Source: Escherichia coli (GTDB lineage Bacteria; Pseudomonadota; Gammaproteobacteria; Enterobacterales; Enterobacteriaceae). Taken from it: DNA of 64,000 nt. This document shows, in pieces, positions 1 to 64,000 of this stretch. The position numbers and the translations under genes were made by a program. The notes beneath the pieces are model-generated. The model was not told the DNA's origin, made no database searches, and was given only the letters and a program-made list of their open reading frames with translations. Positions within the stretch are counted from its first letter, which is position 1; each line of letters begins with the position of its first letter. The DNA lies in NCBI RefSeq assembly GCF_036507355.1, contig NZ_AP027877.1; one strand, 5' to 3'.

Positions 1-12985: not shown

Positions 12986-13675
12986 TTAAAAGCGGGTTGA
13001 AAAACGATATCCTGTACCGCGCACGGTCTGCACCATGCGGTCATGCCCGCCGGGCTCCAGTGCTTTACGCAGGCGACGAATGTGGACATCGACCGTACGA
13101 TCTTCCACATACACGTTGGTTCCCCAGACGTGGTTTAACAGCTGCTCGCGGCTGTACACGCGCTCAGGATGCGTCATAAAAAAGTGCAGCAGTTTAAATT
13201 CAGTTGGCCCCATCTCCAGCGGTTCTTCGCCTGCCATCACCCGGTGAGATGTCGGGTCGAGACTTAGCCCCTGCATCTCAATCACCTCTTCCACCGCCAT
13301 CGGCGATATACGGCGCATTACCGCTTTGATTCGCGCCACCAGCTCCTTCGGCGAAAACGGCTTGGTGATATAGTCATCCGCACCGGTTTCAAGGCCGCGC
13401 ACGCGATCTTCTTCTTCCCCTCTGGCGGTCAACATCACAACCGGAATATCACGGGTCATCGACTCACGCTTGAGATGTTTGATGAACTGGATACCGGAGC
13501 CGCCGGGTAACATCCAGTCGAGGAGAATTAAATCCGGCCAGGGTTCATTCAGTTGGTTCACAGCACTGTCATAATCTTCCGCTTCGACCGGCTGGAAGCC
13601 ATTTTGCTCGAGCACGAAGCAGACCATTTCGCGAATTGGAGCTTCATCTTCTACGACCAGAATACGTCTCGCCAT
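12986..13675 (-). CDS. phoB: phosphate regulon response regulator
   Basis: 229-aa [45 protein letters not shown]..., recognised PhoB. Confidence 0.96.
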
Positions 13676-13730
13676 GATTTGCCCTGTTGTAATAAATAGA
13701 TTGCGATCATTAATGCGACGTCATTATGCG

Positions 13731-13757
13731 TCAGATTTGTGACAGATTTATGAAAAG
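13731..13757 (-). promoter_or_regulatory. Pho box (PhoB binding site) in phoB promoter
   Basis: Minus-strand sequence TTTTCATAAATCTGTCACAAATCTGAC = tandem CTGTCAT-like 7-bp repeats with 4-bp spacers, ~70 bp upstream of phoB start. Confidence 0.7.
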
Positions 13758-13864
13758 CACGCCGCACATCCTTTCAGGTTATTGATTTCCGTGGTGCAGA
13801 AAAAAGCAAATAGCGCACCTGTTTGGGTATAATCGCGCCCATGCTTTTTCGCCAGGGAACCGTT

Positions 13865-15067
13865 ATGCGCATCCTTCACACCTCAGACTGGCATCTCGGC
13901 CAGAACTTCTACAGTAAAAGCCGCGAAGCTGAACATCAGGCTTTTCTTGACTGGCTGCTGGAAACAGCACAAACCCATCAGGTGGATGCGATTATTGTTG
14001 CTGGTGATGTTTTCGATACCGGCTCGCCGCCCAGTTACGCCCGCACGTTATACAACCGTTTTGTTGTCAATTTACAGCAAACTGGCTGTCATCTGGTGGT
14101 ACTGGCAGGAAACCATGACTCGGTCGCCACGCTGAATGAATCGCGCGATATCATGGCGTTCCTCAATACGACCGTGGTCGCCAGCGCCGGACATGCGCCG
14201 CAAATCTTGCCTCGTCGCGACGGGACGCCAGGCGCCGTGCTGTGCCCCATTCCGTTTTTACGTCCGCGTGACATTATTACCAGCCAGGCGGGGCTTAACG
14301 GTATTGAAAAACAGCAGCATTTACTGGCAGCGATTACCGATTATTACCAACAACACTATGCCGATGCCTGCAAACTGCGCGGCGATCAGCCTCTGCCCAT
14401 CATCGCCACGGGACATTTAACGACCGTGGGGGCCAGTAAAAGTGACGCCGTGCGTGACATTTATATTGGCACGCTGGACGCGTTTCCGGCACAAAACTTT
14501 CCACCAGCCGACTACATCGCGCTCGGGCATATTCACCGCGCACAGATTATTGGCGGCATGGAACATGTTCGCTATTGCGGCTCCCCCATTCCACTGAGTT
14601 TTGATGAATGCGGAAAGAGTAAATATGTCCATCTGGTGACATTTTCAAACGGCAAATTAGAGAGCGTGGAAAACCTGAACGTACCGGTAACGCAACCCAT
14701 GGCAGTGCTGAAAGGCGATCTGGCGTCGATTACCGAACAGCTGGAACAGTGGCGCGATGTATCGCAGGAGCCACCTGTCTGGCTGGATATCGAAATCACT
14801 ACTGATGAGTATCTGCATGATATTCAGCGCAAAATCCAGACATTAACCGAATTATTGCCTGTTGAAGTATTACTGGTACGCCGGAGTCGTGAACAGCGCG
14901 AGCGTGTGTTAGCCAGCCAACAGCGTGAAACCCTCAGCGAACTCAGCGTCGAAGAGGTGTTCAATCGCCGTCTGGCACTGGAAGAACTGGATGAGTCGCA
15001 GCAGCAACGTCTGCGGCATCTTTTCACCACGACGTTGCATAGCCTCGCCGGAGAACACGAAGCATGA
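13865..15067 (+). CDS. sbcD: DNA repair exonuclease SbcCD nuclease subunit D (track ORF extended upstream; start taken at [12 protein letters not shown])
   Basis: Mre11-like phosphoesterase motifs (DWHLG, GDVFD, GNHD); overlaps sbcC start; divergent from phoB. Confidence 0.93.
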
Positions 15068-18000
15068 AAATTCTCAGCCTGCGCCTGAAAAACCTGAACT
15101 CATTAAAAGGCGAATGGAAGATTGATTTCACCCGCGAGCCGTTCGCCAGCAACGGGCTGTTTGCCATTACCGGCCCAACCGGTGCGGGGAAAACCACCCT
15201 GCTGGACGCCATTTGTCTGGCGCTGTATCACGAAACTCCGCGTCTCTCTAACGTTTCACAATCGCAAAATGATCTCATGACCCGCGATACCGCTGAATGT
15301 CTGGCGGAGGTGGAGTTTGAAGTGAAAGGTCAAGCGTATCGCGCGTTCTGGAGCCAGAATCGGGCGCGTAACCAACCCGACGGTAATTTGCAGGTGCCAC
15401 GCGTAGAGCTGGCGCGCTGCGCCGACGGCAAAATTCTCGCCGACAAAGTGAAAGATAAGCTGGAACTGACAGCGACGTTAACCGGGCTGGATTACGGGCG
15501 CTTCACCCGTTCGATGCTGCTTTCGCAGGGGCAATTTGCTGCCTTCCTGAATGCCAAACCCAAAGAACGCGCGGAATTGCTCGAGGAGTTAACCGGCACT
15601 GAAATCTACGGGCAAATCTCGGCGATGGTTTTTGAGCAGCACAAATCGGCCCGCACTGAGCTGGAGAAGCTGCAAGCGCAGGCCAGCGGCGTCGCGTTGC
15701 TCACGCCGGAACAAGTGCAATCGCTGACAGCGAGTTTGCAGGTACTTACTGACGAAGAAAAACAGTTACTTACCGCGCAGCAGCAAGAACAACAATCACT
15801 AAACTGGTTAACGCGTCTGGACGAATTGCAGCAAGAAGCCAGCCGCCGTCAGCAGGCCTTGCAACAGGCGTTAGCCGAAGAAGAAAAAGCGCAACCTCAA
15901 CTGGCGGCGCTCAGTCTGGCACAACCGGCACGAAATCTTCGTCCGCACTGGGAACGCATCACAGAACACAGCGCGGCGCTGGCGCATACTCGCCAGCAGA
16001 TTGAAGAAGTAAATACTCGCTTACAGAGCACAATGGCGCTTCGCGCGAGCATTCGCCACCACGCGGCGAAGCAGTCAGCAGAATTACAGCAGCAGCAACA
16101 AAGCCTGAATACCTGGTTACAGGAACACGACCGCTTCCGTCAGTGGAACAACGAACTGGCGGGTTGGCGTGCGCAGTTCTCCCAACAAACCAGCGATCGC
16201 GAGCATCTGCGGCAATGGCAGCAACAGTTAACCCATGCTGAGCAAAAACTTAATACCCTTGCGGCGATCACGTTGACGTTAACCGCCGATGAAGTTGCTA
16301 GCGCCCTGGCGCAACATGCCGAGCAACGCCCACTGCGTCAGCGCCTGGTCGCGCTGCATGGGCAGATTGTTCCCCAACAAAAACGTCTGGCGCAGTTAAT
16401 GGTCACTATCCAGAATGTCACTCTGGAACAGACGCAACGTAATGCCGCACTTAACGAAATGCGCCAGCGTTATAAAGAAAAGACGCAGCAACTTGCCGAT
16501 GTGAAAACCATTTGCGAGCAGGAAGCGCGCATCAAAACGCTGGAAGCCCAGCGCGCGCAGTTACAGGCGGGTCAGCCTTGTCCACTTTGTGGTTCCACCA
16601 GCCATCCAGCGGTCGAGGCGTATCAGGCGCTGGAACCGGGCGTTAATCAGGCCCGGCTATTAACGCTGGAAAAAGAAGTGAAAAAGCTCGGCGAAGAAGG
16701 TGCGGCGCTGCGCGGGCAACTGGATGCATTAACGAAGCAGCTTCAGCGCGATGAAAACGAAGCGCAAAGCCTCCGACAAGATGAGCAAGCACTTACTCAA
16801 CAATGGCAAGCCGTCACAGCCAGCCTCAATATCACCTTGCAGCCACAGGACGATATTCAACCGTGGCTGGATGCACAAGATGAGCACGAACGCCAGCTGC
16901 GGTTACTCAGCCAACGGCATGAATTACAAGGGCAGATTGCCGCGCATAATCAGCAAATTATCCAGTATCAACAGCAAATTGAACAACGCCAGCAACTACT
17001 TTTAACGACATTGACGGGTTATGCACTGACATTGCCACAGGAAGATGAAGAAGAGAGCTGGTTGGCGACACGTCAGCAAGAAGCGCAGAGCTGGCAGCAA
17101 CGCCAGAACGAATTAACCGCGCTGCAAAACCGTATTCAGCAGCTGACGCCGATTCTGGAAACGTTGCCGCAAAGTGATGAACTCCCGCACTGCGAAGAAA
17201 CTGTGGTATTGGAAAACTGGCGGCAGGTACATGAACAATGTCTCGCATTACACAGCCAGCAGCAGACGTTACAGCAACAGGACGTTCTGGCAGCGCAAAG
17301 TCTGCAAAAAGCCCAGGCGCAGTTTGACACCGCGCTACAGGCCAGCGTCTTTGACGATCAGCAGGCGTTCCTTGCGGCGCTAATGGATGAACAAACACTA
17401 ACGCAACTGGAACAGCTCAAGCAGAATCTGGAAAACCAGCGCCGTCAGGCGCAAACGCTGGTCACTCAGACAGCAGAAACGCTGGCACAGCATCAGCAAC
17501 ACCGACCTGGCGGGTTGGCTCTCACTGTGACGGTGGAGCAGATTCAGCAAGAGTTAGCGCAAACTCACCAAAAGTTGCGTGAAAACACCACGAGTCAAGG
17601 CGAGATTCGCCAGCAGCTGAAGCAGGATGCAGATAACCGTCAGCAACAACAGACCTTAATGCAGCAAATTGCTCAAATGACGCAGCAGGTTGAGGACTGG
17701 GGATATCTGAATTCGCTAATAGGTTCCAAAGAGGGCGATAAATTCCGCAAGTTTGCCCAGGGGCTGACGCTGGATAATTTAGTTCATCTCGCTAATCAGC
17801 AACTTACCCGGCTGCACGGGCGCTATCTGTTACAGCGCAAAGCCAGCGAGGCGCTGGAAGTCGAGGTTGTTGATACCTGGCAGGCAGATGCGGTACGCGA
17901 TACCCGTACCCTTTCCGGCGGCGAAAGTTTCCTCGTTAGTCTGGCGCTGGCGCTGGCGCTTTCGGATCTGGTCAGCCATAAAACACGTATTGACTCGCTG

Positions 18001-18207
18001 TTCCTTGATGAAGGTTTTGGCACGCTGGATAGCGAAACGCTGGATACCGCCCTTGATGCGCTGGATGCCCTGAACGCCAGTGGCAAAACCATCGGTGTGA
18101 TTAGCCACGTAGAAGCGATGAAAGAGCGTATTCCGGTGCAGATCAAAGTGAAAAAGATCAACGGCCTGGGCTACAGCAAACTGGAAAGTACGTTTGCAGT
18201 GAAATAA
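15064..18207 (+). CDS. sbcC: DNA repair exonuclease SbcCD ATPase subunit C
   Basis: 1047-aa ORF with N-terminal Walker [10 protein letters not shown], long Q-rich coiled coil with central CPLCGS zinc hook, C-terminal signature [17 protein letters not shown] and Walker [12 protein letters not shown]. Confidence 0.95.
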
Positions 18208-18332
18208 CTATTCAGCAGGATAATGAATACAGAGGGGCGAATTATCTCTTGGCCTTGCTGGTCGTTATCCTGCAAGCTATCACTTTATTGGCTACGGTGA
18301 TTGGTAGCCGTTCTGGTGGTTGTGATGGTGGT

Positions 18333-19517
18333 ATGAAAAAAGTCATTTTATCTTTGGCTCTGGGCACGTTTGGTTTGGGGATGGCCGAATTTGGCATTAT
18401 GGGCGTGCTCACGGAGCTGGCGCATAACGTAGGAATTTCGATTCCTGCTGCCGGGCATATGATCTCGTATTATGCGCTGGGGGTGGTGGTCGGTGCGCCA
18501 ATAATCGCACTCTTTTCCAGCCGCTACTCACTCAAACATATCTTGTTGTTTCTGGTGGCGTTGTGCGTCATTGGCAACGCCATGTTCACGCTCTCTTCGT
18601 CTTACCTGATGCTTGCCATTGGTCGCCTGGTTTCCGGCTTTCCGCATGGCGCATTTTTTGGCGTCGGAGCGATCGTGTTATCAAAAATTATCAAACCCGG
18701 AAAAGTCACCGCCGCCGTGGCGGGGATGGTTTCCGGGATGACAGTCGCCAATTTGCTGGGCATTCCGCTGGGAACGTATTTAAGTCAGGAATTTAGCTGG
18801 CGTTACACCTTTTTATTGATCGCTGTTTTTAATATTGCGGTGATGGCATCGGTCTATTTTTGGGTGCCGGATATTCGCGACGAGGCGAAAGGAAAGCTGC
18901 GCGAACAATTTCACTTTTTGCGCAGCCCGGCCCCGTGGTTAATTTTCGCCGCCACCATGTTTGGCAACGCAGGTGTGTTTGCCTGGTTCAGCTACGTAAA
19001 GCCATACATGATGTTTATTTCCGGTTTTTCGGAAACGGCGATGACCTTTATTATGATGTTAGTTGGGCTAGGGATGGTGCTGGGAAATATGCTAAGTGGC
19101 AGGATTTCAGGACGTTATTCACCACTGCGCATTGCAGCAGTGACTGACTTTATCATTGTACTGGCACTGCTGATGCTCTTTTTCTGCGGCGGCATGAAAA
19201 CAACGTCGCTTATTTTTGCTTTTATTTGTTGCGCGGGATTATTTGCCCTTTCAGCACCTCTACAAATATTATTACTGCAAAATGCCAAAGGCGGAGAGTT
19301 ATTAGGTGCCGCAGGTGGGCAAATAGCGTTTAACCTCGGTAGCGCCGTCGGCGCATATTGCGGAGGTATGATGCTGACGCTGGGGCTGGCATATAATTAC
19401 GTGACGCTGCCTGCCGCCCTGCTTTCGTTTGCTGCGATGTCATCGTTGCTGCTGTATGGTCGCTATAAGCGCCAGCAAGCGGCGGATAGTCCGGTGCTGG
19501 CGAAACCACTGGGGTAG
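18333..19517 (+). CDS. araJ: MFS transporter AraJ (start taken at MKKVILSLALGTF)
   Basis: 12-TM MFS-type ORF following sbcC, matches AraJ by sequence memory and synteny. Confidence 0.88.
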   Translation: MKKVILSLALGTFGLGMAEFGIMGVLTELAHNVGISIPAAGHMISYYALGVVVGAPIIALFSSRYSLKHILLFLVALCVIGNAMFTLSSSYLMLAIGRLVSGFPHGAFFGVGAIVLSKIIKPGKVTAAVAGMVSGMTVANLLGIPLGTYLSQEFSWRYTFLLIAVFNIAVMASVYFWVPDIRDEAKGKLREQFHFLRSPAPWLIFAATMFGNAGVFAWFSYVKPYMMFISGFSETAMTFIMMLVGLGMVLGNMLSGRISGRYSPLRIAAVTDFIIVLALLMLFFCGGMKTTSLIFAFICCAGLFALSAPLQILLLQNAKGGELLGAAGGQIAFNLGSAVGAYCGGMMLTLGLAYNYVTLPAALLSFAAMSSLLLYGRYKRQQAADSPVLAKPLG

Positions 19518-19545
19518 ATTACTGTCACGGTGCGCGTTGCTTATT

Positions 19546-19634
19546 GCCGGATGCGGCGTGAACGCCTTATCCGCCCTACGCGGTTCTGGCACATTTTGTA
19601 GGCCTGATAAGATGCGGCAAGCGTCGCATCAGGC
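19546..19634. repeat. REP/BIME element (two palindromic units) between araJ and mak
   Basis: GCCGGATGCGGCGTGAACGCCTTATCCGCC and GTAGGCCTGATAAGATGCGGCAAGCGTCGCATCAGGC, the classic E. coli REP consensus family. Confidence 0.85.
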
Positions 19635-19659
19635 ATGATGCGCCAATTGCCTGGGTTTT

Positions 19660-20568
19660 TTACTCTTGTGGCCATAACCACGCAGCGCCGCGTACGCCGC
19701 TGGAATCACCGTGCTTCGCCTTACGCACCGGCGTTTCACATTCGCCGCCGAAGACAAATTGTTTAATCAACTGCGGAACCGTTTGATATAAACGGTCCAC
19801 ATTGCTCATCCCGCCCCCCAGGACAATCACATCCGGATCGAGAATATTCACGACATGTGCCAGCGATTTTGCCAGCCGCAGCTCGTAGCGACGCAATGCC
19901 AGTTCCGCTACCGGATCGCTTTCTTCAACCAGGCGGATAATTTCACTGCCTTTCAGCGCATGTCCGCTCAAACGACGATAATCCGTCGCGAATCCCGTGC
20001 CCGAAATAAAGGTTTCAATACAACCTTGTTTACCGCAATAACAAGGGACTTCCTCGCGATAACGCAGTTCGTCTTCGTCCATCCACGGTAGCGGATTGTG
20101 TCCCCACTCACCTGCCGTGCCATTGCCGCCGATATGCGCCCGCCCATTGAATGCCACACCCGCGCCGCATCCCGTGCCGATAATCACGGCAAATACCGTC
20201 TGCGCTCCCGCTGCCGCGCCATCTACTGCTTCTGAAACCGCCAGACAGTTGGCGTCATTTGCCAGCCGCACTTCCCGCTGCAACCTCGCGCTTAAGTCTT
20301 TATCGAATGGCTGACCGTTGAGCCAGGTTGAATTGGCATTCTTCACCACACCGGTGTAAGGCGAAATTGAGCCAGGAATGCCCATACCTACCGTTCCGCG
20401 CTGCCCCGTCGCCTGCTCCGCCATATCAACCAACGTGGCGATCGTTTCAATAGTCTGCCGGTAATCATCACGCGGCGTGGGCAGACGATGGCGGTACAAC
20501 TGCTCCCCTGCATCGCCCAGTGCAATCACTTCAGTTTTGGTGCCGCCTAAATCGATACCTATACGCAC
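19660..20568 (-). CDS. mak: fructokinase/mannokinase Mak (ROK family), GTG start at [14 protein letters not shown]
   Basis: ROK-family motifs ([19 protein letters not shown] zinc site); synteny araJ-mak-rdgC. Confidence 0.9.
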
Positions 20569-20692
20569 GGTACTCTCCTTATTTTTTTCAATATCAATAG
20601 CGTAGAGACGGACAACCGGATTGGCAATGCAAGGCCGCCGACAATTCGTTATCATGCCCGCTAAATTTAACGACAAGGCCGTGGAAATTATC

Positions 20693-21604
20693 ATGCTGTG
20701 GTTCAAAAATTTAATGGTTTACCGTCTTAGCCGCGAGATTTCGCTGCGTGCAGAAGAGATGGAAAAACAGCTAGCCTCGATGGCATTTACCCCATGCGGC
20801 AGCCAGGACATGGCGAAGATGGGCTGGGTTCCTCCGATGGGATCGCACAGCGATGCGTTAACGCACGTTGCCAATGGTCAAATTGTTATCTGCGCGCGCA
20901 AAGAAGAAAAAATCCTACCGTCTCCGGTGATTAAACAGGCGCTGGAAGCGAAAATCGCCAAACTGGAAGCGGAACAGGCGCGTAAGCTGAAGAAAACCGA
21001 AAAAGATTCGCTGAAAGACGAAGTGCTGCACTCTCTGTTGCCGCGTGCTTTCAGCCGTTTTAGCCAGACAATGATGTGGATCGACACGGTTAACGGTTTG
21101 ATTATGGTGGACTGCGCCAGTGCCAAAAAAGCGGAAGATACGCTGGCACTGCTGCGTAAAAGCCTGGGGTCGTTACCGGTTGTACCATTGAGCATGGAAA
21201 ACCCGATTGAACTGACGCTGACCGAATGGGTACGTTCCGGTAGTGCGGCACAGGGCTTCCAGTTGCTTGATGAAGCCGAGCTGAAATCGCTGCTGGAAGA
21301 TGGCGGCGTGATCCGCGCGAAGAAACAAGATCTGACCAGCGAAGAGATCACCAATCACATCGAAGCCGGAAAAGTGGTGACTAAACTGGCGCTCGACTGG
21401 CAGCAGCGCATTCAGTTTGTGATGTGCGACGATGGTTCGCTCAAGCGTCTGAAGTTCTGCGACGAGCTGCGCGATCAAAACGAAGATATCGACCGTGAAG
21501 ATTTCGCCCAGCGTTTTGATGCCGATTTCATCCTGATGACTGGTGAACTGGCAGCGTTAATTCAAAACCTGATTGAAGGATTAGGTGGCGAAGCACAACG
21601 TTAA
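20693..21604 (+). CDS. rdgC: recombination-associated protein RdgC (start taken at [12 protein letters not shown])
   Basis: 303-aa product recognised as RdgC; divergent from mak. Confidence 0.93.
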
Positions 21605-21623
21605 TTGCTGATTTTCCTTTAAT

Positions 21624-21656
21624 GCCGGATGCGACGCCTGCCGCGTCTTATCCGGC
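21624..21656. repeat. REP palindromic unit downstream of rdgC
   Basis: GCCGGATGCGACGCCTGCCGCGTCTTATCCGGC. Confidence 0.8.
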
Positions 21657-21681
21657 GTACAAAGCCACACCAGGCATATAA

Positions 21682-22137
21682 TTATTCGCTACGGCGGGCA
21701 ATAATTTTTAGCGCAGCAATATTATGCGTTTTACGCCGTAACTGATCGAATCGTCTCATCCCTATTCGCCTGTCAGCAGCACGCAGAATATTCACTAACC
21801 CCCATTTATCGCTGGTAAATTGTTTTGTTAACAGCTCCGCTTTTGGGGTATCAATATATTCACGCAATAAATCAGAAATTGAACAAATATCCGTCAGGTA
21901 AGGATACCAGCAAGTTTCACCGTGAAAATTACGCACTCCACCGTTACCTGCAATAAAGTCTTTCGGGTAATCCCAGATCACGTTTTTATCCAACGTGATC
22001 CAATAACGCGGTAAATCGGTGCTTCCACCATTTTGGCTGCGCATGGGATAACGGGTACAGTGAATTTGCAGGTTGATCGTTGGCGTCAGTAAGTCATAGA
22101 TCTCCCGCTGTAACTTGCTCCATGGACGTTGTGTCAT
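21682..22137 (-). CDS. hypothetical protein, 151 aa, distal gene of an AT-rich accessory operon (possibly the counterpart of K-12 ykiA, unverified)
   Basis: Intact ORF; start ATG overlaps the stop of the upstream 169-aa ORF by 4 nt (ATGA), indicating translational coupling; below-average GC. Confidence 0.6.
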   Translation of the reverse strand: MTQRPWSKLQREIYDLLTPTINLQIHCTRYPMRSQNGGSTDLPRYWITLDKNVIWDYPKDFIAGNGGVRNFHGETCWYPYLTDICSISDLLREYIDTPKAELLTKQFTSDKWGLVNILRAADRRIGMRRFDQLRRKTHNIAALKIIARRSE

Positions 22138-22643
22138 TGTTTTTCCTCAAGCCGGTGACGCGCTTCACTGCGAATTTTCCGCGTTGCCCCGGTTTTCACT
22201 AAATCACGTAACAGCGAAAGATCGGGTTGTTCGACAAATAAGAGTAATGATGGATCCTCTTTTAACCACGCCGTTTTCACATCGGCAGCCAGCTGTGGAT
22301 TATTAATAGCCAGCGACCGATCCTGAGGCTCAGTCAATGTCGTTAACAACGACGCCGGGGTATGTGCGTTGCGTAATGCCGTTTGGCGCAAATGATCATT
22401 GCGACTTTGCAGCAATGCACGCCACCATTCATCATCTGATTTATCTTTTATCGTCGCCAGTTCCGCAAAAATATCGCTATCCTCACGGTTCCAGCGGTGT
22501 AATCCTCTTTCACTTTGCCTACGGGTGCTATTTTTCATACTGACAACAGACAGCGCCCAGTCAGAGTTGAAGCGATACTGTTGATCGAGTTTGTTGATAA
22601 TTCCGGAAGATAAATCTTTATTATCAAATAATTGGTTACGCAT
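22134..22643 (-). CDS. hypothetical repeat-containing protein, 169-aa frame; probably the C-terminal part of the upstream large ORF after a frameshift
   Basis: Frame overlaps the 3' 109 nt of ORF 22535-24154; product continues the same Leu/Arg-rich helical repeat character (HTPASLLTTLTEPQDRSLAINNPQLAADV...). Confidence 0.5.
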   Translation of the reverse strand: MRNQLFDNKDLSSGIINKLDQQYRFNSDWALSVVSMKNSTRRQSERGLHRWNREDSDIFAELATIKDKSDDEWWRALLQSRNDHLRQTALRNAHTPASLLTTLTEPQDRSLAINNPQLAADVKTAWLKEDPSLLLFVEQPDLSLLRDLVKTGATRKIRSEARHRLEEKQ

Positions 22644-24201
22644 TCGATAGCGGTATTCAGCGGGTAAATCAACCGTAAATCAATGGCATTATTTAACATC
22701 TCTTCGTCAACAACACCATTATCAATCAGCGCCAGCTGTACTTCGTAGGCTTGCTCTTGATCTTCTTGCCGTTTGCTCATCATTAAATTTAATGTGCGTT
22801 GCCATAACTGTTTCTTATATTCCAGCGGCAATAATTTATCGCGTGCCAGCTCATCCCAGACGGTGGGAACATCATGCTGAGTCAGTAGATAACTAATTAC
22901 TTCCCTCGATGTCAGATAACGCGCACCTTCGCGCAAATTGTGCACATCTTCTTTTGCCAGAGACAGTTGACGCATCTCCGGCAACGCTATCAATAACGCC
23001 TTTACGATATTTTTATTTTCTTTATTATCCAGATACATTTGTTCTGCGATACGTTCAATATCCTCTGTACGCAGGGTTGCTGACAGTTGGGTAATTTTTA
23101 ATTCAGTAAGCGTCCGGGCTAATGCTTCACGAACTTTCAGTGATTTATCTTTACTCAACATCACTGCTTGTTGTGCGGTTAAATCTGCTCCGGTAATTCT
23201 TTCACGTAACTCCGGGTCTTCGTTATTTATCAACTCATCGGCCACTGCAGTCGGAACCAGCCAGGCGTAATCGTAATGGCTGAGTAATGTCTTGCGTACA
23301 CTGAGAAAGGGGCTATGACTTAACGACGCAACAATATCTGGAGAAAGATTATCCTGTCTGGCCTGCTCCAGCTGTACGCTCTCGACGGGTACAGACATTA
23401 ATTTTTTATTCACATCGGCGGAAATATTACTGTTTTTAACCAGCCCTCTGGCAACAGCCTCATCTTTAATTAATTCATCGGTAAGCAAATGCATCTGTTG
23501 AGCGGGCCAGGACTGCGCCATCGATTCACGCGTCTGGTCATCGGGGTGCTGTAACAGTTGCAGCATAACGGCGGGTGATAAACTCTCTGTATGAGTCAGA
23601 AAACGCGCCACCAGTGGATCTTGATGCTTTATTTTATTCGCTGGGAAATTATCGAGTTTCCCCGTTTCAATCCATTTTAATTTCTCATTAATTTCAGGAG
23701 CGGCTTTATCTCGAAAAAGCGGTAAACCCTGAACGATGTTGTCTGCGACGCTATCATAGTCAGGATACGCATTGGAAATGTTATCGGTTTCGATTTCAGT
23801 GTGATCATAAAGATCGGCAGTCACCAGTGAATAGGATTTTTGAATATTCTCATCCCAGTTATATCCTTCACCACTTCCATCTTCATTGATATAAAATTCA
23901 GCTTTAATGACTTCAAATTGCGTTGCTTTATCGGAAACAATAATGCCTCGCGCACTAATTCCCTTCATCACTTCAAAGTTATGATCATTGTAATCAGCAT
24001 AAACTAAACCTTTCGCTGTCATCTGTCCTTTGACATACGCGAAATCATGATTAATAAAGTTATCGACAATAACATTACCTAATACAATCAGATGACCATT
24101 ACCTGACAGATAATCATCATAATCGCCGGAAATCGTTAAATTACCGTTCACCACCAGTTTATTTTGATTGCTGAAGTTAGCGGGTAATGATAGGTCACCA
24201 T
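22535..24201 (-). pseudogene. large repeat-rich (HEAT/LRV-like helical repeats, by-eye call) protein gene, N-terminally truncated by IS1 and probably frameshifted near 22680
   Basis: Reading frame is open upstream of the annotated GTG (24154) straight into the IS1 end at 24202 with no start codon; repeated motifs of type LSPDIVASLSHSPFLSVRKTL / DPELRERITGADLTAQQAVMLSKDKSLKVREALA; AT-rich. Confidence 0.6.
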
Positions 24202-24216
24202 GGTAATGACTCCAAC

Positions 24217-24720
24217 TTATTGATAGTGTTTTATGTTCAGATAATGCCCGATGACTTTGTCATGCAGCTCCACCGATTTTGAGAACGACAGCGACTTCCG
24301 TCCCAGCCGTGCCAGGTGCTGCCTCAGATTCAGGTTATGCCGCTCAATTCGCTGCGTATATCGCTTGCTGATTACGTGCAGCTTTCCCTTCAGGCGGGAT
24401 TCATACAGCGGCCAGCCATCCGTCATCCATATCACCACGTCAAAGGGTGACAGCAGGCTCATAAGACGCCCCAGCGTCGCCATCGTGCGTTCACCGAATA
24501 CGTGCGCAACAACCGTCTTCCGGAGCCTGTCATACGCGTAAAACAGCCAGCGCTGGCGCGATTTAGCCCCGACATAGCCCCACTGTTCGTCCATTTCCGC
24601 GCAGACGATGACGTCACTGCCCGGCTGTATGCGCGAGGTTACCGACTGCGGCCTGAGTTTTTTAAGTGACGTAAAATCGTGTTGAGGCCAACGCCCATAA
24701 TGCGGGCTGTTGCCCGGCAT
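24217..24720 (-). CDS. insB: IS1 transposase InsB (expressed as InsAB' by -1 frameshift)
   Basis: 167-aa [19 protein letters not shown]..., recognised IS1 InsB. Confidence 0.93.
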
Positions 24721-24914
24721 CCAACGCCATTCATGGCCATATCAATGATTTTCTGGTGCGTACCGGGTTGAGAAGCGGTGTAAGTGAACTGCAGTTGCCA
24801 TGTTTTACGGCAGTGAGAGCAGAGATAGCGCTGATGTCCGGCGGTGCTTTTGCCGTTACGCACCACCCCGTCAGTAGCTGAACAGGAGGGACAGCTGATA
24901 GAAACAGAAGCCAC
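24639..24914 (-). CDS. insA: IS1 protein InsA
   Basis: 91-aa [46 protein letters not shown]..., recognised IS1 InsA. Confidence 0.95.
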
Positions 24915-25141
24915 TGGAGCACCTCAAAAACACCATCATACACTAAATCAGTAAGTTGGCAGCATCACCCAGATGACCAATATATTAATTCTATTCATAA
25001 TCTTCAATGATATTTATATCAACCTTGATGAATTATGAATATATCGGAAATTGAAAAAATCGCAGCAAAGGAAATATTATTATGGGTTAAAGAGATGATA
25101 TTTCAGAAAAATGCCCTCCCGTTCAAGGGGAAGGCGAGGAA

Positions 25142-25426
25142 TTACAGATAGCGGCACAGATAAGAGGTGGGTTCGGCAACTTGCAGATGAAACTCACTGT
25201 GACCGGGAACATTAAACACCGAACCGGCTTCATACACTTGCCAGTCGGTCGCGTCAGGCAGTAACACATTCAGCGCGCCACTGATTACCGTCATTTCTTC
25301 CGGCTCAGCGGTGCTGAAGGTGTATTCGCCTTCAACCATAACACCCACGCTGGCGCGACCAGTGCTGCTGCTGGAAAAGCCGATCGATTTCACTTTGCCG
25401 GAAAAGTACTCATTACTTTGAAGCAT
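25142..25426 (-). CDS. ppnP: pyrimidine/purine nucleoside phosphorylase PpnP (YaiE)
   Basis: 94-aa [33 protein letters not shown]..., recognised. Confidence 0.93.
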
Positions 25427-25497
25427 AAACTGGCCCTGTCTGGTAGTTGAACATCTACTTCACTATAGGGGCCAGAGGCGCTGGCTGTCACGCAAAA

Positions 25498-26175
25498 TTA
25501 CACCAGTAATTCCGCAGCCAGCCGTGCAATCAATACGTTAGAGAGCAAGACAGGAACATCGAGCTGTTTTTGCAGTAAATCGCGATGACGCTGGTTAAAT
25601 CCCAAACAATCCAGCATGATGACATCTGCGCCTTTCGCCAGTAATTCTTTCCCGGCATCAATGATTTTTTGTTCTGAATCATGAATGGGGTTACCCAATG
25701 AAAATACCGGCGGTTTCTGCAAAATTTGCCATTTTTGCGCCTGAACGGTCAGCAACTCCTCAACCGGTACGATAACCCCCACCTGATGATCTTCAACAAT
25801 AGAGGAAACCAGCGGTGGCAATATCCGCGACGGCTCAAGAAAGATCGTATTACGCGCAGTCATACTACTAATGTTTGCCGTACTCATTAATATAATGACG
25901 TCGTAACCCTGATTATCGAGCACTTCAACCACACCTTGCAGGTCACGCTCTACTTTGCGACGCGAAACATGGGCCAGATGGTTGTCATTTAATAATGTGA
26001 GAATGGTGTCTTCGCCTGCTTCTGGCGCGTACTCCGCCATCACTTCTTCGCGGCTTAACTTCCCCAGCAGGCTATGATGGGAAATATTATCTTCGTCAAT
26101 GTATTCTGTCAGGAGCGGCAAAACTTCCTGCATAGGTACAATGCCGATGGTCAGGATCGCCAACGACGCACTCAT
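25498..26175 (-). CDS. aroM: protein AroM
   Basis: 225-aa ORF; synteny aroL-yaiA-aroM. Confidence 0.9.
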
Positions 26176-26432
26176 TGTTCTTCCACCTTACTTTTATTTC
26201 GTCGTTAATTACCGGGCAAGTGTTAAGCACCACTGCTGACACTTACTTGTGCTACAAATGACAAAAAGCGTAGCAGCAGACGTGCACGGCATAATGTAAA
26301 GATTCCAAATGATTCCAGTAATGGATTGTTATTGTTTGATATTCTAATTATTAGAAAAACATGAATTATGAAAAATGTGACGCAGATCCCTTGTAGTGGC
26401 ACTCAGAATCCCTTCCGAGCAGTCTGATGCGG

Positions 26433-26633
<201 letters not shown>

Positions 26634-26673
26634 TTATTTCACGGGATGAACGTTAAGTATAGGCGCTCGAAAA

Positions 26674-27198
26674 TCAACAATTGATCGTCTGTGCCAGAGC
26701 GCTGCGAATTTCAGAAATCACCTGGCTGGGTTCGTTTGTTGCGTCGATGATAATATGCGCAACTTCGCGATATAGCGCATCGCGTTCTTCCAGCACTTCC
26801 TGAACTTCTTCGCTCAGCGGCTTTCCCGTTAAGGTTGGCCGTAAATCTTCTTCCGGTGCAGCTTGCAGTCGGTTAACCAGGACTGATACTGGCGCACACA
26901 AATAAACCACGATCCCGTTATTTTGCATGAAGTGACGATTAAATTCCGTCAGAATAATGCCGCCGCCTGTAGCGATAACGGTGGATGGCGCAGTTACCGC
27001 TTCCAGCGCCGCCGTTTCTCTGGCGCGAAATCCCGCCCACTCTTCCCTTTCGACGATCTCCGCGACCGTCATATTGAGCTGTGATTGCAACCACTGATCG
27101 GTATCGACAAACCGACGGTTAAGCGAATCGGCAAGGGCCATTCCGACCGTTGTTTTACCACAGCCCCGAGGCCCGATCAGAAAAAGAGGTTGTGTCAT
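26674..27198 (-). CDS. aroL: shikimate kinase II
   Basis: 174-aa ORF with Walker [10 protein letters not shown]; recognised AroL. Confidence 0.95.
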
Positions 27199-27362
27199 CG
27201 TGGGTTTTCCCCAATAGGTCGCAATGCGGCGAAAGCCGGTGTCATGAGAATAGCGATCATACCATCAAACTAGTACAATTTCGATTGTAAAGAAAAAATT
27301 CCACTTTAAGTGAAAATCTCAATACATCCCTTACTATATCAATAAATATTCAAGAATGAAGT

Positions 27363-27380
27363 GTAAATAATAAATTACAT
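27363..27380. promoter_or_regulatory. TyrR-box-like palindrome TGTAAATAATAAATTACA upstream of aroL
   Basis: Fits TGTAAA-N6-TTTACA with one mismatch; aroL is a known TyrR/TrpR target; a TrpR-like half site ACTAGTAC is at 27268-27275. Confidence 0.45.
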
Positions 27381-27839
27381 TTAGCCACGACTACGTTGCA
27401 CTTCCAGCCACCACTTCTCCAGCTCCGCGGCAAAGGCCTGGCGGTCACGTTGTGAAAGGCTATCTGGTCCGCCGGTCTGGATCCCACTGGCACGTAAGGT
27501 ATCCATAAAATCGCGCATCGTCAGGCGCTCACGAATGGTCGCTGGCGTGTAACGTTCGCCGCGCGGATTAAGCGCCGCAGCGCCTTTCTCGATGGCTTCA
27601 GCAGCCAAAGGTATATCTGCGGTGATCACCAAATCGCCCGCTTCACACTGCCGGACAATTTCGTTATCGGCAACGTCGAAACCTGCCGCGACGCGCAGCG
27701 TACGAATAAATCGCGATGGCGGCACGCGTAAACTCTGGTTTGCTACCAGTACCAGCGGCATCTGCATACGTTCCGCCGCACGATACAAAATCTCTTTAAT
27801 TACATTGGGACACGCGTCGGCATCCACCCAAATTGTCAT
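27381..27839 (-). CDS. yaiI: UPF0178 protein YaiI (start taken at [13 protein letters not shown])
   Basis: 152-aa product recognised; divergent from proC. Confidence 0.88.
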
Positions 27840-27958
27840 AAAGTCATCCTTTGTTGGGTAATCCTCTATTGTGTCGCGCTTTTGCCTTCCGGCATAGTTC
27901 TGTTTATGCTTCTGCCAGCGATTATCAAAACAATGAATTTCACGGCAGGAGTGAGGCA

Positions 27959-28768
27959 ATGGAAAAGAAAATCGGTTTTATTGGCTGCGGCAATATGGGA
28001 AAAGCCATTCTCGGCGGTCTGATTGCCAGCGGTCAGGTGCTTCCAGGGCAAATCTGGGTATATACCCCCTCCCCGGATAAAGTCACCGCCCTGCATGACC
28101 AGTTCGGCATCAACGCCGCAGAATCGGCGCAAGAAGTGGCGCAAATCGCCGACATCATTTTTGCTGCCGTTAAACCTGGCATCATGATTAAAGTGCTTAG
28201 CGAAATCACCTCCAGCCTGAACAAAGACTCTCTGGTCGTTTCTATTGCTGCAGGTGTCACGCTCGACCAGCTTGCCCGCGCGCTGGGCCATGACCGAAAA
28301 ATTATCCGCGCCATGCCGAACACTCCCGCGCTGGTTAATGCCGGGATGACCTCCGTAACGCCAAACGCGCTGGTAACCCCAGAAGATACCGCTGATGTGC
28401 TGAATATTTTCCGCTGCTTTGGCGAAGCGGAAGTAATTGCTGAGCCGATGATCCACCCGGTGGTCGGTGTGAGCGGTTCTTCGCCAGCCTACGTATTTAT
28501 GTTTATCGAAGCGATGGCCGACGCCGCCGTGCTGGGCGGGATGCCACGTGCCCAGGCGTATAAATTTGCCGCTCAGGCGGTAATGGGTTCCGCAAAAATG
28601 GTGCTGGAAACGGGAGAACATCCGGGGGCACTGAAAGATATGGTCTGCTCACCGGGAGGCACCACCATTGAAGCGGTACGCGTACTGGAAGAGAAAGGCT
28701 TCCGTGCCGCAGTGATCGAAGCGATGACGAAGTGTATGGAAAAATCAGAAAAACTCAGCAAATCCTGA
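27959..28768 (+). CDS. proC: pyrroline-5-carboxylate reductase (start taken at [14 protein letters not shown])
   Basis: Rossmann GxGxxG motif at N-terminus; recognised ProC. Confidence 0.95.
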
Positions 28769-28784
28769 TGACTTTCGCCGGACG

Positions 28785-29900
28785 TCAGGCCGCCACTTCG
28801 GTGCGGTTACGTCCGGCTTTCTTTGCTTTGTAAAGCGCCAAATCTGCCGATTTCAACCACTCACGATAGTGACTCATTTGTGGGTTCAGCGGCGCAACCC
28901 CCACACTAATCCGTAAAGTTACCTGTGGCGTATTCGGCAAACGTAATGTATTTAGCCCTTCATGCACCCGTAACATGGCGGTAATGGCGCTCTCAGCTGG
29001 CGTACCGGACATGATTACTGCAAACTCATCGCCGCCAAACCGACCAATCACATCGCTACCGCGCAGGGTAATTTGTAACTGTCGGGTAAGCGCCACAATC
29101 GCTTCATCGCCCACATCATGGCCCCAGGTATCGTTGATGCTCTTGAAATGGTCGATATCGATAATCAGTAACGTTGCATCGCGATTATGCCGCCGACAGT
29201 TATCAAATTCATTGCGTAACATAGTTTCCCAATGACGTCGGTTATACACGCCCGTCATGCCGTCGCGGGTACTCATGACCTGCAACCTGCGTTTATGTTC
29301 CGCCAGTTTAGTCGCCGTCTGGTAGCTGACCCAGCCAAACAGCAGAGGATAAATGACAATAATGGGAAGGGAGAGCCACCATTCCAGCGGCGCACTATTG
29401 AACGACACGGTAATGCCCGTCAGCTCGAGGGTGACAAGGCAGGAAACCACCATCAACACCAGACCCGCGACAAACAGACGGGGGCCGCCTGCCCCCATCA
29501 AATTCAGACACATAATCATCAACATCGCGGTGGAAGGCAGCACGTTTACGCCCATTACGCCTACCCACATTCCCGCTAATACTGCATCGGTTTTTAAGTT
29601 GTAAATTTCCCGGCTAAGCGGATCGACGGCCCTGCTCGCTATCTGCCAGGCTAAATGCGGCCAGACGAACGCCCAGCCGACCAACACCAGCCACCACCAG
29701 CCCGGCGGCGGGTGTGAAACCAGCGTTGAAGCAATCGGTAAGAACATGCCAGCCAGGCCAACCGCACGGGGTAGTCTGACGCGACGGGCGAAGCGCAGCC
29801 CGGACCGCTGATGTTCGTTTTGAGGAGTTAAAGGAGGTTCCTCCCCGTGCGCCGCCGCTTTTTTGAAAAAGTTTTCATCATTCATTATTTTTGGGAACAT
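28785..29900 (-). CDS. dgcC: diguanylate cyclase DgcC (AdrA/YaiC), MASE2 membrane domain + GGDEF
   Basis: 371-aa ORF with N-terminal TM helices and C-terminal GGDEF motif (RFGGDEF). Confidence 0.93.
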   Translation of the reverse strand: MFPKIMNDENFFKKAAAHGEEPPLTPQNEHQRSGLRFARRVRLPRAVGLAGMFLPIASTLVSHPPPGWWWLVLVGWAFVWPHLAWQIASRAVDPLSREIYNLKTDAVLAGMWVGVMGVNVLPSTAMLMIMCLNLMGAGGPRLFVAGLVLMVVSCLVTLELTGITVSFNSAPLEWWLSLPIIVIYPLLFGWVSYQTATKLAEHKRRLQVMSTRDGMTGVYNRRHWETMLRNEFDNCRRHNRDATLLIIDIDHFKSINDTWGHDVGDEAIVALTRQLQITLRGSDVIGRFGGDEFAVIMSGTPAESAITAMLRVHEGLNTLRLPNTPQVTLRISVGVAPLNPQMSHYREWLKSADLALYKAKKAGRNRTEVAA

Positions 29901-30001
29901 TCAGAAACAATTTTCCCAAATTATAGAGACGGGGCTAAAGGCAGAAGTATGAAATTTCGGGTGAGCCATTTTAGTAGCTCACCCGTTAGCACTATCAGGT
30001 A

Positions 30002-30322
30002 TCAGGCGGCTTTCTTGAGGCAGGCGCTCATAAACTTATTACGATCATCACCTTTCAGTGATTGTTGCGTTGCTTGATTATTACATTCGCGCATCTTTTG
30101 CTGCTGTGGCGTCAAACTTTTTTCACCAGGCGCAGACTTGCTGTTCTTCAGGCAATCACTTATGTAGGTCTTACGAGCATCCCCTTTCAACGCCTGTGCC
30201 GTCGCCTGCTGATTACAGGAGGTCATACGCTGTTGTTGTGGGGTTAACGTTCTCTCGGCAGCACCGACGGTGGTTAAAAAAACCAGACCGAAAAGCAAGG
30301 TAACCAGTAATGTAATTTTCAT
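30002..30322 (-). CDS. psiF: phosphate starvation-inducible protein PsiF (start taken at MKITLLVTLLFG)
   Basis: Secreted small protein with duplicated CNxQA motif; immediately downstream of phoA. Confidence 0.9.
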   Translation of the reverse strand: MKITLLVTLLFGLVFLTTVGAAERTLTPQQQRMTSCNQQATAQALKGDARKTYISDCLKNSKSAPGEKSLTPQQQKMRECNNQATQQSLKGDDRNKFMSACLKKAA

Positions 30323-30440
30323 AGCACCATCCCTCTTCATGTTTTAACCATGAGCGTATGCGCCCGTGATCTGCCATTAAGTCTGGTTGCTAACAGCAAA
30401 AAAACCACCCGGCAGCGAAAATTCACTGCCGGGAGCGATT

Positions 30441-31856
30441 TTATTTCAGCCCCAGAGCGGCTTTCATGGTGTAGAAGAGATCGGTCTGGTCGGTCAGTCC
30501 AACGACATTGGCGGCATGCGGGCCATACGCCGCAATACGCAACTGACTGCCGGTATGTTCTTGTGAATCCTCTTCGGAGTTCCCGTAACTCATCACCATC
30601 ACTGCGCCATCTTTGGTATTTAGCGCCTGGGTGAGGCCCGGAGCTTTAGTATCCGGCGCAACAATCTGGCTGGCGTGGGCGTGATCAGCGGTGACTATGA
30701 CCAGCGTGTTACCCTCCTTTTTAGCGAATTCCAGCGCCCGTTGTACGGCTTCATCGAGATCGACCGTCTCGCCAATTTGCCCACAAGGATTCGCAGCATG
30801 ATCCTGTTTATCGATTGACGCACCTTCAACTTGCAGGAAAAAGCCTTTCTCATTTTTACTCAACAATTCAATGGCTTTGTCGGTCATCTGCGCCAGGGTT
30901 GGTACACTGTCATTACGTTGCGGATTAGGCGTACAGGTGACTGCGGGCTTATCAATATTACCGTGGTACGTTGCTTTCGGTCCTAGCCAGCGCACTGGCA
31001 TATTGCCGTCAGCAAACAGGCCAAGCAGGGGTTTTTGCTGATTCGCTTCCGTCACCGCATTTAGCGAGGCGGCATCGTTCACCAACTGATAACCACGCGC
31101 CTGTGCCTGTTCACGCAGCGTTTTTCCCTGCCATTCACCTGCGGTTGCCGTTTCAGCAAAGGTTTTTGCACCACCGCCAAGCGTAACGTCGGCACGAGCG
31201 TTAAGCAGCTGTTCGGTAATCGATCCTTTTCCGCCTTTTTCCAGAGCGTTACCCGGACATTTTTCACTGGTCGCGCCCGGACCGTAGCATTTGCGCGAGG
31301 TCACATGCGCCACCAACGCAGCGGGCGTGGCATCCTGCAACTCTGCGGTAGAAACGTTACCGGTCGCCAGACCTGCGGCTTTTGCCATTTCCAGAATCGT
31401 TGGGTGATCTTTTTCGTGAATATCGACGCCCAGCGCGCCGTTATAGGTTTTGACACCGGTTGACCAGGCGGTTGCTGATGCAGCCGAGTCGGTGACGTAG
31501 TCCGGTTTGCCGGTTTTTTTATTCAGCGCATAGTGAGTGTATTGCCCGGTAAGCGGTAAGGCATCGATACCTTTAAAAAAGCCGCCCGCACCTTCGGCAT
31601 AATTGCGTGCGGCAGTAATTTCCGAATCCCCCATCCCATCGCCAATCAGCAAAATAATATTTTTTGCAGGTTTATCGCTAAGAGAATCACGCAGAGCGGC
31701 GGTCTGATCAGCCGTTAAGCGGCGAGCACCGCCGGGTGCAGTAATATCGCCCTGAGCAGCCCGGTTTTCCAGAACAGGCATTTCTGGTGTCCGGGCTTTT
31801 GTCACAGGGGTAAACAGTAACGGTAAGAGTGCCAGTGCAATAGTGCTTTGTTTCAC
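30441..31856 (-). CDS. phoA: alkaline phosphatase (GTG start at [21 protein letters not shown])
   Basis: Signal peptide followed by [18 protein letters not shown]...; active-site region [12 protein letters not shown]; recognised PhoA. Confidence 0.96.
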
Positions 31857-31918
31857 TTTATTTTCTCCATGTACAAATACATTAAAAAATAAAAACAAAG
31901 CGACTATAAGTCTCGGCC

Positions 31919-31936
31919 GTGACAACTTTATGACAG
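31919..31936 (-). promoter_or_regulatory. Pho box in phoA promoter
   Basis: Minus-strand CTGTCATAAAGTTGTCAC ~60 bp upstream of phoA GTG, matching the PhoB-binding consensus. Confidence 0.75.
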
Positions 31937-31956
31937 TTGTTGAAAAGATTAACTTT

Positions 31957-32217
31957 TTACTGACGAGGATGCTTCAATAACTTCTTTACGTAATCGCGCA
32001 GCAGCTCCGTATCGTCGTCAGGAATGCTGGCATCGGGCTTTACCTCGTACAGCGCCCCCTCTACCTGATCAATCAACCGCTGTTGGTCATTTTGCGCCAT
32101 ATTGCGAAGCATTGCAGTGACGATAATCTCCAAAGCTTCTACCTGCGCACACAGTTCTTTCGACTCTTCTTCTTTTTGGGCAAGCTTAAATAACAACTCA
32201 GCAATGAGATTTTTCAT
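31957..32217 (-). CDS. iraP: anti-adapter protein IraP
   Basis: 86-aa [43 protein letters not shown]..., recognised. Confidence 0.93.
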
Positions 32218-32679
32218 GTCTGTATTTCCTTATCCAAAGTATGGAGAAGTTAACATTATATTTCACAACTTCATAGTGTCTGGAAGTATTATTTTTATGA
32301 CAAAGGAAATACTTTGCGCAAATATTTTTTGTTTGATTACCAGCGAAACGTTTCTCTTATTTAAATAATTACCCACACAAAATATAGGCTTTTAATTATC
32401 AACCTTTATTATAAATAAAAGTTATGAAATATATTCTCTTCGTTAACTTATAATTAAGAGAAAAAAACTCACCGCATGGCCATTTAAGCCAGGAATAAAT
32501 TAGCTTCCCGTTCATCATTTTTGTGATCTTGCGCACATCTTTGAGATAACGCACTTTCTTCACCAGTACGTTGCACGCTTTGTCAGCAGAAGATTGCAAC
32601 AATCTTTCAGAAGGCCGCGAATCCCCCGTTTTGTCGTGGTAATGTATGCACTTTGTGTTAGACGGGATAGGTTTATAAG

Positions 32680-33774
32680 ATGGAAAAACTGCGGGTAGGA
32701 ATCGTTTTTGGTGGTAAATCAGCGGAACATGAAGTGTCTCTGCAATCGGCAAAAAACATTGTCGATGCCATTGATAAAAGTCGCTTCGACGTTGTGCTGC
32801 TGGGCATTGATAAACAAGGGCAATGGCACGTCAGCGATGCCAGCAATTATCTGCTAAATGCAGACGATCCTGCCCATATTGCGTTGCGCCCTTCGGCGAC
32901 CAGCCTCGCCCAGGTGCCAGGTAAACATGAGCATCAGCTTATCGACGCGCAAAACGGTCAGCCGTTGCCGACGGTGGATGTCATTTTCCCGATTGTCCAC
33001 GGTACGCTGGGCGAAGATGGTTCCTTGCAGGGAATGCTGCGGGTCGCCAATTTACCGTTTGTAGGTTCTGATGTTCTGGCTTCAGCAGCCTGTATGGATA
33101 AAGATGTCACCAAACGTCTGCTACGCGATGCCGGGCTGAACATTGCGCCATTTATTACCCTGACGCGCGCTAATCGTCACAACATCAGTTTTGCCGAAGT
33201 GGAGTCTAAACTGGGGTTACCACTGTTTGTAAAACCGGCTAATCAGGGCTCTTCTGTTGGTGTCAGCAAAGTAACCAGTGAAGAACAGTACGCAATTGCC
33301 GTCGATCTGGCGTTCGAGTTCGATCATAAAGTGATCGTTGAGCAAGGGATCAAAGGTCGTGAGATCGAATGCGCAGTTCTGGGCAACGACAATCCGCAAG
33401 CCAGCACCTGTGGCGAGATCGTACTCACCAGCGATTTCTATGCCTACGACACCAAGTACATTGACGAAGATGGCGCGAAAGTGGTAGTTCCGGCAGCCAT
33501 TGCGCCAGAAATCAACGATAAGATCCGGGCGATTGCCGTTCAGGCTTATCAGACGTTGGGATGCGCAGGCATGGCGCGTGTAGACGTGTTTTTAACCCCA
33601 GAGAACGAAGTGGTGATCAACGAGATCAACACCCTGCCTGGCTTCACCAACATCAGTATGTATCCGAAGCTGTGGCAAGCCAGCGGTTTGGGTTACACCG
33701 ATCTGATCACACGTTTGATTGAACTGGCGCTGGAGCGTCACGCTGCGGATAACGCATTGAAAACCACAATGTAA
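32680..33774 (+). CDS. ddlA: D-alanine--D-alanine ligase A
   Basis: 364-aa ATP-grasp [35 protein letters not shown]... Confidence 0.95.
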
Positions 33775-33780
33775 TATTTT

Positions 33781-33815
33781 AACGCCCGATAATATTCTTA
33801 TTGGGCGTTTTCAGT
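33781..33815. terminator. hairpin plus T-run between convergent ddlA and yaiZ (candidate bidirectional terminator)
   Basis: AACGCCCGATAA / TTATTGGGCGTT stem (one mismatch) followed by TTTCAGTTTCTT. Confidence 0.45.
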
Positions 33816-34010
33816 TTCTTCATCGCGACGACGAATAATCAACCCCGCCAGCCAGAAACTAATCACCCACGTCACCAGACCGACGGCATAGGTCTGCCAA
33901 CCTTTTGCTTCAAATCCCAGTAACCCCACCACGCCATTAAGAATGAATATAAGGCCAATGGCGAACGCATAGTAGTGCCAGTCACGGCGGATTTTTACAG
34001 GCAGATTCAT
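33798..34010 (-). CDS. yaiZ: small membrane protein YaiZ (start taken at MNLPVKIRRD)
   Basis: 70-aa product with two hydrophobic helices; synteny. Confidence 0.8.
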   Translation of the reverse strand: MNLPVKIRRDWHYYAFAIGLIFILNGVVGLLGFEAKGWQTYAVGLVTWVISFWLAGLIIRRRDEETENAQ

Positions 34011-34269
34011 GGCTGCTCCGTTAACGAAAAACAACATCCTTGCATATTCTGCAACAACCGTCTGTGGTGTAGACAACATTTTCGCAATTGTTAATAAATT
34101 TAACTTAAAGTTGCTATTTTGTGACTCGCAACGAAGATTCACGCTTCGGGAATATTCCCAACATCAATTTACCATGATTCTGATATTGACAATCTAAATG
34201 ACCTGTCAGACTTGCCATAAGCCGCTGGTATCACACCAGAAGAGAAGCAGATGACTTCCGGAGGTTTTT

Positions 34270-34578
34270 ATGGCTGATTTCACCCTGTCAAAATCGCTGT
34301 TTAGCGGAAAATATCGCAATGCCTCTTCAACGCCTGGCAACATTGCCTATGCGTTGTTTGTGCTGTTTTGCTTTTGGGCTGGGGCGCAATTGCTGAACCT
34401 GTTAGTGCATGCGCCCGGCGTCTATGAGCGTTTAATGCAGGTCCAGGAAACAGGTCGCCCACGGGTGGAAATTGGTTTAGGTGTCGGCACCATTTTCGGG
34501 CTGATCCCGTTTTTAGTAGGCTGCCTCATTTTTGCAGTGGTGGCGCTATGGCTGCACTGGCGACATCGCCGCCAGTAA
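34270..34578 (+). CDS. yaiY: inner membrane protein YaiY
   Basis: 102-aa two-TM ORF; synteny. Confidence 0.85.
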
Positions 34579-34636
34579 GATTTACGTTGCCAGATACGGC
34601 CTAAAACGCCTTATCTGGCATGACATTCCTGTTTAA

Positions 34637-35731
34637 TCACTGTTTCATACAACGCGCCCGCCGTTCGTCTACGCGCTTCGCAAACCAGGCCGTAGTCAGG
34701 TTGCGGGTGATTTTCGGGCTTTCCAGTTGAATGCCAGGCAACATTTCGCGGGGGAGTGATTTACCCGTTTTCGCTTCGGCAAGTTGATAAACTTTCTTGT
34801 ACAGCGCCGTCTCCTCAAAAGAGAAGCTGTCACCTTTCTCTAGCTGACGACGAATTTCGCTGTCGCTCATCCCCAGTTTTGCCGCCAGTTTGCGCGTTGC
34901 CAGTTCGGTTTTCCCGGGTTCTTTACTGTCGTAACGAATTAAATCACCGTCCAGTGCCAGCTTCACGCCGCTGGCCTTACTGACCGCGTTCTGAAACGCG
35001 GCATTACGGCTGGCATACCAGCCAGCGTTAAAATCAGCAAAACGGTATATCGGTGCGCTATAACTGGCGGGATAATTCAGTAAATGGTAAGTACCAAACC
35101 ACAACCCGCCGCGGCGACTAAAGACTTCCTGACGGACTGTACCGTCCATTTTCCACGGATACCCTTTGGTATGCTGTTCGGCAAAAGCAATGCTGACCTG
35201 CATCGGCCCACCGGTGCGCACCGGATTAAGCGAACCAAACAGCGTCTGCCCCATTGGCACCATGCTGATCAGATCGTCAAAAATCGCGCTCAATTGCTTT
35301 TCTGTACGCACCGAATCTAACCGTTCGCTATAACTTTTGCCGTTTGGCGATTTGATTTTTAGCGCGGTATGAACCAGAAAAGCAGGAATGTGCATCCGTT
35401 CAGCACGACGGTCAATCTCTTGCCAGGCGATCTTGCTTAAGCCCGGAACGGCCGGATCTGCCTGATAATTTGACTCCTGCTGCGCCATCGCCAGCACCGA
35501 GCAGACGTTTTCCAGCGTCGGTGCCAGCCCCTGACTTTCAAAGGTGATGGCGAGATCTTTCGCCCAAGCATCGCGGTCTTTCACGCTCGCAGGCATCTTC
35601 TGCCGCACGACGCTCGCCACATCTATCTCTTTTTCGCCCTTTTTCAACGGTTGCGGAGCCCGACTACTACACCCCGCTAAAACCAGAACCGCCAACAATG
35701 ACAGCGAAGATAGAGGATTGACGCGCGACAT
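34637..35731 (-). CDS. yaiW: lipoprotein YaiW
   Basis: 364-aa ORF with lipobox LAGC; co-oriented downstream of sbmA. Confidence 0.9.
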   Translation of the reverse strand: MSRVNPLSSLSLLAVLVLAGCSSRAPQPLKKGEKEIDVASVVRQKMPASVKDRDAWAKDLAITFESQGLAPTLENVCSVLAMAQQESNYQADPAVPGLSKIAWQEIDRRAERMHIPAFLVHTALKIKSPNGKSYSERLDSVRTEKQLSAIFDDLISMVPMGQTLFGSLNPVRTGGPMQVSIAFAEQHTKGYPWKMDGTVRQEVFSRRGGLWFGTYHLLNYPASYSAPIYRFADFNAGWYASRNAAFQNAVSKASGVKLALDGDLIRYDSKEPGKTELATRKLAAKLGMSDSEIRRQLEKGDSFSFEETALYKKVYQLAEAKTGKSLPREMLPGIQLESPKITRNLTTAWFAKRVDERRARCMKQ

Positions 35732-35743
35732 TACTTCTCCTTT

Positions 35744-36964
35744 TTAGCTCAAGGTATGGGTTACTTCCTGAATTTTGTCACCATCCAGCTCATGTTCAAA
35801 GCTGCGCAGACGTTTGTAGATAGACATCAACTCAACCAGTGTGGTCCATGAGTTAATCAGGTACTGGAAAGCACCGCGAACCTGACCAAAAACGTTGGTA
35901 ATCTGCGTCATCAGGCCGAGCGTAATCGTACCGGCAACAATTGACGGAAACAGCAAGAACAAACCGAAAACGTTATCGACCTGCAAATAGAGAATGCGAG
36001 CGATGTTGAAATACATATAGTGAAAATAGAGGCGGAAATAGTTTTTCCGTACGGCGCTAAACAGCTCGCGTACCGTTGGCGGCGTCGCGCGCGTGGCATC
36101 GTCTTCACCATAAACCAGCTCTTTACGGTAGGCAGCCTCTACACGCTGGTTTTTAAACTCCAGCCCCGGCAGTTTGATCCCTACCACTGCCAGCAATCCG
36201 GTCCCCATCAGCGACCAGACGATAGCGGCAATCACCAGACCATACGGAATGTGCCCGATAATCGGCAGCTCCGGCACATGCGCGGAGAGCGTTACCAGCA
36301 CCGGCAGGAAGGCGATCAACGTCATGATGGCGTTGATAAAACTGACCCCCATATTCTCCAGCGTTGAAGCAAAACGCATGGTGTCTTCCTGCACACGCTG
36401 TGCGGCGCCTTCGATATGACGCAGTTGTTGCCAGTTCGCCATGTAATATTCGTTCATCGCCGTACGCCAGCGGAACACGTAGTGACTGACAAAGAAGTTA
36501 TTCAGCACACTGATCACTACCGCGATCAGCGCAATCCCCAGAAAGACGCCCACTTCGCGGTAAAATTGTTCGATAGTGACTTTATGCGGCGAACTTAGCG
36601 CGGTTTGAATCAGATCATAGAACGGTGCATACCAGGCGTTGACGGCAACCCCGACTTCCACCAAAAACCAGGTGACGAAGATGATCAGTGCAGTACCGAG
36701 TATTGACCAGTATTGCCAACGGTGCGGGCTGTAGATAAACCAGAACAATGCAAAAAGTCCTACGCAAACAATGTAGTAAGCGTAAAAAATCAGGAAATCC
36801 AACGACCAGAAACGCGCGGCGCTAATCGGGATCTGCCCGGAAGCGCCGGTGATACGCGCCACCCAGTCACCCCCACCGGCTTGCCAGAAGATAACGGCAA
36901 TCAATGCCCAAACAAAGGCCGAGAGAAAAAACGTTCCCGGCTTTGGGAAAAAAGACTTAAACAT
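35744..36964 (-). CDS. sbmA: peptide antibiotic/microcin transporter SbmA (start taken at [10 protein letters not shown])
   Basis: 406-aa polytopic membrane protein, recognised SbmA. Confidence 0.93.
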
Positions 36965-37315
36965 ATGCACTCCTGCTAACTTCTTATCGTTTTAACAACT
37001 GCTGTGTATTAACCGCATGACCGCTACAAAGCGTCAGCCAAATGAAACCGCCCATTGTGACCCATAGCAAGGCGCTTAGTTCGCCAGCCTGGCCATAAGA
37101 ATTGTTTCGACGGATTTCACAAACCAAAGATTGTTTACATAAGCGGATTAACACGCGCAGGATCACAAATGCAGGCATTGGTGAGCAGGAAAAAGATCGT
37201 GTTTACGCGCCGTTACGTTTTTAACACTATTATTGCACTAATGCGCCCTTTGCAATCCATCAATGAGTAGTATAAATACGCTCAGTTACCTTCATTCAAT
37301 TTATGGACACCACCG

Positions 37316-38473
37316 TTGAAACGTAGTCTGCTTTTTTCTGCCGTGCTGTGTGCGGCGTCATTGACCTCCGTCCATGCGGCGCAGCCGATCACTGAACCGG
37401 AGTTTGCCTCTGATATTGTCGATCGTTATGCCGATCATATTTTTTACGGCAGCGGTGCCACGGGGATGGCGCTGGTTGTTATCGACGGTAACCAGCGCGT
37501 CTTTCGCAGTTATGGCGAAACGCGACCTGGTAATAACGTTCGCCCGCAGCTGGATTCGGTCGTGCGTATTGCTTCCCTCACCAAGCTAATGACCAGTGAG
37601 ATGCTGGTGAAATTGCTCGACCAGGGGACCGTGAAGTTAAACGATCCGCTAAGTAAATATGCTCCGCCAGGCGCACGCGTGCCAACCTACAATGGGACGC
37701 CCATTACGCTGGTCAATCTGGCAACCCATACCAGCGCCCTGCCCCGTGAACAGCCCGGTGGCGCGGCACATCGTCCGGTGTTTGTCTGGCCAACGCGCGA
37801 GCAACGCTGGAAATACCTTTCTACGGCGAAGCTGAAAGCCGCGCCAGGCAGTCAGGCGGCGTACTCTAACCTTGCGTTCGACCTGCTGGCAGATGCACTG
37901 GCGAATGCGTCCGGCAAGCCTTATACCCAGTTGTTTGAAGAGCAGATTACCCGTCCATTGGGGATGAAAGACACCACCTACACCCCCTCACCGGATCAGT
38001 GCCGCCGTTTAATGGTTGCTGAGCGCGGTGCCAGTCCGTGCAATAACACGCTGGCGGCAATTGGCAGCGGCGGCGTCTATTCCACGCCTGGCGATATGAT
38101 GCGCTGGATGCAGCAGTATTTGTCATCTGATTTTTATCAGCGCAGTAACCAGGCAGATCGCATGCAGACGTTGATTTATCAGCGCGCGCAGTTTACGAAA
38201 GTGATTGGCATGGATGTCCCCGGCAAAGCGGATGCGCTTGGTTTAGGCTGGGTATATATGGCCCCGAAAGAGGGTCGTCCGGGGATTATTCAGAAGACAG
38301 GTGGTGGTGGCGGTTTCATTACCTATATGGCGATGATCCCGCAGAAGAATATTGGCGCGTTTGTGGTGGTCACTCGTTCGCCGTTGACGCGCTTTAAAAA
38401 TATGAGCGATGGCATCAATGATCTGGTGACCGAGCTAAGCGGGAATAAACCGTTGGTTATCCCCGCGTCCTGA
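37316..38473 (+). CDS. ampH: D-alanyl-D-alanine carboxypeptidase/endopeptidase AmpH (class C beta-lactamase fold)
   Basis: 385-aa ORF with signal peptide and SxxK motif (SLTK). Confidence 0.93.
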   Translation: MKRSLLFSAVLCAASLTSVHAAQPITEPEFASDIVDRYADHIFYGSGATGMALVVIDGNQRVFRSYGETRPGNNVRPQLDSVVRIASLTKLMTSEMLVKLLDQGTVKLNDPLSKYAPPGARVPTYNGTPITLVNLATHTSALPREQPGGAAHRPVFVWPTREQRWKYLSTAKLKAAPGSQAAYSNLAFDLLADALANASGKPYTQLFEEQITRPLGMKDTTYTPSPDQCRRLMVAERGASPCNNTLAAIGSGGVYSTPGDMMRWMQQYLSSDFYQRSNQADRMQTLIYQRAQFTKVIGMDVPGKADALGLGWVYMAPKEGRPGIIQKTGGGGGFITYMAMIPQKNIGAFVVVTRSPLTRFKNMSDGINDLVTELSGNKPLVIPAS

Positions 38474-38663
38474 TTAATACTCTGAAGGCAAACGGTTGAT
38501 AGCGACCAGTTTGCCTTTATTCATTTCGATATAGCCGCCTTTACGCAAAGCAGCGAGAACTTCTGCGACGACAGAACGCGATATGCGTGTACGTTGATGG
38601 ATATAATTCATCACACCAATACGTGATCGCAATTCTTCATTCCAGTCAATCATTGATAATAAC

Positions 38664-38722
<59 letters not shown>

Positions 38723-38920
38723 AATTCTATTTTGCCAGGCTAACCAGTAAAAAGCGTCTCGCCAGAGTTGATTTTGTTCAATAAGCGTAATGGTTTGTTT
38801 GGCTGGTAGATGATATCCCGTACAATTTCCTTCTGATATTAATTTGTATGGTATATCGTTTTTCAGGTGATGCTGCCAACTTACTGATTTAGTGTATGAT
38901 GGTGTTTTTGAGGTGCTCCA

Positions 38921-39196
38921 GTGGCTTCTGTTTCTATCAGCTGTCCCTCCTGTTCAGCTACTGACGGGGTGGTGCGTAACGGCAAAAGCACCGCCGGACA
39001 TCAGCGCTATCTCTGCTCTCACTGCCGTAAAACATGGCAACTGCAGTTCACTTACACCGCTTCTCAACCCGGTACGCACCAGAAAATCATTGATATGGCC
39101 ATGAATGGCGTTGGATGCCGGGCAACAGCCCGCATTATGGGCGTTGGCCTCAACACGATTTTACGTCACTTAAAAAACTCAGGCCGCAGTCGGTAA
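38921..39196 (+). CDS. insA: IS1 protein InsA
   Basis: Identical to the InsA of the other IS1 copy. Confidence 0.95.
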
Positions 39197-39618
39197 CCTC
39201 GCGCATACAGCCGGGCAGTGACGTCATCGTCTGCGCGGAAATGGACGAACAGTGGGGCTATGTCGGGGCTAAATCGCGCCAGCGCTGGCTGTTTTACGCG
39301 TATGACAGGCTCCGGAAGACGGTTGTTGCGCACGTATTCGGTGAACGCACGATGGCGACGCTGGGGCGTCTTATGAGCCTGCTGTCACCCTTTGACGTGG
39401 TGATATGGATGACGGATGGCTGGCCGCTGTATGAATCCCGCCTGAAGGGAAAGCTGCACGTAATCAGCAAGCGATATACGCAGCGAATTGAGCGGCATAA
39501 CCTGAATCTGAGGCAGCACCTGGCACGGCTGGGACGGAAGTCGCTGTCGTTCTCAAAATCGGTGGAGCTGCATGACAAAGTCATCGGGCATTATCTGAAC
39601 ATAAAACACTATCAATAA
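39115..39618 (+). CDS. insB: IS1 transposase InsB
   Basis: Identical to the InsB of the other IS1 copy. Confidence 0.93.
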
Positions 39619-39821
39619 GTTGGAGTCATTACCCGTTTTTCATTAAACCATCAGCCAGCCCCATAATATAAGGAGCCTGGGTAATACCGATAAGTACGTT
39701 TTCTTCTCTACGCAGAGAGATAACGCCCTCTAAAATAACGAAAGTATCTTCGCTATTGACATCACTGGAAAATATAACTTGCTTTTCATTATTAAACTCG
39801 AAGCGCGTACCGTATCTGGAC

Positions 39822-39939
<118 letters not shown>

Positions 39940-39963
39940 TATTTCTTCGGAGTGAAGAATATT

Positions 39964-40132
<169 letters not shown>

Positions 40133-40150
40133 TGAATCGCCACGGATAAT

Positions 40151-40963
40151 CTAGACACTTCCGAGCCGTTGATAATACTGGTTTTCATATTCTGTCGGTG
40201 ACATCTGATCGCTGGAACCATGCCGACGCTTACTGTTATAAAACATTTCGATGTAATCAAAAATATCGCTGCGGGCTTCTTCCCGCGTTCCGTAGATCTT
40301 TTTCTTTATCCGTTCGCGTTTCAACAACTGGAAAAAGCTTTCTGCAACCGCATTATCATGGCAGTTACCGCGACGGCTCATGCTGCCATCCAGGCCGTGT
40401 GATTTCAGGAACGACTGCCACTCATGGCTTGTGTACTGACTGCCCTGATCCGAATGAACCAGCACCTGTTTTTGGGGATTACGGCGCCATACAGCCATCA
40501 GCAGTGCGTTCAGGACAATGTCCTTTGTCATCCGGGATTGCATGGACCAGCCGATAATTTTGCGTGAGAACAGATCAACAACCACGGCAAGATACAGCCA
40601 GCCTTCGTGGGTCCTGATGTAGGTTATGTCCGTTACCCAACGCTTATCCGGAGCATCCGGATTGAACTGTCGCTGGAGCCTGTTGGGCGACACGATACTG
40701 GCCTCGCCTTTACGTGCCCGCGGGCTCCGGTATCCGACCTGAGCCTTTATCCCGACACGTTTCATCAGTCGCCAGACTCTGTTCACTCCGCACTGTTGCC
40801 CGCTGTCCCGCAGATCCAGATGGATTTTGCGATAACCATAGACGCATCCCGATTCCAGCCAGAACTGTTTAATCTGCCCTGTCAGCCTCAGGTCTGCCTG
40901 ATGGCGTTGTGAATGCGGCTGCTGAAGCCAGGCGTAAAAACCACTGGGATGAACATCCAGCAC
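40151..40963 (-). CDS. IS3-family transposase OrfB (DDE catalytic domain)
   Basis: 270-aa ORF with DITYI...WLYLAVVVDLFSRKIIGW, HSDQGSQYTS and ...DNAVAESFFQLLKRE motifs characteristic of IS3-family integrase core. Confidence 0.9.
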   Translation of the reverse strand: MLDVHPSGFYAWLQQPHSQRHQADLRLTGQIKQFWLESGCVYGYRKIHLDLRDSGQQCGVNRVWRLMKRVGIKAQVGYRSPRARKGEASIVSPNRLQRQFNPDAPDKRWVTDITYIRTHEGWLYLAVVVDLFSRKIIGWSMQSRMTKDIVLNALLMAVWRRNPQKQVLVHSDQGSQYTSHEWQSFLKSHGLDGSMSRRGNCHDNAVAESFFQLLKRERIKKKIYGTREEARSDIFDYIEMFYNSKRRHGSSDQMSPTEYENQYYQRLGSV

Positions 40964-41019
40964 CCGACAGAGCAGGCGAACAGGCCAGCAACAGGTGTTG
41001 TCACGGATAAAGGCGTACC

Positions 41020-41298
41020 TCAGTCGGACAGCTTTGCGAAGTACGCCGCGGCTTTTTTTAATATGTCCCGTTCGTCGGTAACCCGCTTCAGCTCTTTCTG
41101 GAGACGGCGGATCTCGGCCTGAGCATCTGACTGTTCTTTATTAGCGGAAGAATCCGGACCGTACTTCTTTATCCAGGCGTAAAGGCTGTGGGTGGTGATA
41201 TCGAGACGTGTTGCAACGCTGGCAACAGAATAACCGCGATCAACAACCTGTTTGACTGCTTCAATTTTAAACTCTTCGGGATAACGCTTACCGCTCAT
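41020..41298 (-). CDS. IS3-family transposase OrfA (HTH DNA-binding, leucine zipper)
   Basis: MSGKRYPEEFKIEAVKQVVDRGYSVASVATRLDITTHSLYAWIKKY...ILKKAAAYFAKLSD. Confidence 0.9.
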   Translation of the reverse strand: MSGKRYPEEFKIEAVKQVVDRGYSVASVATRLDITTHSLYAWIKKYGPDSSANKEQSDAQAEIRRLQKELKRVTDERDILKKAAAYFAKLSD

Positions 41299-41360
41299 GG
41301 GCACCTCTCTTTAAGCCATCTTAAATGACTCTGAGGTGTCTGTTAAACCCGTGGCGATTC

Positions 41361-41699
41361 ACCATGAATCAGGGAGTTGCTGATGTTCAACTGGTTTGTT
41401 GTTCCATCAGTAAAGTCATGATTCAGGTAATATGTAGAGATAGCCCCGTTAACAGTGTCACCATTAAAGGTGGTATCGAAATCACCGTTTGTGTTGTTAT
41501 AGTAGACAAAGCCACTATAATTCACATAGTTACCATCTACAGTACCCGGTGCATCCATATTGCTCCAGTCAAGAGCAGTAGTTGGATTGTCGTAATAAGT
41601 CCAGGTGTCATAAGTAGTTGCATTAGCCTGAGAGGTGATAGCCAGAGTGCAAGCCAATGCTAATTGTGATACTACAAGTTTCTTTTTCCAGGAGTGCAT
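41361..41699 (-). pseudogene. yaiT: autotransporter N-terminal fragment (signal peptide + start of passenger domain; yaiT-like remnant) running into the IS3-family element
   Basis: MHSWKKKLVVSQLALACTLAITSQANA signal peptide followed by Thr/Asn/Tyr-rich passenger-like sequence; the last 5 codons and stop are supplied by the IS terminal repeat. Confidence 0.55.
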
Positions 41700-42223
41700 T
41701 TGTCATCCCTCCTCAGGGACGTAATAAGTTGATCCATCAATTATCAATGCATAGAAAACATCTTATGTTTCGCGTTTACGATTATGCGGCGTTATAGAGG
41801 AATGGTTCAATTATTCTTTCCCCTAAGTCCGATTGCGGACATATATAAAAATATCTATACGCACAAAGAATAAGTTGACAAAAACACTGCATTTCAACAC
41901 GTTAATGAAATCATTAATTTTGAATTATAGATCCTGAAAATACCAAAACAACAAATCAGACAAATAATTTATCAATAAACAATGAACTTTAAGTAATTCA
42001 ATTTTTGACAGTTCAACCAAATTAGCAAAAATAATAACCAGCACCTATAAATAAAAATTAAAAATATTTTCAGTGAATATGAAATTATTGCTATTTCTAT
42101 TACAAAGATGTCCTGGCCTCTCTTCCATTCTCTTCTTGTCAACATCGCGACAACTTTCGTAAAACATCCCCACCCTGCTTCAGGTATACTATGCCCCTCG
42201 ATTCCACAAACATCAGGCAGACC

Positions 42224-43198
42224 ATGACAGACTTAATCCAACGCCCTCGTCGCCTGCGCAAATCTCCTGCGCTGCGCGCTATGTTTGAAGAGACAACACT
42301 TAGCCTTAACGACCTGGTGTTGCCGATCTTTGTTGAAGAAGAAATTGACGACTACAAAGCCGTTGAAGCCATGCCAGGCGTGATGCGCATTCCAGAGAAA
42401 CATCTGGCACGCGAAATTGAACGCATCGCCAACGCCGGTATTCGTTCCGTGATGACTTTTGGCATCTCTCACCATACCGATGAAACCGGCAGCGATGCCT
42501 GGCGGGAAGATGGACTGGTGGCGCGTATGTCGCGCATCTGCAAGCAGACAGTGCCAGAAATGATTGTCATGTCAGACACCTGTTTCTGTGAATACACTTC
42601 TCACGGTCACTGCGGTGTGCTGTGCGAGCATGGCGTCGACAACGACGCGACTCTGGAAAATTTAGGCAAGCAAGCCGTGGTTGCAGCTGCTGCAGGTGCA
42701 GACTTCATCGCCCCTTCCGCCGCGATGGATGGCCAGGTACAGGCGATTCGCCAGGCGCTGGACGCTGCTGGCTTTAAAGATACGGCGATTATGTCGTATT
42801 CGACCAAGTTCGCCTCCTCCTTTTATGGTCCGTTCCGTGAAGCTGCCGGAAGCGCATTAAAAGGCGACCGCAAAAGCTATCAGATGAACCCAATGAACCG
42901 TCGTGAGGCGATTCGTGAGTCACTGCTGGATGAAGCCCAGGGCGCAGACTGCCTGATGGTTAAACCTGCTGGAGCGTACCTCGACATCGTGCGTGAGCTG
43001 CGTGAACGTACTGAATTGCCGATTGGCGCGTATCAGGTGAGCGGTGAGTACGCGATGATTAAGTTCGCCGCGCTGGCGGGTGCTATAGATGAAGAGAAAG
43101 TGGTGCTCGAAAGCTTAGGTTCGATTAAGCGTGCGGGTGCGGATCTGATTTTCAGCTACTTTGCGCTGGATTTGGCTGAGAAGAAGATTCTGCGTTAA
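42224..43198 (+). CDS. hemB: porphobilinogen synthase (delta-aminolevulinic acid dehydratase), start taken at [13 protein letters not shown]
   Basis: 324-aa product recognised as HemB. Confidence 0.95.
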
Positions 43199-43304
43199 TT
43201 TTGTTTCCTCTCAGAAAGGGGGAGTTAACCTGTTGAAAGTACGGTGAACGCCCCCTCACCCTAACCCTCTCCCCAAGGGGGCGAGGGGACCGTCCACTCT
43301 CGTA

Positions 43305-44156
43305 TTACCCCGCCCGATAAAACGGTTTATCCCCAAGAATCGTCGCCCGATGCATTATCCGTCGCTGTGGCAGGTAATCGGCATTGGCATAGTGCTGGGT
43401 CACGCGGTTATCCCAAATCGCAATATCATTTGGTTGCCAGCGCCAGCGCACCTGAAACTCCGGTTTGGTGATATGGGCAAACAAAAAACTTAACAAGGCT
43501 TCGCTCTCTTTCTCGCTCACATCAACAATTCGCGTAGTAAAGCCTTCATTCACAAACAGCGCCTGTTTACCGCTCACCGGATGCGTTCGCACCACCGGAT
43601 GTAGCAACGGCGGATTTTTCGCGACCGCCTCGCGCCAGCGTTGATGTTCCTCCTCGGTTTTGCGGTATTTGTATTCCGGGAACGATTTACGGAAATCATG
43701 CTCCGCACGCAGCCCGCTCAGCAGCTGGCGGAAGGGAACAGAGAGCGCCTCATAGGCCGCAATACCGCTGGTCCAGAGCGTATCACCGCCGGTCGAAGGT
43801 AACTCTTTAGCTGCCAGAATCGCCCCTGCGGGTGGCGTTTCAATAAATGTCACATCGGTATGCCAGTTGTCGTTATCTGGCGGATTATCGTTATGGGTAT
43901 CCAGCACGATGATCTCGTCAACCCCTTCGGCATGAGGGTAAACAGGGTGAATATGCAGTTCGCCAAAACGCTGGGCCAGCGCGCGTTGCTGCAGCGGCGT
44001 AATAGCTTGATCGCGCAGAAACACCACCTGATGGCGCAGCACCGCATGGTAAAGCTGTTCAAACTGATTATCGCTTAACGGGCGCGTCAGGTCGGCACCC
44101 GAAATTTGTGCGCCAATATACGGCCCCAGCGGGGTAATACTCAGACGTTCACTCAT
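43305..44156 (-). CDS. tauD: taurine dioxygenase (alpha-ketoglutarate dependent)
   Basis: 283-aa [43 protein letters not shown]...; HxD motif (WHTDVTF). Confidence 0.95.
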
Positions 44157-44980
44157 TGTACTTCTCCATGCCAGGGCGACAGGCGGCGCTGTAACGCGCG
44201 CAGACCCAGTTCTAAAAGAAAGGCGATAATCGCAATCACCGCGATCCCCGCCAGCACCACGTCAGTCGCGAGAAATTCACCCGCTGACTGAACCATAAAT
44301 CCTAAACCGCGTGTCGCGGCAATCAGCTCCGCCGCCACCAGCGTAGACCAGCCCACACCCAGACCAATACGTAATCCGGTGAGGATTTCCGGCAGAGCGC
44401 CGGGCAAAATGACAAACCACAGCACCTGCGCACGGCTGGCACCCAGCGACTGGGCGGCACGAATGCGAACCTGCTGCGCGCTTTTCACCCCTGCCAGCGC
44501 CGACATCGCCACCGGCGCAAAAATCGCTAAATAGATCAGTAAGACCTTCGAGGTTTCGCCAATACCAAACCAGATCACCATCAGCGGCAAATAAGCCAGC
44601 GGCGGCACCGGACGATAAAGTTCGATTACCGGATCCAGAATGCCGCGCACCGTCGGGCTTAGCCCCATGGTGATCCCGACCGGAATGCCGATCAACACCG
44701 CCGCGAGTAGCGCCAGCACAATGCGCGTCAGGCTGGCTGCCAGATGCTGCCACAGCGTGGCGTCCATAAATCCCTGCGGTCCGGCAATGGTGAGCAGTTT
44801 TGCCAGTACTTGTTGCGGCGGCGGCAAAAACAGCGGGCTAATCAGTTGCAGCGCCGCCACCGTCCACCATACAGTGAGTAAAACCGCTAACGTGCCAATG
44901 CTTAAGGTCACCTGACGCGAGAGCGGCCAGCGCCATTTCAGCCGCCGCGAATGCAGTTTTTCATTAATGAGCACACTCAT
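44153..44980 (-). CDS. tauC: taurine ABC transporter permease
   Basis: 275-aa membrane ORF overlapping tauD start and tauB stop. Confidence 0.92.
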
Positions 44981-45744
44981 GAGAACGCCTCCCGTTGCTC
45001 AAATACGCGGCTTAAAACATATTCGCGCATGGCGATGAATTGTGGATCGGACTTGATGCTGCGGCTCGACTCTCCCGCAACAAAGCGGCGAGCAAAGTTG
45101 AGCGGCAGCCGCTCCAGCACACGTCCAGGGCCGGATGAAAGCAGAACCAATTCAGTCGCCATAAACACCGCTTCTTCTATATCGTGGGTAATCAACAGCA
45201 CCTGCTTGCCCGTCTCCTGCCAGAGTTTCAGCAGCAGGGTTTGCATCTGGTCGCGGGTGAAGGCGTCCAGCGCACCAAACGGTTCGTCGAGTAATAACAG
45301 CTGGGGATTCGCCGCCAGCGCGCGGGCAATGCCCACCCGCTGACGTTGACCGCCGGAAAGCTGCCAGATGTAGCGTTTTTCTGCGCCTTCCAGCCCCACT
45401 TTTTTCAGCATCTGGTGCGCGATTTCCAGTCGCTGCATTTTCTCTATACCTGCCAATTGCAGGCCGAACGCCACGTTGTCCTGTACATTGCGCCACGGTA
45501 GTAGCCCTTCATTCTGAAAAACTACGCCACGCTCTGCTCCCGGTCCCTCAATACGCTTACCCGCCAGTTGAATGCTGCCATGCTGATAAGGTACAAAACC
45601 GGCAATCAGATTCAGCAGGGTGGTTTTACCGCAGCCGGACGGCCCCAGCACCACCAGTAGCTCGCCGCTTTCCAGCGTCAGGTTGATATCTTCCAGTGCC
45701 GGTTTGCCGCCATAATCGGCGTAAAGATGAGAGATTTGCAGCAT
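44977..45744 (-). CDS. tauB: taurine ABC transporter ATP-binding protein
   Basis: Walker [10 protein letters not shown], signature [15 protein letters not shown], Walker B LLLDEPF. Confidence 0.95.
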
Positions 45745-45756
45745 CTGCGCCTCCTT

Positions 45757-46719
45757 TTATTGCACGAAGCGCGAGGTAACGTACTGGCTGTAATCATTCG
45801 CTACAGCCGGGACCTTGCCCTGCTCTTTCAAAAACTGCGCGGTGTCGATGATCGCTTTGTTCACCGGTCCGGTCAGTTCTGCCGTTTGTTGCTGCGGCGT
45901 CAGATAGGTATTCCCCTTCACCAGCCCCGGAACGTCACCTTCAGGCACGCCGCTTAAACGCGCCAGTTTGCTGATGTTTTCCGGCTGTTTCAGCCACACG
46001 TCTGGGTTAGCAATGTACGGTTGCTGAGCATCGATGGCGCTTTTAGCGAACGCTTTCACGACCTCAGGATGTTTCTCGGCAAAATCTTTGCGCACCACCC
46101 AGACGTCCAGCGTTGGCGCGCCCCACTGTCCGACCTGTTCAGAATCGGTCAACACCTTGCCGTCTTTTTCCAGGGCGTTAACCGCCGGTGCCCAGACATA
46201 AGCACCATCAATATCTCCCCGCTGCCAGGCAGCGATAATCGCGGGCGGCTGCAGGTTCACAATCTCCACTTGCCCGGGTTTAATGCCCCAGTGTTTCAGC
46301 GCCGCCAGCAGGCTGTAGTGGGTGGTGGAGATAAATGGTACGGCGATGCGTTTGCCAATCAGATCTTCCGGTTTGCTGATAGTTTTCTTTACCACCAGCG
46401 CTTCGGAGTTACCCAGTTTTGACGCCAGCAAGAAGACTTCAATCGGCACCTGTTGGCTGGCTGCAACCGCTAACGGGCTGGAACCGAGGTTGCCGATTTG
46501 CACGTCGCCTGAAGCCAGCGCCCGCACGATGCTGGCTCCGCTGTCAAACTTACGCCAGTCCACGGTTGCTCCGCTTTCTTTAGCAAAGGTGTTGTCGGCC
46601 TGAGCCACTTTCGCCGGTTCGGCTGAGGTTTGATACGCCACGGTGACGTTCACCGCCTGCGCCTGAAAAGCGATGAATGCCAGTGCGGCAAGAAGAGTAT
46701 TACGCGATGAAATTGCCAT
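45757..46719 (-). CDS. tauA: taurine ABC transporter periplasmic binding protein
   Basis: 320-aa ORF with signal peptide; first gene of tauABCD. Confidence 0.93.
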   Translation of the reverse strand: MAISSRNTLLAALAFIAFQAQAVNVTVAYQTSAEPAKVAQADNTFAKESGATVDWRKFDSGASIVRALASGDVQIGNLGSSPLAVAASQQVPIEVFLLASKLGNSEALVVKKTISKPEDLIGKRIAVPFISTTHYSLLAALKHWGIKPGQVEIVNLQPPAIIAAWQRGDIDGAYVWAPAVNALEKDGKVLTDSEQVGQWGAPTLDVWVVRKDFAEKHPEVVKAFAKSAIDAQQPYIANPDVWLKQPENISKLARLSGVPEGDVPGLVKGNTYLTPQQQTAELTGPVNKAIIDTAQFLKEQGKVPAVANDYSQYVTSRFVQ

Positions 46720-47021
46720 GATTGTCTGCTCCCCTGTCTTGTTATGGGAGCAGTATTTCGTTGCGGGTCAGTTTGATAAAGGAATTAAAAGGTCTTGTTA
46801 AGAACAAAGCGTTTTTAGAAAAAAATCGGCAATGGTTAGCGAGTTTGCGCATTTTGCGGTTTTGGCGAACGTATCCCGCCGGTTCACAAGCCAGATAATA
46901 TGTGCGCGCTCCGGCAAATTATTGCCATTTTGTTACATCCATTCCATATCTGTCGCTGGTTGATTGCCAGCGCCGCGCCGTGATGCATGATAGGAGAATT
47001 AGATAATAAGAGAAGAAAAGT

Positions 47022-47651
47022 ATGATTCGGGTAGTGCTGGTGGATGACCATGTGGTGGTGCGCTCTGGCTTCGCACAATTACTCTCTCTGGAAGACGATC
47101 TGGAGGTCATTGGTCAGTACAGTAGTGCCGCGCAGGCATGGTCGGCATTAATCCGTGATGACGTCAATGTTGCCGTCATTGATATTGCCATGCCGGACGA
47201 AAACGGCCTCAGTTTGCTTAAGCGCCTGCGTGCACAAAAACCGCAATTTCGCGCCATTATTCTTAGCATTTATGACGCGCCAACCTTTGTGCAAAGCGCG
47301 CTGGATGCCGGTGCCAGCGGGTATTTAACCAAACGCTGTGGGCCGGAAGAGTTAGTGCAGGCGGTGCGCTCGGTCGGGCTGGGCGGGCATTATCTCTGTG
47401 CCGATGCGATTCGGGCTTTACGCGGCGGCGGGCAATCCGCCCAGGCGCTGGAAATTCTCACCCCGCGAGAACGTGAAGTGTTTGATTTACTTGTCAAAGG
47501 AGACAGCGTTAAAGAGATCGCCTTTAAACTCGAACTCAGTCATAAAACGGTACATGTGCATCGCGCCAATGTGCTGGGAAAACTGAACTGCCATAGCACC
47601 ATTGAACTGGTACATTTTGCGCTCGACCACCATCTGCTGGCGGGGCATTAA
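47022..47651 (+). CDS. UhpA-like NarL/FixJ-family response regulator (paralog, not canonical uhpA)
   Basis: 209-aa ORF MIRVVLVDDHVVVRSGFAQLL...; receiver domain plus LuxR-type HTH (EIAFKLELSHKTVHVHRANVLGKL); clearly similar to but distinct from K-12 UhpA. Confidence 0.85.
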   Translation: MIRVVLVDDHVVVRSGFAQLLSLEDDLEVIGQYSSAAQAWSALIRDDVNVAVIDIAMPDENGLSLLKRLRAQKPQFRAIILSIYDAPTFVQSALDAGASGYLTKRCGPEELVQAVRSVGLGGHYLCADAIRALRGGGQSAQALEILTPREREVFDLLVKGDSVKEIAFKLELSHKTVHVHRANVLGKLNCHSTIELVHFALDHHLLAGH

Positions 47652-49192
47652 TGTCGCGCAATCTTCGTCATTGGGTGATTTCGCTGTTTATTGTGCTGGC
47701 CTGGGGAACCGGCTGGCTGATGCTGTGGACGCTCAGCTTTTATCTGACCAATAACGGTCAACAGGCGGTGTTGTTTCTCCCGCAGGGAGTTTATCTCGCC
47801 CTTGTTATTTTGCTCTCTCGCCGCTACTGGCCTGCGTTGGTGCTCCCCCCTTTGCTGATGATGTTCTGGCTCCATAGTGAACAGCTATTGAACGGTTATC
47901 TCATGCTGGCAACGCCGATTATTAGCCTGTTTCCTGTCCTCCTTGCGCAAAACTTCTGGCACCGTTTTCCACTTTACTGGCAGCGTCTGACGTTGCTGTT
48001 AGCCACTGTCACGGCAGCTTCATTGTTGAATACCGCCCTGCTCTCCCCTTTTATGTCAGGCCCAATAATGCTGCCGGGTTTGACCTCATTTACCGGCGGC
48101 GTATTACTGACGCCGTTTGTCTATCTTATCTTTGAGTTTCTGCGCCAGCAGCATCGCTACCAGCTCCTGGGACTCGATACGCATAATCCCCCCTTGCGTA
48201 CCTCTTTAATCATCTGGTGTAGCCTGTTTTTTATTATTGGTATCGGCACTCAGATGGTGCTGTCACCTGAAATTGAACGTCTGCTGTTGATCGTGGTCTT
48301 TTTGCCCAATGTGGTGATGGCGTGGAAATTTGGCTGGCAAGGTGGCGTACTCTCCGGGCTTTTGGGCAGCATGATGATCACCATCGCCCGCCAGATTGGC
48401 GTGGGCTTTAGTAACCTGGTGGAGCTGGAGATTTTCCTCGCGACCCAGGCCTTGCTGGGAATTGGCCTGGGCATTGCCATCAGTCGCCAGCAACATCTGG
48501 CGCTAAACCTGCACCATTACCGACAACGGCTGGAGGCCGAGCTGGCAGCGCGGCGGGCATTGGCGGAAAAGCTGATCCACACCGAGGAGGACACGCGAAA
48601 AAACCTGGCGCGAGAGCTGCACGACGAAATCGGTCAGAACATCACCGCCATTCAGATCCAGTCGCAACTGGTGAAGCGGGCGCGTGATCCGGCGCAAATT
48701 CAATCCGCAGCCAGCCAAATCAATGAGCTCGCCCGCCGCATTCATCTCTCCACCCGCCAATTGCTGCGCCAGTTGCGGCCTCCCGCGCTTGATGAACTGA
48801 CATTTCGCGAAGCGTTGTTGCATCTGATTAATGAATTTGCCTTTAGTGAACGCGGCATTCATTGCCAGTTTGCCTATCAACTGAACTCCACACCAGAAAA
48901 CGAAACGGTGCGCTTTACCTTGTATCGGTTATTACAGGAGTTGCTCAATAACGTCTGTAAACACGCCGAAGCCAGCGAAGTGACGATTATCCTGCGCCAG
49001 CAGGGAGAGGTATTGCATCTGGAAGTCAGCGACAACGGTGTGGGGATCGCCAGCGGGAAAATGGCCGGATTTGGCATTCAGGGGATGCGTGAGCGCGTCA
49101 GCGCCCTGGGCGGCGACTTAACGCTCGAAAAACAGCACGGCACGCGGGTAATTGTTAACTTGCCCACATTTTTGCAACAAATCGCCGGATAA
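47651..49192 (+). CDS. UhpB-like membrane sensor histidine kinase
   Basis: 513-aa ORF, N-terminal multi-TM domain, H-box ELHDEIGQNITAI, C-terminal HATPase; start overlaps regulator stop (TAATG). Confidence 0.85.
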   Translation: MSRNLRHWVISLFIVLAWGTGWLMLWTLSFYLTNNGQQAVLFLPQGVYLALVILLSRRYWPALVLPPLLMMFWLHSEQLLNGYLMLATPIISLFPVLLAQNFWHRFPLYWQRLTLLLATVTAASLLNTALLSPFMSGPIMLPGLTSFTGGVLLTPFVYLIFEFLRQQHRYQLLGLDTHNPPLRTSLIIWCSLFFIIGIGTQMVLSPEIERLLLIVVFLPNVVMAWKFGWQGGVLSGLLGSMMITIARQIGVGFSNLVELEIFLATQALLGIGLGIAISRQQHLALNLHHYRQRLEAELAARRALAEKLIHTEEDTRKNLARELHDEIGQNITAIQIQSQLVKRARDPAQIQSAASQINELARRIHLSTRQLLRQLRPPALDELTFREALLHLINEFAFSERGIHCQFAYQLNSTPENETVRFTLYRLLQELLNNVCKHAEASEVTIILRQQGEVLHLEVSDNGVGIASGKMAGFGIQGMRERVSALGGDLTLEKQHGTRVIVNLPTFLQQIAG

Positions 49193-49264
49193 CCAGGAAA
49201 AAGTCTTAGGTATCCCGGATTTTCTCTCATCCCCTTTCACTTTCATTTTCATATAGTCAGCAAC

Positions 49265-50581
49265 ATGGAGACAACCATGCACGCGCGTTCAGCGAGAGAA
49301 ATTAATCAATGCTACCGGACATTACGTCCGCGATTGCTGATGTGCATGATTATTGGCTACGCCGCATTTTATCTGACGCGAAAAAGCGTGAATTACGTCC
49401 TTCCGGCGCTACAAACCGACCTCGGACTGGATAAAGGCGACATTGGCCTGCTGGGTTCGCTGTTTTATCTCAGCTACGGATTGTCGAAATTTACCGCCGG
49501 ACTGTGGCATGACAGCCACGGACAACGCGGTTTTATGGGCGTCGGCTTGTTCGCCACCGGGTTATTGAACGTGGTGTTTGCCTTTGGCGAATCACTTACG
49601 CTTCTGCTTGTGGTCTGGACACTGAACGGTTTTTTTCAGGGCTGGGGATGGCCACCGTGTGCCCGCTTGCTGACCCACTGGTACTCACGCAATGAGCGCG
49701 GTTTCTGGTGGGGCTGCTGGAATATGTCGATCAACATTGGCGGAGCGATTATTCCGCTGATTAGCGCCTTTGCCGCCCACTGGTGGGGCTGGCAGGCCGC
49801 GATGCTGACACCGGGGATAATCAGCATGGCATTAGGGATCTGGTTAACGCTACAACTCAAAGGCACGCCCCAGGAAGAGGGATTACCGACAGTTGGTCAC
49901 TGGCGTCACGATCCGCTGGAGTTACGTCAGGAACAACAAAGTCCGCCGATGGGGCTGTGGCAAATGTTGCGCACCACCATGCTGCAAAATCCGCTGATCT
50001 GGCTACTGGGCGTCTCTTATGTACTGGTTTATGTGATCCGGATTGCGCTTAACGACTGGGGCAATATCTGGCTGACGGAAAGCCACGGTGTCAACCTGCT
50101 CAGCGCCAACGCCACGGTAATGCTGTTTGAAGTGGGCGGCTTACTCGGCGCGTTATTTGCCGGATGGGGATCGGATTTGCTGTTTAGCGGGCAACGAGCG
50201 CCAATGATTTTGCTGTTCACGTTGGGGTTGATGGTGTCAGTCGCCGCACTGTGGCTGGCACCGGTTCATCACTACGCTCTGCTGGCAGTGTGCTTTTTTA
50301 CCGTGGGCTTTTTCGTCTTTGGCCCACAAATGCTGATTGGACTTGCGGCGGTGGAGTGTGGGCACAAAGCTGCGGCGGGTTCAATCACCGGATTTCTCGG
50401 CCTGTTCGCTTACCTTGGCGCGGCGCTGGCAGGCTGGCCGCTGTCGCTGGTCATCGAACGCTACGGCTGGCCGGGAATGTTCAGTTTACTCTCGGTCGCC
50501 GCAGTACTTATGGGTTTACTGCTGATGCCGTTACTGATGGCGGGCATCACCACCACTCACGCTCGAAGGATAAAACAATGA
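49265..50581 (+). CDS. UhpC-like MFS membrane sensor/transporter
   Basis: 438-aa 12-TM MFS ORF resembling UhpC/UhpT organophosphate:phosphate antiporter family. Confidence 0.8.
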   Translation: METTMHARSAREINQCYRTLRPRLLMCMIIGYAAFYLTRKSVNYVLPALQTDLGLDKGDIGLLGSLFYLSYGLSKFTAGLWHDSHGQRGFMGVGLFATGLLNVVFAFGESLTLLLVVWTLNGFFQGWGWPPCARLLTHWYSRNERGFWWGCWNMSINIGGAIIPLISAFAAHWWGWQAAMLTPGIISMALGIWLTLQLKGTPQEEGLPTVGHWRHDPLELRQEQQSPPMGLWQMLRTTMLQNPLIWLLGVSYVLVYVIRIALNDWGNIWLTESHGVNLLSANATVMLFEVGGLLGALFAGWGSDLLFSGQRAPMILLFTLGLMVSVAALWLAPVHHYALLAVCFFTVGFFVFGPQMLIGLAAVECGHKAAAGSITGFLGLFAYLGAALAGWPLSLVIERYGWPGMFSLLSVAAVLMGLLLMPLLMAGITTTHARRIKQ

Positions 50582-51609
50582 AAATGACCTTTACCTCTAC
50601 TCTGATTGCTTCTGCCGTTGCGCTGGCGACTTTAACGGGTGCCGCGCAGGCAAAAGGCCGGCTGGTGGTCTATTGCAGCGCCACCAATGAAATGTGTGAG
50701 GCCGAAACCAAAGCGTTTGGCGAGAAATATGATGTAAAAACCTCGTTTATCCGCAACGGTTCCGGAAGCACCCTGGCAAAAGTCGATGCTGAAAAGAAAA
50801 ACCCCCAGGCTGACGTCTGGTACGGCGGCACTTTAGACCCGCAATCGCAGGCTGGCGAGATGGGCCTGCTACAGGCGTATAAATCCCCTAACCTTGAGCA
50901 GATCATGGAGAAATTCCGCGATCCGGCAAAAGTGAAAGGGAATCTGTCCTCTGCCGTTTATGTGGGGATCCTCGGTTTTGGCGTAAACACCGATCGTCTG
51001 AAAGAGAAAAACCTGCCGGTGCCGAAGTGCTGGAAAGATCTCACCAAACCGGAATATAAAGGCGAAATTCAAATTGCCGATCCGCAAAGTTCCGGTACTG
51101 CCTACACCGCCCTGGCTACTTTTGCGCAGCTGTGGGGGGAAGATCAGGCCTTTGATTATCTAAAACAACTGAACGCCAACGTCTCTCAGTACACCAAATC
51201 AGGCATAGCCCCGGCACGTAACGCCGCCCGTGGCGAAACGGCGATTGGTATTGGCTTCCTGCATGACTACTCGCTGGAAAAAGAACAGGGCGCGCCGCTG
51301 GAGTTGATTTCCCCGTGTGAAGGTACAGGCTACGAAATTGGCGGCGTCAGCATTCTGAAAGGCGCGCGCAACCTCGACAACGCCAAACTGTTTGTGGACT
51401 GGGTATTATCAAAAGAAGCGCAGGAACTGGCATGGAAGAAAGGGAAGTCTTATCAGATCCTGACCAATACCACCGCCGAAACGTCGCCAAACTCACTGAA
51501 GCTCGACGACCTGAAATTAATCAACTACGACATGGACAAATACGGTTCCACGGATGTTCGTAAGGCATTGATTAATAAATGGGTTAGCGAAGTAAAAATG
51601 GGTAAATAA
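50578..51609 (+). CDS. afuA: periplasmic substrate-binding protein of AfuA/FbpA family (ABC importer; likely sugar-phosphate rather than ferric iron)
   Basis: 343-aa product with signal peptide MKMTFTSTLIASAVALATLTGAAQA; ATG overlaps uhpC-like stop (ATGA); followed by two-domain permease and ATPase. Confidence 0.7.
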   Translation: MKMTFTSTLIASAVALATLTGAAQAKGRLVVYCSATNEMCEAETKAFGEKYDVKTSFIRNGSGSTLAKVDAEKKNPQADVWYGGTLDPQSQAGEMGLLQAYKSPNLEQIMEKFRDPAKVKGNLSSAVYVGILGFGVNTDRLKEKNLPVPKCWKDLTKPEYKGEIQIADPQSSGTAYTALATFAQLWGEDQAFDYLKQLNANVSQYTKSGIAPARNAARGETAIGIGFLHDYSLEKEQGAPLELISPCEGTGYEIGGVSILKGARNLDNAKLFVDWVLSKEAQELAWKKGKSYQILTNTTAETSPNSLKLDDLKLINYDMDKYGSTDVRKALINKWVSEVKMGK

Positions 51610-51677
51610 ACCCGCATTAGGCGCATTTGCCGGGTGCAGCGCAGACGCCTGCCCCGGCCAACCATACCGGAACTGCT

Positions 51678-53756
51678 ATGTCACAGACACTTGCACTCCA
51701 TCCCGTGAAAAAGCGGGATGCGATTTTCCTTTGGGTTTTGCTGGGCTGGCTGGCATTTATACTGTTGCCGAGCTGGAGCCTCGATTATGGCCTGCTGGAG
51801 TCCACGAGTGATGAGATCCTCGAGGCTTATGGCTGGTCGCATTTTAATATCAGCTGGCTGTGGTATTTGTTACCGAGTCTGTTGCTGGTTCGCCCGTTTC
51901 GTGAGGCCACACGCGAACAGCGTAGTCGTCATTATTTTGATGCCGGCTGGGCATTGCTCTGTATGGCGTTTATCGTCATCAGCGCCACCGTGGTTGGACG
52001 CGGTTTAGGCTACGCCGCCATCGTGCTGTTTGTCGAACTAGGCGCGATTATGACGCTGGCCTTAACCCGCCTCGAATGGCTGGGTGGCGACCGCTTCGTG
52101 ATCGGCTCACTGATTGCGATTGTGGCGCTGATTGGCATTTTTATCGTCTGGCCGAGCATCGCCATTTTTATCCCGATGTTCACCAACGACGCGGGAGAGT
52201 TCGCCCCGCTGGCGTTTATGACCGTGCTCTCGCAGGCACATATTGTTCAGGTGATCGTCAACTCTATCGTCTTGTCGATAGCGGTGGGGATAGGCTGTAC
52301 TTTCTTCGGCCTGGTGCTGGCGATTTATACCACGCGCATCGCTAAACGCAGCGCCATTATTGGTCGCATCTTTTCCATTTTGCCCATCGTTACGCCACCG
52401 TTTGTGGTCGGCTTAGGCGTGACGCTCATGATGGGGCGCTCCGGCTATGTTACGGAATTTATGGTGGAGTGGTTTGGGCTGACCAACACCAACTGGCTGT
52501 ACGGTTTTACCGGGATCTGGCTGGCACAGGTTCTGGCATTCACGCCAATGGCATTTATGATCCTCGACGGGGCCATTAAAACCATTCATCCCTCGCTGGA
52601 AGAGGCCTCCTACACCCTGCGCGCCAGCCGCTGGCAAACCTTTAACGGCGTGTTTGTGCCGTTGTTGAAGCCCGCACTCGCCAATGCCTTTTTAATCGTC
52701 GTGGTACAGTCACTGGCTGATTTCAGTAACCCGCTGGTACTTGGCGGTAACTTCGACGTACTGGCGACGCAAATTTACTTCTATATTACCGGCTCGCAGC
52801 TGGATTATCAGGCCGCCAGCACCCTTGGCGCTTTCCTGCTGCTGTTCTCGCTGCTGGTGTTCTGCATCCAGTATATGTGGATTGGTAAACGCTCTTACGT
52901 CACGGTTTCCGGCAAATCCTACCGTGGCGACGTCCAGCCGCTACCGGTCACCCTGGTGTGGAGCGTGGTCGCCATACTTGCGATATGGATTGCCTTTAAC
53001 GCCCTGCTCTACGGCAGCATTTTCTACGGCAGCTTCACGGTGAACTGGGGCGTGGACTACACCCTGACGCTGGATAACTTTATCAAGCTATTTGGTCAGG
53101 GAATGAGCGACGGCGCCTGGCCTTCACTGCTGGATACCCTGCTCTACGCCGGGATTGCCGCTCCCATTACCGCTATCTTTGGCCTGCTCATCGCCTGGGT
53201 GGTGGTGCGTCAACAATTCAAAGGCAAAAAGACCATCGAGTTCACCACCATGCTGTGCTTTGCCGTACCGGGTACGGTGGCGGGCGTTTCGTATATTCTT
53301 GCCTTTAACAGCGCTCCGGTTTATCTCACCGGAACGGCGGCAATTGTGATTATCTCGATGGTGATGCGTAACGTTCCGGTGGGTATTCGCGCCGGGATTG
53401 CGGGTCTGGGGCAGATCGACAAATCGCTGGATGAAGCCTCACTCAGCCTGCGCGCGGGTTCACTGCGAACCATTACGCACATTTTACTGCCGCTGCTGCG
53501 CCCGGCCATTCTCTCGGCCCTGATCTACAGCTTTGTGCGGGCCATCACGACGGTCAGCGCCATCGTCTTTCTCGTCACGCCGGACACCCGCGTGGCAACC
53601 GCCTACATTCTTAACCGCGTTGAAGACGGCGAATATGGCGTAGCCATCGCCTATGGTTCGATTCTGATCGTGGTGATGCTGGCGATTATTTTCCTCTTTG
53701 ACTGGCTGATCGGAGAAGCTCGTATCTCCCGTTCTAAAGCCAAAAACCAGGCGTAA
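51678..53756 (+). CDS. afuB: ABC transporter permease, duplicated 6-TM domains (AfuB/FbpB type)
   Basis: ~692-aa polytopic protein with two permease repeats; start may be up to 17 codons upstream. Confidence 0.7.
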
Positions 53757-54814
53757 TGGAGCGCACTATGAGTCAGAAAAATTTTGTTGAACTGCGCAAC
53801 GTCACTAAACGATTCGGCAGTAATACGGTTATCGACAATATCAATCTCACCATTCCACAAGGGCAAATGGTGACGCTGCTCGGTCCTTCCGGCTGTGGCA
53901 AAACCACCATTTTGCGTCTGGTTGCCGGGCTGGAAAAACCGAGCGAAGGGCAAATTTTTATTGATGGCGAAGATGTCACGCATCGTTCCATTCAACAGCG
54001 CGATATCTGCATGGTGTTTCAGTCATACGCTCTGTTCCCGCATATGTCGCTGGGTGAAAACGTTGGCTACGGGCTGAAGATGCTTGGCGTGTCGCGTAGC
54101 GAAGTGAAACAGCGGGTGAAGGAGGCGCTGGCAATGGTGGATCTGGAAGGCTTCGAGGACCGCTATGTCGATCAGATTTCCGGTGGTCAGCAACAGCGTG
54201 TGGCACTGGCCCGCGCGTTGATCCTCAAGCCAAAGGTGCTGCTGTTTGATGAGCCGTTAAGTAACCTCGATGCCAACCTGCGCCGCAGTATGCGCGATAA
54301 GATCCGCGAGCTGCAAAAGCAGTTTAATATCACGTCGCTCTACGTCACTCACGATCAAAGTGAAGCTTTCGCGGTGTCCGACACTGTGCTGGTGATGAAT
54401 AAAGGTCACATCATGCAGATTGGCTCACCGCAGGATCTCTATCGTCAGCCAGCCTCCCGATTTATGGCAAGTTTTATGGGCGACGCCAACCTGTTCCCGG
54501 CGAACTTTAGCGAAGAGTATGTCGATATCTACGGTTATCGCCTGCCGCGCGCGGCGCATTTCCCGGCGCAAGGTAGCGGCACCGTCGGCGTTCGCCCGGA
54601 AGCCATCACCTTAAGCAATCACGGCGAAGAGAGTCAGCGTTGTGTTATTCGCCATGTCGCCTACATGGGGCCGCAGTACGAAGTGACCGTAGAGTGGCAT
54701 GGACAGGAGATTTTATTACAAGTAAACGCCACCCGTTTACAGCCCGATATTGGTGAGCACTATTACCTCGAAATCCATCCTTACGGGATGTTTGTTTTAG
54801 CGGATGCGGCATAA
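53756..54814 (+). CDS. afuC: ABC transporter ATP-binding protein (AfuC/FbpC/PotA type)
   Basis: Walker [10 protein letters not shown], signature [15 protein letters not shown], Walker [12 protein letters not shown]; start overlaps afuB stop (TAATG). Confidence 0.8.
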
Positions 54815-54896
54815 AAATAGCACATAAACGGTCCCCATCTGTCTTGAGGGACCGTTCACCTGGTTAGGCTTCGGACAACAATTATTCTCCAGTGTT

Positions 54897-54949
54897 ATAT
54901 ACTATAGGGGGGTATGCATTGACATATAGCATACCCCCCTATAGTATAT
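54897..54949. promoter_or_regulatory. FrmR operator: perfect 21-bp inverted repeat ATATACTATAGGGGGGTATGC / GCATACCCCCCTATAGTATAT around an 11-bp spacer
   Basis: Arms at 54897-54917 and 54929-54949 are exact reverse complements, centred ~50 bp upstream of frmR. Confidence 0.8.
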
Positions 54950-54973
54950 TGCGTGCAGATGATGAGGTGCGAA

Positions 54974-55249
54974 ATGCCCAGTACTCCGGAAGAGAAGAAA
55001 AAGGTCCTTACTCGAGTTCGTCGTATTCGGGGGCAGATTGATGCTCTGGAACGGTCGCTGGAGGGTGATGCCGAATGCCGTGCCGTACTCCAACAGATCG
55101 CTGCCGTTCGGGGCGCGGCTAATGGGCTGATGGCAGAAGTGCTTGAAAGCCATATCCGGGAAACGTTTGACCGAAATGACTGCTACAGCCGCGAAGTCAG
55201 CCAATCCGTTGACGACACTATTGAACTGGTTCGTGCCTATCTTAAATAG
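54974..55249 (+). CDS. frmR: formaldehyde-responsive transcriptional repressor FrmR (start taken at [10 protein letters not shown])
   Basis: 91-aa CsoR/RcnR-family product, recognised. Confidence 0.93.
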
Positions 55250-55253
55250 CTGA

Positions 55254-56393
<1,140 letters not shown>

Positions 56394-56485
56394 TTGCCCG
56401 CAGGTATACCCCGTCCACTTCAGACGGGGTTCTTAATACTCTCCCCGGGCAGCCGTCCGGGGGATTAACCGTGAGATAATGACTG

Positions 56486-57319
56486 ATGGAACTCATTGAA
56501 AAACATGCCAGCTTTGGCGGCTGGCAAAATGTGTATCGGCATTATTCCCAATCATTGAAATGTGAAATGAATGTCGGCGTCTATCTCCCGCCAAAGGCCG
56601 CAGGTGAAAAATTACCGGTGCTGTACTGGCTTTCGGGCCTGACCTGCAATGAGCAGAATTTCATTACTAAATCGGGGATGCAGCGTTACGCGGCTGAGCA
56701 CAACATTATTGTTGTTGCGCCGGACACCAGTCCGCGAGGCAGTCATGTCGCAAATGCCGACCGTTACGATCTCGGGCAAGGTGCCGGGTTTTACCTGAAC
56801 GCAACGCAAGCGCCGTGGAATGAACATTACAAAATGTATGACTATATCCGCAACGAGCTGCCGGATTTAGTGATGCATCATTTTCCGGCAACGGCCAAAA
56901 AGTCTATCTCTGGTCATTCTATGGGCGGGCTGGGCGCGCTGGTGCTGGCGTTACGTAACCCAGATGAATATGTCAGCGTCTCGGCGTTTTCGCCCATTGT
57001 CTCCCCATCGCAAGTGCCGTGGGGACAGCAAGCCTTTGCTGCATATCTTGGTGAAAATAAAGATGCCTGGTTGGATTACGACCCGGTGAGTCTTATTTCA
57101 CAAGGTCAACGCGTTGCGGAAATCATGGTTGATCAGGGGTTGAGTGATGATTTTTACGCAGAACAGCTGCGGACTCCAAATCTTGAAAAGATCTGCCAGG
57201 AGATGAATATCAAGACGTTAATCCGTTATCACGAGGGTTACGACCACAGCTATTATTTTGTCTCCAGTTTTATTGGCGAGCATATTGCCTACCACGCCAA
57301 TAAACTGAATATGCGTTGA
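56486..57319 (+). CDS. frmB: S-formylglutathione hydrolase
   Basis: 277-aa esterase ORF with GHSMGG nucleophile motif. Confidence 0.95.
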   Translation: MELIEKHASFGGWQNVYRHYSQSLKCEMNVGVYLPPKAAGEKLPVLYWLSGLTCNEQNFITKSGMQRYAAEHNIIVVAPDTSPRGSHVANADRYDLGQGAGFYLNATQAPWNEHYKMYDYIRNELPDLVMHHFPATAKKSISGHSMGGLGALVLALRNPDEYVSVSAFSPIVSPSQVPWGQQAFAAYLGENKDAWLDYDPVSLISQGQRVAEIMVDQGLSDDFYAEQLRTPNLEKICQEMNIKTLIRYHEGYDHSYYFVSSFIGEHIAYHANKLNMR

Positions 57320-57334
57320 TAATAGTGCACGACT

Positions 57335-57420
57335 GCCGGATGCGGCGTGAACGCCTTATCCGCCTACATTTCGCCCGCAGGCCGTAGGCATGATAAGACG
57401 CGCATAGCGTCGCATCAGGC
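57335..57420. repeat. REP/BIME element (two palindromic units) between frmB and yaiL
   Basis: GCCGGATGCGGCGTGAACGCCTTATCCGCC and GCCGTAGGCATGATAAGACGCGCATAGCGTCGCATCAGGC. Confidence 0.85.
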
Positions 57421-57443
57421 ATCTGCGCACGACTTATCTATGT

Positions 57444-57983
57444 TTACCACATCAAATCATCAGGCACTTTGAAGTCGGCATACGGATCGTCTTCATCCTG
57501 CTCTTCGGCACTGAGCGCGCTGTGCAACACAATACTGCTGGCATCACGCTGAGCAATTTTATCGGCAACGCTGGCGGGAATAATGGCGTATTCACCTTCG
57601 CTATTGTTATCGACCAACAAGCGGGCAATCGCCAGACGACCATTAATCAACTGCGCTTGTGTGAGCTTATCGACAAAAATCTTCTTAATCAGATTGCCGT
57701 CAGTGAAGTTAAAACCAATATCGCCATTGGCAATGGTGATTCGGTTCATTTCAATGAGCTGCTTCACCTGGGCTTTATATTCTTTCGCCAACGCCGCTTG
57801 TTTTTGCTGTTCGCTAAGCTGTTTATCACGCTCAAGCTGTGCCTTTTTATTTTCTTCTACCGCAGCCCGAGCTTCACGCGCCTGAACGCGCGATTTTTTC
57901 GCCGTTCTCTCGACCTTCGCCGCTTTTTTGCTGGTGACTAATCCTGCTTTGAGCAACTGCTCTTGTAAGGTAAGTTTTGCCAT
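57444..57983 (-). CDS. yaiL: DUF2058-type protein YaiL (start taken at MAKLTLQEQ)
   Basis: 179-aa Lys/Ala-rich product recognised as YaiL; synteny mhpT-yaiL-frmB. Confidence 0.85.
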   Translation of the reverse strand: MAKLTLQEQLLKAGLVTSKKAAKVERTAKKSRVQAREARAAVEENKKAQLERDKQLSEQQKQAALAKEYKAQVKQLIEMNRITIANGDIGFNFTDGNLIKKIFVDKLTQAQLINGRLAIARLLVDNNSEGEYAIIPASVADKIAQRDASSIVLHSALSAEEQDEDDPYADFKVPDDLMW

Positions 57984-58084
57984 CTTTGTTTCCAAACCCG
58001 CTGAATAATTTTTAGCGAGTATACCTGCAAACGCCGTGGGTGTATTGGGGGCAAGTCCCTTTCGCCCCTGCTTAATAAGGCGCG

Positions 58085-59296
58085 TCAGGCATCGGCACAC
58101 GGCTGCATTCTTGATCTCCGACTCATCAAAATAAACACCGCCAACCCAGCAACAAGAATACCCGGTGCAGAAGCGGCCATTACGCCGACCGTGCCAGTGC
58201 CTAATGCCAGCATTTTCCCGGCCAGTAACGGACCGCTCATAGCCCCCAGACGCCCTACCGCCACGGCTGTTCCCACACCTGTTGCGCGGATCTGCGAACT
58301 GTAAAACAACGGTGCCAGGGCATACAAAACGCTTTGCCCACCTGTCGCAAACAACCCCGCGACAAATCCCGCCAGCAACATACCGTTAAATGACGACACC
58401 GTTCCAAGCGCCAGCAGCGAAGCTAACATGCCGCTATAAATCAGTAGCGACATGGTTACTGGACGCAGCTTATCCATCAATGCGCCCAACATTAACGTCC
58501 CGCTTGCCGCCCCCATTTGCAGTGCAAACATCACCCCTGCCGCCTGCGATGGCTGGAATCCTTGCTCCACCAAAAGCAGCGGTAGCCAGTTGATCAACAT
58601 GTAGACCACCAGCAGAGTGAAGAAATAACACAACCACACCAGCAGCGTCGCGGTTGCCGTTTCTGGCGCAAATAACGCACGCAGTGGTGGCGCAGCCTGT
58701 TTTTCGCCAGCGAAAACCGCCGACTCCGGCAGCCAGCGCATTAATAGCGGCACCAGAATCAACGGCACCACACCACCTACCCAAAACACCGTTTGCCATG
58801 CTAAGTTTGCCCCCGCGAAACCCAGTGTCGCCGCCAGCGCCGCGCCAATGGGAACACCGCAATACATCAGGCTCACTGCCGTCCCACGAAAACGTGGACC
58901 CGCGGCTTCAGACGTCAGGGCGATAAGATTCGGCAACGCCGCCCCCAGCCCGACACCGGTCATCAGCCGCGCAAAGACCAGTGAGGGGAAATCCCAGGCA
59001 ATCGCCGTTGCCAGCGAGAACAAACCAAACAGCGCAACTGAGCCAATCAAAATGCGCTTGCGACCATAACGGTCCGCCAGCATTCCGCCAACCAACGCGC
59101 CGGGTAGTAAACCGAGTATTCCGGCGCTGAATATCCAGCCCATTTGCATTTTATCGAGTGCGAAAGCCTGGGCGATGCCACCCGCCGCAATGCCAGCCGC
59201 CTGAAGATCCAGCCCTTCCATCAGAGCGACCAAAAAACAAAGCCCGATGGTCAGCATCAGGCGGGATGAAGATGATGAAGGGGTACGAGTCGACAT
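58085..59296 (-). CDS. mhpT: 3-hydroxyphenylpropionate MFS transporter (start taken at MSTRTPSSSSSRLML)
   Basis: 403-aa 12-TM MFS; last gene of the mhp cluster. Confidence 0.9.
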   Translation of the reverse strand: MSTRTPSSSSSRLMLTIGLCFLVALMEGLDLQAAGIAAGGIAQAFALDKMQMGWIFSAGILGLLPGALVGGMLADRYGRKRILIGSVALFGLFSLATAIAWDFPSLVFARLMTGVGLGAALPNLIALTSEAAGPRFRGTAVSLMYCGVPIGAALAATLGFAGANLAWQTVFWVGGVVPLILVPLLMRWLPESAVFAGEKQAAPPLRALFAPETATATLLVWLCYFFTLLVVYMLINWLPLLLVEQGFQPSQAAGVMFALQMGAASGTLMLGALMDKLRPVTMSLLIYSGMLASLLALGTVSSFNGMLLAGFVAGLFATGGQSVLYALAPLFYSSQIRATGVGTAVAVGRLGAMSGPLLAGKMLALGTGTVGVMAASAPGILVAGLAVFILMSRRSRMQPCADA

Positions 59297-59390
59297 AAGA
59301 TGAACCTCGTTGCGAGTGCAGGTGAATCGCGACTGATACATTGCCAGCCGCGTAATCAGAACCATTTAATGACTGCCTACGGGCGAAATG

Positions 59391-59525
<135 letters not shown>

Positions 59526-59572
59526 GTTGTGCTGGGATGGGCATACAAAATGCACGTTCTCGGCAGTCAATA

Positions 59573-64000: not shown

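Follow-up and report, generated by a model that had tools for sequence, protein, structure and literature searches.

The Pho boxes of phoB and phoA are among the best-characterised bacterial activator sites. The box of the Escherichia coli K-12 phoB promoter reportedly goes back to Makino in 1986, and head-to-tail binding of PhoB and its contact with sigma-70 region 4 are said to rest on the work of Blanco in 2002 and on the 3T72 complex. PhoB~P dimers bind head-to-tail on two half-sites and recruit RNA polymerase via sigma-70 region 4 (summarised in PMC10294691), and both K-12 sites correspond to PhoB ChIP-seq peaks, that of phoB at 417093 with a score of 11 and that of phoA at 401676 with a score of 20 (PMC10294691 Table 1), recorded in a strain with a tagged and partly functional PhoB. 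RNA-seq values in K-12 are 310,112 for phoA in the wild type and 1,548 in delta-phoB, and 32,731 and 34, respectively, for phoB (PMC10294691). A weak auto-repression site at the K-12 phoB promoter is defined by EMSA (KD 4.9 uM) and by promoter mutants with a repression phenotype (Gao & Stock 2018, PMC6194859), and transcriptionally inert PhoB sites are described within genes (PMC10294691). The strongest PhoB site is that of the pstS promoter, which has two tandem Pho boxes with four good half-sites, the best box scoring 23.6 bits with the matrix used below.

The stretch of E. coli DNA analysed here (64,000 nucleotides; the window) is a chromosome segment inverted relative to K-12. It begins with tgt, queA, acpH, a 473-aa ORF, malZ, proY, brnQ, phoR, phoB and the divergent sbcDC, continues through araJ, mak, rdgC, aroM, aroL, proC, adrA, psiF, phoA, iraP and ddlA, and ends with sbmA, ampH, tauDCBA, an afu-like island, frmAB and the mhp genes (coordinates of the features discussed are in Table 1). 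The content given in the original prediction, phoBR and phoA-psiF, is borne out by synteny with annotated E. coli records, which extends over phoR, phoB, sbcDC, psiF, phoA and iraP; the assignment of phoA and psiF to one operon follows PMC10294691. A cognate PhoB/PhoR pair is thus encoded in the window. Its PhoB is identical to that of K-12 at 229/229 residues, all 22 nucleotide differences in the gene being synonymous, and the K-12 motif is therefore directly applicable. Residues 124-229, the C-terminal DNA-binding domain, match the PhoB of PDB entries 1GXP (PhoB-DNA) and 3T72 (PhoB-sigma4-DNA).

Table 1. Genes, promoter elements and PhoB matrix (PWM) matches in the window.
Feature	Coordinates	Strand	PWM score (bits)	Remarks
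phoR	11633-12928	-		co-transcribed sensor kinase gene; adjoins phoB
phoB	12986-13675	-		ATG at 13675
psiF	30002-30322	-		downstream gene of the phoA-psiF operon
phoA	30441-31856	-		GTG start at 31856; 471 aa
phoB Pho box	13739-13756	-	20.95	TTTTCATAAATCTGTCAC = TTTTCAT-AAAT-CTGTCAC; two 7-bp direct repeats, 4-bp A/T spacer
phoB box, PWM rank 1	13738-13755	-	20.95
phoB spacer		-		AAATCTGACG; 10 bp, between Pho box and -10
phoB -10 hexamer	13723-13728	-		CATAAT; 10 bp downstream of Pho box
Third, degenerate phoB repeat	13728-13734	-		CTGACGC; one 11-bp period past the proximal half-site, in the spacer between box and -10
PhoB auto-repression site (weak)	13719-13733	+ (antisense to phoB)		CGTCA-TTATG-CGTCA = CGTCATTATGCGTCA; overlaps -10
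phoB-internal PhoB site, PWM rank 3	13556-13573	+	16.56	GTTCACAGCACTGTCATA; codons 35-40 (YDSAVN), antisense orientation
phoA Pho box	31919-31936	-	19.87	CTGTCATAAAGTTGTCAC = CTGTCAT-AAAG-TTGTCAC
phoA box, PWM rank 2	31918-31935	-	19.87
phoA spacer		-		GGCCGAGACT; 10 bp, between Pho box and -10
phoA -10 hexamer	31903-31908	-		TATAGT; 10 bp downstream of Pho box
tauA/afu-island intergenic match, PWM rank 4	46920-46937	-	14.17	TGTAACAAAATGGCAATA
uhpA-like gene			6.3	best sense score
uhpB-like gene			5.4	best sense score
uhpC-like gene			0.8	best sense score
afuA			1.3	best sense score
afuB			6.2	best sense score
afuC			-0.3	best sense score

Tandem CTGTCAT-type repeats had been predicted upstream of phoB (13731-13757) and of phoA (31919-31936), at textbook positions. 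Both are present there, with the amendment that they can be read as CTGTCAT solely on the minus strand, on which phoB and phoA are encoded, and both are orthologues of the K-12 Pho boxes, from which the phoB box differs by 1 base and the phoA box by 0. The phoA interval is exactly CTGTCATAAAGTTGTCAC on the minus strand. The phoB interval reads CTTTTCATAAATCTGTCACAAATCTGA on that strand and does hold the box, flanked by a single upstream nucleotide and by 8 nt of spacer, the latter including part of the third pseudo-repeat, CTGACGC; it further takes in part of the auto-repression site described at the -10 (PMC6194859). In each promoter the box stands in the place of the -35, 10 bp above the -10 and oriented with the gene. 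A search for a sigma-70 -35/-10 consensus pair returned none in the phoB promoter region and none in the phoA promoter region, which fits promoters where an activator site substitutes for the -35.

The phoB promoter shares with pstS the half-site grammar and the 11-bp periodicity, as does that of phoA, and like pstS it runs into a third degenerate repeat, but unlike pstS both phoB and phoA have a single full box each. A repeat finder detects the 11-nt period at phoB as TGCGTCAGATT and TGTGACAGATT (13727-13748), and CTGACGC scored together with the proximal repeat as an 18-mer gives 12.6 bits. The CTGACG of this third repeat is kept in Enterobacter, Citrobacter, Salmonella-type, Pantoea and Photorhabdus loci. 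The same repeat finder, run with a 6-nt seed, reports no repeats at phoA, because the stretch common to the two phoA repeats is TGTCA, 5 contiguous bases, and so shorter than the seed; its silence is not evidence against the box.

Compared with K-12, the phoB promoter has the same locus, orientation, spacing, -10 hexamer, CGTCA tracts of the repression site and PhoB protein, and differs in its proximal repeat, which is CTGTCAT in K-12 and CTGTCAC in the window (T to C at one Y position). The ~81-84 nt from box to ATG carry 2 substitutions and the 108 nt above the box 9, the latter falling in the upstream, non-functional half of the intergenic region. At phoA the window agrees with K-12 throughout the 18-bp box, spacer, -10 and 5' leader, and the base directly upstream of the box is G in K-12 and A in the window. 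The exact 45-mer of the phoA promoter is present in 27 complete E. coli genomes, whereas some strains, such as IAI39, have CTGTCATAAAGCTGTCAC instead.

Only 20 nt separate the iraP stop codon from the phoA Pho box downstream of it, which is placed directly in the 3' flank of iraP, and no terminator-like hairpin was found between the two (31937-31959, minus strand). The iraP gene is induced by phosphate starvation by a PhoB-independent route.

Three matches to the consensus CTGTCATAWAWCTGTCAY with at most 3 mismatches are found in the 64 kb, all at the phoB and phoA promoters, and the phoB and phoA boxes have 2 mismatches each. Shuffled sequences give a mean of 0.15 matches, and 0/100 shuffles reached three. 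A matrix scan had been proposed in the original prediction, with refutation considered not applicable; the latter was wrong in principle, as the claim was testable, and it passed. We built the matrix from the 59 PhoB binding sites in Table 1 of PMC10294691 (Fitzgerald et al. 2023, E. coli K-12 ChIP-seq), removed the 3 sites of this region to leave 56, and scanned both strands. The phoB and phoA boxes rank 1 and 2, and each exceeds every one of 300 dinucleotide shuffles, in which the highest score is 19.38 bits and the median of maxima 14.4. Rank 3 is a site inside phoB, which the original prediction had overlooked while correctly placing the other two. In the orthologous K-12 interval (376-419 kb) the three highest matches of the same matrix are the only three ChIP-seq peaks (401676, 417093 and 417245), and beyond these no score in that interval exceeds 12.8.

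Conservation was followed at phoB in 29 gamma- and beta-proteobacterial loci among the matches listed, a sparse sample with no other Escherichia species. In 28 of these 29 listed loci the 350 bp upstream of phoB contain a sense box scoring 12.5 bits or more (median 17.2), compared with 2/29 for the antisense control (median 7.5), and in 24 of the 29 the start of the best -10-like hexamer falls exactly 9 nt beyond the 18-mer. Four more Enterobacterales loci (Salmonella-type, Citrobacter farmeri-type, Jejubacter and Pantoea) have TTTTCATAAA(T/A)(C/G)TGTCAT followed after 10 bp by CATAAT. For phoA our comparison covers E. coli strains only, and conservation of its box over a wider range is described in PMC10294691 Fig. 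9.

We conclude with a probability of about 95% that these are two PhoB-dependent sigma-70 promoters of the E. coli Pho regulon, with sequence, significance, orientation, spacing, conservation and PhoB identity all shown here. Direct repeats are bound by OmpR-family regulators in general, and the matches might thus be sites of another member of that family or chance resemblances, but nothing specific favours this, and the shuffle statistics for consensus and matrix, the orthology of both boxes to K-12 sites that are experimentally bound and regulated, and the conservation of the box across phyla in correct orientation and spacing leave it a negligible chance; it is effectively refuted already. 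It is extremely unlikely that the phoB box is bidirectional and also regulates the divergent sbcDC operon. The box does lie within the 189-bp intergenic region common to sbcD and phoB, and the peak is entered as sbcD/phoB in the ChIP-seq table (PMC10294691), but K-12 sbcD RNA is unresponsive (274 in the wild type and 271 in delta-phoB; PMC10294691), the box is antisense to sbcD at ~110 bp from its start, where the best sbcD-sense score is 6.9 bits, and activation from a Pho box requires a fixed orientation and spacing, as in most of the 29 listed loci (PMC10294691 discussion).

As two PhoB-dependent promoters, phoB and phoA would probably be occupied and activated, and phoB auto-repressed, in the window's strain as in the K-12 experiments on near-identical sequence. 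Under phosphate limitation PhoR would phosphorylate PhoB, and a PhoB~P dimer would bind head-to-tail on both 11-bp half-sites of each Pho box, each half-site consisting of a TGTCA-type tract followed by an A/T-rich spacer. Bound in place of the missing -35, exactly 10 bp above the -10 hexamer, PhoB would contact sigma-70 region 4 and recruit RNA polymerase. The phoB box would provide positive autoregulation of phoBR, the weak second site over the phoB -10 (13719-13733) would cap expression at high PhoB~P, and the phoA box would drive phoA-psiF.

This second site is present in the window as two antisense CGTCA half-site cores, 5 bp apart, over the -10. The K-12 EMSA oligo, AATGCGACGTCATTATGCGTCAGATTTAT, matches at 28/29 bases and both CGTCA tracts are intact. 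In Salmonella-type, Citrobacter, Enterobacter, Pantoea and Jejubacter loci the -10-distal CGTCA is replaced by CGCCA or TGCCA, and the complete element with two half-sites may therefore be Escherichia-specific.

The CTGTCAC form of the proximal phoB repeat is rare: the exact 45-mer of the phoB promoter that carries it occurs in 0/5,421 complete E. coli genomes, and that 45-mer is present in at least one other assembly. This rarity, the location of the base in a locally divergent patch (~96.5% identity versus ~99% elsewhere) and the presence of T at this position in all five other Enterobacterales loci with a TTTTCAT first repeat could suggest that phoBR autoregulation in this lineage has a measurably different strength or set-point owing to the change, which flanks the repression site as well. 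We regard this as highly unlikely, because C and T are nearly equally frequent here among the 59 bound sites (C in 24, T in 32) and the change costs 0.5 bit, Enterobacter sp. Bisph1 likewise has C, and the base falls just beyond the 11-bp repression half-site, with both CGTCA tracts unchanged; the variant is predicted to be neutral.

The divergent patch itself (~13001-14000) covers phoB and the phoB-sbcD intergenic region, and its ~96.5% identity is to a strain that is otherwise 99% identical. Among 5,424 complete E. coli genomes the best identity for phoB-sbcD is 97.4%, and flanking segments, including that of phoA, reach up to 99.4%. The patch looks like an imported or ancient allele. The 97.4% value had pointed to a Shigella or a non-coli Escherichia, a reading that was rejected because the phoA segment has 99.4% identity to E. 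coli, the divergence is confined to the patch, and NCBI records with the exact SbcD protein carry the label E. coli.

Outside the phoB and phoA regions the matrix gives no credible sense Pho box within 300 bp upstream of the 473-aa orphan ORF (best 8.4 bits) or of the afu-like genes (best 6.3 bits). Since the PhoB matrix recovers only the three bound sites, the strain-specific sugar-phosphate (afu-like) island and the orphan ORF appear not to be members of the Pho regulon. The fourth-ranked match was considered as an afu-linked Pho box and rejected: a shuffled window is expected to contain about 0.93 hits with 14 bits or more, which puts the match at chance level, its direction is towards tauA and away from the uhpA-like and afu-like genes, and no -10 occurs at the offset needed. 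The island DNA around it is without a K-12 counterpart, the K-12 homology ending 38 bp upstream of tauA.

The island (47022-54814, plus strand) encodes a UhpA-like response regulator, a UhpB-like kinase and a UhpC-like sensor, as well as the binding protein, permease and ATPase of an ABC transporter, and it replaces the K-12 yaiS-yaiO segment, with a junction 38 bp upstream of the tauA start. The 473-aa ORF (4876-6297, minus strand) lies between acpH and malZ, a place occupied in IAI39 by a 481-aa 'hypothetical protein'; it matches no NCBIfam or Pfam family, and its exact sequence is absent from a collection of 15 billion proteins. Two IS1 transposase ORFs of equal length and identical family scores and an IS3-family element are also present (~24217-24970, ~38870-39620 and ~40150-41600). 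One IS1 abuts a truncated DUF2773/ykiA-like gene (22134-24154), and the other IS elements replace the iprA-yaiT region between ampH and hemB.

The site inside phoB corresponds to the orthologous K-12 intragenic ChIP-seq peak at 417245, ATTCACAGCACTGTCATA (PMC10294691). Like the inert intragenic sites of K-12 (PMC10294691) it has no -10 hexamer at the activating distance, and an antisense promoter driven by it was rejected, the hexamer at that offset being TTCGAC, which is not -10-like. It differs from most of them in that Escherichia, Salmonella-type and Citrobacter loci conserve it at synonymous positions. When the 768 synonymous codings of codons 35-40 are scored for PhoB binding, the window ranks 1 and K-12 second best (TACGATTCCGCAGTTAAT is an example of a recoding without the site). 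Citrobacter werkmanii (rank 1) retains the site, as do C. farmeri-type and Salmonella-type loci (rank 7); Enterobacter sp. Bisph1 (rank 134) has lost it, as have all loci with a different peptide. Codon changes number 5/24 at the site versus ~45% gene-wide, and the binomial value of 0.013, which ignores shared ancestry and codon bias, is only suggestive as the site was chosen because it binds PhoB; synonymous conservation here is suggestive in the same degree. Fitzgerald et al. also noted conservation of the site and left undecided whether function or codon constraint accounts for it (PMC10294691). That it is a selected third operator of phoBR autoregulation rather than inert noise seems unlikely; in that case it might contribute negative feedback, for instance as a roadblock or a titration site.

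The phoB and phoA Pho boxes of the window are real, intact, ordinary and already known, and their importance beyond annotation is small. The practical value lies in a clean negative and in calibration of the PhoB matrix, which, derived from ChIP-seq, picks out precisely those three sites of this region that are bound in experiments, and no others. The apparent synonymous conservation of the site within phoB bears on whether any intragenic PhoB sites are functional.

Follow-up and report, generated by a model that had tools for sequence, protein, structure and literature searches.

The spacer between araJ and mak in the Escherichia coli DNA analyzed here, a stretch of 64,000 nucleotides referred to as the window, carries a pair of palindromes with the appearance of REP elements, and similar palindromes lie at three further places in the same window. 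REPs are non-autonomous repeats that owe their spread and reshuffling to the REP-associated tyrosine transposase (TnpA-REP, or RAYT), which acts on single-stranded DNA, and that persist only in extragenic positions, mostly at the 3' ends of genes. The locus thus raises the question of which class of element these palindromes belong to, whether they bear any relation to two low-GC insertions in the window (acpH-malZ and rdgC-ppnP), as had been suggested on the basis of the sequence, and which local role they might have for the genes that they adjoin. In comparison to K-12, the window corresponds to the region of about 370.4-430 kb in reverse orientation, with the mhp operon at one end and yajC and tgt at the other, and its gene layout resembles that of O157:H7.

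Eight REP units at four intergenic sites

REP units were called de novo, and the K-12 RefSeq record carries no REP repeat features. A two-arm caller and an nhmmer profile constructed from 28 distinct units of seven strains identified eight REP units in total in the 64-kb window, distributed over four sites that we refer to as A to D (Table 1). All eight units score at E = 1e-13 to 9e-8 in the nhmmer search, and the next match in the window follows at E = 0.029. The original prediction had placed classic REP palindromes at these four sites and had proposed a pattern search with the REP consensus as a check. Allowing at most one mismatch, such a search returned three matches to the Y consensus and one to the Z2 consensus, where 0.00 are expected from 100 shuffles; with no match in the shuffled sequences, a reading of the sites as chance palindromes was rejected. 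The Y and Z2 consensus strings used are reportedly those of Bachellier et al., and they are corroborated by the match of the Rfam naRNA4 model, which represents a Y+Z2 pair, at site D. Consensus matches, profile scores and predicted hairpins agree with the sites as originally predicted, the coordinates being right to within 1-4 nt, and the unit numbers given for each site (2, 1, 2 and 3) were right. At site B, the palindrome that had been placed at 21624-21656 is a real unit, but the end assigned to it leaves out the CGTAC foot, so that the true end is at 21660.

Table 1. Positions of REP units, linkers and other features in the 64-kb window; hairpin energies are given in kcal/mol.
Feature	Position	Strand	Detection or description	Hairpin	Distance to stop codon
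Site A (araJ/mak), Y-type REP unit	19546-19579	+	nhmmer E = 3.6e-9; one mismatch to Y consensus	-14.5	28 nt past araJ stop
Site A, linker	19580-19597		18 nt, tail-to-tail		
Site A, Z2-type REP unit	19598-19634	-	nhmmer E = 2.5e-11	-15.5	25 nt past mak stop
Site A, extended stem around Z2 unit and T6/U6 run	19575-19660 (run at 19654-19660)	araJ strand	run abuts mak stop codon		
Site B (rdgC 3' side), single REP unit	21624-21660	+	nhmmer E = 3.5e-10	-23.4 (z = -4.8)	19 nt past rdgC stop, 21 nt before SF0329-family gene stop
Site C (frmB/yaiL), Y-type REP unit	57335-57367	+	nhmmer E = 9.2e-8	-14.5	starts 15 nt past frmB stop
Site C, linker	57368-57383		16 nt, tail-to-tail		
Site C, Z2-type REP unit	57384-57420	-	nhmmer E = 5.8e-11	-14.7	23 nt past yaiL stop
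Site D (mhpE/mhpT), Y-type REP unit	59390-59423	-	zero mismatches to Y consensus	-21.3	
Site D, linker	59424-59437		14 nt, head-to-head		
Site D, Z2-type REP unit	59438-59473	+	zero mismatches to Z2 consensus	-21.4 (z = -6.0)	
Site D, linker	59474-59490		17 nt, tail-to-tail		
Site D, second Y-type REP unit	59491-59524	-	one mismatch to Y consensus	-21.3	48 nt past mhpE stop
Rfam RF02564 (naRNA4) match	59393-59470		88 bits (gathering threshold 59.5 bits), model positions 1-77 of 77		
Degenerate REP-like hairpin (yaiY/yaiW)	34589-34623	+	nhmmer E = 0.24		
acpH-malZ insertion	4861-6484		1,624 bp, ~37% GC		
473-aa ORF of acpH-malZ insertion	4876-6297	-			
Hairpin with 20-nt arms	6404-6451				just past malZ stop
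rdgC-ppnP module	21682-24999		compared locus L008: 4856-7587		
IS1, first copy	24202-24969		768 bp, in DUF2773 gene		
IS1, second copy	38866-39633		768 bp, in ehaB/yaiT autotransporter remnant		
IS3-family element	~40133-41415		rve integrase domains		
Block replacing K-12 yaiS-to-yaiO segment	46758-54881		8.1 kb		

The units are 33-37 nt long, and folding predicts a hairpin for each of the eight, the energies ranging from -14.5 to -23.4 kcal/mol and the z-scores from -3 to -6. When 14 units from the window, from other strains and from other Escherichia species are aligned, standard pairing is found in 97.3% of the cells, as compared to 30-50% when the pairing partners are slid, and compensatory double changes occur at 5 of the 13 stem pairs. 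The stem contains an internal mismatch (column 9, C, opposite column 27, T) that is unpaired in all predicted folds; in the rdgC-site units of other Escherichia species, column 9 is T in two units and column 27 is A in one. This internal mismatch is needed for binding by TnpA-REP (PMC3333891). The foot of the hairpin reads GTAG (CTAC on the strand shown) in seven of the eight units and GTAC at site B. Furthermore, the sequences are repeated throughout E. coli genomes, as 601-bp queries containing the BIMEs have a median of at least 25 and at least 39 match places per complete E. coli genome.

All eight units are extragenic, lying between the ORFs of the window as well as between the annotated genes of orthologous RefSeq records, and at all sites the distance from a unit to a stop codon is 15-48 nt. 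The expectation of convergent or 3'-proximal spacers was borne out in this respect: the genes flanking site A (araJ and mak), site B (rdgC and the SF0329-family gene) and site C (frmB and yaiL) are convergent, and site D is located 3' of mhpE between the co-directional genes mhpE and mhpT, 48 nt past the mhpE stop codon and 94 nt before the mhpT start. REPs near stop codons are said to reduce translation, a result attributed to Liang, Rudd and Deutscher in 2015, and the 15 nt that separate the frmB stop codon from its REP might be of relevance in this respect.

Taken together, the sites are almost certainly ordinary members of the E. coli REP family, comprising three short BIME-2 arrays and one decayed singleton. 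The REP/BIME elements found here are already known, and REP/BIME elements in general, their position in 3' UTRs, their length polymorphism and their targeting by IS1397 have been known since the 1980s and 1990s; four intergenic features of the window are now correctly annotated. The original list of sites is complete, with one possible addition in the form of a degenerate REP-like hairpin in the spacer where yaiY and yaiW converge, the nhmmer score of which is non-significant when taken alone (Table 1). It matches the Y consensus at about 26 of 34 positions, and in the alignment a compensatory G>A / C>T double change, which gives an A-U pair at column 4/32, preserves the pairing of its stem. 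Judged by these sequence features, the hairpin is a probable decayed Y unit.

BIME-2 arrays and their variation between strains

Sites A, C and D are BIME-2 arrays of alternating Y and Z2 units, with the orientations +/-, +/- and -/+/-, respectively, and linkers of 14-18 nt. Their resemblance to known E. coli BIME-2 elements, namely REP325 at yjdM/yjdN and the K-12 arrays at the same loci, covers the unit sequences (0-1 mismatches at site D), the alternating orientation, the short linkers, the period of about 100 bp, the extragenic 3' position and the orthology of the loci, whereas the arrays of the window are shorter and have, at sites A and C, point mutations that weaken the stem or a 1-nt deletion. 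BIME-1 elements, which combine a Y and a Z1 unit with a long L linker containing an IHF site, likewise present an inverted REP pair in an intergenic spacer. A BIME-1 reading was nevertheless rejected, since the Z units of the window have the long Z2 inner stem and are not Z1 units, the linkers are short, and neither the BIMEs nor their linkers contain an IHF consensus, all eight IHF-consensus matches of the window falling elsewhere. The Y/Z2 pairs can alternatively fold as one long hairpin with -54 to -70 kcal/mol and z-scores of -4 to -6.5 (-54 to -64 kcal/mol and z = -4 to -5 for the pair at site C). In this they are similar to the RAYT-mobilized REPINs of Pseudomonas (PMC3116915, PMC3337134), which are inverted REP doublets foldable into one long hairpin, but the E. 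coli units belong to another sequence family. No RAYT gene is present within the 64-kb window, and the RAYT gene of K-12 maps outside this region.

At site A, the outer stem of the Y unit has a G>C change (CCGCCCTAC), a variant that is common to K-12, N3, O157 and WP2, while a G>A change in the inner stem of the Z2 unit occurs only in the window among the seven strains compared. The linker between the CTAC/GTAG feet of the two units is free of an IHF consensus. The Y unit of site C has a 1-nt deletion, and this allele is common to the window, N3 and O157. With stems of -14.5 to -15.5 kcal/mol as compared to about -21 kcal/mol, the Y and Z2 units of sites A and C may be functionally decaying. 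At araJ/mak, identity to the window does not exceed 99.5% in any complete E. coli genome.

The number of units at the three arrays differs between strains. Sites A and C each have two units in the window, N3, O157, WP2 and AST240 and four in K-12 and APEC O18; site D has three units in the window and in O157, nine in K-12, two in N3 and one each in WP2 and AST240. In APEC O18, a B2-type strain, the mhp operon and mhpT are absent and lacI nearly adjoins yaiL (locus positions 15773-15975), so that this strain is without the BIME locus of site D. The K-12 arrays show tandem periods of 101 bp with 4.4 copies and of 100 bp with 2.1 copies, and across 5,426 E. coli genomes the allele-length classes are about 100 bp apart. 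This is consistent with arrays that would expand and contract by whole Y+Z2 periods of about 100 bp, and the 2, 2 and 3 units of the window versus the 4, 4 and 9 units of K-12 are accounted for by gain or loss of such periods. A route to copy gain and loss is provided by TnpA-REP, which cuts BIMEs on single-stranded DNA and recombines them. Both the BIME-2 description and the length polymorphism match published accounts (PMC3333891, PMC1187871), amongst them, as far as PMC1187871 relates it, the length polymorphism of BIME-2 loci described by Bachellier et al. (1997). With 1-9 units depending on the strain, the three BIME-2 loci represent convenient length-polymorphic markers.

Variation at these loci also includes the insertion of a mobile element. 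In E. coli strain 1579, a copy of IS1397 occupies the central loop of the site A Z2 unit (locus positions 4320-5291), with a 3-bp overlap at the junction. IS1397 is the classic REP-specific insertion sequence, and REPs are targets of both IS1397 and IS621 (PMC1525189).

Single units such as the one at site B make up 84 of the 584 REPs of K-12 (PMC3333891). Site B resembles them in being a solitary imperfect palindrome of 37 nt that lies between convergent genes and has the conserved mismatch; it differs from them in its hybrid stem, which is of the Y type in the outer and of the Z2 type in the inner part, and in its foot, which is GTAC as opposed to GTAG. The unit is identical at 37 of 37 positions in six other E. 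coli strains, the K-12 orthologue being located at 409052-409088, while E. albertii and strain MOD1-EC7003 keep CCTAC at the foot. As TnpA-REP binding requires the GTAG foot (PMC3333891), the site B unit can probably no longer be mobilized, and the retention of CCTAC in E. albertii and MOD1-EC7003 makes the E. coli copy look decayed and immobile. In Escherichia sp. E1V33, the rdgC REP (+20 to +58) is a perfect palindrome (GCCGGATGTGACGCAC...GTGCGTCACATCCGGC) that has lost the internal mismatch.

REP units and the two low-GC insertions

The original prediction located the two low-GC insertions next to REPs or in regions otherwise rich in them. K-12 contains 584 REP units and 355 annotated elements in 4.64 Mb (PMC3333891, PMC4550694), and 8.05 units at 4.9 loci per 64 kb are predicted on this basis, as compared to the 8 units at 4 loci that were found. 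The unit and locus counts equal the K-12 genome average and the window is therefore not REP-rich. The proposed connection of REPs with the acpH-malZ insertion was not borne out either, since the nearest REP is 13 kb away. The acpH-malZ insertion is precise: at the empty site of K-12 the stop codons of malZ and acpH are 4 bp apart. It carries a single ORF, for which searches of Pfam, NCBIfam, PADLOC and PDB sequences returned no match, and 1,126 out of 5,426 complete E. coli genomes carry the insertion, at best with about 97% identity. A hairpin with 20-nt arms is found just past the malZ stop codon (Table 1).

Two genes make up the rdgC-ppnP module, a 151-aa SF0329-family gene and a gene for a 759-aa protein in which a C-terminal DUF2773 is the only domain. 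The copy of the large gene in O157:H7 is intact, and that of the window is disrupted by a frameshift near 22535-22643 and by IS1. All matched E. coli chromosomes keep at least the flanks and a remnant of the module, and ykiA and ykiD of K-12 are such remnants. A paralogue with about 28% identity is found elsewhere in some E. coli chromosomes, and a search of plasmids returned only chromosomes misfiled as plasmids. For the proteins of the two insertions, no clue to a function came from the searches of Pfam, NCBIfam, PADLOC and PDB sequences. From its distribution, the module is specific to the genus Escherichia, as is the REP of site B.

In order to compare the spacer across Enterobacteriaceae, outgroups were collected with a degenerate-pattern scan for the 3' end of rdgC, which yielded 62 loci and did not recover E. 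fergusonii; an exact look-up of the PpnP sequence returned E. coli-type contexts only and no outgroup. Amongst the 62 loci, a REP at +20 past the rdgC stop codon occurs together with the module or its remnants in five Escherichia species. Both are absent in about 50 other Enterobacteriaceae, including Salmonella, Klebsiella, Enterobacter and Kosakonia, where the stop codons of rdgC and ppnP are 36-136 bp apart. Outside of Escherichia, the spacer usually carries a GC-rich, terminator-like hairpin (CCCCTCTC/GAGAGGGG), and REP-like units without an insertion are found in C. amalonaticus, C. sedlakii and a Citrobacter metagenome-assembled genome, one of them being a pair. The comparison of island boundaries with REP positions in relatives, which had been proposed as a check, thus shows co-occurrence in Escherichia, but REPs without an insertion in Citrobacter. 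This pattern indicates that an ancestral terminator-like hairpin was lost from the spacer and that REPs were gained independently in Escherichia and in some Citrobacter. The observation that the rdgC REP abuts the island holds in the physical sense, as the unit lies at the rdgC-side edge of the module, but the breakpoints are not at the REP: homology to K-12 extends 83 bp beyond it, and the E. coli deletion breakpoints (21743/22106 and 22475/25000) are inside the module.

The co-occurrence in all five Escherichia species recovered, the joint absence in the other Enterobacteriaceae and the position of the site B unit exactly at the module edge could be taken to mean that the SF0329/DUF2773 module, and possibly the acpH-malZ gene, came in at points marked or provided by REPs, through REP-targeted insertion or recombination between REPs. 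REPs are after all targeted by IS1397 and IS621, as exemplified by the site A BIME of strain 1579, and strain-specific loops of K-12 are enriched in BIMEs (PMC1187871). We nonetheless consider this very unlikely. REPs are missing at and around the acpH-malZ insertion, a recombinase gene is absent from the module, and the direct and inverted repeats flanking the two insertions amount to short, chance-level matches. Only a single REP is present, on one side of the module, the E. coli deletion breakpoints are away from it, Citrobacter REPs occupy the same spacer without an insertion, and the REP density of the window is average; the BIME-loop associations, in turn, are mostly due to the polymorphic segment being the BIME itself (PMC1187871). 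It is likewise very unlikely indeed that the rdgC REP and the SF0329/DUF2773 module entered the spacer together in an Escherichia ancestor, or that the module inserted into a pre-existing REP, with the ancestral bidirectional terminator being replaced; either course of events, if true, would represent a REP-associated capture of a gene cassette other than an IS. The most suitable reading is that the site B REP and the module occupy a permissive convergent spacer independently of each other. The association of REPs with the insertions is largely unsupported, and it should therefore not guide the reading of the two low-GC insertions.

Local role of the hairpins

REP325 acts as an mRNA stabilizer and partial Rho-dependent terminator, convergent gene pairs with REPs show higher expression, and BIME-2 elements are enriched in gyrase cleavage (PMC6379681), although REP effects are context-dependent and often small (bioRxiv 10.64898/2026.03.23.713779). 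By analogy to these elements, a local role of the sites in mRNA stabilization, termination and gyrase binding can be inferred. Once transcribed in the 3' UTRs of araJ, mak, rdgC, frmB, yaiL and mhpE, the units would fold into stable GC-rich hairpins, which would block 3'-to-5' exonucleases and thereby stabilize the upstream mRNA. The hairpins would also act as partial, largely Rho-dependent terminators that insulate convergent neighbors from each other, and those at site D might attenuate read-through from mhpE into mhpT. At the level of DNA, the BIME-2 arrays would be expected to serve as preferred gyrase sites.

Two other interpretations of the hairpins have to be weighed against their assignment as REPs. 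The location just 3' of stop codons, the extended stem around the Z2 unit of site A with the U6 run that follows it, and the GC-rich hairpin typical of a bidirectional terminator in the outgroup rdgC/ppnP spacer would all be in line with ordinary intrinsic (Rho-independent) terminators that merely resemble REPs. The stems of sites B, C and D, however, are not followed by a T-run, as direct reading of the sequence confirmed for sites C and D, and plain intrinsic terminators were rejected for these three sites for this reason. Moreover, the units are members of a family dispersed in hundreds of copies and share features outside of stem pairing, namely the conserved GTAG foot and the internal mismatch, so that we assign this interpretation a nearly negligible probability; terminator and REP roles are in any case not mutually exclusive. 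For site D, the sole above-threshold Rfam match in the whole window, which encompasses the first Y unit, could be read as a dedicated nucleoid-associated RNA of the naRNA4 type that condenses the chromosome together with HU, as opposed to a generic BIME. Its score clearly exceeds the gathering threshold (Table 1), and a naRNA model has been put forward for REP325 (PMC4550694). The source of the naRNA4 family is, however, REP325, in which Z2 and Y units alternate (bioRxiv 10.64898/2026.03.23.713779), so the model is a plain Y+Z2 pair that any canonical BIME-2 pair would match, and the hit confirms the unit types of site D without pointing to a separate gene. The score would accordingly reflect similarity to the REP325 Y/Z2 pair and is not evidence of a nucleoid function. 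In addition, site D lies at mhpE/mhpT, whereas REP325 lies at yjdM/yjdN, and recent work on REP325 and the naRNAs found no measurable nucleoid compaction, but a role as local terminator or stabilizer. A unit number ranging from 1 to 9 across strains argues against a conserved RNA gene, and the entire mhp locus is missing in the only B2-type strain examined, APEC O18. A dedicated naRNA4-type RNA at site D is thus highly improbable, and the assignment of the sites as REP family members is retained.

A terminator scan of 19300-21900, a range that includes both site A and site B, did not report any of the REPs. On the araJ strand of site A, the extended stem around the Z2 unit leads into a T6/U6 run that abuts the mak stop codon. 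As this run is directly 3' of the extended stem, araJ may end at a REP-embedded intrinsic terminator.

Several larger elements of the window were noted along with the REP sites. As in O157:H7, the yaiS-to-yaiO segment of K-12 is replaced by an 8.1-kb block encoding a response regulator and a MASE1 histidine kinase (two-component system), a UhpC-like transporter and an ABC transporter. The two IS1 copies are 100% identical, inverted and about 14 kb apart, and recombination between them could invert the ppnP-to-iprA segment. The IS3-family element replaces most of the ehaB/yaiT autotransporter gene, and together with the IS1 copies it suggests an IS-rich, Shigella-like genome.

Follow-up and report, generated by a model that had tools for sequence, protein, structure and literature searches.

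How did a complete copy of IS1 come to lie in an Escherichia coli chromosome between two flanks that do not match? The stretch of DNA analyzed here (64,000 nucleotides, referred to below as the window) carries two identical IS1 copies, and a reading made from the letters alone had taken the missing target-site duplication of one of them as the signature of an adjacent deletion or of recombination between IS copies. The window is of the E. coli/Shigella chromosome type, with the gene order sbcC-araJ-mak-rdgC-SF0329-DUF2773-(IS1)-ppnP-aroM-yaiA-aroL-yaiI-proC-adrA-psiF-phoA-iraP-ddlA-yaiZ-yaiY-yaiW-sbmA-ampH-(IS1 in iprA). The two elements and the flanks of the first are as follows.

24202..24969, minus strand, complete IS1 of 768 bp, 100% identical to the copy at 38866-39633
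24202-24224, IS1 terminal repeat IRR
24947-24969, IS1 terminal repeat IRL
24639..24914, minus strand, insA, 91 codons with a GTG start, matching positions 1-81 of NCBIfam profile NF033558
24217..24720, minus strand, insB' reading frame, matching positions 75-199 of NF033558
24657-24663, -1 frameshift motif A6C, reading GTTTTTT on the plus strand
24193..24201, left flank GGTCACCAT, the same 9 bp that are duplicated around the IS1 of E. coli 14EC033
24970..24978, right flank CAGATGACC, 182 bp from the left flank in genomes with an empty site
38866..39633, plus strand, second IS1, inside iprA (yaiV), inverted relative to the first

Elements of the IS1 family are about 768 bp long and end in imperfect terminal inverted repeats of about 23 bp. 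The copy at 24202-24969 conforms to the family in length, in its terminal repeats (GGTAATGACTCCAACTTA... and GGTGATGCTGCCAACTTA..., both intact and pairing as inverted repeats) and in its frameshifted insA/insB' arrangement, in which both frames are open, the A6C motif lies at canonical position 307 and both products match the "IS1 family transposase" profile NF033558. The element is thus complete, as had been claimed, and is predicted from its sequence to be fully functional. The one family trait that it lacks is the 9-bp (occasionally 8-bp) target-site duplication.

The mismatch of the flanks held up on re-examination, since GGTCACCAT and CAGATGACC agree at 0 of 9 positions. The sequence-only reading had considered only the canonical ends of the element and had named in advance, as the finding that would overturn it, a repeat emerging once the boundaries were shifted. 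We therefore moved the two boundaries separately, by as much as 6 bp in either direction, and sought repeats of 5-12 bp; no direct repeat around the element was found within these limits, the sole word returned being TCACC, a trivial 5-mer with one of its copies inside the IS end. The two 30-bp flanks share words of at most 4 bp. Two controls frame this result. The second IS1 in the window, as had also been stated, is bordered on both sides by a perfect 9-bp duplication (CGTTTTTCA, at 38857-38865 and 39634-39642), and because that copy is identical to the first, the missing duplication is a trait of the insertion history and not of the element. In addition, all five simple IS1 insertions found in the same gene in other genomes have a perfect 9-bp duplication (5/5), indicating that the absence is a real exception and not noise. 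As a separate observation, the outermost 5 bases of the two flanks (24193-24197 and 24974-24978) form an inverted pair, GGTCA...TGACC, that loosely resembles the IS1 termini GGTAA/GGTGA, a likeness noticed post hoc and expected by chance about once in 1000.

Both flanks belong to a single gene, with an intact coding sequence of 2280 nt and a 759-aa, secreted-looking product of the DUF2773 family. This gene had been described as encoding a repeat protein, a label that could not be established, as Pfam assigns only a C-terminal DUF2773 domain and the match to HEAT repeats is not significant (E=8.5). What the window retains of the gene, and its downstream neighbor, are listed here.

24970..24998, minus strand, surviving first 29 nt of the DUF2773-family gene (ATG at 24996-24998), identical to positions 3886-3914 of the locus from E. 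coli EC1515
22134..24201, minus strand, 3' part of the same gene, from nt 212 of the coding sequence to the stop, with a 1-nt frameshift
21682..22137, minus strand, SF0329-family gene, overlapping the DUF2773 stop and lying downstream of IS1 in the same transcriptional direction

Comparison with genomes that have no IS1 at this site, which had been proposed as the way to define what was lost, showed that 182 bp have been deleted beside the element. In the empty-site genome EC1515, GGTCACCAT occupies 3695-3703 and CAGATGACC occupies 3886-3894 of the retrieved locus, and the DNA missing from the window corresponds to 3704-3885 (19140-19321 in locus L025). The same 182 bp are present in three near-identical relatives of the window (L025, L057 and L061, described below). 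The window therefore lacks nt 30-211 of the coding sequence, and the earlier statement that the gene had lost its 5' end stands for this segment only; to the right of IS1 the window keeps the start codon with the rest of the first 29 nt, as well as the intergenic region upstream, and the gene would already have been split by the insertion, so that the deletion is without evident functional consequence.

The deletion begins at the last base of an intact IS1 end, IRL being whole up to ...GCATCACC and followed immediately by CAGATGACC, and the junction has zero microhomology (CACC/GGTC at the start of the deleted segment versus CATA/CAGA at its end). The lost DNA was thus contiguous with the end of a complete IS, and the endpoint falls on the terminal nucleotide, as in known IS-adjacent deletions. 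Because the endpoint is at the last IS1 nucleotide and microhomology is absent, the joint points to transposase chemistry rather than to slippage or random breakage. This deletion junction occurs in none of 5426 complete E. coli genomes and in none of the JGI metagenome contigs. The left IS1 junction of the window was absent from 100,044 species-representative genomes.

Missing duplications have been attributed to adjacent deletion, to recombination between IS copies or to decay of the duplication (PMC11708052). Among these generic causes, recombination with a distant IS1, giving a large deletion or an inversion, might be suggested by the identical, inverted copy 13.9 kb away, and the sequence-only reading had left inter-IS recombination open alongside adjacent deletion. 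The two flanks are, however, ancestral neighbors, 182 bp apart in the same gene, and synteny runs on to both sides; the 13.9-kb interval from one window copy to the other is one piece, colinear with E. coli genomes and in the same orientation as its flanks; and the second copy keeps its duplication. These observations exclude recombination with a distant IS1, and with it an inversion or other exchange between the two window copies, leaving adjacent deletion as the part of the earlier proposal that is supported. Decay is not compatible with flanks that share no position, and a deletion that preceded the insertion would have left the later insertion to make a duplication of its own. We regard this whole group of explanations as extremely unlikely.

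An error of assembly deserves mention, since IS copies are the classic place for sequence collapse, and either a tandem IS1-182 bp-IS1 arrangement or an IS1 with its duplication could have been mis-assembled; the few private indels that separate the window from near-identical relatives could hint at an imperfect consensus. Against this, two identical 768-bp IS1 copies are both contained in one contiguous 64-kb sequence, which implies a long-read or finished assembly, and collapse would remove unique sequence only if a tandem IS1 pair had existed, that is, the intermediate of a recombination route discussed below. An artefact is therefore very unlikely.

The left junction of the window is found in one of the 5426 complete E. 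coli genomes, that of 14EC033, in which IS1 sits at precisely the same nucleotide and points the same way, but with a perfect GGTCACCAT duplication (3695-3703 and 4472-4480 of the retrieved locus) and with the 182 bp intact and following its IS1. Relative to 14EC033 the window has 191 bp fewer, equal to one copy of GGTCACCAT plus the 182 bp, and this allele shows the likely precursor state of the window. We considered whether the 14EC033 element represents the same ancestral insertion and rejected this, given that the flanks are about 0.6% diverged, that 8 of 768 nt separate the two IS1 sequences and that the nearest relatives of the window have an empty site. These comparisons indicate that IS1 has targeted GGTCACCAT (nt 212-220 of the coding sequence) on two independent occasions, with nucleotide and orientation the same each time.

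The relatives of the window, a handful of loci retrieved by exact-protein look-up with lineage-specific SbcC and PsiF alleles, date these events. Compared with the window, locus L025 (GCA_021425525.1) shows 3 substitutions and 2 indels across 19.1 kb of the left side and no difference across 3.8 kb of the right side, and locus L057 (ERR3330519) shows 2 substitutions across 11.4 kb. In both loci the site is empty and the 182 bp and the gene are intact, and the empty site is also present in many E. coli genomes. In addition, the 3' part of the gene in the window has lost a single A between 22674 and 22675, a private deletion that causes the frameshift and is absent from relatives L025 and L026. 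Given the empty site and intact gene in L025 and L057, the insertion, the deletion and the frameshift all appear to be recent and private to the branch of the window. Identity to the window reaches only 99.1-99.4% in the best-matching complete E. coli genomes, and the lineage, possibly Shigella or enteroinvasive E. coli, is therefore not represented among the 5426. By exact-protein look-up, the SF0329, RdgC, AdrA, ProC and PhoA alleles of the window proved to be widespread, and its YaiW allele and truncated 539-aa open reading frame had no recorded match. A contig from a human-gut metagenome (L012, ERR636410, 784 bp) encodes the same 169-aa open reading frame product that the frameshift creates in the window.

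One further relative, GCA_905398585.1 (L026/L061), has an IS1 of its own 90 bp further into the gene, in the same orientation (at the position of window 24103-24111). This element was considered as a possible second "nibbling" deletion and rejected as such, since its CTGACAGAT duplication in L061 is perfect and the 182 bp are intact; it is an independent simple insertion. Such an insertion in a near-identical relative indicates that IS1 is actively transposing in the clone to which the window belongs.

Several other differences were observed among these genomes. Compared with four near-identical relatives (L025-L028), the window has a private 24-bp deletion after 5442, in a 481-aa gene without a Pfam match that adjoins malZ, and private substitutions at 7899 and 11591. 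The 176-kb contig of L027 (GCA_047852605.1) ends within the 3' part of the DUF2773-family gene (equivalent to window 22237) with no IS at its end, and this may reflect a further repeat insertion or rearrangement in the gene. For positions 39634-64000, the best E. coli matches fall into three pieces that cover only 95%, and their span exceeds that of the window by about 2.5 kb, with an IS3-family element and autotransporter genes annotated there; this points to additional differences in structure near the yaiT-type autotransporter region.

Taken with the junction structure, the 14EC033 allele leads us to favor an ordinary IS1 insertion followed by a transposase-mediated adjacent deletion through intramolecular transposition, to which we assign a probability of about two in three. 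In the first step, IS1 would have entered the dispensable DUF2773-family gene within its 5' part, most likely at GGTCACCAT, creating a 9-bp duplication; that GGTCACCAT is a genuine IS1 target is supported by its duplication in 14EC033. In the second, whose outcome is seen directly in the window, transposase would have joined the IRL end to CAGATGACC, 182 bp away on the same molecule, and the 191 bp comprising the second copy of GGTCACCAT and the 182 bp would have been lost on a non-replicating circle. IS1 would thereby be left intact with one old and one new flank, hence with no duplication. The mirror order, insertion at CAGATGACC followed by attack of the IRR end on GGTCACCAT, would give the same product, and the order of the steps and the direction of the deletion are indistinguishable from that product; presumably, CAGATGACC served as the 9-bp target in the intramolecular step or, in the reverse order, in the original insertion. 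The precursor-like allele is known only from the unrelated 14EC033, and among the handful of clone relatives retrieved, all of which have an empty site or a different insertion, none carries IS1 with an intact duplication at this site.

Adjacent deletions promoted by IS1 reportedly go back to Reif and Saedler (1975), and Turlan and Chandler (1995) are said to have described replicative deletions. Like those, the window combines an intact IS1, a deletion that starts at the IS end, one original flank and no duplication. Nothing essential differs from the classical cases; the window example is small (182 bp plus the 9-bp copy) and comes from a natural isolate, and no precursor was seen in its own lineage. 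Insertion followed by adjacent deletion also accounts for all 14 of the 14 IS-associated deletions re-examined in the LTEE, where, as in the window, an IS without duplication marks the deletion junction (PMC11708052). The LTEE cases differ in involving IS150 and large deletions with the intermediate captured in a time series, whereas the window involves IS1 and 182 bp and its intermediate is deduced only from an unrelated strain. The event is of a known kind and nothing new, being a textbook consequence of IS1 activity.

The remaining simple insertions in the gene, given by position in the coding sequence, bear on whether a second element might once have been present.

nt 302-310, IS1 in GCA_905398585.1, duplication CTGACAGAT, same orientation as the window IS1
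nt 349-357, IS1 in 100416, duplication AAAGTTATC, same orientation as the window IS1
nt 536-544, IS1 in GDSC2227PM, duplication GAAGTGGTG, orientation opposite to the window IS1
nt 1128-1136, IS1 in JX21CE8, duplication TGGCTGAGT, same orientation as the window IS1

These insertions and that of 14EC033 share with the window the element and the gene but, unlike the window, retain a perfect 9-bp duplication, with no gene sequence missing to either side. There are six independent IS1 hits in the DUF2773-family gene, at least four of the six within nt 212-544, which suggests a local IS1 hotspot in that interval. A gene this hot for IS1 raises the prior for a second nearby insertion, a counterpoint to insertion followed by adjacent deletion. 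IS1 could have inserted at both GGTCACCAT and CAGATGACC, in direct orientation and 182 bp apart, with a duplication around each copy, and RecA-type recombination between the two could then have deleted one copy and the intervening DNA. Recombination between direct IS copies leaves one IS with two unrelated flanks, a product identical in sequence to that of an adjacent deletion; recombination between IS copies is a recognized cause of missing duplications (PMC11708052). The repeated targeting of the 5' part of the gene (nt 212-220 twice, 302-310, 349-357 and 536-544), once in a near-identical relative only 90 bp off and in the same orientation, also speaks in its favor. Such a history nevertheless requires a second IS1 at CAGATGACC, and a synthetic junction with IS1 abutting CAGATGACC on its left (CAGATGACC-IRR) was found in none of the 5426 complete E. 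coli genomes. Moreover, two insertions and a recombination event would have to be fitted into a lineage only 2-3 SNPs per 10-20 kb from empty-site relatives, and we consider this history unlikely.

A shorter path would be the insertion of IS1 and the loss of 182 bp in one reaction, either by uncoupled strand transfer, with the two ends joined 191 bp apart, or by capture of the IS at a break. We know of no one-step mechanism documented for IS1 that omits the duplication. The clone relatives retrieved include no intermediate, the branch is very short, and the GGTCA...TGACC pair, with its post hoc odds of about 1 in 1000, would fit two equivalent half-sites. The left junction is nonetheless identical to that of the ordinary, duplication-forming insertion in 14EC033, as a normal first step predicts. 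Insertions without duplication have been proposed to be linked to rearrangements, yet every traceable natural case in the same study proceeded in two steps (PMC11708052). A single reaction thus seems quite improbable, and insertion followed by adjacent deletion remains the preferred account.

The setting of the insertion is that of an accessory gene pair, in that most of the 7-kb DUF2773-SF0329 stretch is present in only 443 of the 5426 complete E. coli genomes; many of the other loci retrieved contain only remnants of it. The G+C content of the DUF2773-family gene is 38-48%, compared with 50-56% in its surroundings, and an AT-rich gene of this kind fits the known regional preference of IS1. 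The site of the second window copy offers a parallel observation: in 31 complete E. coli genomes an IS1 end lies in iprA within a few hundred bp of the 38866-39633 site, with a junction that is not identical and matches in two pieces spanning 285-386 bp, making iprA another gene recurrently targeted by IS1.

For annotation, the locus is best described as a DUF2773-family pseudogene split by IS1, with a 182-bp IS1-adjacent deletion and a separate frameshift, and not as a rearrangement breakpoint; beyond annotation the event itself matters little. It does provide a clean natural example of how an IS copy without a duplication originates, with the empty allele, the allele occupied with a duplication and the deleted allele all available. 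Were the insertion and deletion to prove a single reaction, GGTCACCAT would be an IS1 hotspot determined by its sequence and hit independently, at one nucleotide and in one orientation, in two unrelated lineages, and the window would illustrate in nature the non-canonical IS movement that PMC11708052 proposes. The repeated IS1 targeting of the 5' third of the gene lends itself to typing, or can be a small data point on the target preference of IS1.

Follow-up and report, generated by a model that had tools for sequence, protein, structure and literature searches.

Insertion of IS1 into iprA (yaiV) in an Escherichia coli strain and the recurrence of iprA disruption in the species

The iprA locus and its IS1 element

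The window analysed here, a stretch of 64,000 nucleotides of the E. coli contig NZ_AP027877.1 (RefSeq assembly GCF_036507355.1), shares 96-99% identity with K-12 and, a few islands apart, is collinear with that genome. On its minus strand lies iprA, the gene formerly named yaiV, in two parts with a complete IS1 between them. The gene is monocistronic and converges on ampH, the stop codons of the two genes abutting at 38473/38474. The features of the locus are as follows.

38474-38865, minus strand: C-terminal fragment of iprA, with the stop codon and codons 93-222 of the long ORF; excision of IS1 brings it into frame with the N-terminal part
38857-38865, no strand: left copy of the target-site duplication, CGTTTTTCA, read from the letters and single-copy in K-12
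38866-39633, plus strand (antisense to iprA transcription): IS1, complete, 768 bp, identified by its length, ends and transposase models
38866-38888, plus strand: left terminal inverted repeat (IRL) of IS1, matching the right one (IRR) at 18 of 23 bases and overlapping the weak insA promoter (PMC12428005)
38921-39196, plus strand: insA, an ORF of 91 aa whose product is both a repressor and the part of the transposase that binds DNA
39115-39618, plus strand: insB' frame, which encodes the catalytic DDE part and is expressed solely within the InsAB' fusion (38921-39618); DDE_Tnp_IS1 E = 3.5e-78
39172-39178, plus strand: slippery motif A6C, at which a -1 frameshift produces InsAB'; the fused frame is open for 232 aa
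39611-39633, plus strand: IRR of IS1, an imperfect inverted copy of IRL
39634-39642, no strand: right copy of the target-site duplication, CGTTTTTCA, read from the letters and single-copy in K-12
39634-39919, minus strand: N-terminal fragment of iprA, codons 1-95 of the long ORF; as it stands it ends in GLMKN, one Gly and a stop, 96 aa (ORF 39629-39919)
39926-39948, minus strand: CyuR-like motif GAAGAAATACTGGTAATTTAATC in the intact iprA upstream region, identical to the site that PMC11408624 gives for yaiV at -75

The insert opens with GGTGATGCTGCCAACTTACTGAT and closes with an imperfect inverted repeat in which 18 of the 23 bases match. Its InsAB' fusion scored 245 bits against a cut-off of 100 for the NCBIfam model transpos_IS1 and matched the Pfam models Zn_ribbon_InsA, HTH_Tnp_IS1 and DDE_Tnp_IS1, and a consensus scan placed a promoter-like site at 38873-38900. 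Judged by these features the copy in iprA is structurally complete, and it may be active. It is identical (100%) to the second IS1 copy of the window at 24202-24969.

When the locus was aligned with K-12 MG1655, the left flank stopped at locus position 8739 and the right flank began at 8747, so that their overlap is the 9-mer and nothing else; K-12 has this 9-mer a single time at the iprA site. The CGTTTTTCA copies, corresponding to nt 278-286 of the gene, are thus a true target duplication and not a chance repeat; identity of a random 9-mer at both exact boundaries would be expected with P ~4e-6. A duplication of 9 bp also fits the IS1 hallmark of 8-9 bp. The sequence to either side, with ampH and the 3' end of ehaB/yaiT respectively, runs collinear with K-12, and the insertion is a simple one without accompanying rearrangement.

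The initial annotation had described a yaiV gene split by a complete IS1 through a simple transposition free of further rearrangement, and each part of this description is borne out: the coordinates of both gene fragments and of the identical 9-mers proved exact, the element has the length, the terminal repeats and the transposase matches of a full IS1, and the neighbouring genes keep their K-12 arrangement. Its further suggestion that the event was probably recent can be followed in part. Recent insertion is plausible from the undecayed gene fragments, from the 100% identity of the twin IS1 copies and from a junction found in 0 of 5,426 complete E. coli genomes among the matches listed.

All 52 of the 52 K-12 orthologues in the window other than iprA are intact, so the window is unlike a heavily decayed Shigella genome. 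The second IS1 (24202-24969) lies in the opposite orientation between the flanks ggtcaccat and cagatgacc, which form no target duplication, and this suggests an IS1-associated deletion or recombination. It borders a 2.5-kb segment (22476-24999) that is absent from K-12 and sits between ppnP and ykiA; a 539-aa ORF in this segment (22535-24154, 42% GC) gave no Pfam, NCBIfam or PADLOC match. At 21682-22643, where K-12 has only a ykiA pseudogene remnant, the window carries intact ORFs, one of the SF0329 family (151 aa) and one of DUF2773 (169 aa). Beside iprA, at 40133-41362, a 1,230-bp IS3-family element with TGAATCGCCACGG... terminal repeats stands in place of ~2.4 kb of the autotransporter gene ehaB/yaiT, of which a 171-nt 3' piece and a 118-aa N-terminal ORF persist in the flanks of the element (39962-40132 and 41363-41699). 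It is distinct from IS3B of K-12. The flanking triplets, gtt and cca, differ, so that a 3-bp duplication is lacking and an IS-mediated deletion is suggested. The ehaB'-IS3 arrangement was absent from the complete E. coli genomes searched, and the junction ORF was found in three short-read Logan contigs only, all of them ending at the IS; one of these, ERR3330519_26, shares the ehaB'-IS3 junction and differs from the window by 2 mismatches in 6,366 bp (99.97% over 6.4 kb). In place of yaiO-yaiX-yaiP-yaiS of K-12 the window has an 8.1-kb island (46758-54881), which another E. coli genome (L005) carries in the same arrangement. Its products are two-component proteins resembling UhpA and UhpB, an MFS receptor resembling UhpC, and an ABC transporter made up of a binding protein, a fused two-domain permease and an ATPase. 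Relative to K-12 there is also a 1.6-kb insertion between acpH and malZ (4861-6484), and its 473-aa lysine-rich ORF (4876-6297, minus strand, 36% GC) had no Pfam, NCBIfam or PADLOC match.

The reconstituted gene and the predicted fold of IprA

Removal of IS1 together with one copy of the 9-mer yielded a gene of 669 nt, 222 codons plus a stop, running on the minus strand from 39919 to 38474. The reconstituted 669-nt ORF is free of internal stops and frameshifts. The gene differed from K-12 yaiV (b0375) by 3 nt and one amino acid (N56S; 99.6% nucleotide identity) and from the intact allele of another E. coli genome (L003) by a single nucleotide (99.85% identity). The reconstituted protein reached 457.5 bits against a cut-off of 359 for the NCBIfam IprA equivalog NF008810 ('hydrogen peroxide resistance inhibitor IprA'), residues 16-222 aligning with model positions 1-207. 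By this reconstruction iprA is a gene that was intact before IS1 arrived. It had been proposed earlier that excision in silico would restore an open frame of ~222 codons comparable with K-12 yaiV, and that stops or frameshifts would instead mark a gene already broken; the restored frame is intact and nearly identical to that of K-12, and neither kind of lesion is found in it.

The figure of 222 codons holds for the longest ORF, whereas the current gene model is shorter. RefSeq starts the protein at Met16, with the start codon at 39874, and so gives 207 aa and not 222. A CyuR-like site is listed for yaiV at -75 in PMC11408624, and the matching motif in the window lies only 7 nt upstream of the ATG of the 222-codon frame. 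Because of this short distance, and because the NCBIfam model spans 207 residues, the shorter model is probably the real one, with Met16 as the probable true start of iprA.

The split gene had further been assigned to a Crp/Fnr-family regulator, an assignment that the predicted fold upholds and sequence-level membership does not. The Pfam model HTH_46 (PF15977) matched residues 153-220 with E = 6e-31 and was the sole HTH model matched; it is not a Crp-type model. The cNMP_binding model (PF00027) stayed below threshold (E = 0.005; score 17.2 bits, cut-off 27.5); a few distant homologues carry a precomputed PF00027 match. Searches of the PDB with the single sequence and with a 37-sequence profile returned no Crp or Fnr protein; matches to a phycobilisome linker and to FadR from these searches were rejected as spurious.

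An AlphaFold model of IprA was built on the 37-sequence alignment and had a mean pLDDT of 84.1, compared with 36 for the single-sequence model. It consists of an N-terminal beta-barrel, a long helix (112-149 in the 207-aa numbering) and a C-terminal winged helix. When this model was compared with the PDB by Foldseek, the best 50 matches were all CRP/CAP, CLP, Vfr, NtcA, Clr or annotated Crp/Fnr regulators, with probability 1.0, E ~1e-8 and ~200 aligned columns at TM-scores of merely 0.45-0.54; the low scores may arise from a different relative orientation of the two IprA domains in the model. A Crp/Fnr-like fold is therefore supported for IprA at the level of the predicted structure, and membership of the family by sequence is not.

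Consequence of the insertion

IS1 breaks the gene after codon 95 of the long ORF, that is, at residue 80 in the 207-aa numbering, a position that the AlphaFold model places inside the N-terminal beta-barrel and ahead of the strands 84-88 and 92-98, the helix 112-149 and the winged HTH. It is the C-terminal fragment that encodes these two final strands of the barrel, together with the long helix and the HTH_46 winged-helix domain. Since the dimerisation helix and the winged helix are cut off, the iprA::IS1 allele is, on the predicted structure, almost certainly null. No polar effect on other genes is expected, because iprA is convergent with ampH.

We propose that iprA was functional until a structurally complete IS1 transposed into it, the target being the most AT-rich 60 nt of the gene, and that a staggered cut followed by repair would have duplicated the 9-bp CGTTTTTCA. 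The promoter-proximal remnant would then specify 95 native residues and one Gly and would lack the last two barrel strands, the dimerisation helix and the winged HTH, while the distal remnant would be left without a promoter or a start of its own. We are highly confident of this reading, in which a complete IS1 inserted into functional iprA and gave a null allele, and it would mean that the IprA regulator is almost certainly absent from this strain. The mechanism is not new; it is a textbook, routine IS1 knockout of a non-essential, AT-rich regulator gene.

The function of IprA has been described solely for the Salmonella orthologue, which is ~71% identical. According to PMC11952850, PMC6527747 and PMC11408624, which cite Herman et al. 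(2016, J Bacteriol 198:2166), deletion of iprA in Salmonella Typhimurium gives higher resistance to oxidative stress and H2O2 and lowers fim expression. By analogy it is plausible that the loss of IprA brings higher peroxide resistance and altered fimbrial expression to this strain. In K-12, yaiV is reported to be silenced by H-NS, and binding and regulation by FNR were seen only without H-NS and StpA (PMC3688515). On account of this silencing the knockout may be phenotypically silent under many conditions, and any phenotype may be conditional.

Recurrence of iprA disruption and competing readings

Chimeric probes joining 50 nt of iprA flank to 50 nt of IS1 end were run in both orientations against 5,426 complete E. 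coli genomes, the IS1 offsets being derived from the match spans and two of them verified directly (SLK172 and N18-04097). The IS1-iprA junction of the window was found in 0 of the 5,426 genomes among the matches listed. A 32-nt junction sequence had no exact match in the GTDB species representatives, no junction-specific protein (the 96-aa N-terminal ORF or a predicted 139-aa contig-end fragment) is on record in the protein databases, and no link between iprA/yaiV and IS1 was found in the papers searched.

Insertions elsewhere in the gene were numerous. In the orientation of the window at least 16 IS1 sites were obtained (+37, +61, +63, +123, +133, +144, +165, +195, +266, -60, -78, -110, -153, -210, -248 and -337), and in the opposite orientation at least 15 (+14, +18, +19, +51, +63, +77, +163, +250, -18, -45, -210, -227, -319, -324 and -375). 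At least about 30 distinct IS1 sites thus lie inside iprA across the 5,426 genomes, and at least ~1% of the genomes are affected. A near-match at +3 in N18-04097 (L014) was rejected: it is an insertion of the SLK172 type (L015) with a 153-bp adjacent deletion. This genome keeps the right-hand IS1 junction of SLK172 and lacks 153 bp of iprA beside the left end of IS1, an IS1-adjacent deletion that followed insertion.

The same probe design was applied to two other regions, with the following result for one orientation.

iprA, 669 bp, 41% GC: at least 16 independent IS1 sites
ampH (neighbour control), 1,100 bp, 55% GC: 0 IS1 sites among the matches listed
iraP region (AT-rich control), 1,100 bp, 40% GC: at least 9 IS1 sites

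The GC content is 40.8% in iprA, 55.4% in ampH and 51.6% in the window as a whole, and it falls to 28% in the 60 nt around the insertion site.

These figures bear on why such alleles exist, a question on which one answer is compatible with the null-allele reading given above. The insertion may be a neutral by-product of the preference of IS1 for AT-rich, H-NS-bound DNA, iprA being dispensable, silenced and tolerant of hits; we incline slightly towards this explanation. The graded counts in iprA, the iraP region and ampH point to it, as does the position of the sites, 13 of the ~31 (among the matches listed) falling in the AT-richest trough of iprA, no more than 80 nt from the site in the window, and so does the H-NS silencing reported for yaiV. 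AT preference would by these counts explain most of the iprA pattern. Against a wholly neutral origin, the density of sites in iprA is still ~3 times that of the AT-matched control (binomial P ~0.007, from a single control region and with kinship ignored), and iprA is also broken in ways unrelated to IS1 targeting. The latter include insertions of IS2, of IS3-family elements and of IS5 (ISKpn26-like) (loci L010, L014 and L015; proteins P0008, P0011, P0024, P0070-P0072, P0082, P0085, P0089 and P0102, all types included), a nonsense mutation at codon 81, a deletion that fuses iprA with ampH, and frameshifted alleles counting 471 and 194 members in the databases. One IS3-family insertion in the iprA of another genome lies a single codon from the IS1 site of the window, and the IS3-family element that breaks iprA elsewhere is the same one that adjoins iprA here.

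This recurrent breakage is compatible with relaxed selection or, possibly, with positive selection for loss. It can tentatively be suggested that positive selection has favoured the loss of iprA in certain lineages of E. coli or Shigella, higher peroxide resistance or altered fimbriation being examples of the gain, so that the allele of the window would be one of many convergent knockouts. The 30 or so IS1 junctions and the other types of disruption would agree with this, as would the excess of sites over the AT-rich control and the higher oxidative-stress resistance cited for the Salmonella iprA deletion in PMC11952850 and PMC11408624. The excess is modest, however, and was measured against one control region that is partly regulatory, for which reason insertions there may be purged; moreover IS1 sits in iprA in just ~1% of the genomes (a lower bound), and the gene is conserved across Enterobacteriaceae. 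The wider proposal is likewise rather doubtful. It would make iprA a locus of convergent loss in E. coli and Shigella, at which independent knockouts outpace AT preference and the loss of a Crp-like repressor of peroxide resistance is of advantage in some niches, the allele of the window being a fresh case. If a phylogenetic test upheld the recurrence, iprA would be flagged as a recurrently lost gene, and there would be reason to learn what IprA senses and regulates in E. coli.

Two readings depart from the null allele itself. In the first, an activity such as a dominant-negative effect or constitutive DNA binding is kept or acquired by the N-terminal peptide of 96 aa, or by a C-terminal winged-helix fragment that read-out from IS1 would express from GTG 38707. 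It draws on a distal frame that is open from inside IS1 across the junction into the C-terminal fragment, and on read-through fusion proteins called in other genomes (P0008, P0072 and P0085). That frame, however, meets a stop at 38954-38956 and contains no start before GTG 38707, from which 77 aa would be made; no convincing outward promoter of IS1 emerged from the consensus scan (4 sites against 2.8 expected), and the fragment would lack the predicted dimerisation helix, all of which makes residual activity very improbable. The second, that iprA was already a pseudogene on which the insertion had no effect, has on its side only the general frequency of broken iprA in E. coli and is the least credible of all, being effectively refuted by a reconstituted ORF without stop or frameshift that differs from K-12 by one conservative-looking change (N56S), is a single nucleotide away from an intact allele of another genome, scores above the equivalog cut-off and retains its upstream motif.

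The proposed inactivation of a functional iprA by a complete IS1 can finally be set beside known systems. According to PMC12428005, IS1 is marked by a length of 768 bp, duplications of 8-9 bp, a transposase of 232 aa and the A6C frameshift, and the iprA-borne copy shares with IS1 of the IS1A/IS1E consensus type of K-12 the 768 bp, the imperfect repeats of ~23 bp, insA, the A6C motif, the 232-aa InsAB' and the 9-bp duplication. Two of its 768 nt (positions 444 and 486) deviate from K-12 IS1A, and 9 from IS1B/IS1C. The gene occupies the same place as K-12 yaiV, between ampH and ehaB/yaiT, where the K-12 gene is uninterrupted and the present one is cut after codon 95. With Crp/Fnr factors such as CRP/CAP, CLP, Vfr and NtcA, IprA shares the predicted beta-barrel, the long helix and the C-terminal winged HTH, but sequence identity is just 13-18%, the HTH of IprA is of the HTH_46 type, and cNMP_binding remains below threshold. 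Other IS1-disrupted iprA alleles (e.g. those of SLK172, L9, T16R and YY76-1) likewise carry IS1 inside the gene with a 9-bp duplication of their own (checked for SLK172, at +165); they differ from the allele of the window in their offsets, which range from -375 to +266 nt in both orientations, and in the variants involved (IS1A, IS1B and IS1X4-like), and the junction is never shared.

Follow-up and report, generated by a model that had tools for sequence, protein, structure and literature searches.

A predicted uhpT-type promoter and a conserved six-gene order in Escherichia coli O-island 20 point to sugar-phosphate sensing by the FusR-FusK-Z0461-AfuABC locus

Between tauA and frmR, some Escherichia coli chromosomes carry a sensory gene set joined to an ABC importer, which raises the question of whether these genes answer to L-fucose, as published, or to a sugar phosphate, and what they switch on. 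The window analysed here is a stretch of 64,000 nucleotides from E. coli (GCF_036507355.1, NZ_AP027877.1), with positions counted from its first letter. Its tauA-frmR interval consists of six co-oriented ORFs on the plus strand, encoding a response regulator, a MASE1 histidine kinase, a UhpC-like MFS protein, AfuA, AfuB and AfuC. The genes and boundaries are as follows.

45757-46719, minus strand: tauA, backbone flank
46858-54881, no strand: accessory segment of O-island 20 type, delimited by blastn against the empty-site strain AVS0744
47022-47651, plus strand: response regulator FusR (Z0463, ECs_0418), a UhpA paralogue; 207 of 209 residues as in Sakai ECs_0418
47651-49192, plus strand: MASE1 sensor histidine kinase FusK (Z0462, ECs_0417), a UhpB paralogue; 509 of 513 residues as in Sakai
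49277-50581, plus strand: UhpC-like MFS protein Z0461 (ECs_0416), predicted to act as co-sensor and perhaps as a carrier too; 434 of 434 residues as in Sakai
50578-51609, plus strand: AfuA, periplasmic sugar-phosphate binding protein (ECs_0415); 343 of 343 residues as in Sakai
51678-53756, plus strand: AfuB, fused two-domain ABC permease (ECs_0414); 686 of 692 residues as in Sakai
53768-54814, plus strand: AfuC, ABC ATPase (ECs_0413), annotated fbpC; 347 of 348 residues as in Sakai
about 54974-55249: frmR, backbone flank on the other side

The locus is the known O-island 20 of E. coli O157, fusR-fusK-z0461-afuABC, and is not new as a locus; afuABC has been placed in OI-20 before (Sit 2015). 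A sequence-only reading of the window had treated it as unnamed, overlooking that its regulator and kinase are published as the FusR/FusK fucose sensor. In blastn, the backbone is common with strain AVS0744 up to 46857 and again from 54882 on. The comparison with the EHEC locus that the same reading proposed shows 46720-54973 to be 98.9% identical to O157:H7 Sakai, without indels, with 89 substitutions and collinear with ECs_0418-ECs_0413. Genes, their order and the tauA/frmR site are the same, whereas the allele differs, with amino-acid changes in FusR (2), FusK (4), AfuB (6) and AfuC (1); Z0461 and AfuA are 100% identical to their Sakai versions. The closest relative is instead a bovine strain with a 4.88-Mb genome (99.6% identity), and the island is therefore not confined to O157:H7. 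At least 80% of its length is present in 518 of 5426 complete E. coli genomes. The suggested check of base composition returned a GC content of 0.51-0.57, no different from the flanks. In K-12 MG1655, the frmR-tauA interval holds yaiO, yaiX::IS2A, yaiP, ykiC and yaiS, in agreement with the gene list given in the sequence-only reading and with its claim that K-12 lacks the accessory genes. Likewise, none of the ORFs in the window's interval is uhpT-like, as that reading had stated. What the present analysis adds to the known locus is the conservation of the six-gene order and a uhpT-type promoter in the gap between the kinase and MFS genes.

AfuA, AfuB and AfuC form an ABC importer of the periplasmic-binding-protein type for the 6-phosphates of glucose and fructose and for sedoheptulose-7-phosphate, whose binding or transport was demonstrated with the systems of A. 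pleuropneumoniae and C. rodentium (Sit 2015). Against A. pleuropneumoniae AfuA (PDB 4R72-4R75), the window's binding protein aligns over residues 25-343 with E = 1.5e-169 (8X1A, E = 1.7e-173). By eye, the two are roughly 80% identical in the alignment and the sugar-coordinating residues are kept, H229, D230 and E253 standing opposite H205, D206 and E229 of AfuA, the motif used to define AfuA homologues (Sit 2015). The permease and ATPase genes come after afuA, as in AfuABC importers; several single-domain permease models match AfuB in two stretches, and AfuC scores 699.5 with NCBIfam PRK11432 (cut-off 496). These likenesses suggest that AfuABC of the window allele is a sugar-phosphate importer.

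Database names would instead make it a ferric-iron ABC transporter: RefSeq and Sakai annotations read fbpC or periplasmic iron-binding protein, and the NCBIfam model of the ATPase bears a name to match. In ferric-binding proteins such as FbpA and HitA, a glutamate and a Tyr-Tyr pair are iron ligands. Aligned with HitA (PDB 6IVY), the window's protein lacks them, having GG for the EE of the TEE motif and L228-H229 for YY, and true ferric-binding proteins match it at only about 1e-12 (HitA, 2e-12) compared with 1.5e-169 for AfuA. Ligands of the FbpA type, which the sequence-only reading had named as evidence against itself, are thus missing from a protein that keeps the His-Asp...Glu triad of AfuA. 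The iron assignment, already refuted for orthologues, deserves next to no credence.

The sensory genes belong to the families first proposed for them. FusR shares 48% identity with K-12 UhpA and retains its architecture, a receiver domain with an aligned Asp54 followed by a LuxR/GerE helix-turn-helix whose recognition helix, KTVHVHRAN, is identical. Along its whole length FusK has 35% identity with UhpB; it comprises the Pfam domains MASE1, HisKA_3 and HATPase_c, and carries a histidine motif, LHD(D/E)IGQ, that aligns with that of UhpB. Both fall under the NCBIfam equivalog cut-offs (193.8 against 258 for UhpA; 381 against 408 for UhpB) and are therefore paralogues whose signal could differ. 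This opens a reading with the same architecture in which the signal is another organophosphate, or in which the MFS protein is mainly a carrier and the kinase reads transport flux or an intracellular cue. An AfuA relative (PDB 6WCE) that binds pyridoxal phosphate lends it some support; the binding protein here, however, has the His-Asp...Glu pattern of a hexose-phosphate binder and not the His-Ala of P5PA.

The MFS protein bears on the same alternative. It is 52% identical to UhpC as against 30% to UhpT, and exceeds the cut-off of the NCBIfam UhpC subfamily model (NF008661; 587.7 vs 564 bits) while scoring far under those of UhpT and GlpT, which speaks against this alternative. The family model makes it UhpC-type, and a sensor role is predicted. 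R39 and R259 (numbered from an ORF start at 49265) correspond to R46 and R275 of UhpT, an arginine pair common to UhpC and UhpT. The conserved arginines of UhpC and UhpT bind phosphate, and fucose has none. The first ATG of the ORF lies at 49265, and 49277 is the start conserved across species and used by RefSeq, with a GGAGA ribosome-binding site. The 72-bp kinase-MFS gap given by the sequence-only reading thus holds for the first ATG, whereas the conserved start leaves 84 nt. The ATGA overlap at 50578-50581 that it described between the MFS gene and afuA is present, and leaves no room for a promoter between the two genes.

Gene order across species links sensor and importer. In 75 of 80 species-representative Enterobacterales loci, regulator, kinase and MFS genes immediately precede afuABC, with order and strand unchanged; the other five are cut by the end of the locus, so that every informative locus keeps the order and there are no counter-examples. 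No UhpT-like gene lies within 10 kb in any of the 80. Vibrio and Proteus carry the same six genes, and the module spans about 35 genera, plant- and insect-associated ones and Vibrio included. Claims that the genes are restricted to O157:H7 or come from E. faecalis are ruled out by this spread. The six genes stand in this order also in a Vibrio locus (L084, not V. cholerae), whose regulator, kinase and MFS protein are 56%, 43% and 55% identical to those of the window and in which 77 nt separate the MFS gene from afuA in place of the overlap. A V. cholerae homologue is described as a system that takes up hexose-6-phosphate. We take this to be the VCA0682-VCA0687 locus (Moisi et al. 2013), with the gene assignments of VCA0682-0685 and VCA0687 presumed.

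Two features of this comparison favour the alternative of another signal or a carrier role: the fastest-diverging part is the sensor domain of the kinase, with identity as low as 55% against 85% for AfuA, and in Iodobacter the regulator-kinase-MFS trio with its inverted repeat (described below) stands alone, with no other transporter nearby. Set against the UhpC-type MFS protein, the triad of AfuA and the V. cholerae description, another organophosphate as the signal, or an MFS protein that is mainly a carrier with a kinase reading transport flux or an intracellular cue, seems distinctly improbable.

The proposal that sugar-phosphate sensing and uptake are coupled receives further support from the kinase-MFS gap, which contains a predicted promoter, P2. 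Its elements, and those upstream of the regulator gene, are the following.

46932-46947, plus strand: direct repeat GTTACAT-CC-ATTCCAT upstream of the promoter of the regulator gene, a possible regulator site
46964-46991, plus strand: candidate promoter P1 of the regulator-kinase pair from a consensus scan; -35 TTGCCA, 16-nt spacer, -10 CATGAT
49153-49168, plus strand: CRP-like site TGTTAACTTGCCCACA within the final codons of the kinase gene; its centre lies 91.5 nt upstream of the -10 box
49193-49209, plus strand: 17-bp inverted repeat CCAGGAAAAAGTCTTAG, predicted response-regulator binding site, centred at about -63
49215-49233, plus strand: promoter-proximal element CCCGGA-N4-TCTCATCCC over the -35 region, conserved across loci
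49252-49257, plus strand: TATAGT, -10 box of P2, the predicted regulated promoter, with a start of transcription expected near 49264

Five promoter elements keep invariant spacing in 74 distinct sequences, despite kinase divergence to 55% identity. Of the 78 sequences listed, which include the window and K-12, 73 agree with TGTGA-N6-TCACA in 8 of 10 positions of the CRP-like site, at a fixed offset. Third-codon positions within this site are nearly invariant (0.00-0.42 bits, compared with 0.8-1.8 bits at other invariant residues). In K-12 uhpT the CAP-like site, CGTGATGCATCTCACC, which we take to be the known one, is likewise 91.5 nt away from the -10 box. In 77 of 77 anchored sequences, 74 of them distinct, the inverted repeat directly follows the kinase stop codon; some genera have it as a perfect palindrome (CTAGGAATAATTCCTAG), and it is found also in Vibrio, where it overlaps the stop codon in the locus above, in Proteus and in Iodobacter. 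Closer to the gene, TCTCATCC is more than 90% conserved among the 74 distinct sequences; K-12 PuhpT has CCTGGA and TCTCAGGCC in equal register, followed by an equal 18-nt spacer, and almost all of the 77 anchored loci have a TAnAnT box at one constant distance.

Matrices built from the Afu loci alone recover the uhpT promoter of K-12. Among about 22,000 positions, the top rank goes to the -64 element of K-12 uhpT with the inverted-repeat matrix (z = 5.2) and to the uhpT core promoter, in the correct register, with the non-overlapping core matrix (z = 4.8). The predicted operator of FusR and that of UhpA agree at 14 of 17 positions. P2 is thus predicted to have an activator-type layout like that of the uhpT promoter, composed of a CRP-like site, an inverted repeat, TCTCAnnCC and a -10 box. 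It falls in the very gap that the sequence-only reading had proposed for reporter fusions.

This layout has to be weighed against the published model, which the coupling of these genes to sugar-phosphate sensing contradicts. As restated in reviews and a transcriptome paper, Pacheco 2012 found that FusK autophosphorylates on L-fucose and that FusR represses ler, z0461 and the fuc genes; later summaries report that deletion of z0461 impairs growth on fucose, and FusKR has been treated as a neighbouring fucose sensor (Sit 2015). Taken as complete, the model has FusK sensing L-fucose directly, phosphorylated FusR repressing these targets, Z0461 helping fucose import, and afuABC as a separately regulated neighbour. 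A separate regulation of afuABC sits poorly with six genes that travel together in about 35 genera and with the promoterless z0461/afuA overlap, and direct fucose sensing with a Z0461 that passes the UhpC model and keeps the arginine pair. Activation of z0461 from a uhpT-type promoter would be of opposite sign to the published repression by FusR, and the two models conflict.

Expression data point the same way. In bovine gut contents, z0461 and fusKR rise together, an increase that the authors of that work found inconsistent with repression. On glucose exhaustion in Sakai, ECs0415 (afuA) goes up 37-fold and ECs0416 rises too, which fits CRP control and co-transcription. As for autophosphorylation on fucose, the canonical kinase needs UhpC to sense sugar phosphate (Sit 2015), and an assay of the kinase alone would therefore probably miss a sugar-phosphate signal. 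On balance, the fucose model as a complete account appears unlikely, and the uhpT-type promoter seems to fit sugar-phosphate sensing better than the "fucose sensor" label.

Read with its promoters, the locus is probably, though by no means certainly, the form taken in E. coli by a widespread six-gene module that senses and imports sugar phosphates and works like UhpABC-UhpT. With that system it shares a paralogous regulator, MASE1 kinase and MFS co-sensor, an identical recognition helix, and target-promoter elements at matching offsets. A weak, conserved P1 would express the regulator-kinase pair. The UhpC-like MFS protein would bind external sugar phosphate and signal to the MASE1 kinase, as UhpC does to UhpB, and the kinase would phosphorylate the UhpA-like regulator. 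On binding the 17-bp inverted repeat, whose centre in the kinase-MFS gap lies near -63, the regulator would activate P2 together with cAMP-CRP at about -103.5, bringing the genes under catabolite control. Transcription from P2 would run through the MFS gene and afuABC as a single unit, and the ATGA overlap would couple the translation of afuA to that of the MFS gene.

Two changes would set the module apart from Uhp. The output is an ATP-driven ABC importer, afuABC, in place of the UhpT antiporter, and the regulated promoter lies before the uhpC-like gene, whereas in K-12 it lies after uhpC. With its gene moved downstream of P2, the co-sensor would therefore come under positive feedback. Because the recognition helices are identical and the operators agree so closely, this module and the canonical Uhp system of one cell could plausibly cross-activate each other.

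A broader statement is advanced tentatively, with belief just short of even: FusK, FusR and Z0461 may primarily be something other than a fucose sensor, namely a UhpABC-type sensor of sugar phosphates that dates back at least to the Vibrio-Enterobacterales split and has kept the task of switching on z0461-afuABC from a CRP-dependent promoter of uhpT type. The FusR and UhpA systems may cross-activate each other's transporters where a strain has the two together. If so, EHEC virulence effects ascribed to fucose sensing would be a side branch of sugar-phosphate sensing and would need re-reading.

Among the minor elements, both P1 hexamers can be made out, similarly spaced, in the majority of the aligned representative loci. 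Of the 17 representative loci aligned with the window, most retain the direct repeat, several of them as GTTACAT-NN-GTTACAT. Two structures lie further downstream.

51629-51658, plus strand: GC-rich REP-like hairpin in the afuA-afuB gap, from a centroid fold; its role is conjectural
54827-54856, plus strand: stem-loop AACGGTCCC...GGGACCGTT after afuC, without a T tract, read from the sequence

The fold of the first is not significant (z = -1.3), and an Rfam naRNA4 match at 51586-51659 on the minus strand is sub-threshold (30.8 vs 59.5 bits). Absent from the hits of the terminator scan, the stem-loop after afuC is a possible, weak candidate for a 3' end structure.

Six co-oriented open reading frames separate frmR from tauA (minus strand, 45757-46719), confirming the sensor-importer arrangement described in a sequence-only reading of this DNA, down to the ATGA overlap between the MFS and binding-protein genes. 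In Escherichia coli O157:H7 Sakai, ECs_0418 to ECs_0413 lie between the same two genes in the same order, and the two loci are collinear, with 98.9% nucleotide identity and no indels.

Genes of the tauA-frmR interval, all co-oriented, with residues identical to the Sakai proteins
47022-47651, response regulator (FusR, 207/209)
47651-49192, histidine kinase (FusK, 509/513), its start overlapping the regulator stop by one base
49277-50581, MFS protein (Z0461, 434/434), from a conserved ATG
50578-51609, periplasmic binding protein (AfuA, 343/343), in ATGA overlap with the MFS stop
51678-53756, two-domain permease (AfuB, 686/692)
53768-54814, ATPase (AfuC, 347/348)

The locus is already known as O-island 20, with a transporter characterised in 2015; the earlier interpretation as a sugar-phosphate-sensing uptake module gains support here, but the locus is not new to science. 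AfuABC imports glucose-6-P, fructose-6-P and sedoheptulose-7-P, and the EHEC afuABC genes have been placed on O-island 20 beside the FusKR two-component system (Sit et al. 2015, PMC4546632). In papers that summarise the fucose work, FusK is presented as a fucose sensor, FusR as repressing ler, z0461 and the fuc genes, and Z0461 as assisting fucose import. Two literatures disagree on one six-gene set, the first three genes being a fucose and EHEC virulence sensor in one and the last three a sugar-phosphate importer in the other; this mismatch is the point of interest, the locus in itself offering nothing new. Within the literature searched, FusK and AfuA were mentioned together only once, as mere neighbours, and a search by afu locus tags returned nothing beyond a Sakai growth-transition array study.

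Alignment with the empty-site strain AVS0744 delimits an accessory segment at 46858-54881 (junctions 46857 and 54882), and at least 80% of the locus is carried by 518 of 5426 complete E. coli genomes (about 10%). The GC content of the locus (0.51-0.57) is the same as that of its flanks, so base composition gives no sign of recent foreign origin. E. coli strains show at least three arrangements of the tauA-frmR spot: the 8.0-kb module, the yaiS-ykiC-yaiP-yaiX::IS2A-yaiO cassette, which K-12 MG1655 carries there in line with the sequence-only reading, and the bare 75-bp REP-like filler of AVS0744.

The protein families agree with a Uhp-like sensor joined to an AfuABC-type importer. The regulator and K-12 UhpA share 48% identity, with the phospho-acceptor Asp54 aligned and an identical recognition helix (KTVHVHRAN); the kinase, which combines MASE1, HisKA_3 and HATPase_c domains, has 35% full-length identity with UhpB. 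Both fall below the NCBIfam equivalog cut-offs for UhpA (193.8 against 258) and UhpB (381 against 408), and are therefore paralogues. The MFS protein shares 52% identity with UhpC and 30% with UhpT, exceeds the NCBIfam UhpC subfamily cut-off (587.7 against 564), and retains the two arginines invariant across UhpC and UhpT (equivalents of UhpT R46 and R275), residues that contact phosphate in transporters of this family. Actinobacillus pleuropneumoniae AfuA (PDB 4R72-4R75) is matched by the binding protein with E = 1.5e-169, and the latter keeps its sugar-coordinating His-Asp and Glu (H229, D230 and E253). Fe3+ ligands of the true FbpA type would have spoken against a sugar-phosphate role; in the alignment, the EE of the HitA (6IVY) TEE motif is replaced by Gly-Gly and its Tyr-Tyr by Leu-His, so that the ferric-type residues are missing.

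The distribution of the module was examined by scanning one genome per species for AfuA, which gave 348 relatives, and by searching the loci of the best 80 of these, all at least 85% identical and from about 35 Enterobacterales genera, by tblastn with the six module proteins and K-12 UhpABCT. In 75 of these best 80 loci the regulator-kinase-MFS trio immediately precedes afuABC, with gene order and strand preserved; the remaining five end inside the module region, leaving no counter-example among the 80. A UhpT-like gene within 10 kb was absent from all 80 (tblastn with K-12 UhpT). One of the loci, from Leclercia adecarboxylata NCTC13032 (2823-9340), gave only partial tblastn matches for the kinase, AfuB and AfuC, which suggests frameshifts, pseudogenes or assembly errors.

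Vibrio and Proteus mirabilis carry the six-gene set as well, and the betaproteobacterium Iodobacter the regulator-kinase-MFS trio only. The regulator and kinase of the window are closer to the Afu-linked pair of Vibrio (56% and 43% identity) than to K-12 UhpA and UhpB (48% and 35%), so that the association seems older than the divergence of Vibrio from the Enterobacterales. Whereas these regulator and kinase identities separate Afu-linked from UhpT-linked clades, MFS identities give no clean split, the Vibrio protein being 60% identical to K-12 UhpC and 55% to that of the window. The breadth and apparent age of the association contradict reviews that limit FusKR to O157:H7 or derive it from Enterococcus.

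What is new here is the breadth of this module together with a conserved, predicted promoter of the uhpT type (P2) in the kinase-MFS gap, one of the places where the sequence-only reading had suggested looking for a promoter. An alignment of the gap from 17 genera, followed by anchoring of every usable locus (77, with 74 distinct sequences), placed its elements at a fixed register with zero indels between them.

Elements of the kinase-MFS gap in the window
49193-49209, 17-bp inverted repeat CCAGGAAAAAGTCTTAG, immediately 3' of the kinase stop codon
49215-49220, partly conserved CCGGA-type motif (CCCGGA in the window)
49225-49232, conserved element TCTCATCC
between TCTCATCC and the TAnAnT box, variable spacer of 18 nt
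49252-49257, TAnAnT box (-10; TATAGT in the window)
49277, conserved ATG, preceded by a GGAGA ribosome-binding site

The repeat is a perfect palindrome in some other loci (e.g., CTAGGAATAATTCCTAG), and Vibrio, Proteus and Iodobacter have it too. In K-12, the uhpT promoter has the sequence CTAAGAAATTTTCCAGG ... CCTGGA ... TCTCAGGCC, 18 nt, TACAAT, in the register of the Afu loci except for a 1-nt shift of the repeat. Position matrices built from Afu loci only were scanned over the 11-kb K-12 uhp locus, both strands included. Among about 22,000 positions, the uhpT promoter scored highest with the repeat matrix (z = 5.2) and again, in the correct register, with a non-overlapping 46-nt core matrix (z = 4.8). 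Furthermore, the last kinase codons contain a CRP-like sequence, TGTTAACyTGCCCACA, which agrees with the consensus at 8 of 10 positions and keeps a constant offset in 73 of the 78 aligned rows; 91.5 nt separate its centre from the -10 box, as they do for the CAP-like site of K-12 uhpT. Third-codon entropy is 0.00-0.42 bits in its six codons against 0.8-1.8 bits for invariant residues elsewhere in the kinase tail, pointing to selection on the DNA itself.

A terminator was rejected as an explanation of the palindrome, which is AT-rich, lacks a T tract and was missed by the terminator scan. An Rfam scan of the locus at a permissive threshold returned two sub-threshold matches, neither of them in the gap, so that a conserved RNA element explains its conservation no better. 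In Raoultella planticola, the MFS-afuABC leader is lengthened by about 190 bp (approximately 8490-8680 of the compared locus), which lie 3' of the predicted -10 box and 5' of the ribosome-binding site and leave every upstream promoter element intact.

Upstream of the regulator gene, two further elements were recognised.

Elements upstream of the regulator gene
46932-46947, direct repeat GTTACAT-NN-(G/A)TT(A/C)CAT, just upstream of the regulator gene's promoter
46964-46991, candidate promoter P1, TTGCCA-16-CATGAT, conserved among aligned representative loci

The direct repeat recurs in most of 17 representative loci when these are aligned to the window, and looks like a candidate regulator site. 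A second copy of the inverted repeat, which would point to autoregulation, was not found upstream of the regulator gene in the window with a 3-mismatch pattern or the position matrix.

This comparative evidence favours the six genes forming one regulatory unit on the uhpT promoter plan. AfuABC-type systems are established importers of hexose and heptose phosphates, whereas the regulatory steps are proposed. P1 would supply basal regulator and kinase, and read-through basal MFS protein; the UhpC-like protein and the MASE1 kinase would detect external sugar phosphate; and the phosphorylated regulator, bound to the repeat at about -63, would with cAMP-CRP at about -103.5 activate P2, from which the MFS gene and afuABC would be co-transcribed. 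Unlike UhpABC-UhpT, the proposed circuit has an ATP-driven output and a co-sensor under positive feedback. The two operators share 14 of 17 positions and both regulators have the same recognition helix, which makes cross-talk with the Uhp system plausible. We regard this model as a whole, resting on sequence comparison, as reasonably probable.

The trio in two Iodobacter loci (5788-9317 in one of them) carries an equivalent repeat, CTAAGACTTTTTCTTAG, in its kinase-MFS gap and has neither an ABC importer nor UhpT nearby, a hint that the regulated carrier can be the MFS protein itself; that it acts so here, or that the signal is a different organophosphate, seems improbable.

In Sakai on glucose minimal medium, ECs0415 (afuA) rises 37-fold when growth on glucose ends, the largest increase among all O157-specific ORFs in the array study, and ECs0416 rises too, which fits CRP control and co-transcription. 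The main objection comes from the published fucose and repressor results, as summarised in later papers; that they are the full story is unlikely, though less so than the carrier or organophosphate alternative, given the conservation of the six genes as a unit with a uhpT-type predicted promoter. In addition, z0461 and fusKR both increase in bovine gut contents, which the authors of that work found hard to reconcile with repression. If the six genes do form one unit on the uhpT plan, the often-cited EHEC fucose virulence signal would need re-examination, sugar phosphates in the gut would become the likely cue, and the island, present in about 10% of complete E. coli and many other Enterobacterales, would be a common nutritional trait rather than an O157-specific virulence gain.

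Other elements were recorded within and beyond the operon. A GC-rich hairpin occupies part of the afuA-afuB gap, and a sub-threshold match to the REP-derived naRNA4 family covers 51586-51659 (30.8 against 59.5 bits); the hairpin folds with ordinary energy (z = -1.3), and no claim is therefore made for it. A 9-bp stem-loop, AACGGTCCC ... GGGACCGTT, lies 3' of afuC at 54827-54856 without a T tract, and neither the terminator scan nor the sequence revealed a clear intrinsic terminator between afuC and the frmR promoter. The latter (TTGACA-17-TAGTAT, 54919-54947) sits within a long inverted repeat, TATATACTATAGGGGGGTATGC ... GCATACCCCCCTATAGTATAT (about 54897-54949), seen as a reverse-strand self-match of the frmR upstream region and presumably the FrmR operator.

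Follow-up and report, generated by a model that had tools for sequence, protein, structure and literature searches.

The closest described sensor is the UhpABC system of Escherichia coli K-12, whose output is the phosphate antiporter UhpT and whose uhpC gene lies inside the sensor operon. According to a review (PMC4790336), the uhpT promoter has strong and weak sites for UhpA next to each other, and a single CRP site lies upstream of them.

A related set of genes is found on O-island 20 (OI-20) of EHEC, where they are named fusR (Z0463), fusK (Z0462), z0461 and afuABC (Z0460-Z0458), corresponding to ECs_0418-0413 in strain Sakai. Published work on OI-20 describes FusKR as a sensor of fucose and a repressor of z0461 and ler. 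It is in this capacity, as a fucose sensor with control over virulence genes, that the pair is widely cited, while AfuABC has been treated separately. The only literature that we found on a link of FusKR with afuABC regulation or with glucose-6-phosphate was Sit 2015, where the proximity of the genes is noted, and the accessible literature on OI-20 is silent on a promoter or regulator site at the fusK/z0461 junction.

The importer has been studied in Actinobacillus pleuropneumoniae and Citrobacter rodentium, whose AfuABC orthologues transport glucose-6-phosphate and fructose-6-phosphate (PMC4546632). The solved AfuA binds glucose-6-phosphate, fructose-6-phosphate and sedoheptulose-7-phosphate (Sit et al. 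2015). In C. rodentium, the importer plays a part in colonisation of the gut.

In Vibrio cholerae, the operon VCA0682-VCA0687 (Moisi et al. 2013, J Bacteriol 195:1800) is reportedly induced by hexose-6-phosphate via the UhpA homologue VCA0682. The transporter function of VCA0682-VCA0687 is confirmed in a paper citing that work, and the literature that we found on VCA0682-0687 contained nothing on the regulator.

Results

Gene order and identity of the cassette

The stretch of E. coli DNA that we analysed (64 kb, referred to below as the window) contains six consecutive genes on the + strand. They encode a response regulator with a receiver domain and a LuxR/GerE helix-turn-helix (47022-47651), a sensor histidine kinase of the MASE1 type (47651-49192), a UhpC-like MFS protein (49277-50581, with a first in-frame ATG at 49265), the periplasmic sugar-phosphate binding protein AfuA (50578-51609), the fused double permease AfuB (51678-53756, PGAP coordinates) and the ABC ATPase AfuC (53768-54814). 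The regulator stop and the kinase start share 1 nt. The uhpC-like stop TGA (50579-50581) overlaps the afuA ATG (50578-50580) in a shared ATGA (50578-50581), as the initial annotation had it.

The cassette is located between tauA and frmR, the same chromosomal position as in Sakai, and a 302-bp intergenic region (46720-47021) separates tauA from the regulator gene. Its DNA is 98.9% identical to that of O157:H7 Sakai ECs_0413-0418 (O-island 20) and its proteins are 99-100% identical (regulator, 99.0% with ECs_0418; kinase, 99.2% with ECs_0417; UhpC-like protein, 100% with ECs_0416). The kinase/uhpC gap is the same in both. Because of this identity of about 99%, the pair can be equated with FusR and FusK, the UhpC-like protein with the product of z0461, and the importer with the published AfuABC. 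Judged by its sequence, the cassette is therefore the already-studied island OI-20 (fusR-fusK-z0461-afuABC), in a strain other than Sakai, the flanking DNA of which is 98.7-99.3% identical to Sakai. The best matches were bovine, equine and human isolates.

All of the 80 related loci, which come from more than 25 genera of enterobacteria and include a few truncated or decayed ones, have the six-gene order, and it is also kept in loci of Vibrio and Photobacterium. Two loci (L085 and L087) had the order regulator, kinase, UhpC-like protein, binding protein, permease and ATPase with identical domain content. The presence of this order in all 80 related loci indicates that the arrangement is not due to chance; a Uhp-like sensor fixed beside a sugar-phosphate ABC importer is a widely conserved cassette. 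None of the 80 loci had uhpT as a neighbor, afuABC being found in its place. In the 64-kb window, tblastn with K-12 UhpT matched only the UhpC-like gene (30% identity), in agreement with the earlier statement that no uhpT follows.

Sensor proteins compared with K-12 UhpABC

The three sensor proteins have the domain make-up of the three-part K-12 sensor, but are only paralogues of its components. The regulator (Pfam Response_reg and GerE) shares 47-48% identity with K-12 UhpA, and where the C-terminal DNA-binding domains align, the stretch KTVHVHRAN is identical. With 193.8 bits against the NCBIfam UhpA model NF007685, it is under the cutoff of 258 and is not a UhpA equivalog. Similarly, the kinase has the same architecture as K-12 UhpB (MASE1, HisKA_3 and HATPase_c) with 35% identity, and its 381.1 bits against the UhpB model NF008649 are under the cutoff of 408, so that it is not a UhpB equivalog. 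The UhpC-like protein scored 587.7 bits against the UhpC receptor model NF008661, over the cutoff of 564, and belongs to the UhpC receptor subfamily; it is 53% identical to K-12 UhpC and 30% to UhpT. The description of the locus as a Uhp-like system with an ABC importer as output is thus supported, and the association of this sensor with AfuABC is real and already known. The output is an ATP-driven importer rather than an antiporter, and the UhpC-like gene lies downstream of the putative regulated promoter described below rather than inside the sensor operon.

The importer

AfuA matched the A. pleuropneumoniae AfuA structures (PDB 4r72-4r75; E = 1.5e-169) and PDB 8x1a (E = 1.7e-173). Its sugar-binding residues H229, D230 and E253 align with H207, D208 and E231 of the 4r72 chain, which are H205, D206 and E229 in the published numbering (2-residue offset; PMC4546632). 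AfuB (692 amino acids) contains two BPD_transp_1 stretches, and AfuC contains ABC_tran and TOBE_2 domains (699.5 bits against NCBIfam NF008513), an architecture that is the same in the A. pleuropneumoniae and C. rodentium importers (Sit et al. 2015). From these similarities, AfuABC of the window is assigned to the sugar-phosphate importer family.

Candidate promoter upstream of the regulator gene

A promoter scan of the region upstream of the regulator gene identified a sigma-70-like site, TTGCCA-N16-CATGAT, at 46964-46991 (+ strand), in which TTGCca and GCAT.AT are shared between genera. Transcription of the regulator and kinase genes is likely to be driven from this site. A conserved, CRP-like element, TTGTTACATCCATTCCATA (46930-46948, + strand; TGTTA-N6-TTCCA), is located about 60 bp ahead of the predicted start, with the consensus TTttGTTAc...c.tt.CATa in an alignment of 32 sequences from upstream of the regulator gene.

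The junction between the kinase and UhpC-like genes

The kinase stop codon (TAA) occupies 49190-49192. Counted to the first ATG (49265), the gap that follows is 72 bp long (49193-49264), the length given in the initial annotation. This ATG is specific to E. coli, while the ATG at 49277 and its Shine-Dalgarno sequence (GGAGA, 49267-49271, + strand; a conserved GGAG 5-6 bases ahead of the ATG) are conserved across genera. Since the Sakai annotation also starts the UhpC-like gene at the ATG equivalent to 49277 (434 amino acids), the gap is probably 84 bp (49193-49276), and the value of 72 bp holds only for the first ATG.

A search for inverted repeats in the two intergenic regions, which had been recommended, gave only trivial short palindromes. 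The candidate regulator site emerged from a comparison across genera, the E. coli copy being too asymmetric for a repeat search alone. In an alignment of 76 distinct sequences, we found a 17-bp palindrome immediately behind the kinase stop codon (CCAGGAAAAAGTCTTAG, 49193-49209, + strand), which we propose to be the site of a regulator dimer. In E. coli, 4 of 7 positions are symmetric, the right arm being degenerate, and in most Enterobacteriaceae this arm is asymmetric yet invariant in sequence, while perfect versions (CTAGGAATTATTCCTAG and CCAGGAAAAATTCCTGG) occur elsewhere among the genera. The palindrome has no second copy in the window, occurs once per locus in 76 of 83 loci, never ahead of the regulator gene, and is present in Vibrio and Photobacterium. 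The mean frequency of its top base is 0.93, as compared to 0.99 for an invariant downstream motif, TCTCATCC, and to 0.63-0.71 for the intervening spacers.

The motif TCTCATCC (49225-49232, + strand; 8 of 8 columns conserved in at least 95%) lies in the -35 zone, and in 78 of 83 loci its first base is 24 bp away from the centre of the palindrome. It could serve the activator as a weak or secondary site, or represent an atypical -35 element. It is followed by a -10-like hexamer, TATAGT (49252-49257, + strand), the conserved form of which, TAnnnT, is found in 77 of 83 loci at a distance of 51 bp from the centre of the palindrome. From this hexamer, transcription of the uhpC-like unit is predicted to start at about 49264. 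The leader would then be only about 13 nt long, which counts against a promoter in the junction. A generic sigma-70 scan found no promoter in the gap; such a scan misses a promoter of this type because there is no acceptable -35 beside TATAGT.

The conserved region extends into the kinase gene. When third codon positions were scanned in all 8-codon windows of the six genes, the most conserved window was 49148-49171 (0.97, compared with a gene mean of 0.64 and a window standard deviation of 0.083). These last kinase codons contain a CRP-like box, TGTTAACTTGCCCACA (49153-49168, + strand), with its centre at 49160.5, i.e. at about -103.5 from the predicted start. The distance from the box to the palindrome centre is 40.5 bp in 81 of 83 loci. 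The box invariantly reads TGTTA instead of TGTGA, so that a factor other than CRP may bind it.

We considered whether afuA has a promoter of its own within the UhpC-like gene and rejected this. The 3' end of this gene, upstream of afuA, showed no comparable third-position constraint and no outlier window in the scan, and the palindrome was found neither in the long spacers between uhpC and afuA of Vibrio and Photobacterium nor in the corresponding spacers of the 83 loci.

Comparison with the K-12 uhpT promoter and the Vibrio locus

The K-12 uhpT promoter contains an inverted repeat, TCCAGGTTTTGCCTGGA, that resembles the palindrome, with CCAGG half-sites in both. The motifs and spacing of the candidate junction promoter are also consistent with the logic of the uhpT promoter, with no good -35 and a CRP or CRP-like site upstream, the centre of which is separated from the -10 by an equal distance of 91.5 bp. 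The two differ in that the half-sites are 7 bp apart in the 17-bp palindrome and 5 bp apart in the uhpT repeat, and in that the palindrome is 10 bp further from the -10.

In the Vibrio locus (V. metoecus/cholerae protein cluster), the six genes are in the same order, and a CRP-like box and a palindrome, CTAGGAAATATTCCTAG, are present at the same 40.5-bp spacing. There, the final part of the kinase coding sequence contains the palindrome, and the spacer between uhpC and afuA measures 112 bp.

Discussion

From the gene identities, gene order, conserved motifs and motif spacing described above, we infer a binding protein for each motif, a start site, a direction of regulation and a signal. We think it quite probable, on the basis of these sequence features, that the cassette comprises two transcription units and that a promoter in the junction, activated by the regulator, drives a uhpC-like-afuABC operon. 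The regulator and the kinase would have a sigma-70 promoter to themselves (46964-46991), and the output unit, uhpC-like-afuA-afuB-afuC, would be expressed from an activator-dependent promoter made up of the CRP-like box, the palindrome, TCTCATCC in the place of the -35 and TATAGT as -10. By analogy with UhpABC, the UhpC-like MFS protein would bind external hexose-6-phosphate and switch on the MASE1 kinase; the phosphorylated UhpA-like regulator would bind the 17-bp palindrome at about -63 and raise the transcription of both co-sensor and importer, resulting in positive feedback. The UhpC-like protein is thus probably a co-sensor encoded by the first gene of the output operon, with basal amounts of it probably supplied by read-through from the upstream unit.

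The initial annotation had envisaged either an autoregulated single uhpABC-afuABC transcript or a UhpA-like box within 49193-49264. The conserved palindrome starting at 49193, in a promoter-like module with fixed spacing, favors the second option. Autoregulation through the palindrome was rejected, as no copy was found upstream of the regulator gene even when one mismatch was allowed; autoregulation would need a different site. Read-through from the regulator promoter may make a basal contribution to uhpC-like-afuABC expression.

The published FusKR model would lead to a different reading of the junction. In this model, L-fucose is sensed by the kinase with no need for the UhpC-like protein, and z0461 (and ler) are targets of repression by the phosphorylated regulator; the palindrome would be a repression operator, and activity of the system would lower the expression of afuABC. 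Repression of z0461 and of the fuc genes by FusKR is described in the summary of Pacheco 2012 given in PMC6199705, and fucose-dependent autophosphorylation of FusK and binding of FusR to the ler promoter in a review (PMC11644481). The model also draws support from the 99% identity of the window proteins to those of Sakai. It is difficult to reconcile with a site located about 63 bp upstream of a promoter devoid of -35, which is the geometry of an activator and not of a repressor, and with an attached importer that takes sugar phosphates, not fucose. Furthermore, the reported FusR motif at ler appeared, by eye, unlike the palindrome, the cassette is conserved in many non-EHEC genera, and the V. 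cholerae orthologue is reportedly an activator induced by hexose-6-phosphate. We therefore consider repression at the junction unlikely.

A single transcript of the six genes, initiated upstream of the regulator gene and either autoregulated or constitutive, would be in line with the short gaps and overlapping genes and with the lack of a convincing terminator between the kinase and uhpC-like genes. In EDL933 RNA-seq data all detected cassette genes rise together, as expected for a single transcript, although this does not separate one transcript from two. The junction would then be conserved for other purposes, e.g. translation signals or mRNA processing. This appears rather improbable in view of the -10-like hexamer, the palindrome and the upstream box, all conserved at fixed spacing, and of a conservation that reaches third codon positions inside the kinase gene. 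Even less probable is a role of the palindrome at the RNA level, as a hairpin that terminates or stabilises the kinase mRNA at its end, and not as a protein-binding DNA site. Its position right behind the kinase stop codon would suit this role, and the sequence from Pectobacterium gives a better fold than its shuffled controls (z = -3.6). However, the E. coli version folds no better than shuffles (z = -0.45) and is not followed by a T-run, which led us to reject the hairpin. The asymmetric yet invariant right arm of most Enterobacteriaceae and the location of the palindrome within coding sequence in Vibrio also argue against it.

With activation at the junction as the preferred reading, and set against the published view of FusKR as a fucose-sensing repressor, we tentatively suggest, as a reading that may or may not hold, that FusK and Z0461 form a hexose-6-phosphate sensor of the UhpB/UhpC type, with the z0461-afuABC promoter as its ancestral direct target, activated via the palindrome. 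Fucose sensing and the repression of LEE and z0461 in EHEC would then be secondary, indirect or condition-specific. If true, a host-signal model that is widely cited would need revision. The presence of the cassette in so many non-EHEC genera argues for another primary job, namely the hexose-phosphate-induced activation of its own importer operon, and the similarity in design of the candidate junction promoter to the uhpT promoter points to the same function.

Such a cassette would provide enteric bacteria with ATP-driven uptake of sugar phosphates derived from the host or the microbiota. The current 'ferric transporter' annotation names are wrong; AfuC, for instance, is named in databases as a 'ferric' transporter ATPase (fbpC). 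Finally, a locus of Gallibacterium (Pasteurellaceae) contains afuABC without the Uhp-like sensor genes, indicating that regulation of the importer must differ there.

Genes and proteins of the cassette

The six genes of the cassette are co-oriented, with tauA (minus strand) on one side and frmR/frmA on the other. The locus is O-island 20 (OI-20) of EHEC. It comprises the response regulator FusR (Z0463; 47022-47651), the MASE1 histidine kinase FusK (Z0462; 47651-49192, stop codon at 49190-49192), the UhpC-like MFS protein z0461 (first ATG at 49265, stop at 50581), afuA (50578-51609), afuB (51678-53756), and afuC (53768-54814). The kinase start shares one base (47651) with the regulator stop; as in K-12 uhpA/uhpB, this points to translational coupling of the two sensor genes. 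The initial annotation had stated that the uhpC-like stop overlaps the afuA start and that no uhpT follows. Both statements were borne out: the two genes share an ATGA, and K-12 UhpT matched only the UhpC-like gene (30% identity) across the 64-kb window.

The regulator and the kinase had as top matches the UhpA model (193.8 bits, under the curated cutoff of 258) and the UhpB model (381.1 bits, under the cutoff of 408), and the MFS protein exceeded the cutoff for the UhpC receptor (587.7 versus 564 bits). Their identities to K-12 UhpA, UhpB, and UhpC were 47-48%, 35%, and 53%, respectively. They are paralogues of K-12 UhpABC, not the canonical system; the canonical uhpT is also present in EHEC strains carrying the island (PMC5352689).

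AfuA matched 4r72-4r75, the solved structures of the sugar-phosphate binding protein from A. pleuropneumoniae (E = 1.5e-169), and its His-Asp and Glu align with the residues that bind the sugar there. AfuABC imports glucose-6-phosphate, fructose-6-phosphate, and sedoheptulose-7-phosphate, and aids gut colonisation by C. rodentium (Sit et al., PMC4546632). In contrast with this published biochemistry, RefSeq still names the afuABC genes (50578-54814) as ferric/iron transporter components (fbpC and similar), and the top NCBIfam matches of AfuA and AfuB were 2-aminoethylphosphonate models, with scores under the cutoffs. The 'ferric' names are historical.

Conservation of the gene order

A scan with the UhpC-like protein, using one genome per species, yielded 80 loci (68-98% identity), which span more than 25 Enterobacterales genera. 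As far as the contigs extend, all of them had the order regulator, kinase, UhpC-like protein, AfuA, AfuB, AfuC, and none had uhpT. The same six genes were present in a Vibrio locus (V. metoecus/cholerae protein cluster, by nap genes) and in a Photobacterium locus, while a Gallibacterium locus contained afuABC alone. The kinase/uhpC gap was steady at roughly 70-90 bp; the uhpC/afuA junction ranged between a 4-bp overlap and a spacer of about 230 bp. Spacers of 110-230 bp were seen at this junction in loci L079, L080, and L082 (Pectobacterium), in L068, and in the Vibrio locus L085 (at 6889-7000).

A few of the 80 loci were truncated or decayed. In L051 (Citrobacter koseri) the UhpC-like gene is interrupted by a premature stop, afuA is partial, and the kinase gave no match; in other decayed-looking loci (L010, L017, L043, L061, L071) the kinase or afuB match was truncated. 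Pseudogenes or assembly errors may account for these cases.

Conserved elements between the kinase and UhpC-like genes

The kinase 3' end and the gap after it were aligned for 76 distinct sequences. The alignment consisted of near-invariant blocks separated by variable spacers: a 17-bp palindrome, CCAGGAAAAAGTCTTAG (49193-49209), with perfect versions in Pectobacterium (CTAGGAATTATTCCTAG) and Buttiauxella (CCAGGAAAAATTCCTGG); an invariant TCTCATCC (49225-49232); a -10-like TATAGT (49252-49257); and a Shine-Dalgarno with its start codon. In an unbiased scan of third codon positions in all six genes (33 diverse sequences, 8-codon windows), the most constrained window was at the end of the kinase gene (49148-49171; 0.97 versus a gene mean of 0.64, window sd 0.083), and the uhpC-like 3' end upstream of afuA was no outlier. 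The last kinase codons contain a CRP-like box, TGTTAACTTGCCCACA (49153-49168), matching the CRP core TGTGA-N6-TCACA at 8 of 10 positions.

Spacing was measured in 83 loci, including those of Vibrio and Photobacterium. The centres of the box and the palindrome were 40.5 bp apart in 81 loci, and the palindrome centre was 24 bp from TCTCATCC in 78 and 51 bp from the -10-like hexamer in 77. A single copy of the palindrome pattern was present in the 64-kb window (0.19 copies expected when one mismatch is allowed), and a single copy in each locus, always at the kinase/uhpC junction. A pattern search of the loci did not find it upstream of the regulator gene or in the long uhpC/afuA spacers, Vibrio and Photobacterium included. 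The initial annotation had considered either a single autoregulated transcript or a UhpA-like box in the gap at 49193-49264; the palindrome present there with fixed spacing, and not upstream of the regulator gene, supports the latter.

The 72-bp gap that had been claimed is correct from the kinase stop to the first ATG (49265), but this ATG is present in E. coli only, unlike the Shine-Dalgarno GGAGA (49267-49271) and the ATG at 49277, which are conserved across genera. PGAP annotates the start at 49265 (438 aa), and Sakai at the second ATG, 49277 (434 aa). Because the conserved Shine-Dalgarno serves the conserved ATG, which is also the start used in Sakai, the true gap is probably 84 bp.

Comparison with the uhpT promoter and proposed regulation

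The K-12 uhpC/uhpT intergenic region contains a CRP-type site (CGTGA-N6-TCACC) overlapping the uhpC stop, two repeats (TCCAGGTTTTGCCTGGA, which is inverted, and TCAGGCCTGA), and a TACAAT -10. In K-12 uhpT and in the window alike, the -10 begins 91.5 bp from the centre of the CRP-type site or CRP-like box. This puts the box at -103.5 in both, which is the position of the uhpT CAP site. The palindrome lies one helical turn further from the -10 in the window (51 bp) than in K-12 (41 bp). According to a review (PMC4790336), strong and weak UhpA sites lie next to each other in the uhpT promoter, and one CRP site lies upstream of them. KTVHVHRAN is identical in the aligned C-terminal DNA-binding domains of the window regulator and UhpA, which fits recognition of similar CCAGG-type half-sites.

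We inferred what binds each motif, where transcription begins, in which direction regulation works, and what the signal is, as follows. The regulator and kinase would be transcribed from a conserved sigma-70-like promoter predicted for this pair, TTGCCA-N16-CATGAT (46964-46991). It is preceded by a conserved TTGTTACATCCATTCCATA element (region 46930-46991), of the form TTGTTACAT-N3-TT(A/C)CATA, which has TGTTA-N6-..CA in common with the box at 49153-49168; both may be bound by a single factor, whether CRP or another. The UhpC-like gene and afuABC would form the regulated operon, with a predicted start at about 49264, activated by the phosphorylated regulator on the palindrome, with CRP or another such factor assisting from the upstream box. 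By analogy with UhpABC, the signal is likely to be external hexose-6-phosphate, sensed by the UhpC-like protein and the kinase. The co-sensor gene lies outside the induced operon in the canonical system, whereas here it would lie within it, and positive feedback is therefore predicted. Basal co-sensor could come from read-through past the kinase gene, since terminator and RNA-fold examination of the junction revealed no convincing terminator after that gene. Cassette synteny and the architecture of the probable junction promoter support the reading, already preferred in the initial annotation, of a Uhp-like system driving an ABC importer.

Relation to published work

Descriptions of the system already exist for EHEC (OI-20) and V. 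cholerae. The same wiring has reportedly been found for V. cholerae VCA0682-0687, an operon said (Moisi, 2013) to be induced by hexose-6-phosphate via a UhpA homologue. What we add is where the probable output promoter lies and how it is built, together with a concrete way of testing what FusKR senses and what it controls.

According to secondary sources, FusK is a fucose sensor and FusR a repressor of ler, z0461, and the fuc genes (PMC6199705, PMC11644481). As judged from its sequence, the geometry of the probable junction promoter is of the activator type; this and the presence of the cassette in many non-EHEC genera sit uneasily with fucose sensing and repression as the primary function. 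Sit et al. remarked only on the proximity of AfuABC and FusKR (PMC4546632), and our literature search found no paper linking FusKR to afuABC regulation or testing glucose-6-phosphate with z0461 present. In EDL933 RNA-seq in bovine gut contents, Z0459, Z0461, Z0462, and Z0463 were all increased, which is compatible with co-expression but does not discriminate between the models.

Distribution of the island

The island DNA is 98.9% identical to Sakai ECs_0413-0418, between frmR and tauA, with 99-100% identical proteins and an identical kinase/uhpC gap. A 2024 review confines FusKR to EHEC O157:H7; in contrast, at least 80% of the 8.2 kb was present in 518 of 5426 complete E. coli genomes (about 1 in 10), including bovine, equine, avian, mink, and human isolates. 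As in the window, the cassette adjoins tauA/tauB in Citrobacter, Klebsiella, Raoultella, Enterobacter, Lelliottia, and others (upstream flanks of L005, L009, L011, L013, L015, L017, L018, L025, L038, L040, and L046-L050). The cassette looks like an ancestral feature of the tau site that most E. coli have lost, rather than a recent gain of O157.

Compared with Sakai, the window also contains two insertions, one of 768 bp (38866-39633), which is the length of IS1, and one of about 1.49 kb (40133-41618). They lie on either side of 499 bp close to iprA (yaiV) and ehaB (yaiT); IS1 and IS3-family transposases are annotated at the insertion sites in matching records.

Follow-up and report, generated by a model that had tools for sequence, protein, structure and literature searches.

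In the 64,000-nt stretch of Escherichia coli DNA analyzed here (the window), a long and perfect inverted repeat lies just before frmR, which encodes a formaldehyde-responsive repressor of the CsoR/RcnR family. Why should this element be so extended and so regular, and what does it do? The answer is an ordinary one: the repeat is the already published FrmR operator of the E. coli frmRAB operon, and its great length is explained by two tetramer sites that bracket the -35 hexamer of the promoter. The element, the protein, the chemistry of its effector, and the use of the system in formaldehyde biosensors have all been published; the promoter, Pfrm, was reportedly also the subject of a Sort-Seq study by Rohlhill et al. 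in 2017. What comparative genomics contributes is a view of the parts: a 17-bp promoter site, ATAC-N9-GTAT, is the conserved unit, and its mirrored second copy is specific to certain lineages.

The inverted repeat and its neighborhood

Read directly, positions 54897-54949 are ATATACTATAGGGGGGTATGC-ATTGACATATA-GCATACCCCCCTATAGTATAT. A repeat finder returned two arms of 21 nt (54897-54917 and 54929-54949) that are 100% complementary and are separated by the 11-nt spacer ATTGACATATA; the left arm is ATATACTATAGGGGGGTATGC, the right arm is its exact reverse complement, and each carries an uninterrupted tract, G6 on the left and C6 on the right (Table 1). A sequence-only reading of this DNA had described just such exact 21-nt arms with an N11 spacer and G6/C6 tracts, and had placed them directly upstream of frmR; the sequence and the repeat finder bear out the former, and the distance of 24 nt to the frmR ATG agrees with the latter.

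The same reading called the repeat unusually long and perfect. An arm search of the 64-kb window allowing up to three mismatches found just the two known copies, and arm matches in 100 dinucleotide-preserving shuffles numbered zero. Inverted repeats of at least 14 nt within 60 nt occur three times in the whole window, and the one at 54897-54949 is the longest of them and the sole perfect one. A back-of-envelope calculation (64,000 positions x ~60 spacings x 4^-21) puts the chance expectation of a 21-nt repeat at ~1e-6, and folding of the repeat as single-stranded DNA gives -21.5 kcal/mol (z = -7.3 relative to shuffles). The repeat is real, has the coordinates given here, and is far beyond chance; the description as long and perfect stands for this window, with the qualification that the perfection is specific to the allele (see below). 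The remaining two inverted repeats, at 6404-6451 and 20883-20908, are imperfect (20-nt arms at 85%; an 18-nt GC-rich palindrome at 83%).

On the combined evidence of HMM scores and sensing residues, the gene downstream of the repeat is assigned to the FrmR subgroup of the DUF156 repressors. Its predicted product scores 188.4 bits with the NCBIfam equivalog NF008464 (cut-off 133), also matches PF02583, and reaches only 69 with the RcnR HMM, for which the cut-off is 138. It is identical to K-12 FrmR at 90 of 91 positions, the sole difference being I38V, and matches PDB entry 5lbm (E = 6e-55); the sensing residues can be read in the protein as MPSTP...AEC35...ESH60. As listed mechanically, the open reading frame starts with a GTG at 54953 and encodes 98 aa; the annotation starts instead at the ATG at 54974, which is preceded by GAGGTG at 54964-54969. 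We favor the ATG because it provides the N-terminal Met-Pro for the Pro2-Cys35 cross-link and matches the 91-aa protein that was crystallized.

The repeat sits in a gap of 159 nt between the stop codon of fbpC (54814) and the frmR ATG (54974). We compared a 481-nt query across this region with 5426 complete E. coli genomes, 5415 of which match at at least 95% identity. The full query, in which fbpC adjoins frmR, is matched by 450 of the 5426; in K-12 the neighbor is yaiO. In the other E. coli genomes homology starts at query position 103, corresponding to position 54882 of the window and 15 nt to the left of the repeat, and because it starts there also in genomes that lack the fbpABC island, the repeat is part of the conserved frm promoter module and not of the island.

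An accessory island of the fbpABC ABC-transporter type ends ~15 nt from the frm operator (54815-54881, with the junction at ~54882). Within this segment, 13 nt past the fbpC stop, is a hairpin (54827-54856) whose 9-bp stem, AACGGTCCC / GGGACCGTT, is perfect and whose loop is 12 nt long. No T-run follows on the plus strand, the minus-strand version is followed by T-rich sequence, and the terminator scan made no call; the hairpin may be a terminator carried by the island. An apparent plasmid copy of the frm locus is a linear record of 42.9 kb with chromosomal neighbors (yaiO and others), and is probably an unplaced chromosomal fragment rather than a mobile operon.

Table 1. Features of the frm region, with positions in the window
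Feature	Position	Strand	Basis
15-nt flank TTATTCTCCAGTGTT, shared with K-12; left edge of the conserved frm promoter module	54882..54896	+	homology boundary, alignments
Whole inverted repeat; FrmR operator region overlapping the frmRAB core promoter	54897..54949	.	repeat finder, arm search, whole-window scan
Distal FrmR site 1, ATAC-TATAGGGGG-GTAT, type 1; G6 tract 54907-54912; abuts the -35 hexamer on its upstream side	54899..54915	.	pattern search
Predicted -35 hexamer TTGACA (6/6), inside the 11-nt repeat spacer	54919..54924	+	promoter scan, consensus match
Proximal FrmR site 2, ATAC-CCCCCTATA-GTAT; C6 tract 54934-54939; fills the promoter spacer and the -10 hexamer	54931..54947	.	pattern search
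Predicted -10 hexamer TAGTAT, 17-nt spacing, made by the 3' end of site 2	54942..54947	+	promoter scan, consensus match
frmR, formaldehyde-responsive CsoR/RcnR-family repressor, 91 aa; Pro2, Cys35 and His60 present	54974..55249	+	HMM and homology
frmA, S-(hydroxymethyl)glutathione dehydrogenase	55284..56393	+	TIGR02818, 742 bits
frmB, S-formylglutathione hydrolase	56486..57319	+	TIGR02821, 396 bits

Two sites around one promoter

The definition of a type 1 operator site, including an uninterrupted G/C tract of 3-8 bp at its core, is taken from Denby et al. 2016 (PMC5146963), and both tracts of the repeat (G6 and C6) are of this kind. The AT-rich inverted repeats that flank such a tract take the form ATAC-N9-GTAT in the case of FrmR, and two exact matches, sites 1 and 2, are present, the only two in the 64-kb window. 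This 8-base pattern is not rare by itself, since at least two matches occurred in 16 of 100 shuffles, and its significance therefore comes from position and conservation, not from the pattern alone. The two sites are oriented as mirror images with their starts 32 bp apart, and a gap of 3 nt separates the end of site 1 from the -35 hexamer. The combination TTGACA-17-TAGTAT is the only sigma-70-like match in 54600-55400 (score 10/12), so that the predicted hexamers put the sites over the core promoter of their cognate repressor's own operon, 24 nt upstream of frmR; the sites also occur together with the regulator gene in other genomes (64 of 79 frmR upstream regions). The transcription start is a predicted one, a mapped start for the frmRAB promoter being seemingly absent from the accessible literature. 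The start predicted by Denby et al. puts the center of the repeat at -29, in agreement with the position of the predicted -10 hexamer (PMC5146963).

The repeat is accordingly two CsoR/RcnR type 1 sites of 17 bp, mirrored, each built around a G6/C6 tract; the functional unit is this 17-bp site, present twice, and not one 21-bp half-palindrome. The proposal of the sequence-only reading, an FrmR operator bound in the manner of CsoR and RcnR, is supported in its choice of regulator and family of binding, and needs revision in its geometry, with two 17-bp sites taking the place of one long 21-bp operator.

Experimental evidence for this operator comes from several published studies. Denby et al. 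2016 (Sci Rep 6:38879, PMC5146963, Fig. 6a) drew the E. coli repeat as tandem sites and named it the FrmR binding region. Using BLItz and in vitro transcription on the K-12 Pfrm fragment, they reported a Kd of ~220 nM for E. coli FrmR on Pfrm as against 3600 nM on a control fragment, and repression in vitro that formaldehyde reverses (PMC5146963). A study from 2024 made the promoter J23100 repressible by FrmR through insertion of ATACN9GTAT upstream of the -35 hexamer and into the spacer (PMC11127321). In the same work, a truncated PfrmR that kept both FrmR sites and lacked the upstream DNA lost repression (PMC11127321), indicating that the two sites may not be sufficient alone. The loss also hints at a contribution from flanking DNA, as in the DNA wrapping proposed for RcnR. 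The accessible literature yielded no footprint, DNase-type or otherwise at nucleotide resolution, for E. coli FrmR on this DNA.

We are highly confident that the frmRAB promoter is autoregulated, its -35 and -10 hexamers being occluded by FrmR tetramers bound to sites 1 and 2, and that formaldehyde, by cross-linking Pro2 to Cys35 and remodeling the DNA-binding face, releases the repressor. When formaldehyde is absent, disc-shaped FrmR tetramers, most likely one at each site, would keep RNA polymerase off both hexamers. Formaldehyde would join Pro2 of one subunit to Cys35 of another, the remodeled protein would leave the DNA, and frmR, frmA, and frmB would then be transcribed. In this scheme, FrmR binding to Pfrm, repression in vitro, and release by formaldehyde come from the literature, while the present analysis supplies the anatomy and significance of the repeat, its overlap with a consensus promoter, the identities of the genes, and the conservation of the sites with frmR. 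What we infer is that each site takes up one tetramer and that repression works by steric occlusion; the former is a model because the E. coli binding data were obtained with a whole promoter fragment. Denby et al. likewise presented a model with two tetramers, and speculated that a single tetramer might use both of its faces (PMC5146963).

Conservation with frmR and alleles within E. coli

Scanning one genome per species gave 80 frmR loci from gamma-, beta-, and alphaproteobacteria, with 79 distinct upstream regions; a frmA homologue lies directly downstream of frmR in 76 of the 80. Strict ATAC-N9-GTAT is found no more than 150 nt upstream of frmR in 64 of the 79 distinct loci, as one site in 46 and as two in 18, against a background of three matches in the remaining 241,778 bp of these loci. 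The 15 loci that lack the strict motif have near variants, for example with N8 spacing or with GTAC. The consensus of the promoter-proximal site is ATACTCCCCTATAGTAT (from the 64 loci), and in the Brucella/Ochrobactrum group this site directly abuts TTGACA, as TTGACATACTCCCCCATAGTATATAG. The distal second site (18 of 79 loci) is found mostly in the Enterobacterales and is usually mirrored; from start to start, the distance between the two sites is 32 bp in Escherichia and 33-35 bp in Edwardsiella, Providencia, Pantoea, Serratia, and Aeromonas. Across all two-site loci the spacing varies (23 and 32-35 bp), and in Erwinia the two sites are direct copies. This comparison shows the 17-bp promoter site to be the conserved unit, the 53-bp palindrome being composed of two such sites, of which the mirrored second one was added in particular lineages.

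Several loci depart from the common arrangement. Klebsiella grimontii, Maribrevibacterium harenarium, and a Citrobacter freundii MAG carry near-identical frmR-like genes and upstream regions. The features noted here lie at ~1340-1500 and 2441-3271 in these loci. The encoded proteins are 90% identical to E. coli FrmR, no frmA follows, and the left site has diverged to ATACTACACGGGAGGTAT, with N10; such near identity in unrelated genera suggests a mobile copy. In the K. grimontii locus, an open frame ~660 bp after the frmR-like gene is presumably, judged by eye, an iron-containing alcohol dehydrogenase. In six Lysobacteraceae loci the element, ATACTCCCCCCCACTATG, lies within the last ~20 nt upstream of frmR, extends into the inferred ATG, and lacks the 3' GTAT, which would imply either a leaderless or very short-leader transcript or a start codon that has been set wrongly.

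Within E. coli, the exact 53-mer is present in 3554 of the 5135 matching records (69%), and the K-12-type allele, in which GAATAC replaces GCATAC in the right arm, is found exactly in 1033 of them. Some 550 records have other variants at one to three positions, C5 and C7 tracts among them. The repeat is single-copy in each E. coli genome (median one place). An alignment of nine Escherichia sequences shows no change in TTGACA or in the ATAC/GTAT flanks of either site. By contrast, the inner GC of either arm (54916-54917 / 54929-54930) varies to GT, GG, AT, or GA, and the C tract is C5, C6, or C7 long; strain 06-00048 has two bases of the left N9 changed (GG to CA), and in E. albertii one C of the right tract is replaced by T. 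The differences in C-tract length could be homopolymer errors of sequencing or assembly. From this pattern, the 21-nt perfection is the majority allele of E. coli and is not in itself under constraint.

The K-12 laboratory reference is thus an imperfect variant of the majority perfect allele, a point of relevance for the engineering of sensors based on Pfrm. The K-12-lineage strain gw25 has GAATAC in the right arm together with C6, and K-12 DHB4 has GAATAC plus C5. The two sites are 32 bp apart here, start to start, as compared with the 31 bp between centers stated by Denby et al.; the C5 of DHB4 would give 31, and the difference may stem from the way of counting, from true polymorphism, or from a sequencing error in the homopolymer.

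Alternative readings and comparison with known operators

The alternative closest to the one-tetramer-per-site model retains the operator and changes its geometry: one tetramer acting through both faces, or two stacked tetramers, would bridge the sites and loop out the -35 hexamer. Denby et al. themselves raised this arrangement, and the site centers are ~31 bp apart as compared with 19 bp at rcnR-rcnA (PMC5146963). It would fit with the Salmonella probe that takes up two tetramers although it has a single shared C6 tract (PMC4528141), with the recurrence of the mirror orientation at 32-35 bp spacing in the Enterobacterales, and with the failure of the truncated two-site promoter to be repressed, which is a hint of higher-order DNA contacts (PMC11127321). 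We nevertheless regard bridging as unlikely. A loop of 32 bp would be very tight, the spacing is not constant (23 as well as 32-35 bp), the sites of Erwinia are direct repeats, and most loci outside the Enterobacterales have just the proximal site; because 46 of the 79 frmR loci have only one site, one site suffices in those lineages. A more specific form of the idea, to which we likewise give little credence, is that the mirrored, near-perfect duplication is kept because repression needs a higher-order complex in which tightly looped or wrapped DNA traps the -35 hexamer; natural alleles (C5/C6/C7, inner GC-to-GA) would then alter affinity or helical phasing, so that strains would differ in their formaldehyde set-point.

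Readings that do without FrmR fare much worse. It is very improbable that the palindrome acts through DNA structure, as a cruciform or a single-stranded hairpin, and not through protein binding. The perfect 21-bp arms and the stable single-stranded fold (-21.5 kcal/mol, z = -7.3) are what such a structure would have, but ~31% of E. coli records have imperfect arms, and other genera keep the ATAC-N9-GTAT cores without complementarity of the arms, as direct repeats in Erwinia and as single sites in most lineages. Protein binding, moreover, accounts for everything and has no need of the 11-nt loop or the AT-rich ends. Concerted evolution of the arms, which would be a signature of a structural palindrome, was considered and set aside: the identity of the N9 segments is 6.08/9 within loci and 5.40/9 between loci, a co-variation too weak to support the claim. 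Still more remote is the idea that the repeat is a transcription terminator or RNA element of the upstream fbpC. It lies downstream of that gene on the same strand, and its RNA would form a strong stem; yet the terminator scan made no call, TATATTGCGTGC follows in place of a T-run, the loop is 11 nt long, and the ends of the stem are AT-rich, unlike the G+C-rich stem, short loop, and T-run of an intrinsic terminator. The repeat is also conserved in K-12, where the upstream gene is yaiO and not fbpC, a separate hairpin (54827-54856) stands directly after fbpC, and the only Rfam hits, to miRNA hairpins, are noise below threshold (26.8 bits, where the gathering score is 90). Scarcely credible, too, is the idea that a mobile element left the repeat behind, as its terminal inverted repeats or as a recombination site bordering the fbpABC island, or that another regulator such as RcnR binds there. 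The repeat does lie 15 nt from the junction with an accessory island that only 450 of 5426 genomes have, but it is present in genomes without that island, has no dispersed copies of the kind expected for a mobile element or MITE (one in the window, a median of one per genome), and travels with frmR across phyla. RcnR sites also have G6 tracts (PMC5146963), but the RcnR consensus TACTGGGGGGNAGTA matches neither arm even when three mismatches are allowed, and TACT-G6-N-AGTA is absent at the repeat with up to three mismatches.

With an FrmR operator of two type 1 sites as the preferred reading, the nearest known system is the K-12 Pfrm operator of Denby et al. Locus and element are the same there: tandem type 1 sites, with ATAC/GTAT repeats around G/C-rich tracts, form a large inverted repeat upstream of frmRAB that is centered at about -29. 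The two differ in that the allele of the window is a perfect 21-nt repeat with fbpC as its neighbor, whereas K-12 has GAATAC and yaiO.

The RcnR operator at rcnR-rcnA is another related system. As it is summarized in PMC5146963 from Iwig & Chivers 2009, its type 1 sites are arranged in tandem, each with a G6 tract between AT-rich inverted repeats, and one tetramer of this DUF156-family repressor binds at each site in its own promoter region. The RcnR motif is TACT-G6-N-AGTA, with centers 19 bp apart and Ni/Co as the effector, whereas the frm sites have ATAC...GTAT flanks at N9 and respond to formaldehyde.

The frmRAPro promoter of Salmonella Typhimurium resembles the E. coli operator in its C6 tract and its T/A-rich flanking inverted repeats, and there, too, two tetramers are bound and the flank is required (PMC4528141, PMC5016687). 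Osman et al. 2015 found that the frmRAPro probe binds two FrmR tetramers at ~100 nM (PMC4528141); Osman et al. 2016 found that binding to the Salmonella probe is lost when one flanking repeat is mutated. Their Fig. 2D, an alignment of the two species' promoters that highlights G/C tracts and T/A-rich repeats, already presents the E. coli repeat as the FrmR operator (PMC5016687). The two FrmR proteins are only 52% identical and have been described as polyphyletic (PMC5016687). The Salmonella probe, TTCTGATAGTATACCCCCCTATAGTATATGGAG, shares the exact 19-mer ATACCCCCCTATAGTATAT with both E. coli arms; the 17-mer of site 2 is identical to one in this FrmR-binding oligonucleotide, and site 1 shares the 19-mer through its reverse complement. 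The arrangement is nonetheless different. In Salmonella a single C6 tract serves both 17-bp sites, which overlap there to form one compact palindrome, ATAGTATA-C6-TATAGTAT, whereas in E. coli the sites are separate, 32 bp apart, with the -35 hexamer between them. Tatumella (five loci) and Biostraticola (one locus) also have a compact palindrome, ATACTATA-(C-rich 6)-TATAGTAT, with two 17-bp sites overlapping on one tract, so that these genera and Salmonella share the compact single palindrome, in contrast to the split two-site architecture of Escherichia.
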